This document shows positions 1 through 11,972 of a stretch of 11,972 nucleotides of DNA, piece after piece. The notes under the pieces are model-generated. The model saw nothing but the letters and a program-made list of their open reading frames with translations. It was not told where the DNA came from and made no database searches. Source of the stretch: a virus. The translations under genes and the position numbers were made by a program. The stretch is taken from the IMG/VR virus record IMGVR_UViG_3300045988_047384, positions 1 to 11,972 of that record. One strand, given 5' to 3'. Every line of letters begins with the position of its first letter. The first letter of the stretch is position 1.

Positions 1-48
1 CGAGATTGTTGACTGTGACTGGAGTTCAGACGTGTGCTCTTCCGATCT
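1..48. other. Illumina TruSeq index adapter (reverse complement); technical contamination, not phage DNA
   Basis: Bases 1-48 are the exact reverse complement of 11925-11972. They read as AGATCGGAAGAGCACACGTCTGAACTCCAGTCAC + AGTCAA(CA) + ATCTCG, the TruSeq index-13 adapter. Confidence 0.97.
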
Positions 49-68
49 AAAGGTACACAAGGCACCCA

Positions 69-188
69 TTTTTAACATTTCCCAACACACTTTTAACACT
101 CTCTAACACACTTTGGCACACTTTTTGCTGTGTGCCGCAATTACGATTATTTAACACAATTAACACACCGTTAATACTGTTAAACTTT
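69..188. repeat. Array of TTAAC(A/C)-type motifs spaced about 10 bp apart, plus a hairpin, inside the ITR (mirrored at 11785-11904)
   Basis: AACAT/AACAC cores lie at 74, 84, 95 and 105, with GCACAC at 116. TTAACAC lies at 151 and 161, TTAATAC at 171 and TTAAAC at 180. Spacing is 9-11 bp. A hairpin GGCACAC-N8-GTGTGCC lies at 115-136. Confidence 0.6.
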
Positions 189-198
189 CATAAAAATA

Positions 199-243
199 AT
201 GTTTCACGTGGAACGGTGGTAACGGGGTGTTTCACGTGAAACA
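199..243. promoter_or_regulatory. Two copies of a CACGTG-centred palindromic operator-like site (mirrored at 11730-11774)
   Basis: GTTTCACGTGGAAC lies at 201-214. The perfect 14-bp palindrome GTTTCACGTGAAAC lies at 229-242 and extends to GTGTTTCACGTGAAACA at 227-243. The two copies are 28 bp apart. Confidence 0.5.
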
Positions 244-293
244 AGTGTTAACAACAGTTAATTTATTTCTTTAAGACTTTTTAACAAAAATAA

Positions 294-325
294 TTTGGTG
301 GTTTCGCAAAAACGTTGTACCTTTG
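294..325 (+). promoter_or_regulatory. Bacteroidota-type promoter inside the left ITR, driving the + arm
   Basis: TTTG (294-297), a 20-nt spacer, then TACCTTTG (318-325). This matches TTTG-N19-21-TAnnTTTG. The first + strand ATG is at 375. Confidence 0.55.
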
Positions 326-374
326 CATCAGAGTTAAGAAACATATAAGTTTAACAAATTAAATTAGGTAAATT

Positions 375-542
375 ATGAATGAGAATTTTAATGAAACTGT
401 TTTCAACTGTATTACCAGTGTCAACGCTCTTATGACTTCGAACGAGGTTGCTAAAGACGATAAGGCGGTTATTAAGTTGAACCGCTTTAAGAAGTGGTTG
501 AACGAGTTTGCGGCTGCAAACGGTGTGAACGAGGTTAAGTAA
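375..542 (+). CDS. Hypothetical small early protein (55 aa), below the ORF-track length cutoff
   Basis: Hand translation gives MNENFNETVFNCITSVNALMTSNEVAKDDKAVIKLNRFKKWLNEFAAANGVNEVK* with ATG at 375 and TAA at 540-542. It is co-oriented with the ITR promoter and all neighbouring genes. I prefer it to the antisense 359-562 ORF. Confidence 0.5.
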   Translation: MNENFNETVFNCITSVNALMTSNEVAKDDKAVIKLNRFKKWLNEFAAANGVNEVK

Positions 543-593
543 TTAACCCCGTTCAAAGACAACAGAAGTTTAACGTTTAAAAGGTTTTAAGTT

Positions 594-959
594 ATGCAAA
601 AGGGTTTTAGTTTTGCTAGTACTTTTAATAAGACTAGTTTCGGGATTGATACAACAGATTTCCCGTTTGTTAAGTTGGTTGACATTTTCAACGATAATAA
701 AGACGGTGGTGGCGATGTGGTGCACCCTATCAACGGTTTGTACGTTCATAAGTCACAGTTGGGGGATTCGCCCGTTATCATTGATGCCGAAAACAAACGA
801 CTTGTTAATTTACCCCAGTTTACAGGTGACACAATTCGTGACATTTTGGCGAATAGTGAGGCTGTAGATGCTATCAAAGCCAACAAAGTTGGTTACACGA
901 TTTATGAATATGAATCGCACGCCAAAAAGTGTTACGGTATTACCTTTGTAGATAAGTAG
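594..959 (+). CDS. Hypothetical early protein (121 aa); possible phi29 p5-like ssDNA-binding protein
   Basis: Clean ATG ORF followed by an intrinsic terminator. Its size (121 aa against 124 aa for p5), its position ahead of the TP/polymerase pair, and a weak C-terminal resemblance to p5 as I recall it suggest the function. The functional call is weak. Confidence 0.55.
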   Translation: MQKGFSFASTFNKTSFGIDTTDFPFVKLVDIFNDNKDGGGDVVHPINGLYVHKSQLGDSPVIIDAENKRLVNLPQFTGDTIRDILANSEAVDAIKANKVGYTIYEYESHAKKCYGITFVDK

Positions 960-986
960 TTGTAAGGTGAAAGGGTTGATAACGTC

Positions 987-1027
987 ACGGGGTAAACAGT
1001 AATTTATTTATTGTTACCCCGTTTTTT
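987..1027 (+). terminator. Intrinsic terminator or attenuator after the 121-aa gene
   Basis: Stem ACGGGGTAA (987-995) pairs with TTACCCCGT (1014-1022) and is followed by T6 (1022-1027). No recognisable promoter lies between it and the ATG at 1053. Confidence 0.6.
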
Positions 1028-1052
1028 GTTTCATTTTAAATTTTAGTAAGTT

Positions 1053-1715
1053 ATGGCAAAAAAGAATCCAATAGGGTTTAGTAAAAGAACTTTTTCATTT
1101 ACGGGAAAAATTCACGTAAAAAGCGAGATTTTAACCGCTTTGGAATCAGACCCCGTTTTGCGTAAAGAGATTGCCCGAACTTTTCAACAGGCAAACCGGC
1201 GCATACAAAATGTTGAAGATTCGGGTATCGTTTCGCCTGCAGTTGTTGCCCTTAACAAAGGTGACGTGAAAGGGTTTGCAAAGTTTTCAATGAAACACGA
1301 TTGGAACGATTTAAAAATCGAATATGCCAAAGCGGTGGCGTTTTTGCAACAACCTACATCAAGTGCAACGGGTGCGAAAGAATATGCGCAACACCTAAAG
1401 AGCACGTACAAACTAAACGATGATGAATTTAGTTTGATGCAAAATAAATTAATGGGTAAGATTGCGAGTGTTTCCGATGAAAAGTTTTTGGAGCAATATT
1501 TAATGCAATACAAAGACTTTACGGGCGAACTTGAACAAGAAAGTAAAGACGTTTCAGACCAAATCGAAGACGATGCGATAAAAATAGCAGATTCGTTGCA
1601 AGATGACTTGAACGAACAGGCAGAAGCTATCGAAGAAGAGCATGAACGAATGAGTGGTTTATTAGATGATACACTTACAAAGATTCTAAAAAGTTTCAAA
1701 AAATTCGGTTTATAA
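1053..1715 (+). CDS. Candidate terminal protein (220 aa)
   Basis: It lies immediately upstream of the protein-primed polymerase, and its stop overlaps the polymerase start (TAATG at 1713-1717), as with phi29 gp3-gp2. The N-terminus is basic and the C-terminal part is helical and acidic. Assignment rests on synteny and composition only. Confidence 0.55.
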   Translation: MAKKNPIGFSKRTFSFTGKIHVKSEILTALESDPVLRKEIARTFQQANRRIQNVEDSGIVSPAVVALNKGDVKGFAKFSMKHDWNDLKIEYAKAVAFLQQPTSSATGAKEYAQHLKSTYKLNDDEFSLMQNKLMGKIASVSDEKFLEQYLMQYKDFTGELEQESKDVSDQIEDDAIKIADSLQDDLNEQAEAIEEEHERMSGLLDDTLTKILKSFKKFGL

Positions 1716-3925
1716 TGAAAAAGATACCCTTTGAACTTCACACCGAAATTTACACGCCTAAAGATATTGCAAAGGTTTTATCTTTGGCGGTGAATGAAAA
1801 GAACTTCACAGGAAACAATAAGGGCGAAAAGTTATTAAATGTGCCTGTTTCATTTGATATTGAAACTACTTCATTTTATCGTGATGAAGACGGGGAAACA
1901 TATAGTTATGACCGTTACATAAAATTAGGTGGTAAAGATACCAAAATGGAAAAATGTAGTTTAATGTATGTTTGGCAATTTGGAATAAACGGTTTTTGCA
2001 TTATTGGTAGAACGTGGGAAGAATTTTTGCAAATGTTAGATGATATCGTGGAAATAATGAATTTGAACCAAAAAAGGCGCATTATTATATACGTTCACAA
2101 TTTGGCTTATGAATTCCAATTTTTCAGAGAGTTATTGCAATGGGCAAAGGTTTTTTCAATAGACCTTAGAAAACCTATTTACGGAATCACAGAAAACGGA
2201 ATAGAGTTCAGATGTAGTTATTTGCTTTCGGGTTATTCACTTGCAAAACTCGGTGAACAATTACGCAAATATAAATGTGAAAAGTTGGTTGGTGATTTAG
2301 ATTACAGCCTGTTACGGCACAGCAAAACCCCGTTAACGCAAAAAGAAATGGGTTATTGTTTGAACGATATTAAAGTAGTTATGTGCTATATACAGGAATT
2401 AATCGAACAATACAAAAACATTACCCATTTGCCGATAACAAAGACAGGCTTTGTGCGCAAATATTGCCGTTCTGTGTGTTTCAAGACAACAGACCCAGAA
2501 ACAGGTAAAACGGTACAGAATTTTAAGTATTTGGATAAAATCCATAACTTAAATATAACAGGTATAGAAGAGTTTGAAATGCTACAAAGGGCTTTTTCGG
2601 GCGGTTTCACACACGCAAATGCAAAATATACGGATGAGGTAATAGAAAACGTAGATAGTTACGATTTTACTAGTAGCTACCCGTATGTGATGGTAAGCGA
2701 AAAATTTCCTATGAGTACAGGTGTATTTGTTCCTGTTAAGTCTATGAAACAATTTGAGTTTATGACCTCAAAATATTGCTGTGTCTTTGACGTGGAATTT
2801 ACCAACATCTTTGCAAATTCGGATAATGAAAACCCAATATCTGTTAGTAAGTGTTTCGTAAAAGAAAATGTTTCAGAAAATAACGGTCGTTTGGTTTGTG
2901 CTAGTAAAATCTGTATGACTATCACGGAAATAGATTACAAAGTGTTTTCACAGTTCTATATGTGGGAATCTGTGAGAATAGGCAAAATGATCTGTTACCG
3001 AAAAGAATATTTGCCCACCGAGTTTATAAAATCTATTTTGCACCTGTATGAAATGAAAACAAAACTAAAAGGTGTAAAGGGCAAGGAAGTAGAGTATTTA
3101 AATAGCAAGGAAATGCTGAATAGCTGCTACGGTATGAGTGTAACAAACCCTTTGCGGGATGAAATTGTATGTGATGGTAAAACGTGGGACGTTGAACACT
3201 TGACAGGCGGAAAACGCTTAGAGGTGCTGAACAGATACAATGACAGCAGAAACCGTTTTCTTTTCTATCCGTGGGGAATCTATGTAACAGCCTATGCACG
3301 TAGGAATCTGTTTACAGGTATAGCGGAATGCGGTGACGATTACATATATAGCGACACAGACAGCGTAAAAATAAAAAATGGTGAAAACCATAAAGAGTAT
3401 TTCAAAGCCTATAACGATTTGGCACAGCAAAAATTGCGGGCGGCCTGTAAGTTTCACAAAATACCCTTTGAAAAGGTTGAACCTGTAACGATAAAGGGAA
3501 TCGCAAAACCGTTGGGGGTTTGGGATTATGAGGGACGTTACAACCGTTTCAAAACTTTAGGTGCAAAACGTTATATGGTGGAAGAAGAAAACGTCCTAAC
3601 AGTAAACGGCAAAGATTACAATTATTCCATGACCGTTTCGGGCGTTAACAAAAAATCAGCTATCCCTTATATGTTAAAAACCTTTGGAGAAAGTGGAATC
3701 TTTGATGCGTTCACAAATTATCTGGATATTCCACCTAGTGCAACAGGTAAGAATATTCATACATATATTGATTACGAACAAACGGGAACAATAAAAGACT
3801 ATATGGGCAACGTTTCAAGTTACGACACTACAACGGGGGTGCACTTAGAACCAACGGGGTACACTTTAAGTCTTTCAGTTCTTTATATAAATTATTTAAT
3901 GGGAATCAGATTAAAGAAAGAATAA
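1715..3925 (+). CDS. Family-B DNA polymerase, protein-primed type (736 aa)
   Basis: Readable motifs:
- ExoI: SFDIETTS
- ExoII: YVHNLAYEF
- ExoIII: YCLNDIKVV
- motif A: DSYDFTSSYPYVM
- motif B: KEMLNSCYGMS
- motif C: YSDTDSV (nt 3347-3367)
- KxY: GAKRY. Confidence 0.97.
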   Translation: MKKIPFELHTEIYTPKDIAKVLSLAVNEKNFTGNNKGEKLLNVPVSFDIETTSFYRDEDGETYSYDRYIKLGGKDTKMEKCSLMYVWQFGINGFCIIGRTWEEFLQMLDDIVEIMNLNQKRRIIIYVHNLAYEFQFFRELLQWAKVFSIDLRKPIYGITENGIEFRCSYLLSGYSLAKLGEQLRKYKCEKLVGDLDYSLLRHSKTPLTQKEMGYCLNDIKVVMCYIQELIEQYKNITHLPITKTGFVRKYCRSVCFKTTDPETGKTVQNFKYLDKIHNLNITGIEEFEMLQRAFSGGFTHANAKYTDEVIENVDSYDFTSSYPYVMVSEKFPMSTGVFVPVKSMKQFEFMTSKYCCVFDVEFTNIFANSDNENPISVSKCFVKENVSENNGRLVCASKICMTITEIDYKVFSQFYMWESVRIGKMICYRKEYLPTEFIKSILHLYEMKTKLKGVKGKEVEYLNSKEMLNSCYGMSVTNPLRDEIVCDGKTWDVEHLTGGKRLEVLNRYNDSRNRFLFYPWGIYVTAYARRNLFTGIAECGDDYIYSDTDSVKIKNGENHKEYFKAYNDLAQQKLRAACKFHKIPFEKVEPVTIKGIAKPLGVWDYEGRYNRFKTLGAKRYMVEEENVLTVNGKDYNYSMTVSGVNKKSAIPYMLKTFGESGIFDAFTNYLDIPPSATGKNIHTYIDYEQTGTIKDYMGNVSSYDTTTGVHLEPTGYTLSLSVLYINYLMGIRLKKE

Positions 3926-3926
3926 T

Positions 3927-5063
3927 ATGAAACAGAAGAAAGAAAAGGTAGAAACACCGAAATTCTACACGTTGAATCGAATTTTATCAAAGAATGCAGA
4001 TTACAATGTAATTTTCGGTGAACGTTCCAACGGTAAGACCTATGCAACGTTACTGTATGGAATCAAAGAATATTTGCGCACAGGAAAACAAATGGCTTAT
4101 ATTCGTAGATGGCGAGAGGATTTAAGGGGCAAACGTGCCGAAAGTTTGTTTGCAAACCACGTTTCAAACGGTGTTGTAGAAGAACTTACAAACGGCAAAT
4201 TTAACGAAGTGTTTTACGTTTCGGGCAAATGGTTTCTTTCAAGCTATGATCCCGAAACAAAGAAACGTGTACCCGATAACGTGCCGTTCTGTTTCGGTTT
4301 CTGTCTGTCAGAACAGGAGCACGAAAAAAGTAGTAGTTACCCGAATATAACTACTATAGTTTTCGATGAGTTTTTGACAAGACGTTATTATTTGCCCGAT
4401 GAGTTCATGTTGTATATGAACCTGTTGAGTACTATTATCAGACAGCGAAACGATGTTAAAGTGTTTATGCTGGGAAACACCGTGAATCAGTTTTGCCCGT
4501 ATTTTACAGAAATGGGGCTGAAACAGGTGCGGGTGATGGAACAGGGCACAATAGATATTTATAAATTCGGTGAACACGGTGCAACCGTGGCTGTAGAATA
4601 TTGCAGTACTATTGTTAAGCAGAAAGCGAGTAACAAATATTTCTGTTTCGATAATCAAAACCTGCAGATGATTACGGGTGGTAAGTGGGAACTTGCTGTT
4701 TATCCTCATCTACCTGTGAAATATACCCCGAAAGATGTGCTTTTCGTTTTCTATATACAGTTTAACGAAATGACATTACAGGGTAATATAATACAGGTGG
4801 AATCCTCAGACGGTGTTAATAACTTTATGTATATACATAACAAAACAACACCGATTAAGGACATGGAAAACAGTTTGATTTATTCCCTTTGTATGAACGG
4901 AAAACCAAACTACAGGCGAAAGTTATTATCTACAGCTAGTTACGTGGAATCTCAGATAACAAAGTATTTCGCCACCGATAAGGTATTTTATCAGAATAAC
5001 GAAATCGGTGAAATTGTGCGTAACTACTTAATGGCTAGTAGCAGAAGTAACATTATAACTTAA
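3927..5063 (+). CDS. DNA packaging (encapsidation) ATPase, phi29 gp16-like (378 aa)
   Basis: Walker A is GERSNGKTY (nt 4017-4043) and Walker B is TIVFDEF. The surrounding pattern (...AYIRRWRED..., SYPNITTIVFDEFLTR, FMLGNTVNQFCPYF) runs in parallel with phi29 gp16. Confidence 0.9.
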   Translation: MKQKKEKVETPKFYTLNRILSKNADYNVIFGERSNGKTYATLLYGIKEYLRTGKQMAYIRRWREDLRGKRAESLFANHVSNGVVEELTNGKFNEVFYVSGKWFLSSYDPETKKRVPDNVPFCFGFCLSEQEHEKSSSYPNITTIVFDEFLTRRYYLPDEFMLYMNLLSTIIRQRNDVKVFMLGNTVNQFCPYFTEMGLKQVRVMEQGTIDIYKFGEHGATVAVEYCSTIVKQKASNKYFCFDNQNLQMITGGKWELAVYPHLPVKYTPKDVLFVFYIQFNEMTLQGNIIQVESSDGVNNFMYIHNKTTPIKDMENSLIYSLCMNGKPNYRRKLLSTASYVESQITKYFATDKVFYQNNEIGEIVRNYLMASSRSNIIT

Positions 5064-5071
5064 TATCTGTT

Positions 5072-5117
5072 AAAACAGGGAAAAAAGTGTTTAACGTGAA
5101 ACATTTTCCCTGTTTTT
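5072..5117 (+). terminator. Intrinsic terminator after the replication/packaging operon, with an operator-like site in its loop
   Basis: A perfect 13-bp stem, AAAACAGGGAAAA (5072-5084) pairing with TTTTCCCTGTTTT (5104-5116), merges into a T-run. The 19-nt loop contains GTGTTTAACGTGAAACA (5087-5103). Confidence 0.65.
5087..5103. promoter_or_regulatory. Internal copy of the ITR palindromic operator-like motif
   Basis: GTGTTTAACGTGAAACA matches the ITR sequence GTGTTTCACGTGAAACA (227-243) at 16 of 17 positions. It lies 16 nt upstream of the -33 element of the internal promoter. Confidence 0.5.
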
Positions 5118-5118
5118 A

Positions 5119-5177
5119 TTTGGTTGTTTCAGATATTTTGTTTATCTTTGCACCATTAAATAACAAAGTTAAATTTG
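5119..5177 (+). promoter_or_regulatory. Internal Bacteroidota-type promoter or promoters for the structural-gene operon
   Basis: TTTG (5119-5122), 20 nt, then TATCTTTG (5143-5150). A second overlapping match is TTTG (5147-5150), 19 nt, then TAAATTTG (5170-5177), ending 5 nt before the ATG at 5183. Confidence 0.55.
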
Positions 5178-5182
5178 GCTAT

Positions 5183-5377
5183 ATGGACGTAAACGCAATA
5201 GTATCGTTAATTAGTAATGTTGGTTTTCCTGTAGCTGTCTGTATCGCCCTTTTCTTTTATATGGAAAAGCAAAACGAAAGACATCAGAATGAAACCGACA
5301 AGTTAAATGAAACAATACAGAGTAACACGAAAGTGTTAACTGAACTTTGTACGTTAATTAAAACACTTGTAAAGTAA
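5183..5377 (+). CDS. Small single-pass membrane protein (64 aa), YvrJ-like; holin/lysis candidate
   Basis: I used the internal ATG at 5183, because the track's GTG start at 5087 lies inside the terminator and promoter. The N-terminus MDVNAIVSLISNVGFPVAVCIALFFYMEK has one hydrophobic helix and the N-x-GFP-x-x-V signature I recall for the YvrJ family. The C-terminus is charged and helical. Its stop overlaps the portal start (TAATG). Confidence 0.6.
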   Translation: MDVNAIVSLISNVGFPVAVCIALFFYMEKQNERHQNETDKLNETIQSNTKVLTELCTLIKTLVK

Positions 5378-6474
5378 TGAAAAAAGATAATCTTTATAAC
5401 TTGTATCAAACACAGGTAAAAGACAAAGATACAGCCTTAGATACGTTCTTTCAGCGAGTTCTTTGTATGACATCAAAGATGTTTGAGTACACAGGGTTAC
5501 CCGATTCGATTCCACAGGTAGAACTTGAAAAGATTCTGCAGACATCGGGTAACGTTGGTATCGCAGAAGTAAACGGGGAACTGTATGCGTTACAGGGTAC
5601 ACGGGGCGGAGAATGTGATGCGTATTATCACGGCAAAGATTACGTTGTTGCAAACCCGTGGTTAAATTTGAACAAAACGTTTAAAATTGATTCCGATATT
5701 GTCGTTATCAACAACACACCGTTTGCAGATTCACTTTTGCCGATAATCGGCAAATATGGCGTACTTTACACCGATGCGGCAATAACGCTTAATTTGGCTA
5801 GCATTTTAACACGTATCACTATGTTGATTTCTGCTAGTGACGATAAGACCAAACAAAGCGCAGAATCTTTTTTGCAGAAGATTTTAAACGGTGATTTCTC
5901 AGTAATCGGGGAAAATGCCTTTTTCAAAGGTGTTAACTTACAAACACCCCAGACACAGGGAAACCAGCAAATCGGGCAATTAATTGAACTTTTGCAGTAC
6001 TATAAAGCTTCAATGTTCAACGATTTAGGTTTGAATGCAAACTATAATATGAAACGTGAACGTTTGAACACGCAAGAAGTTTCAATGAATATAGACGCTT
6101 TAATGCCGTTCGTTGATTCAATGTTAACAGAACGTGTTGAGGGTGTAAAACGTGTTAACGAAATGTTTGGCACAGATATTACGGTAACGTTGGGGTCTAG
6201 TTGGAAGATTGAGCACGAAAATTATTTGTCGTTACTCAAAGCAACAGAAGACGGGCACGACCACACCGATACAGAAGACGTTGACACTGTAACCGAAAAC
6301 GAAAATGAAGAAACAGAAGAAACGCAAGAAACAGAAGAAACGGAAACAGAAACAGAAGAAACGCAAGAAACAGAAGAAACGGAAACAGAAACAGAAGAAA
6401 CAGAAGAAACAGAAGAAACAGAAGAAACACAAGAAACAGAAACAGAAGAAAAAGAAAACAAAGATGAAAATTAA
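5377..6474 (+). CDS. Portal (connector / upper collar) protein, phi29 gp10-like (365 aa), with a repeat-encoded acidic tail
   Basis: F-E-Y-T-G-L-P...LEKIL...G-N-V-G parallels the phi29 gp10 N-terminus (FEWENLP...LEKSI...GYVGF). NMKRERLNTQEVSMN parallels NLEKKERMVTDEVSSN. The last ~65 residues are almost entirely E/T/Q/N. Confidence 0.82.
   Translation: MKKDNLYNLYQTQVKDKDTALDTFFQRVLCMTSKMFEYTGLPDSIPQVELEKILQTSGNVGIAEVNGELYALQGTRGGECDAYYHGKDYVVANPWLNLNKTFKIDSDIVVINNTPFADSLLPIIGKYGVLYTDAAITLNLASILTRITMLISASDDKTKQSAESFLQKILNGDFSVIGENAFFKGVNLQTPQTQGNQQIGQLIELLQYYKASMFNDLGLNANYNMKRERLNTQEVSMNIDALMPFVDSMLTERVEGVKRVNEMFGTDITVTLGSSWKIEHENYLSLLKATEDGHDHTDTEDVDTVTENENEETEETQETEETETETEETQETEETETETEETEETEETEETQETETEEKENKDEN
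6307..6453 (+). repeat. Purine-rich tandem repeat: 39-bp unit x2, then 9-bp GAAGAAACA-type units
   Basis: 6316-6354 and 6355-6393 are identical 39-mers (GAAGAAACGCAAGAAACAGAAGAAACGGAAACAGAAACA). They are followed by GAAGAAACA x4 and degenerate copies. The region encodes (E/T/Q)n in the portal frame. Confidence 0.9.
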
Positions 6475-7033
6475 CGAACTTTTCACGGGTGAAAATGGTT
6501 TGTTTGAAAAAATCTTCGCACCCATGTTTCCTGTTTTGTACAAATCAATATTCGGTGAAGATGACCCGAAAATAATTGATATTGATTTACGTTTCAAATA
6601 TGGAAACAGAAATCTAGTTGATGCAGTCACAAACGAAACTGCAACCGATATTGTTAAAAGCATTATCACGGTGAAGTTTGATGAATGGCAAAAACAGATT
6701 CAAGTGTTTAATAAAGAATATGACGTGTTAAACCCTGTAACATCAAAGAAGACGGAAACAACAAATAACACCGTTGACGAAACAGGCAATAATAACACGG
6801 TAGATTCAAGTGTAACTTTTAATGATGGAGATTTCGGAAATGACACAAAGCAGCAGCGAGATTCCACAGGGAACAGACAAGAAACTGGTACGAAAACAAC
6901 TGTTGAAAACAGTGTTCCGTCTTTCGTTCCTACTAGTGAAATTATTCAAAAAGAAATGAGTTTGCGCAAAACTAATTTCAAAACGCAAGTTATTGCAGAA
7001 CTTGCAAACGAGTTAACAGTAGATATTTATTAA
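6464..7033 (+). CDS. Virion protein (189 aa); possible lower collar / head-tail adaptor (gp11-like) or scaffold
   Basis: I used the ATG at 6464 (MKINELF...), which overlaps the portal stop by 11 nt. It lies between portal and capsid genes. It has a central T/N/S/G-rich low-complexity segment and a conserved-looking C-terminus (IIQKEMSLRKTNF...ELTVDIY). The functional call is tentative. Confidence 0.45.
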   Translation: MKINELFTGENGLFEKIFAPMFPVLYKSIFGEDDPKIIDIDLRFKYGNRNLVDAVTNETATDIVKSIITVKFDEWQKQIQVFNKEYDVLNPVTSKKTETTNNTVDETGNNNTVDSSVTFNDGDFGNDTKQQRDSTGNRQETGTKTTVENSVPSFVPTSEIIQKEMSLRKTNFKTQVIAELANELTVDIY

Positions 7034-7051
7034 TACTTAATTTTTATAAAA

Positions 7052-8236
7052 ATGGAAGTAAAACAGATTTATACTTTAGTAAACACAGTATCTGGTGAAG
7101 TTTTGGGTAAAACCGATATTGTCAAAGAAGATTTAACGGGTATCGTTGATTTGGGCAATGAGATTTTTAATCAAAATGCCGTTGACAATTACGTTAAATC
7201 GCTTGTAAACCATATCGGCAAAGTTGTTTTCGTAAACCGCCCTTACAGTGGTAAAGTTCCTAGCGTTTTGATGGATGCGTGGGAATTTGGTTCAGTTTTG
7301 GAAAAGATTTCAGCTGACGTTCCAAATGCTGAAGAGAATGACACGTGGAATCTTACAGACGGTAAAGAGTACAAACAGGACGTGTTCCACAAACCAACGG
7401 TTTCTGCTAAGTTCTTCAACTCTAAGGTAACTTTTGAAGTTCCCGTATCTATCACAGAAAGACAGGTAAAGGAATCTTTCAGCAGTGCAGAACAGTTGAA
7501 CGGTTTCATGTCAATGATTTATTCAGCCGTTGAAAAGTCAATGACTATCAAAACCGATGCACTTGTTATGCGTACTATTAACAATATGATTGCGGAAACT
7601 TTGGATGCAGACAAAGCCGCTTTCGGTTTTGTAACGTCAACACACGAAACAGTAGATTATTCTACTGCATCAACTGTTCGTTGTGTAAACTTGTTGCACC
7701 TTTACAACGAGAAGACGGGGGCAAAGTTGGCGGCAAACGTTGCCGTAACAACACCCGACTTTATCCGTTTTGCCGCTTACATTATGGGTTTGTATGCTGA
7801 CCGTTTGCAGACCATTTCGACTTTGTTCAACGTTGGAGGAAAAGAACGTTTCACACCGAAAGACGTGTTGCATACCGTTTTGTTGAGTGACTTTGCAGCC
7901 GCTGCAAAAACTTACCTGTATGCCGATACGTTCCATAATGAAAACGTGTTGTTGCCACAGGCTGAAACCGTTGCAAGTTGGCAAGCAACGGGCACAGATT
8001 ACGCTTTCGCCAACGTTTCAAAGGTTGACGTTAAGAGTGCAAGCGGTGCAACAGTTTCTATCGGGGGCGTGTTGGGTGTGATGTTTGACCGTGACGCTTT
8101 GGGCGTAACCAATTTGGATAAGCGAGTGACAACCAATTACAACGCCAAAGCAGAATTTTTCAACAATTATTTCAAATTCGATGCAGGCTACTTCAACGAC
8201 ACAAACGAAAACTTCGTTGTATTCTTTGTTGCCTAG
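7052..8236 (+). CDS. Major capsid protein, phi29 gp8-like (394 aa)
   Basis: NAVDNYVKSLVNHIGKVVFVNRP parallels phi29 gp8 NDFITSLVDRIGLVVIRQ. ...FSSAEQLNGFMSMIYSAVEKSMTIKTDALVMRTINN parallels ...[36 protein letters not shown]. A strong terminator follows, which suits a highly expressed gene. Confidence 0.82.
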   Translation: MEVKQIYTLVNTVSGEVLGKTDIVKEDLTGIVDLGNEIFNQNAVDNYVKSLVNHIGKVVFVNRPYSGKVPSVLMDAWEFGSVLEKISADVPNAEENDTWNLTDGKEYKQDVFHKPTVSAKFFNSKVTFEVPVSITERQVKESFSSAEQLNGFMSMIYSAVEKSMTIKTDALVMRTINNMIAETLDADKAAFGFVTSTHETVDYSTASTVRCVNLLHLYNEKTGAKLAANVAVTTPDFIRFAAYIMGLYADRLQTISTLFNVGGKERFTPKDVLHTVLLSDFAAAAKTYLYADTFHNENVLLPQAETVASWQATGTDYAFANVSKVDVKSASGATVSIGGVLGVMFDRDALGVTNLDKRVTTNYNAKAEFFNNYFKFDAGYFNDTNENFVVFFVA

Positions 8237-8254
8237 TTTTATTGTTTAACTGTT

Positions 8255-8300
8255 GGGGGTGTTTCTGTAGTTGATAACACAGGAATACCCCCCTTTTAAT
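8255..8300 (+). terminator. Intrinsic terminator or attenuator after the capsid gene
   Basis: A 14-bp stem, GGGGGTGTTTCTGT (8255-8268) pairing with ACAGGAATACCCCC (8279-8292), includes two G-U pairs that form only in the + strand RNA. The loop is 10 nt and CTTTTAATTTTT follows. Confidence 0.65.
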
Positions 8301-8309
8301 TTTTGCGGT

Positions 8310-8753
8310 ATGATTAAAATTAAAACTTTCGTTTACAACGGCAAACCAAACGAAGTAAACAAGACTTTACAGGCAAACAAAGAGTACACGGGCGTATTGA
8401 ACGCAACGTTTAATGTTTTAACGCCTGTAGTACGTTTCAGAACTCGCACGCCGGTAACTTTCAATTACGTTTACATCGAAAGTTTGAACCGTTATTATTT
8501 CGTTTCTGAGAAACAACAAGACGGTGATATTTGCACAGTTCGTTTGCGTGTTGACGTTCTGTTTACTTATAAGGATACTATTTTGAACAGTACGGGCAAA
8601 ATGATAAAAGGCGAAAACGTGGATAAATATCTTTCAAACCGTTCAAACGTTTTCGATTCACGCCCTAATATCAGAAAACTAGATTTTCCGAATAAAGAGC
8701 TGTTGAGTGAAGACGGTAGTATTATTATGGTAACAATTAAGGGAAATGTTTAA
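8310..8753 (+). CDS. Tail protein (147 aa) resembling the N-terminal domain of phi29 gp9 tail knob
   Basis: I used the ATG at 8310, because the track's TTG start at 8271 lies inside the terminator hairpin. NYVYIESLNRYYFVSEKQQDGDICTVRLRVDVLFTY parallels gp9 [42 protein letters not shown]. Confidence 0.5.
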   Translation: MIKIKTFVYNGKPNEVNKTLQANKEYTGVLNATFNVLTPVVRFRTRTPVTFNYVYIESLNRYYFVSEKQQDGDICTVRLRVDVLFTYKDTILNSTGKMIKGENVDKYLSNRSNVFDSRPNIRKLDFPNKELLSEDGSIIMVTIKGNV

Positions 8754-8755
8754 TT

Positions 8756-10318
8756 ATGAAAGTAACTTATAACATATCAGATCAAACAACCGTTATCGGG
8801 AACAAACCCGAAACGATTGAAAAGGGTGAGACTTTAAGTTTGAACTTACAGGCAAACACTGGATATAAGTTTGACCCTGCGCCGTTGGTTGCTATCAGAA
8901 CATCAAGTTTTCAGTATATCAATACAAACTTTGTTTTGGATTCCACAGGGAAAAAAGCAACGATTTCTTATGACATACCATCGAACGCCGCAGCGTGTAC
9001 CGTTAAGGCTTTTACTGTAGAAAGTGCAGACCCCAAACCCGAAACCGTAACAGTTACAAATACGTTATCAAATTGTACTAGTTCGTTAAACGATGGAACG
9101 GTAAACAAAGGGGAAGAGATAACAATAACTTTGACCGCAAACACGGGGTTTTCTTTTTCGGGTGCTGCCCCAACTGTTGACTACGAAACAACGGGCACGC
9201 CGTCAACGGTTTTTAATGTAGCTAGCGACAAATTAACCGCATCGGTTACAATTACACCAAACGACAATTTTACAATTAATGCTGACGCCCACGAAATTAA
9301 AACGTTTGTAAACGTTACATATAATTTGAAAAATTGTGTTTCAAGTTTGACGGGTAAAACTGTAGAAAAGGGCAAAGAAATTACGGTAACGGTGACGGCA
9401 AACGAAAATGCAATATTTGACGGAATAACTCCAAACGTTTACTATCTAGAGCACGGAATTCCGAAAACGGTTAACTTTACGCTAGATACAGAAAAGAAAA
9501 CTGGAAAGCTTACATTTACGCCAAATTTCAACTTCACTTTTAATGCCAACGCAAACATAATTGAACCTGTTGCAAAAAATTACGGTGCAATTAATGTTTA
9601 TAAAGTAAGTTTGGAAAATTTGGATGCTTTCAGTAAGCAACGTTTTTCTAAAGTTGTTGATGAAACAACAGGTGCAACACAAACCGTTAATTTAGGCGTT
9701 TATGTAAACCGAATAAAGCGCATTTTTGCCAACGTTCCAGTAAGTGGTACGGATAACTTGAAATGCGGTAACTACGATACAAAAATTATCGTGGAATCCC
9801 CAAAGACCGATATTTTAACAATAAATTTCGGAAACGTTGCCCTTACAGGGTTAAACGGTAACAATTCCGATTACGATGCAAAGATTTCGGTTTTTATCCC
9901 GTGCCGTGGTTTTGTTCCTGTTGATAGTTCATACATCGGTAAAACGGTTAACTTATCTTTGAAAGTTAACATCGTTACGGGTGATGCCGTGGCGTTCCTA
10001 TCGTGTGCCGGTACAACATTTCAGTTTGAAAGTTTTTCTTTGTCCCGTGATGTTATTTATCGAACAGGGGATAACGATTTAAATCTTATTGGCGGTGACG
10101 AATGGAACGAACAAATTTTATATGGTTTAGAACCTTACTTTTTGATAACGGAAAATAAAACCGTTGACGTTGTGATAAACAACACGCAAAAAGAAGTAAA
10201 GTTGCAAGACGTAACAGGGTTTGCACAGTTTGAAAACGTGGATTTGAACACGGTTAATTTGTTGGTAGATGAGTATAACACCATTATTTCAGAACTTGAA
10301 AACGGTGTTTATCTATAA
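8756..10318 (+). CDS. Tail knob / receptor-binding protein (520 aa): three tandem beta-rich repeat domains plus a gp9-like C-terminal part
   Basis: Repeats are aa 1-96, 97-183 and 184-270 (nt 8756-9565). They share V-T-Y-N-L-x-N-C...V-x-K-G-x-E-I-T-(I/V)-T-(L/V)-T-A-N...P-x-V-x-Y...F-T-(I/F)-N-A. C-terminal segments (ISVFIPCRGFVPVD...LSLKVNIVTGD and ...LLVDEYNTIISELENGVYL) resemble gp9 (MMYPYCVTEITDF... and ...DLQEIRTIFDNGITLW). Confidence 0.55.
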   Translation: MKVTYNISDQTTVIGNKPETIEKGETLSLNLQANTGYKFDPAPLVAIRTSSFQYINTNFVLDSTGKKATISYDIPSNAAACTVKAFTVESADPKPETVTVTNTLSNCTSSLNDGTVNKGEEITITLTANTGFSFSGAAPTVDYETTGTPSTVFNVASDKLTASVTITPNDNFTINADAHEIKTFVNVTYNLKNCVSSLTGKTVEKGKEITVTVTANENAIFDGITPNVYYLEHGIPKTVNFTLDTEKKTGKLTFTPNFNFTFNANANIIEPVAKNYGAINVYKVSLENLDAFSKQRFSKVVDETTGATQTVNLGVYVNRIKRIFANVPVSGTDNLKCGNYDTKIIVESPKTDILTINFGNVALTGLNGNNSDYDAKISVFIPCRGFVPVDSSYIGKTVNLSLKVNIVTGDAVAFLSCAGTTFQFESFSLSRDVIYRTGDNDLNLIGGDEWNEQILYGLEPYFLITENKTVDVVINNTQKEVKLQDVTGFAQFENVDLNTVNLLVDEYNTIISELENGVYL

Positions 10319-10321
10319 AAG

Positions 10322-10352
10322 AAAAGGGACGGTACAAATGCCGCCCCTTTTT
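10322..10352. terminator. Bidirectional intrinsic terminator where the two arms converge
   Basis: AAAA-GGGACGGTA (10326-10334), loop CAAA, then TGCCGCCCC (10339-10347) and TTTTT. It has an A-tract on one side and a T-tract on the other. It sits between the + stop at 10318 and the - stop at 10354. Confidence 0.7.
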
Positions 10353-10353
10353 C

Positions 10354-10599
10354 TTATTTGCTGTAAAATTCGTTCATTAAACCTTTCTTACCAAGGAAAT
10401 CAAAACATCTGTTTTTGATACCCATTTCTACATCTAAACAGTTAGAAAGATATTCAACTACTTTCTGCTGTGCCTGTAGTGTATCGATTACAGAGTTAAG
10501 CAATAAACCGTTATTACCTGTAGTGTTTTCTGCTACAAACTTTAAATTATCAATGGAAACTGAAATAGAATCCTGCAAAACCTTAAAACCTTTTTGCAT
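10354..10599 (-). CDS. Hypothetical protein (81 aa), last gene of the right arm
   Basis: ATG ORF starting 3 nt after the endolysin stop. It is predicted soluble and helical, and I recognise no motif. Confidence 0.55.
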   Translation of the reverse strand: MQKGFKVLQDSISVSIDNLKFVAENTTGNNGLLLNSVIDTLQAQQKVVEYLSNCLDVEMGIKNRCFDFLGKKGLMNEFYSK

Positions 10600-10602
10600 A
10601 AC

Positions 10603-11025
10603 TTATTTCTTTTCTAAGTTCATAATAATCTGTTGACGTGGTTTACCATTTCGTGGTGATACCGAAACGTGATACCAAAAACTTTTAGAGCCTTTGCGGT
10701 GCTCTTTAATAAGTTGATCAAACCCACCTGTTTCTCTCAGAACCTTTCCCAAAGATTCCATATCGGCACAAATTAAATCTGCGGCTAAACCCTTTTGGTG
10801 TTGGCTGTTAGTTACACCACCTACAGCCTTATTTAACACAGGACATCTAAAACCGCTAGAAATAAGAATCGGTTTACCCACCTTTTCACGGATTCCATCT
10901 AGATAATCTGCTAGACGGTTTAAGTTGTCCACTACCTCAAACGTTGGCATATTGTCTATGCTAAGACGTTTTGCGGTTGCTGAATTAATAAACTCAGACA
11001 ATTTAAAATACTTGATCCTTTTCAT
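10603..11025 (-). CDS. Peptidase M15 (M15_3 / DD- or LD-peptidase fold) endolysin (140 aa)
   Basis: The family signature is ...PILISSGFRCPVLNKAVGGVTNSQHQKGLAADL...FWYHVSV. The Zn ligands H-x6-D (SQHQKGLAAD) and a distal H (YHV) are present. There is no signal peptide. Confidence 0.88.
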   Translation of the reverse strand: MKRIKYFKLSEFINSATAKRLSIDNMPTFEVVDNLNRLADYLDGIREKVGKPILISSGFRCPVLNKAVGGVTNSQHQKGLAADLICADMESLGKVLRETGGFDQLIKEHRKGSKSFWYHVSVSPRNGKPRQQIIMNLEKK

Positions 11026-11026
11026 A

Positions 11027-11227
11027 TTACTTTTCTGTTGGTAAAACTACAAACCATTTACGAGTATCTTTGTGAGTTGGAAAACGACCTTTAACTGTAA
11101 TTGAGCAATCGCCCAAAAGGTAGTCTATTTTATTGTTAAAGAACTCGCTTACTTTATCAGAACGTACCATATAAACGGTAACGTTATTAACCTGTTTCAA
11201 AGTGATTTTAAAATAACTATGTTCCAT
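11027..11227 (-). CDS. Hypothetical protein (66 aa from ATG 11227; 80 aa if GTG 11269 is used)
   Basis: ORF MEHSYFKITLKQVNNVTVYMVRSDKV.... I prefer the ATG because the upstream GTG lies inside a G-rich hairpin. Its stop abuts the endolysin start. Confidence 0.5.
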   Translation of the reverse strand: MEHSYFKITLKQVNNVTVYMVRSDKVSEFFNNKIDYLLGDCSITVKGRFPTHKDTRKWFVVLPTEK

Positions 11228-11281
11228 ATTATATGTATTTATGCCCGTGAGTGATACCCCCACCCCCACAGGCTGTTAATA

Positions 11282-11611
11282 TTAACAGATTCTTTCGGCT
11301 GTAAACTCATAACGTACTGTTTCGATGTACTCACCGCTATATATGTTAGTTACAGTTACGAAACCGTAACCAATAGCGTAAATATCTGCAATGTTGCTTT
11401 TATAAGCATACATCGTTTTAGGATAACGTACACCCTGTATAGGGATTCTATTCATATTATAAATGCCTGTTAGCATTTTATTAATATGGTTTGCCACTTC
11501 GTACATATTACCATTTATAACAGTAGATGAAAATGGAATATCTTTGGTGAAACGTGTGCCGTTACAATGTGCGTCACGGTTTGCCTTTACTGTAATATTG
11601 TACTTTGCCAT
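11282..11611 (-). CDS. Hypothetical protein (109 aa), first gene of the right arm
   Basis: ATG at 11611, 36 nt downstream of the right-ITR promoter -7 element. I recognise no motif. Confidence 0.6.
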   Translation of the reverse strand: MAKYNITVKANRDAHCNGTRFTKDIPFSSTVINGNMYEVANHINKMLTGIYNMNRIPIQGVRYPKTMYAYKSNIADIYAIGYGFVTVTNIYSGEYIETVRYEFTAERIC

Positions 11612-11627
11612 AATTTAATTGTTTTAC

Positions 11628-11924
11628 TATGTTTCTTAACTCTGATGCAAAGGTACAACGTTTTTGCGAAACCACCAAATTATTTTTGTTAAAAAGTCTT
11701 AAAGAAATAAATTAACTGTTGTTAACACTTGTTTCACGTGAAACACCCCGTTACCACCGTTCCACGTGAAACATTATTTTTATGAAAGTTTAACAGTATT
11801 AACGGTGTGTTAATTGTGTTAAATAATCGTAATTGCGGCACACAGCAAAAAGTGTGCCAAAGTGTGTTAGAGAGTGTTAAAAGTGTGTTGGGAAATGTTA
11901 AAAATGGGTGCCTTGTGTACCTTT
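11628..11924. repeat. Right inverted terminal repeat (297 bp)
   Basis: Perfect reverse complement of 49-345, ending ...GTACCTTT directly before the adapter. Confidence 0.93.
11648..11679 (-). promoter_or_regulatory. Bacteroidota-type promoter inside the right ITR, driving the - arm
   Basis: Mirror image of 294-325: CAAAGGTA at 11648-11655 (TACCTTTG on the - strand) and CAAA at 11676-11679, with a 20-nt spacer. Confidence 0.55.
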
Positions 11925-11972
11925 AGATCGGAAGAGCACACGTCTGAACTCCAGTCACAGTCAACAATCTCG
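11925..11972. other. Illumina TruSeq index adapter; technical contamination
   Basis: AGATCGGAAGAGCACACGTCTGAACTCCAGTCAC-AGTCAACA-ATCTCG. Confidence 0.97.

Follow-up and report, generated by a model that had tools for sequence, protein, structure and literature searches.

A complete phi29-type phage genome with Bacteroidota-type expression signals, from a gut lineage sister to the Astrithrvirus-like phages

The window analysed here, the whole 11,972-nucleotide stretch of IMG/VR record IMGVR_UViG_3300045988_047384, raises two questions: whether it holds an entire phi29-type phage, and which bacteria such a phage infects. We consider it about 80% probable that one explanation covers both, namely a complete phi29-type genome from a gut lineage sister to the Astrithrvirus-like phages, with a Bacteroidota host as judged from its expression signals.

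Positions 1-345 and 11628-11972 form an inverted repeat that is 100% complementary, adapter included. As 48 nt on each side are adapter, the phage genome is the linear 11,876-bp segment 49-11924 (36.9% GC), with a perfect inverted terminal repeat (ITR) of 297 bp at each end.

1..48, no strand: Illumina TruSeq index adapter, reverse complement; letters read directly, not phage DNA
11925..11972, no strand: Illumina TruSeq index adapter; letters read directly, not phage DNA
49..345, plus strand: left ITR, 297 bp, 5' start AAAGGTACAC; contains TTAACAC-type repeats, two palindromes and promoter P_L
11628..11924, minus strand: right ITR, 297 bp, perfect inverted copy; assemblies with the same termini

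Adapter at both termini, lying within a perfect 345-nt inverted repeat, could also arise in a chimera or from palindromic ends created artificially by adapters. The chance of such an assembly artefact is practically negligible, given dozens of assemblies made independently from other samples with identical gene order, length and AAAGGTACAC termini, and ITRs of 84-219 bp in cultured relatives. At least 14 independent IMG/VR assemblies start and stop exactly at AAAGGTACAC, so the genome ends are real physical ends; several further assemblies have adapter immediately 5' of this sequence. The termini begin 5'-AAA, the terminal ~80 nt of the ITR are strongly conserved across the clade, and 21-nt repeats lie at 70-114; the replication origin is likely located in the ITR. 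The window thus contains, from end to end, the linear genome of a virulent phi29-type podophage, and the original prediction of a complete phi29-like genome with perfect ITRs after adapter trimming was correct.

The left operon encodes replication and packaging functions.

375..542, plus strand: orf1, 55 aa, first gene of the left operon, without a family match
594..959, plus strand: single-stranded DNA-binding protein (SSB) of the type of protein-primed phages, 121 aa, by sequence identity to annotated SSBs
1053..1715, plus strand: candidate terminal protein (TP), 220 aa
1715..3925, plus strand: protein-primed DNA polymerase (PolB), with Pfam, PHROGs and PDB matches
3927..5063, plus strand: gp16-type DNA packaging ATPase, 378 aa (PF05894, 3e-24)

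The orf1 product is 78-100% identical within the clade, and the SSB shares 30-40% identity with those annotated in Staphylococcus phages P68, 44AHJD and SLPW. PolB matches PF03175 (2e-15) and phrog_1907 (5e-71), and its sole PDB match is the phi29 DNA polymerase, with the YSDTDS motif aligned. The stop codon of the 220-aa gene overlaps the start of the polymerase gene. A homologous ORF lies directly 5' of pol in 11 of the 14 genomes compared, that is, in every relative retaining the region (including Astrid ORF002 and Phanie 0020). Searches of Pfam, PHROGs and PDB returned nothing for this protein, and similarity to phi29 gp3 was not detected. Thus, while the core gene set listed in the original prediction was borne out by profile matches for PolB, the ATPase, portal and capsid, we infer the terminal protein from position and conservation only. 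The phi29 polymerase starts TP-primed synthesis opposite 3'-TTT and slides back; here, too, the polymerase would initiate on the terminal protein at both ends, opposite 3'-TTT, and then slide back. A search of the genome for a pRNA found none, so packaging may work differently than in phi29.

Structural and lysis genes occupy the remainder of the genome.

5183..5377, plus strand: holin, 64 aa, one transmembrane segment (phrog_4898, 1e-8; hydrophobic residues 6-24)
5377..6474, plus strand: portal (upper collar connector), 365 aa (PF05352, 3e-15)
6464..7033, plus strand: candidate short lower collar or tail tube protein, 189 aa, by position and analogy
7052..8236, plus strand: phi29-type major capsid protein (MCP), 394 aa (Phi29_MCP PF25622, 3e-54)
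8310..8753, plus strand: N-terminal part of the tail knob, 147 aa, tail-tube-like fold (AF2 and Foldseek)
8756..10318, plus strand: distal part of the tail knob, 520 aa (structure model and alignment to relative L095)
10354..10599, minus strand: 81-aa protein, function not assigned, alleles varying in the clade
10603..11025, minus strand: endolysin, single-domain M15_3 peptidase, 140 aa (4e-19)
11027..11227, minus strand: 66-aa basic protein, function not assigned
11282..11611, minus strand: 109-aa protein, first gene of the right operon, without a homologue in the phage collection

The portal has an acidic C-terminal tail, (E-E-T)n. The 189-aa ORF 3' of the connector gene is conserved in all relatives and gives a weak hhalign hint of phi29 gp11 (P = 0.014); by analogy with a published gut phage (PMC11476376) it is a candidate lower collar or tail tube protein. 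The AF2 model of the 147-aa protein is confident over residues 1-93, and Foldseek matched it to the SaPI1 neck protein (E = 1e-3) and to phi29 gp9 entries 5FEI, 5FB5 and 5FB4 (probability 0.98-0.99). The 520-aa protein has three N-terminal Ig-like beta-sandwich domains (pLDDT 80-92), and its structure matches are to Ig-like folds only. In L095 a fused 515-aa protein aligns at its N-terminus with the 147-aa part and at its C-terminus with the conserved C-terminal domain of the 520-aa part. The gp9-like knob that had been predicted is therefore present, as two genes and not one. An M15 endolysin without a binding domain was likewise predicted and found. Its best matches, tied at 45-47% identity, are endolysins of a Bacteroides fragilis siphophage and of Achromobacter phages; the Bacteroides match speaks for a Bacteroidota host, the equal resemblance to Achromobacter phages against it.

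The genes are arranged in three operons, each with TTTG-N20-TAnnTTTG at its head and closed by hairpin terminators.

294..325, plus strand: P_L, TTTG-N20-TACCTTTG, Bacteroidota sigma-A type, heading orf1, SSB, terminal protein, polymerase and ATPase
5119..5150, plus strand: P_M, TTTG-N20-TATCTTTG, heading the structural and holin operon
11648..11679, minus strand: P_R, the ITR copy of P_L, heading the right-end operon leftwards
201..242, no strand: palindrome GTTTCACGTG(G/A)AAC in two copies (201-214 and 229-242), mirrored at 11731-11772
987..1026, plus strand: intrinsic terminator or attenuator, hairpin and U-run after the SSB gene (-19.3 kcal/mol, z = -5.0)
5072..5118, plus strand: intrinsic terminator at the end of the left operon (-18.3 kcal/mol, z = -5.3)
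8255..8298, plus strand: hairpin downstream of the capsid gene, terminator or attenuator (-24.2 kcal/mol, z = -4.6)
10319..10356, no strand: bidirectional intrinsic terminator separating the convergent operons

Three convincing intergenic promoters had been proposed; the motif does stand at all three operon heads, the third site being the ITR copy of the first. When chance frequency was assessed, TAnnTTTG alone showed no enrichment (24 matches, 18 +/- 4 expected, P = 0.10), whereas the full bipartite motif occurs four times against 0.53 expected, a count reached in 1 of 200 shuffles. All of its matches lie within the intergenic 9% of the genome and are oriented into operons. Across 81 related genomes neither the -33 nor the -7 box varies (100% conserved), and the spacer averages 75%. 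P_M is present in 80/80 IMG/VR relatives with fixed boxes and variable spacer, and almost every assembly extending to the termini has P_L and P_R. Because these relatives are close (~90% amino acid identity), common descent accounts for part of this conservation. That it is the whole explanation is argued against by the variable spacers and by the more distant relatives L088, L089 and L092. The -7 box is kept in relatives at 69-78% MCP identity, and relatives with shorter ITRs have a right promoter of their own, its boxes unchanged and its spacer different. The host primary sigma factor would transcribe both end operons inwards from the near-identical ITR promoters, and the same factor would transcribe the structural operon from P_M.

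A fifth copy of the palindrome (5089-5102) lies in the loop of the 5072-5118 terminator, whose stem shows compensatory changes across relatives; in all there are 5 matches against 0.14 expected. The palindrome is conserved in relatives, with one copy in L092 falling within the late-promoter spacer. These elements are candidate regulator binding sites, and the conserved palindrome GTTTCACGTGAAAC may serve as the regulator's switch site.

Translation signals were compared with those of relatives and of a control, the B. fragilis phage B40-8. As predicted, no GGAGG-type Shine-Dalgarno (SD) sequence was found (0/15 genes), and mean anti-SD pairing energy is at background (-1.06 against -1.09 kcal/mol). 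Proteobacterial relatives have SD sequences at 73-85% of genes (Astrid 11/15, Phanie 11/13). Adenine reaches 67, 73, 87 and 53% at the four positions from -14 to -11 (background 34.5%), in place of which relatives have a G peak. In B40-8 the adenine peak recurs, mean anti-SD energy is -1.08 and the promoter motif occurs in four intergenic copies. Translation would start without SD pairing, aided by the A-rich tract at -14 to -11. By MCP as well as by Pol, the SD-less genomes form a single group. Both the TAnnTTTG/TTTG promoter and the adenine tract are characteristic of Bacteroidetes (PMC7366714, PMC6847099). The Bacteroidota reading of these signals, already part of the original prediction, is well supported by the invariant boxes, the missing SD sequences and the B40-8-like adenine peak. 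From the promoter type and the SD-less, A-rich starts we infer that the host is a member of the Bacteroidota, probably from the gut Bacteroidales.

Could the signals instead be by-products of an A/T-rich genome, in a phage of a proteobacterium or Firmicute? Low GC, the unremarkable frequency of TAnnTTTG alone and the Gammaproteobacterial hosts of all cultured relatives would fit, but we regard this as very unlikely. Phanie (37.4% GC), DU_PP_III (37.4%) and K58 g2 (32.4%) use SD sequences at most genes despite equal or lower GC, and no operon head in four proteobacterial relatives of similar GC carries the bipartite motif. In the window genome the full motif is confined to the three operon heads, its boxes staying invariant while the spacer drifts, and no operon head has a sigma-70-type promoter. 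Total SD absence would also be highly unusual in a phage of Enterobacteria or Firmicutes.

Metagenome-assembled genomes (MAGs) point elsewhere. In genome collections, the two nearest contigs (91-92% MCP identity, two independent studies) both sit in Gastranaerophilales (Melainabacteria) MAGs, the distant relative L091 is in a 'Vampirovibrio' MAG, and SD-poor translation occurs in some Cyanobacteria too (PMC6847099). A gut Melainabacterium in which the phage replicates would explain this binning, yet we consider such a host unlikely. Every MAG match is an entire phage contig of 11-12 kb, free of host DNA. Further SD-less relatives fall into MAGs of Firmicutes (Scatosoma, Tissierella, Christensenellaceae), in conflict with their lack of SD, which shows that binning tracks low GC and not host. 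L091 itself has a strong AAGGGGG-type SD, unlike the window's clade, and it is for Bacteroidota that the promoter type and adenine tract are documented (PMC7366714, PMC6847099) and in a Bacteroides phage that they are reproduced.

With Bacteroidota preferred as host, the genome can be set against named systems. Among cultured phages the closest relatives are Astrithrvirus-like, with Salmonella, Acinetobacter, Pectobacterium and Vibrio as hosts. Their genomes of 10.4-11.9 kb also have ITRs and the same gene order: small ORF, TP-like ORF, PolB, gp16, small membrane protein, connector, ~190-aa protein, MCP, ~147-aa knob part, large knob part and leftward small genes. MCP identity is 55-59% (Astrid, Phanie, DU_PP_III, K58 g2), ATPase ~52% and Pol 41-46%, and similarity at the nucleotide level is absent. 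Unlike these phages, the window has TTTG/TAnnTTTG promoters without SD sequences, a longer ITR bearing the early promoter, an SSB related to those of Staphylococcus picoviruses, and an M15 endolysin on the opposite strand, where theirs is a CHAP or amidase ending the rightward operon. With phi29 (Bacillus, Salasmaviridae) it shares protein-primed PolB, gp16, gp10 and gp8 homologues, 5'-AAA ends, a gp9-like fold in the N-terminal knob part, early genes at both ends read inwards or outwards from terminal promoters, and a central late structural block. It differs in size (11.9 against 19.3 kb), ITR (297 against 6 bp), the split of gp9 into two genes, a terminal protein not detectably related to gp3 and its host-type expression signals; no pRNA was detected, and gp12 appendages, gp13, head fibre and recognisable scaffold, p4 or p6 are lacking. 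B40-8 has the same intergenic TTTG-N19-21-TAnnTTTG, near-absent SD, adenine peak and similar GC, and a related M15 endolysin (47% identity), but is an unrelated 45-kb siphovirus with no replication or structural genes in common.

The distal knob protein is hypervariable, with 33-91% identity in the clade against ~90% for core genes and size variants of 520, 607 and 623 aa; it is therefore likely the specificity determinant. What it binds may not be a cell. Phanie particles are reported to infect only while attached to a helper myophage's contractile tail, and Phanie's relatives have its split knob and no fibre genes (PMC11476376). The window shares the split knob, its knob protein has Ig-like domains as well as hypervariability, and no fibre or appendage gene was found among the profile-searched genes. 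In the same host phylum, particles might not be autonomous for infection and might need an unrelated helper phage whose tail they bind, the Ig-domain protein being the docking module; we see this as a real if minority prospect. The Astrid-like phages of Salmonella entered the databases as ordinary isolates, the window identifies no helper, and an ordinary receptor-binding protein is equally expected to be hypervariable.

These comparisons bear on novelty. Phi29-like phages had been thought limited to Firmicutes, Mycoplasma and Actinomyces, but the nearest relatives infect Gammaproteobacteria. Nor is a Bacteroidota host a new idea, as a 2024 review proposes a phi29-like gut phage infecting Bacteroidales (PMC11476376). 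That phage, 'Bacteriophage sp. isolate 2692_55609' (12,148 bp, human faeces), which we compared by description only, has the same plan of terminal protein, SSB, small lower collar and two-gene Ig-like knob; it has 42.5% GC against 36.9% and a separate singleton MCP cluster related to an Amedibacillus phage (PMC11476376). The size, once deemed exceptional, is typical of the group, and rarity is contradicted by 174 IMG/VR contigs and by 528, 2270 and 848 protein clusters for three genes, with thousands of protein variants public. The argument for novelty from host range and size is thus outdated, and the phage is best described as a member of an undescribed sister lineage of the Astrithrvirus-like phages, one that is large, uncultured and at home in the gut.

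The window carries a linear phage genome between two adapter sequences. Its 15 genes fall into three blocks, one running rightward from the left end, one in the middle, and one running leftward from the right end.

Features of the window, by block
1-48 and 11925-11972: Illumina TruSeq index adapter, identified by sequence
Left block, rightward: 55-aa ORF
Left block, rightward: SSB, 121 aa, 30-40% identical to the SSBs of Staphylococcus picoviruses P68 and 44AHJD
1053-1715, left block, rightward: candidate terminal protein (TP), 220 aa, its stop codon overlapping the polymerase start
Left block, rightward: protein-primed PolB (PF03175, 2e-15; phrog_1907, 5e-71)
Left block, rightward: gp16-type ATPase (PF05894, 3e-24)
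Middle block: holin with one transmembrane segment
Middle block: gp10-type connector (portal) with an acidic (E-E-T)n tail (PF05352, 3e-15)
Middle block: 189-aa protein
Middle block: phi29-type capsid protein (PF25622, 3e-54)
Middle block: 147-aa protein
8756-10318, middle block: 520-aa protein
Right block, leftward: 109-aa protein
Right block, leftward: 66-aa protein
Right block, leftward: M15_3 endolysin, 140 aa, single domain
Right block, leftward: 81-aa protein
201-214, 229-242, 5089-5102, 11731-11744, and 11759-11772: palindrome copies

Of the 345 nt in the perfect inverted repeat, 48 are adapter and the other 297 form the inverted terminal repeat (ITR). Without adapter the genome is 11,876 bp long (49-11924; 36.9% GC), and it is linear, with inverted terminal repeats and defined ends like those of phi29-like phages. 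Among 80 related IMG/VR contigs, AAAGGTACAC is the exact start and end in at least 14 independent assemblies, and in several other IMG/VR contigs the adapter directly precedes it. The terminal ~80 nt are strongly conserved throughout the clade. The genome ends are real, and the adapter-trimmed, 11,876-bp genome with perfect ITRs described in the original prediction is confirmed by the 297-bp repeat and by the shared termini. Some assemblies of related genomes (L003, L061, L072, and L077) have one to three additional A residues ahead of AAAGGTACAC, which could be sliding-back end heterogeneity or an A-tailing artefact. Units resembling TTAACAC recur in the ITR, at 70-114 and 150-200 on the left and at the mirrored positions on the right; a 21-nt tandem repeat is among them, and they are possible binding sites for a replication or genome-organising protein.

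The sole PDB sequence match of PolB is the phi29 DNA polymerase (E = 8e-8), with the YxDTDS motif aligned, as YSDTDS. The phi29-type core that had been claimed holds for PolB, the gp16 ATPase, the gp10 connector, and the capsid protein, all matched by Pfam (PolB also by PHROG and PDB), and the endolysin is, as proposed, a single-domain M15 peptidase lacking a cell-wall-binding domain. We detected no tRNA genes in the window, and no credible RNA family by a permissive-threshold Rfam search. The pRNA gave zero Rfam matches even at E ≤ 1, and a divergent pRNA could escape this model, which is that of Bacillus phages. The genome has no fibre or appendage gene and no recognisable separate scaffold gene, and the 109-aa right-end protein had no tblastn match. 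The acidic tail of ~55 residues is encoded by tandemly repeated DNA (period 9 nested in period 39) at the 3' end of the portal gene (6307-6456). Separately, a 22-nt stretch in the start-codon region of the SSB gene (588-609) is 95% identical to one in the opposite-strand 81-aa gene (10584-10605), and both proteins begin MQKGF. We rejected this likeness as a conserved element since it occurs with one 81-aa allele type only (12 of 67 genomes).

The 220-aa ORF is inferred to be a candidate TP by position and conservation. A homologue lies directly 5' of the polymerase gene in 11 of the 14 genomes compared, that is, in every relative retaining the region, and these homologues include Astrid ORF002 and Phanie 0020, from cultured phages of Gammaproteobacteria. 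The assignment matches the annotation of the relatives in a review (PMC11476376). No match was found in Pfam, PHROGs, or PDB, and hhalign with small family alignments revealed no similarity to phi29 gp3. If the protein is the TP, priming might take place on the conserved Ser of its SPA motif or the Thr of PTS-TG. Compared with the related genomes L002-L081, the candidate is either ~70% or ~95% identical in otherwise similar genomes, and the two allele classes suggest that the gene has been exchanged between lineages.

Whole-genome megablast gave no nucleotide-level match to the phage collection. The best protein matches are cultured gammaproteobacterial phages of 10.4-11.9 kb, with the same gene order and MCP (major capsid protein) identities of 55-59%; no member of the collection exceeds 60% MCP identity. 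The ~11-12-kb genome, the shared gene order, and the closest MCP all correspond to the Astrithrvirus-like lineage (cluster 23 of PMC11476376). Membership in the genus Astrithrvirus itself was rejected, given the absence of a megablast match and the similarity at the protein level only (MCP 59%, Pol 46-47% identity). Much closer relatives are found in metagenomes: 174 IMG/VR contigs encode a close MCP relative, and in the best 80 of these the MCP is 89-97% identical and the length mostly 11-12.7 kb, a few truncated contigs excepted. Core genes are ~90% identical among these contigs. Protein searches returned 528 clusters (at 90% identity) for the endolysin, 2270 for the knob protein, and 848 for the 147-aa protein, some with more than 1000 members. 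By these cluster counts and sizes, the lineage is very common in public metagenomes, and the genome-collection records of its relatives indicate faecal and gut samples. Two gut “Bacteriophage sp.” records (MCP 29-33%) were rejected as members of this lineage, which lacks Shine-Dalgarno (SD) sequences, because both use them.

Two expectations of the original prediction have been overtaken by earlier work. Gram-negative phi29-like phages of the same size have already been cultured and classified, so the host range is not limited to Firmicutes, Mycoplasma, and Actinomyces. Nor is a Bacteroidota host a new idea: a 2024 review already proposes a Bacteroidales-infecting phi29-like member, which belongs to a different MCP cluster (PMC11476376). 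One 2024 paper places 36 IMG/VR viruses, together with three ancient gut phages, in a group with Astrithrvirus. Neither Astrithrvirus nor the IMG/VR identifiers were found in the supplementary data of PMC10805732. We found no published description of the lineage or of its expression signals.

Those signals begin with the translation starts. None of the 15 genes has GGAG, GAGG, or AGGA upstream, and the mean anti-SD pairing energy (-1.06) equals the background (-1.09), which bears out the claim that SD sequences are absent. In their place, adenine reaches 67, 73, 87, and 53% at positions -14 to -11, against a background of 34.5%, and a purine occupies -3 in 14 of 15 genes; SD absence combined with adenine enrichment at -14 to -11 and -3 is a Bacteroidota signal. 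The SD-less relatives (62 genes) likewise have 61-71% adenine at -14 to -11. SD-using relatives have a G peak at -13 to -7 in place of the adenine tract, and among the cultured phages SD sequences precede 11 of 15 genes in Astrid (-6.3) and 11 of 13 in Phanie (-7.1), with pairing energies of -5.9 in DU_PP_III and -4.1 in K58 g2. An adenine tract before start codons is characteristic of Bacteroidetes (PMC6847099; PMC7366714). The Bacteroides fragilis siphophage B40-8, used as positive control (38.6% GC), behaves like the window, with 65-67% adenine at -14 to -11, an anti-SD energy of -1.08, and four intergenic copies of the promoter motif described next.

The left (294-325), middle (5119-5150), and right (11648-11679) promoters have TTTG and TAnnTTTG boxes, the -33 and -7 consensus for the Bacteroides primary sigma factor (PMC7366714). 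The window contains 4 copies of TTTG-N19-21-TAnnTTTG where 0.53 would be expected (4 was reached in 1 of 200 shuffles), and its non-duplicated part contains 3 where 0.55 would be expected (P = 0.02; 1000 shuffles). All matches lie within the intergenic 9% of the genome, each directed into an operon. These within-window statistics are only suggestive, because TAnnTTTG alone is not enriched in the window (P = 0.10). We regard the comparative evidence from related sequences as decisive. All 80 of the IMG/VR relatives compared (the best 80 of 174) have the motif between their ATPase and holin genes, and also at both ends wherever these were assembled; it is at the corresponding places in none of Astrid, Phanie, DU_PP_III, and K58 g2, whose GC contents are similar or lower. 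When 81 sequences are aligned, every position of TTTG and TA..TTTG is 100% invariant; conservation of the 20-nt spacer is 75% on average and drops to 40-50% at some positions. Where a relative's ITR ends before the promoter, its left and right promoters exist as distinct copies that share the boxes and differ in the spacer, and the -7 box is kept at the same two places in relatives of 69-78% MCP identity. No sigma-70-type promoter was found at any operon head, the best scan matches being inside genes or on the wrong strand. The Bacteroides-type promoters of the original prediction thus stand at all operon heads by the invariance of both boxes, and not by enrichment of the -7 box on its own.

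Four hairpins with U-runs (z = -4.4 to -5.3), after the SSB, ATPase, and capsid genes and between the convergent operons, close or attenuate transcription units. The palindrome GTTTCACGTGAAAC, or GTTTCACGTG(A/G)AAC when written with its variable base, is present in five copies against 0.14 expected and is conserved throughout the clade. Two copies lie upstream of each terminal promoter, and the fifth is located within the terminator loop that shortly precedes the middle promoter. In L092, a more distant relative (69% MCP identity), there are six exact core copies (at 193, 2443, 5825, 7455, 9577, and 11973), one of them inside the spacer of the middle (late) promoter. The palindrome is likely a regulator binding site. 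At phi29 promoters, control is exerted by p4, and the layout of the copies suggests an analogous dimeric regulator here.

Three independent classes of signal indicate Bacteroidota. Expression-signal type also tracks phylogeny: among themselves, SD-less genomes share 70-91% identity in MCP and 56-89% in Pol, but with SD-using genomes at most 63% and 50%. The endolysin is nearest to enzymes of B. fragilis siphophages (45-47% identity), with Achromobacter phages tied, and this likeness lends weak support to a Bacteroidota host; in the protein search, its top 120 matches all belong to the phage clade itself and give no indication of the host. An MCP scan of the genome collection returned only contigs from metagenome bins (MAGs) of mixed phyla, the two closest being binned with Gastranaerophilales / Melainabacteria, which would make the organisms of these bins the hosts. 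However, each binned contig is the phage alone, other SD-less relatives sit in Firmicutes MAGs, and a relative in another Melainabacteria bin (L091) uses strong AAGGGGG-type SD sequences. We therefore rejected the MAG bins as host links; low-GC binning explains the mixed placement. We consider a Bacteroidota host likely, with a probability of roughly 80%.

The contigs in question (L086-L095) come from GTDB species-representative MAGs of Gastranaerophilales, Melainabacteria, Scatosoma, Tissierella, Christensenellaceae, Staphylococcaceae, and Caryophanon. These whole-phage contigs are contaminants in reference MAGs of unrelated phyla and could mislead host prediction. L091 (11,843 bp, “Vampirovibrio” MAG, MCP 59%) has AAGGGGG or AAGGGGT upstream of most genes, a G-rich SD variant that sets it apart from the window clade as well as from the enterobacterial relatives and may mark a further host group.

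The tail knob, predicted to be gp9-like, is probably a gp9 equivalent divided between two genes, those of the 147-aa (8310-8753) and 520-aa proteins, on the grounds of Foldseek matches of the former and alignments with a fused protein in a relative. In the AF2 model of the 147-aa protein, residues 1-93 are confident. Its best Foldseek matches are the SaPI1 neck protein (E = 1e-3) and phi29 gp9, the latter with a probability of 0.98-0.99 but E = 0.017-0.04. The more distant, SD-using L095 has one 515-aa protein (5600-7147) spanning both knob parts: its N-terminus can be aligned with the 147-aa protein (E = 2e-6), its C-terminus with the 520-aa protein (E = 4e-4). This fused protein appears to link the split knob genes of the Gram-negative branch to the fused, phi29-like arrangement. 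A split knob has been described for Astrid, DU_PP_III, and Phanie (PMC11476376). Searches of PDB with the sequences of the 189-aa, 147-aa, and 520-aa proteins gave nothing credible; hhalign of small family alignments gave weak matches to phi29 gp9 and gp11 (P = 6e-4 and 0.014) and none to gp12 or gp13. Among the tail proteins of relatives, Pfam yielded only a sub-threshold Caud_tail_N match, for the Phanie homologue.

The model of the 520-aa protein has three confident beta-sandwich domains, with generic Ig-like Foldseek matches only, and a low-confidence C-terminal half. This protein is hypervariable: its identity ranges over 33-91% between genomes with core genes ~90% identical. Distal knob forms of 520, 607, and 623 aa occur (P0121-P0240), apparently arising by gain or loss of an Ig-like domain. 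Phanie is reported to be infectious only when bound to the tail of a helper myophage (PMC11476376). We think it unlikely that the present lineage is its Bacteroidota counterpart, a fibreless minimal particle that acquires infectivity only by docking on an unrelated helper phage's tail; if it were, the hypervariable Ig-domain protein would fit different helper phages, and a tail-borrowing lifestyle would be widespread in the human gut.

By analogy with phi29, the polymerase would start on the TP at both ends, where the AAA termini would permit a sliding-back step, and SSB would coat the displaced strands. From the genome anatomy, host RNA polymerase would start at the two ITR promoters, which are nearly identical, and transcribe inwards, the left promoter serving the replication and packaging genes and the right one the small proteins and endolysin, while the middle promoter would serve the virion and holin genes. 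SSB and capsid protein are probably made in larger relative amounts owing to the hairpins 3' of their genes.

Overall, the phage is best viewed as belonging to a new and well-populated sister lineage, of a kind already known, and its host prediction is well founded but indirect. Most cultured phages of gut Bacteroidota are large siphoviruses and crAss-like phages. If the host is as predicted, a 12-kb, ~15-gene phi29-type phage would be the smallest tailed phage known for the phylum. The genome would also be a compact source of parts, with two short, strongly conserved native promoters, SD-independent translation starts, and a self-contained protein-primed replicon that could perhaps be turned into a tool for Bacteroides genetics. 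In the gut, the Gram-negative branch of phi29-like phages has radiated into a large uncultured group, and because the signals switch cleanly between sister lineages while gene order is kept, it offers a good case for how a phage may be retooled upon a change of host phylum.

Follow-up and report, generated by a model that had tools for sequence, protein, structure and literature searches.

The stretch of DNA analyzed here (the window; 11,972 nt of IMG/VR record IMGVR_UViG_3300045988_047384) carries three operons, two of them on the plus strand and the third read toward them from the right end. The genes and operons are as follows.

375–5063, plus strand: left (early) operon, with ORF55, ORF121, a putative terminal protein, the DNA polymerase and the packaging ATPase
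375–542 and 594–959, plus strand: two small proteins
1053–1715, plus strand: putative terminal protein of 220 aa, directly upstream of the polymerase and overlapping it
1715–3925, plus strand: protein-primed family-B DNA polymerase
3927–5063, plus strand: gp16-type packaging ATPase
5183–10318, plus strand: late operon, with a holin-like protein, the connector, a probable scaffold, a phi29-type capsid protein and two tail-knob genes
10354–11611, minus strand: right-arm operon, with ORF109, ORF66, an M15 peptidase endolysin and ORF81
10603–11025, minus strand: M15 peptidase endolysin

Gene content and placement of the phage

The polymerase belongs to the protein-primed family-B type (PF03175, E = 2e-15; phrog_1907, E = 6e-71) and is 46% identical to that of Salmonella phage Astrid over 94% of its length. 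The packaging ATPase is of the gp16 type (PF05894, E = 3e-24), while the connector (PF05352, E = 3e-15) and the major capsid protein (PF25622, E = 3e-54) are of the phi29 type. The 220-aa protein had no match in Pfam or PHROG, and its pairwise match to the Astrid ORF in the equivalent position is weak (E = 2e-7), so it is assigned as the terminal protein mainly by gene position. ORF55, ORF121, ORF109, ORF66 and ORF81 had no match in Pfam or PHROGs, relaxed thresholds included. Neither a pRNA nor any other RNA family was matched in an Rfam scan at E ≤ 1. We know of no pRNA reported for Astrithrvirus either, and its absence bears on membership of the narrow phi29 genus, not of the wider group. 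A preliminary description of this DNA had given start codons at 375 and 11611 and listed right-arm genes; all of these do exist.

Whole-genome megablast against 50,697 phage records returned no match, and relatives within that set were found by protein only. The nearest cultured phages are those of the Astrithrvirus group, at a polymerase identity of 44–46%. Scanning IMG/VR with the polymerase as query yielded 80 near-complete relatives with polymerases 90–93% identical in amino acid sequence, and the product of the first gene is present in 1331 blocks of an assembly index; the phage is very common in human gut metagenomes. The window is very probably the complete linear genome of an uncultured, phi29-like human-gut phage related to Astrithrvirus.

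Genome ends and inverted terminal repeat

A repeat search over the whole window found one terminal inverted repeat only, with arms of 345 nt at 1–345 and 11628–11972 that are 100% complementary. Its outermost part is not phage DNA.

1–48, no strand assigned: Illumina TruSeq adapter read-through, non-phage, marking the physical DNA end at base 49
49–345, plus strand: left inverted terminal repeat (ITR), 297 bp, 100% identical to the right copy
11628–11924, minus strand: right ITR, 297 bp, with an inner boundary independently backed by a contig break in a k=31 assembly
11925–11972, no strand assigned: Illumina TruSeq adapter, the mirror image of the left one

The reverse complement of the outer 48 nt of each arm reads AGATCGGAAGAGCACACGTCTGAACTCCAGTCAC, then AGTCAACA, then ATCTCG. 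We take AGTCAACA and ATCTCG to be an 8-nt index and the start of the P7 sequence, respectively, and the adapter presumably also holds the Read-2 primer site. AGATCGGAAGAGCACACGTCTGAACTCCAGTCAC appears in 546 papers as the standard Illumina adapter string used for read trimming. The preliminary description had placed ITRs of 297 bp and 100% identity at 49–345, which is exactly right once the 48-nt adapters are removed, with the identity to be read as an assembly-level figure, as assemblers can smooth small differences between copies and may hide low-frequency variants.

The true phage terminus is therefore AAAGGTACAC, at base 49, and the phage genome proper is linear, complete and adapter-flanked, extending from 49 to 11924 (11,876 bp). 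A fixed adapter junction assembles only if many fragments end at one base, so base 49 is a physical DNA end. The junction of CTCTTCCGATCT with AAAGG, straight after adapter remnants, recurs in 7 relatives, and AAAGGTACAC forms the start of more than 25 independently assembled relatives in IMG/VR. In one MEGAHIT contig, unrelated bacterial DNA adjoins the same terminus, and the fusion point is precisely AAAGG. The ends of phi29-like genomes carry three identical terminal bases (PMC6266182), and AAAGG fits this rule of three identical terminal nucleotides for sliding-back; the resulting 3'-TTT template end makes sliding-back possible.

Three predicted promoters of one type

Promoters of a single type are predicted ahead of the three operons.

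294–325, plus strand: left-arm promoter, with −33 box TTTG(GTGG), 20-nt spacer and −7 box TACCTTTG(CA); predicted start 330
11648–11679, minus strand: right-arm promoter, with the same sequence as its left counterpart; predicted start 11643
5119–5150, plus strand: central (late) promoter, TTTGGTTG-N16-TATCTTTG; predicted start 5155

An inward-pointing TTTG-N20-TACCTTTG promoter had been proposed for the inner ~50 bp of each ITR. This motif is present: TTTG occupies 294–297 and TACCTTTG occupies 318–325, followed by C, and the whole is mirrored at 11648–11679. The spacer of the ITR promoter contains TTTCGCAAAAACGTTG. Full matches read TTTG-N20-TACCTTTGC at 294–326 and in the mirror copy, and TTTG-N20-TATCTTTGC at 5119–5151. 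The window has six matches to the composite pattern TTTG-N17-23-TANNTTTG versus 1.39 expected, a count of six being reached in 1 of 200 shuffles, and three of the six matches (both ITR copies and 5119–5150) stand directly ahead of the three operons. The match at 5119–5150 lies just before the late genes, in the only sizeable plus-strand intergenic gap.

The housekeeping promoter consensus of Bacteroidota consists of a −33 TTTG and a −7 TANNTTTGY (PMC12632263), and the agreement of the window with it includes the Y that follows TANNTTTG. The sigma-A box TAnnTTTG spans −12 to −5 in Bacteroidota (PMC9723704), which places the predicted starts at 330 and 11643. Both lie 16 nt inside the repeat boundary, as had been expected for a start near 330, and the mRNAs of the two arms would share their first 16 nt in this genome, close to the ~15 nt proposed. 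The predicted leaders of 45 nt (left), 32 nt (right) and 28 nt (late) agree with Bacteroidota norms. Shine-Dalgarno sites are absent from the genes of the window and obvious in Salmonella phage Astrid. In the proteobacterial relatives, the corresponding places are taken by near-consensus sigma-70 promoters.

The motif is found at both ends and in the center of nearly all of the ~80 relatives, with a spacing that is almost always 20 nt. Conservation was calculated over 180 distinct promoter sequences from these relatives, and positions fixed by the search pattern were not counted. The two bases after TTTG are conserved at 0.98 and 0.97, the two free positions of TAnnTTTG at 0.93 and 1.0, and the two bases following the −7 box at 0.98 and 0.97; mean conservation of the 16-nt spacer stretch is 0.64. 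Conserved boxes around a free spacer are, as a sequence signature, the footprint of a two-box promoter. We regard the presence of an inward host-type promoter in the inner 50 bp of each ITR as well supported, with its activity and start site predicted from sequence and comparison. The comparative evidence for the promoter is much stronger than the single-genome statistics.

Palindromes, terminators and candidate origin

Several further elements lie within the ITRs and between the operons.

49–135, plus strand: terminus AAAGGTACAC and highly conserved terminal block, the putative minimal origin for terminal-protein priming
64–190, plus strand: TTAACA(C)/AACAC repeat array, composed of direct-repeat families and overlapping the conserved outer block
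200–215 (mirror 11758–11773), no strand assigned: distal operator-like palindrome, TGTTTCACGTGGAACG
228–243 (mirror 11730–11745), no strand assigned: proximal operator-like perfect palindrome, TGTTTCACGTGAAACA, conserved at 0.99
5075–5121, plus strand: intrinsic terminator hairpin of the left operon (−21.7 kcal/mol, z = −4.6), followed by a T-run
5088–5103: central copy of the operator palindrome, at the tip of the terminator hairpin
10322–10351, no strand assigned: bidirectional terminator, separating the late operon from the right arm

The outer ~90 nt are the most conserved part of the ITR (0.90–0.97 among 27 relatives), and their sequence suggests that they serve as the replication origin. 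TTAACAC occurs 15 times in the window versus 5.2 expected, with eight of the 15 copies in the two ITRs; the array of TTAACA(C)/AACAC repeats possibly provides candidate sites for an origin-organizing protein.

The 16-bp palindrome TGTTTCACGTGAAACA or a close variant is present at five sites, giving 10 strand matches versus 0.14 expected. Its center lies ~60 nt upstream of the predicted start at the late promoter, and ~95 and ~123 nt upstream at the terminal promoters. Among relatives, two or three copies are found upstream of each terminal promoter, and a single one begins 30–33 nt before the first base of the central −33 box. This arrangement points to a dimeric regulator that would coordinate the three promoters through the palindrome. 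Domain searches and structure models identified no such regulator among the small proteins: the model of ORF109 (pLDDT 89.5) had no fold match in the PDB with a TM-score above 0.5, and the single-sequence AlphaFold2 model of ORF121 (pLDDT 46.5) was unusable. The central palindrome was also considered as a mere part of the terminator. This was rejected, since the outer stem of the hairpin at 5075–5121 co-varies, with compensatory changes among relatives, while its 16-bp tip stays the same as the copies in the ITRs.

Repeat boundary and promoter across relatives

The inner boundary of the perfect repeat was compared with the position of the promoter in 76 relatives for which both ends are available. 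The perfect repeat, counted from the terminus, is between 117 and 383 nt long. In 64 of the 76, the first mismatch between left and right lies 26–170 nt terminus-ward of the promoter, so that the promoters stand beyond the perfect repeat and their spacers differ. One relative has a perfect repeat that ends within the promoter, and in eight genomes, the window among them, it covers the promoter. These eight are spread over five or more polymerase clusters, and the genomes closest to them (92–96% nucleotide identity) are without that state, so it arose repeatedly.

Left promoter regions share 0.83 identity with other left regions versus 0.68 with right regions, and the reverse is true of right regions. 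The spacer type CGTGnAAAA is found at the right end of 54 of 76 genomes, and CGCAAAA at the left end of 45 of 77. The left and right types are older than the genomes compared, and this side specificity indicates that selection has preserved the two promoters as old paralogues. The boxes remain conserved in genomes whose repeat stops short of them; it is thus selection, not homogenization, that maintains them. In the window, the shared inner end of the ITR is a mosaic that joins a left-type spacer to the right-type first eight bases after the −7 box (CATCAGAG). At the level of these sequence comparisons, promoter identity is an occasional, recurrent product of end-to-end conversion, with no built-in rule.

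Alternative explanations

Identical promoters at both ends could reflect a fixed module of origin and promoter, in which homogenization linked to replication continuously keeps the two promoters identical and the arms co-regulated. The window itself, with identical promoters and predicted first 16 transcribed nucleotides, would fit such a module, as would the seven relatives in the same state and the mirrored promoters that lie wholly inside the perfect ITRs of Mycoplasma phage P1 and asccphi28. We nevertheless consider it rather improbable, because left and right promoters are non-identical and outside the perfect repeat in the 64 relatives described above, the side-specific types recur from lineage to lineage, the identical state turns up here and there in lineages whose nearest neighbors do not share it, and the boxes are conserved where no repeat covers them. 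The idea that homogenization of the ends keeps the promoters identical thus holds insofar as homogenization occurs in this clade, but its effect is not lasting. Recurrent conversion of promoters that selection otherwise keeps distinct remains our preferred reading.

The ITR, or its inner 50–100 bp, could instead be a product of the assembler (fold-back, repeat collapse or strain chimera), in which case the real right end would carry a promoter sequence of its own. Untrimmed adapter is present on the contig, the perfect terminal repeat of many related contigs is exactly as long as an assembler k-mer (55, 99, 119 or 141 nt), and many strains of this phage co-occur in metagenomes, as in the 1331 index blocks noted above. 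An artefact is very improbable all the same, as each repeat copy is joined to a different unique flank, assemblers retained the differences between left and right in most relatives, and isolate genomes of the same group have ITRs of 84–219 bp. In the k=31 Logan assembly of run SRR3993060, moreover, the right-arm contig breaks exactly 30 nt inside the repeat boundary; it begins with tgtacctttgcatcagagttaagaaacata directly followed by gtaaaac, as expected for a de Bruijn unitig halting at a repeat. At least 30 nt, including the −7 box, were therefore common to both junctions in the reads. Together with the terminus shared by more than 25 relatives and by the MEGAHIT contig, the distinct flanks and this break argue against the fold-back that the preliminary description had raised. 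As for the boxes, TTTGGTGG and TAYCTTTGCA could be sites for replication or packaging proteins, with transcription starting elsewhere, such as from the weak sigma-70-like TTTGCA-N17-TATAAG that is readable at 321–349 in the left arm; a Melainabacterium is a possible host, and a Bacteroidota-type promoter is undocumented there. This explanation is scarcely credible, however, given that the same boxes, again 20 nt apart, stand ahead of the late operon in mid-genome, far from any origin, that the consensus match reaches the Y after the −7 box, and that leader lengths fit Bacteroidota norms. The sigma-70-like candidate was rejected, since the downstream −10 hexamers are not conserved on the right arm.

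Host

The host is probably a member of the Bacteroidota; Gastranaerophilales are a clearly less likely host, and any other group has a slim chance only. Promoter type, absent Shine-Dalgarno sites and gut origin all point to Bacteroidota. In one chimeric contig, a phage end is joined to Bacteroidales-like DNA with 46% GC, TAnnTTTG promoters and no Shine-Dalgarno sites, although this contig may be a library chimera. Among 185,579 GTDB species genomes, the only two matches were phage contigs in metagenome-assembled genomes (MAGs) of Gastranaerophilales (Melainabacteria), which could reflect the true host or the composition-driven mis-binning of a contig with 35–37% GC. A Bacteroidota-type promoter is not expected in Gastranaerophilales. 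A literature search on phi29-like phages of Gastranaerophilales or Melainabacteria returned nothing relevant, and the matches in a search for endolysin homologues as a host clue were all from the same phage group.

A proposed composite terminal repeat

The findings are consistent with an ITR composed of an origin, operators, an inward promoter and a record of episodic conversion, and we consider this explanation as a whole to be highly probable. Replication would be started at both ends, in the outer ~90 nt of the ITR, by a complex of terminal protein and DNA polymerase, while the two palindromes of each ITR would bind a dimeric regulator. The innermost 50 nt of each ITR, with −33 TTTG and −7 TAyCTTTG boxes around a 20-nt spacer, would then fire inward from ~330 and ~11643. 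The left transcript would cover the replication and packaging genes and stop at the hairpin at 5075–5121, the right transcript would cover four small genes including the endolysin, and a third promoter of the same type, with the same palindrome at about −60, would drive the late genes.

Gene conversion between the ends may have spread the perfect repeat inward over the promoter. In adenovirus, non-identical ends can be homogenized through ITR pairing of the displaced strand, which is known as panhandle repair. By analogy, the most likely route in the phage would be that the ITRs of the displaced single strand pair into a panhandle or heteroduplex, which is then repaired. A repeat that is perfect on the outside, decayed further in, and now and then extended inward with patchy ancestry would fit such ITR heteroduplex repair or template switching from end to end. 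To our knowledge, panhandle-type ITR repair has not yet been demonstrated for phages.

Three features are new here: a Bacteroidota-type promoter in a phi29-like phage, a shared operator, and population evidence of an ITR boundary moving across a promoter. We offer, tentatively and as a possibility that falls somewhat short of even, a joint reading in which this is the first protein-primed, phi29-like lineage on Bacteroidota-type −33/−7 promoters, a very abundant picovirus-like phage of gut Bacteroidales (or, if the MAG binning is right, Gastranaerophilales use such promoters), and hundreds of variants record repeated, patchy conversion from end to end. If true, these natural variants would reveal the tract lengths and the direction of panhandle-type ITR repair in a bacteriophage. 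The analysis yields an adapter-anchored genome end and a map of three promoters and one operator for a very common uncultured gut phage, and the promoter type is a useful hint at the host in a group of which all cultured phages have proteobacterial hosts. A mobile ITR boundary, with adjoining promoters that can be overwritten from the other end, bears on any taxonomy or completeness check that relies on how long or how identical ITRs are, and on the engineering of protein-primed linear replicons.

Comparison with other protein-primed genomes

The 6 bp of phi29 had been taken as the benchmark for ITR length, which is misleading: perfect ITRs measure 84, 171 and 219 bp in Astrithrvirus isolates, 236 bp in Streptococcus phage Cp-1 (NC_001825) and 350 bp in Mycoplasma phage P1 (NC_002515, Delislevirus), and the ITRs of Lactococcus phage asccphi28 (NC_010363) reach 577 bp. 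The Astrithrvirus group, which consists of Salmonella phages Astrid and astrithr, Acinetobacter phage Phanie and Pectobacterium phage DU_PP_III, shares its two-arm gene order with the window, in genomes of 11.5–11.9 kb. DU_PP_III has a strong inward sigma-70 promoter (TTGACG-17-TAGAAT) at 189–217, inside its 219-bp ITR, and the promoters of Phanie (TTGACA-17-TATAAT) and Astrid lie 40–50 nt internal to the ITR. Unlike the window, these phages infect Proteobacteria, have sigma-70 consensus promoters and show clear Shine-Dalgarno sites; the clade of the window has TTTG/TAnnTTTG promoters, is devoid of Shine-Dalgarno sites and falls below genus-level similarity to them. The distant faecal contigs MT836125 and MT836155 had no informative ITR or promoter.

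Phage P1 resembles the window in its size (11.7 kb), its protein-primed polymerase, its two converging arms and its annotated inward promoters, mirrored at 227–260 and 11401–11434 within the ITRs. It differs in its distant sequence, in having the polymerase as first gene, in its Mycoplasma host with a promoter type of its own, and in that operator palindromes are not annotated. In asccphi28, the mirrored inward putative promoters P2 (502–530) and P7 (18233–18261) likewise lie inside the ITR, and weaker homology continues past the perfect repeat, up to 609 nt. In contrast to the window, asccphi28 has an 18.8-kb genome, a Gram-positive host and sigma-70-type promoters, and its ITR also carries outward promoters and terminators. 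Cp-1 shows the same pattern of perfect outer and imperfect inner repeat, the similarity running on to 352 nt at a reduced identity of 97.7%. Its GenBank record annotates early starts PE1 at 351 on the left, PE4 at the mirrored 351 and PE5 at the mirrored 257, and its promoters straddle or pass the perfect repeat; most relatives of the window share this position, but the window does not. Cp-1 further differs in its 19-kb genome and Gram-positive host.

Given the precedents in P1, asccphi28, Cp-1 and DU_PP_III, an ITR that combines origin and promoter is an established arrangement. The earlier proposal that both functions share one terminal module is borne out as a layout, with the origin predicted, but not as a novelty, as it is annotated in P1 and asccphi28 and similar in Cp-1. 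The layout in the window is real, well delimited and functionally plausible; it introduces no new principle, since ITR promoters are already annotated in other protein-primed phages.

Adenovirus ITRs are arranged along similar lines, with a protein-primed origin at the extreme end and transcription-factor sites further in; adenovirus is a eukaryotic virus without sequence relationship to the window, and its ITR lacks a complete promoter for the flanking genes. phi29 resembles the window in having an inward early promoter, C2, near the right genome end, but has different promoters at its two ends in addition to the short ITR. No homologue of phi29 p6 was found in the window; in phi29, a single nucleoprotein complex that p6 forms at the end of the genome serves both to activate the initiation of replication and to repress C2 (PMC11476376; PMC10899789).

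Terminators and the late-promoter region

Two hairpins lie within or at the end of the early operon.

Window 5075-5121: terminator hairpin of the early operon, with the regulator palindrome (the 16-bp operator-like palindrome found upstream of all three promoters) at its tip
Window 986-1030: terminator-like hairpin, ACGGGGTAAACA...TGTTACCCCGT followed by T6, downstream of ORF121 and ahead of the putative terminal-protein gene

The T-run of the first hairpin shares bases with the late promoter's -33 box. Given this overlap and the position of the palindrome, termination, presumed regulator binding and late-promoter recognition therefore fall within about 75 nt. Attenuation of transcription ahead of the replication genes is a possible role of the upstream hairpin. 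In phi29, a terminator lies inside gene 4 (PMC11476376).

Genome termini and adapter sequence

Window 1-48 and 11925-11972: untrimmed Illumina adapter with index, part of the deposited contig

Untrimmed Illumina adapter and index sequences also occur at the ends of the deposited contigs of seven related phages (L004, L013, L014, L044, L064, L080 and L082). Such remnants could pass for phage sequence, and if left in place would raise the apparent length of the inverted terminal repeat from 297 to 345 bp. The number of terminal A residues ranges from 3 to 6 across relatives, from AAAGG to AAAAAAGG (ends of L015, L040, L057, L061, L077 and L078). Slippage in the course of sliding-back initiation could explain this variation, as could A-tailing or an effect of assembly.

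Host clues

L087:1-9629: phage terminus AAAGGTACAC directly abutting 9.6 kb of bacterial DNA (ENA ERZ27311769, contig k141_151061, 22 kb)

The bacterial part of this contig has a GC content of 46%, carries genes for RNR, FolB, a LicD/DnaA-like protein and DUF6080, and contains TAnnTTTG promoters while lacking Shine-Dalgarno sites. Based on these gene-content and sequence features, it looks Bacteroidales-like. The junction arose either as a chimera, during library preparation or assembly, or through genuine end-joining in the host. Only two matches were obtained in genome collections, both in GTDB genomes (L084 and L085), in which the phage contigs were binned into Candidatus Gastranaerophilales/Melainabacteria MAGs; this binning conflicts with the Bacteroidota-type promoters of the phage.

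Structural genes

Window 8271-10318: tail knob, in two separate genes
Window 6291-6482: tandem 9-nt repeat, GAAACAGAA and variants, at least 12 copies

The tail knob is likewise divided between two genes in Acinetobacter phage Phanie, which is infectious only when attached to a helper myophage tail (PMC11476376). By analogy, the clade of the window phage could depend on a helper myophage. The 9-nt repeat encodes a C-terminal tail of the connector protein that is acidic and rich in Glu, Thr and Gln, and the repeat tract overlaps the beginning of the next ORF. The connector as a whole varies in length from 348 to 365 aa across relatives.

Small genes

Window 11282-11611: ORF109, the first right-arm gene
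Window 588-609 and 10584-10605: 22-nt inverted repeat (21/22 identical) spanning the start codons of ORF121 (left arm) and ORF81 (right arm)

The AlphaFold2 model of ORF109 is confident (pLDDT 89.5) and has an alpha/beta fold, for which no convincing match was found in the PDB; the family is confined to this phage clade. Of 79 relatives, 22 carry the 22-nt repeat at both sites, and the ORF121 and ORF81 proteins share the N-terminus MQKGF.

Follow-up and report, generated by a model that had tools for sequence, protein, structure and literature searches.

The locus analysed here raises the question of which protein, if any, reads a palindrome that recurs near both ends and near the middle of a small linear phage genome. 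In the window, i.e. the whole stretch of 11,972 nt that was analysed, five copies had been noticed in the first-pass annotation and taken for a shared operator, either of a phage-encoded dimeric regulator coordinating an early/late switch or of a host factor. All five copies are present. Two of them lie in the left ITR, namely parS-L1 at 200–215 (TGTTTCACGTGGAACG, two mismatches to the consensus) and parS-L2 at 228–243 (TGTTTCACGTGAAACA, the perfect 16-bp consensus); one, parS-C, is internal (5088–5103, TGTTTAACGTGAAACA, one mismatch); and two are found in the right ITR, i.e. parS-R2 at 11730–11745 (perfect) and parS-R1 at 11758–11773 (two mismatches). Since the right-ITR copies are ITR duplicates of parS-L2 and parS-L1, respectively, only three of the five sites are independent, and the perfect palindrome, described earlier as having a core of 14 bp, extends over 16 bp (228–243).

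The comparison of the whole genome with shuffled sequence, proposed earlier as a check, returned five matches with up to three mismatches versus 0.20 expected, and none of 200 shuffles reached five. For the unique 11,579 bp, three sites with up to two mismatches were counted versus 0.018 expected, a number reached in none of 2000 Markov simulations. Outside the ITR sites, the hexamer CACGTG occurs only once in the window, at 7342, and a looser 12-mer search of the window added only two matches, both located in coding sequence and both with two mismatches.

Genome organization and termini

Based on Pfam and PHROGs assignments of its 17 ORFs, the window represents the complete linear genome, ~11.9 kb in length, of a phi29-like podophage. 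It encodes a protein-primed family-B DNA polymerase (PolB; 1715–3925), a gp16-type packaging ATPase (3927–5063), a holin-like protein (5183–5377), a connector (5377–6474), a phi29-type major capsid protein (MCP; 7052–8236) and a 520-aa tail-like protein (8756–10318). The minus strand carries the endolysin (10603–11025), a 140-aa M15 peptidase in which M15 is the sole Pfam domain detected, along with three small ORFs. The closest cultured relatives are the Astrithrvirus phages (~11.5 kb), which have a matching gene order and a PolB identity of ~46%; Megablast of the window against cultured phages gave no match.

The two arms of the window (1–345 and 11628–11972) are 100% complementary to each other. 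Their outermost 48 nt (1–48, mirrored at 11925–11972), which we take to be TruSeq sequence, correspond to an Illumina index-primer/adapter and not to phage DNA. The adapter reads CGAGAT-TGTTGACT-GTGACTGGAGTTCAGACGTGTGCTCTTCCGATCT and is fused to the genome termini, remnants being likewise present in the related contigs L235 and L241. Because these 48 nt at each end inflate the arms to 345 nt, the phage genome proper starts with AAAGGTACAC at position 49, and its ITR measures ~297 bp (49–345 on the left and 11628–11924 on the right). Its terminal ~100 bp (49 to ~150, mirrored on the right) contain iterated TTAACA(C)/CAACAC motifs and, since they are conserved even in sister clades that lack parS, probably represent the protein-primed replication origin. 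The parS array occupies the variable subterminal part of the ITR, apart from this conserved terminal origin.

The packaging ATPase and the connector are of the phi29 type, yet an Rfam scan of the window for pRNA or any other RNA gave only two sub-threshold chance matches and no prohead/packaging RNA; the pRNA, if there is one, is beyond recognition by the current Rfam model. A 9-nt tandem repeat (GAAGAAACA-like, ~12 overlapping copies) at 6291–6482 encodes the C-terminal tail of the connector, which is of low complexity and rich in E, T and K. Furthermore, a 22-nt inverted repeat with 95% complementarity (588–609 and 10584–10605) spans the start codons of a 121-aa ORF on the plus strand and an 81-aa ORF on the minus strand, the products of both starting with MQKGF; the repeat may have arisen as a small duplication, or it may serve both ORFs as an element of translation initiation or regulation.

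Promoters and the probable host

The pattern TTTG-N19–21-TAnnTTTG is the housekeeping promoter of Bacteroidota, and the window contains four matches to it versus 0.53 expected, all of them inside the three non-coding regions. The promoter geometry deduced earlier (TTTG-N20-TAnnTTTG) proved to be right. The left early promoter (294–325, plus strand, TTTG-N20-TACCTTTG) starts 51 nt downstream of parS-L2, so that the two ITR sites are found 51 and 79 nt from its -33 element, and the right early promoter (11648–11679, minus strand) is the ITR copy of the left one. Two overlapping late promoters (5119–5150 and 5147–5177, together 5119–5177, plus strand; TTTG-N20-TATCTTTG and TTTG-N19-TAAATTTG, respectively) are positioned upstream of the holin-like gene at 5183. 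A sigma-70-like promoter reading (TTGCAC/TAAATT) was dropped once the Bacteroidota pattern had been matched, and a simple sigma-70 promoter scan was uninformative.

Shine-Dalgarno sequences, present in every phi29 gene checked, are absent from the genes of the window, and Spo0A boxes (TGTCGAA) number zero in the window versus 1.84 expected. Because the promoters are of the Bacteroidota type and both Shine-Dalgarno sequences and Spo0A boxes are missing, the host is probably a non-sporulating, low-Shine-Dalgarno, Bacteroidota-like bacterium. The small M15 endolysin, in which no further Pfam domain was detected, was counted in favour of the same host type. With such a host, the role of the palindromes must differ from the spore entrapment of phi29, and the combination that characterizes a phi29-type spore-entrapment module, i.e. 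parS together with Spo0A boxes in a phage of a Bacillota host, was not found here. The two closest matches from genome collections are whole-contig members of Melainabacteria/Gastranaerophilales MAG bins; contigs L209, L210 and L214 of the same clade were binned in Gastranaerophilales, Melainabacteria and Vampirovibrio MAGs, and distant relatives in assorted Bacillota MAGs. Bin membership is weak evidence; it conflicts with the Bacteroidota-type promoters, and either the binning or the promoter-based host assignment is wrong. Under either assignment, the pay-off of phi29 spore entrapment is unlikely to apply.

Identity of the palindrome with parS

The centromere parS of chromosomal ParABS systems reportedly has the consensus TGTTNCACGTGAAACA (Lin & Grossman 1998; Livny et al. 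2007). According to the criterion of Livny 2007, as cited in PMC10197239, a parS site is a 16-bp palindrome that matches this consensus with at most two mismatches. The 16-mer with up to two mismatches has served as the parS detector in twelve gut bacteria, Bacteroides included, and gut Bacteroides possess ParABS as well as consensus parS (PMC10197239). The three independent sites of the window have zero, one and two mismatches to TGTTNCACGTGAAACA, which may not be the consensus of the actual host. In the ITR variant TGTTTCACGTGGAAC(A/G), the change falls on position 12 and mirrors the degenerate N of TGTTNCACGTGAAACA.

In all literature matches listed for the exact 16-mer, the topic is ParB/parS or the sequence is used as the parS consensus, and it has been tabulated as parS of Hyphomonas, Caulobacter and Burkholderia chromosome 1, i.e. 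in several phyla. The exact 16-mer was also found in at least 120 viral contigs of IMG/VR with GC contents of 0.27–0.72; many of these are unrelated and many carry several copies, which rules out a private operator. As judged from sequence, what recurs in this genome is the canonical consensus of chromosomal parS, and thus a predicted nucleation site of ParB/Spo0J. This agrees with the host factor that the first-pass annotation had offered as its alternative, canonical parS being bound by the host protein ParB. For annotation purposes, the exact 16-mer may be considered a cheap marker, and such a palindrome in non-coding phage DNA should be taken for parS and not for an orphan operator.

Conservation and distribution among relatives

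Sites with up to two mismatches were counted in 80 close relatives (MCP 89–97% identical) plus the window, i.e. in 81 genomes comprising 953,558 bp. The motif is conserved: 390 of the 393 sites occupy the same three non-coding positions (171 in the left ITR, 143 in the right ITR and 76 in the internal intergenic region), with only three elsewhere, and the earlier claim that the motif is limited to the three promoter-bearing non-coding regions is borne out in the window as well as in the clade. The ITR 16-mers are nearly invariant among the relatives, variation of the 16-mer being almost confined to positions 12 and 16, whereas the spacers between copies are wholly different; the copy number varies from one to five per ITR and the spacing is 26–29 or 35–39 bp. 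It is clear that the phylogenetic footprint lies on the 16-mer itself and that purifying selection acts at the sequence level, independently of the flanks.

The seven cultured Astrithrvirus-like phages, with Salmonella, Enterobacter, Pectobacterium, Shigella, Acinetobacter and Vibrio as hosts, have no site even at three mismatches, and a search at up to two mismatches likewise came up empty in nine IMG/VR relatives of astrithr. Enterobacterales are not known to have chromosomal ParABS, and the phages of these hosts lack sites as predicted for hosts without this system. The Acinetobacter and Vibrio phages likewise lack sites; the hosts of Acinetobacter Phanie and Vibrio K58 g2 are expected to have ParB. 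The comparison between hosts is thus informative only in part, and the presence of ParB in the host does not by itself suffice to maintain selection for parS.

The sister clade with MCPs ~80% identical (e.g. L235, L239 and L247) exhibits neither ITR arrays nor the internal site, some of its members having a single two-mismatch site elsewhere. It keeps the terminal ~100 bp (AAAGGTAYAC...TTTTTAACATTTCCCAACA...), and its subterminal ITR contains other iterated motifs, such as three to four copies of TGTTGAAGCCTGACGTTGCAGA plus GCCACC runs in L247 and other repeats in L235. The complete ITR of L241 carries three copies of GCATAAATATGCGC in place of parS, and the internal site of this contig is the symmetric variant TGTTCCACGTGGAACA, found also in L244, the contig of which has no ITR ends. 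In L129, L211 and L180, the ITR sites are kept and the terminator at the late promoter is plain; L215 has six sites, one of which directly abuts the late promoter without a hairpin. To judge from these comparisons, the subterminal part of the ITR behaves as a variable cassette and, because presence and absence of parS are mosaic across relatives and sister clades, the sites may be regarded as an accessory module that has been repeatedly gained or lost.

Several exact parS sites are also carried by distant phi29-like contigs (PolB 21–37% identical). Some of them are located inside the 693-aa PolB ORF (L086 at 9223 and 9574, L100 at 2627 and 2978, L186 at 3050), a position difficult to square with an operator function at promoters; paired intergenic copies 34 bp apart were seen in such contigs as well. 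Among the cultured phi29-like phages, the number of sites with up to two mismatches is four in phi29, two in Nf, one in AD70P2 and zero in GA-1, CPS1, Andhra and Av-1. Five exact parS sites within 0.8–0.9 kb, adjoining terminase genes, were observed in unrelated tailed-phage contigs with a GC content of ~0.5 (L101 at 2657–3444, where the array lies between TerL and TerS, and L141 at 10535–11462), and none of the ORFs tested in these fragments proved to be a ParB. It may be that parS arrays of the host type are commoner among phages than the literature suggests.

The internal copy as part of a terminator

The internal copy had been placed 16 nt upstream of the -33 element of the late promoter, which was confirmed (TTTG at 5119); in addition, the same copy forms the apex of an intrinsic terminator hairpin (5072–5116, plus strand) situated 3' of the packaging-ATPase gene. 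The hairpin has a folding energy of -21.7 kcal/mol (z = -4.6), with parS-C as its apical stem, and its T-run overlaps the -33 TTTG. The G/C-rich outer stem occurs among the relatives in compensated variants (CAGGG/CCCTG, CGGGGG/CCCCCG, CAGGGG/CCCCTG and TAGGG/CCCTA, as well as ATAGAAAAA/TTTTTCT(C/G)TAT in L241 and L244), and per-sequence folding demonstrated that at least six outer pairs are kept in 78 of 79 genomes. The parS-C core is conserved as sequence: 50 of 76 relatives have the perfect consensus, and where the core does change, which is rare, the change mostly affects one side of the stem and disrupts pairing. A stable G/C stem, a T-run and compensatory changes are thus all found at the internal copy, which is a real intrinsic terminator with an apical stem made from a parS site. 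The ITR copies (200–243) have no flanking complementarity and no T-run.

RNAalifold applied to a MAFFT alignment of the internal region paired only the parS core and revealed no covariation, the indels of the outer stem having been misaligned, and a simple terminator scan missed the hairpin owing to its loop rule of 3–8 nt. Placing parS in the apex of a hairpin is an economical use of a palindrome, given that almost no spare non-coding DNA is available.

Proposed role and alternative explanations

None of the 17 ORFs matched ParB, ParA, an HTH protein or any DNA-binding family in Pfam and PHROGs, and the replicon does not contain a self-contained parA-parB-parS cassette. Because the phage encodes no ParB, the reader of the sites would be the ParB of the host, and the five palindromes are likely to be chromosomal-type parS sites that recruit this protein to both genome ends and to the centre. 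ParB dimers would nucleate at the central site and at the two-copy arrays, which lie ~150–195 bp inward of either protein-capped end; on binding CTP they would close into sliding clamps and spread over the neighbouring DNA. In vitro, ParB-CTP clamps build up only on DNA with blocked ends, and a protein roadblock can serve as the block. On the linear phage genome, spreading would require capped ends, and the cap might be the terminal protein, which is covalently attached, or some other roadblock. Loaded at three points, the 12-kb genome might become one partition complex, to be treated like an origin region by the ParA/SMC of the host.

The presumed pay-off would be that the genome, although unintegrated, is positioned and faithfully passed on during delayed lytic growth, i.e. 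in a carrier state or pseudolysogeny. As a second effect, because the sites lie 16–51 nt upstream of promoters, spreading ParB could damp early and late transcription and link quiescence to the ParB state of the host. Positioning and inheritance are favoured here, possibly together with promoter silencing. Recruitment of host ParB, if true, would bear on the coexistence of gut phages with their hosts, since it would offer a concrete and testable mechanism by which small phages of the virulent type, having neither integrase nor repressor, could be maintained while gut bacteria divide. The genome would also provide a natural linear, protein-capped parS substrate for studies of ParB-CTP clamp loading and retention. 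A bolder extension, which is put forward tentatively, is that of a portable centromere without its own ParB, by which an integrase-less and apparently strictly lytic 12-kb phage would be positioned and inherited in a plasmid-like manner in dividing, non-sporulating gut Bacteroidota. The subterminal ITR might then be a swappable cassette of sites for different host DNA-organising proteins, and piracy of host ParB might recur in small protein-primed phages and perhaps in other tailed phages, and would then not be peculiar to sporulation in Bacillus.

The main functional rival is that the sites are parS with a transcriptional function, nucleation and spreading of ParB serving to silence or time the two early promoters and the late promoter, and segregation not being the point. 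Each site of the clade lies upstream of a promoter at the distances given above, the parS of L215 that abuts the late promoter has no hairpin, and ParB-family clamps can repress nearby promoters, as known for KorB/OB on RK2 and for P1 ParB silencing. The confinement of the sites to promoter regions in the clade fits such a role equally well, a point against the favoured reading. However, in a genome that is ~95% coding, non-coding DNA is almost the sole room for a 16-bp palindrome; phi29 and the distant phi29-like contigs hold sites inside genes, far from promoters; and in L129, L211 and L180, all of which retain the ITR sites, the late promoter is preceded by a plain terminator. A purely transcriptional function is therefore considered unlikely.

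The sites might also act as a ParB decoy, the replicating genomes, with five parS each, titrating ParB and the SMC loaded by it off the host origin and disturbing segregation or division to the benefit of the phage. Arrays of consensus sites on a high-copy genome that has no ParA or ParB of its own to use them would suit this purpose, but the phi29 precedent is one of segregation and not of titration, and the ends-plus-centre layout is of no obvious value to a decoy, which makes this explanation improbable.

Even less credence can be given to a shared operator for a phage-encoded dimeric regulator of an early/late switch, for which the 55-aa ORF and the orphan ORFs of the right arm had been named as candidates. 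It is true that each of the three promoter regions contains the palindrome and that several of the small ORFs lack an assigned function, but no HTH or DNA-binding domain was detected in Pfam or PHROGs searches and no small ORF co-occurs with the motif across the relatives. The 55-aa ORF is conserved (42–54% identity) in the sister clade that has neither ITR nor internal parS; of the 80 close relatives that bear parS, just 8 have the 109-aa ORF; and L129, L211 and L215 bear parS but have neither the 81-aa nor the 80-aa ORF. Moreover, the motif is the pan-bacterial parS, its exact 16-mer being found in unrelated viral contigs and inside coding sequence, and this part of the first-pass annotation is not supported. 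Finally, purely structural palindromes (terminator or cruciform hairpins, or an origin or packaging signal) without a sequence-specific protein partner are hardly tenable: the internal copy truly belongs to a stable hairpin with a well-kept outer stem, but that stem covaries freely while the 16-mer core is held as sequence, the ITR copies have neither outer stem nor T-run, the terminal origin sequence is conserved in clades without the motif, and the palindromes are missing from relatives whose replication and packaging genes are the same.

Comparison with known systems

For the preferred reading, i.e. recruitment of the host ParB, the closest precedent is phi29, whose parS sites are bound by the host Spo0J, leading to spore entrapment (Meijer et al. 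2005, as cited in PMC2731898). A literature search for the use of host ParB by lytic phages revealed no example beyond phi29, and a 2024 review of phi29-like phages mentions neither parS nor Spo0J. Like the window, phi29 and Nf are phi29-like protein-primed podophages that have several chromosomal-type parS sites and no ParB gene. The scan of phi29 returned four sites with the sequence TGTTTCACGTGGAACA, and the G at position 12 of parS-L1 is the same variant of the 16-mer. One of the phi29 sites (17243–17258) directly follows the stop codon of gene 16, which encodes the ATPase, and precedes the bidirectional terminator TD1 by 3 nt; the same order of ATPase, parS and terminator is seen in the window (5061–5116), and this shared context could be either convergence or an old arrangement. 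In contrast to the window, with its tandem arrays in ITRs of ~300 bp and one site in a terminator hairpin, the phi29 sites are single, mostly located in genes and outside ITRs of only 6 bp. The PolB of the window is also distant from the phi29 group (24% identity to that of Nf), and its host is probably of a non-sporulating Bacteroidota type, unlike the sporulating host of phi29.

The centromeres of chromosomal ParABS systems share with the window the same 16-bp palindrome (at up to two mismatches), clustered near replication origins, and differ from it in that the sites of the window are placed on a 12-kb viral genome with neither ParA nor ParB encoded in cis. Centromere sites on phage genomes are known from P1 (parS/ParB) and N15 (sopC), those of N15 being dispersed and near promoters and allowing inheritance without integration. 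P1 and N15, however, encode their own ParA/ParB (SopA/SopB) and have their own site sequences, whereas the phage of the window has neither and uses the consensus of the host chromosome. KorB of plasmid RK2 is a ParB-family CTP clamp and global repressor that recognizes palindromic OB sites across the promoter regions of a small replicon, and it provides the mechanistic picture of the shared operator suggested in the first-pass annotation; but KorB is encoded by the plasmid and the OB sequence differs from chromosomal parS, and the window encodes no such protein.

The motif, as well as the idea of a phage making use of host ParB, is already known from phi29. The tandem arrays in long ITRs, the site within a terminator, the probably non-sporulating host, the mosaic, cassette-like distribution and the breadth across metagenomic phi29-like phages appear to be unreported. 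If host ParB is indeed the reader of these sites, the single precedent of phi29 and Spo0J would be extended beyond sporulation and beyond the Bacillota.
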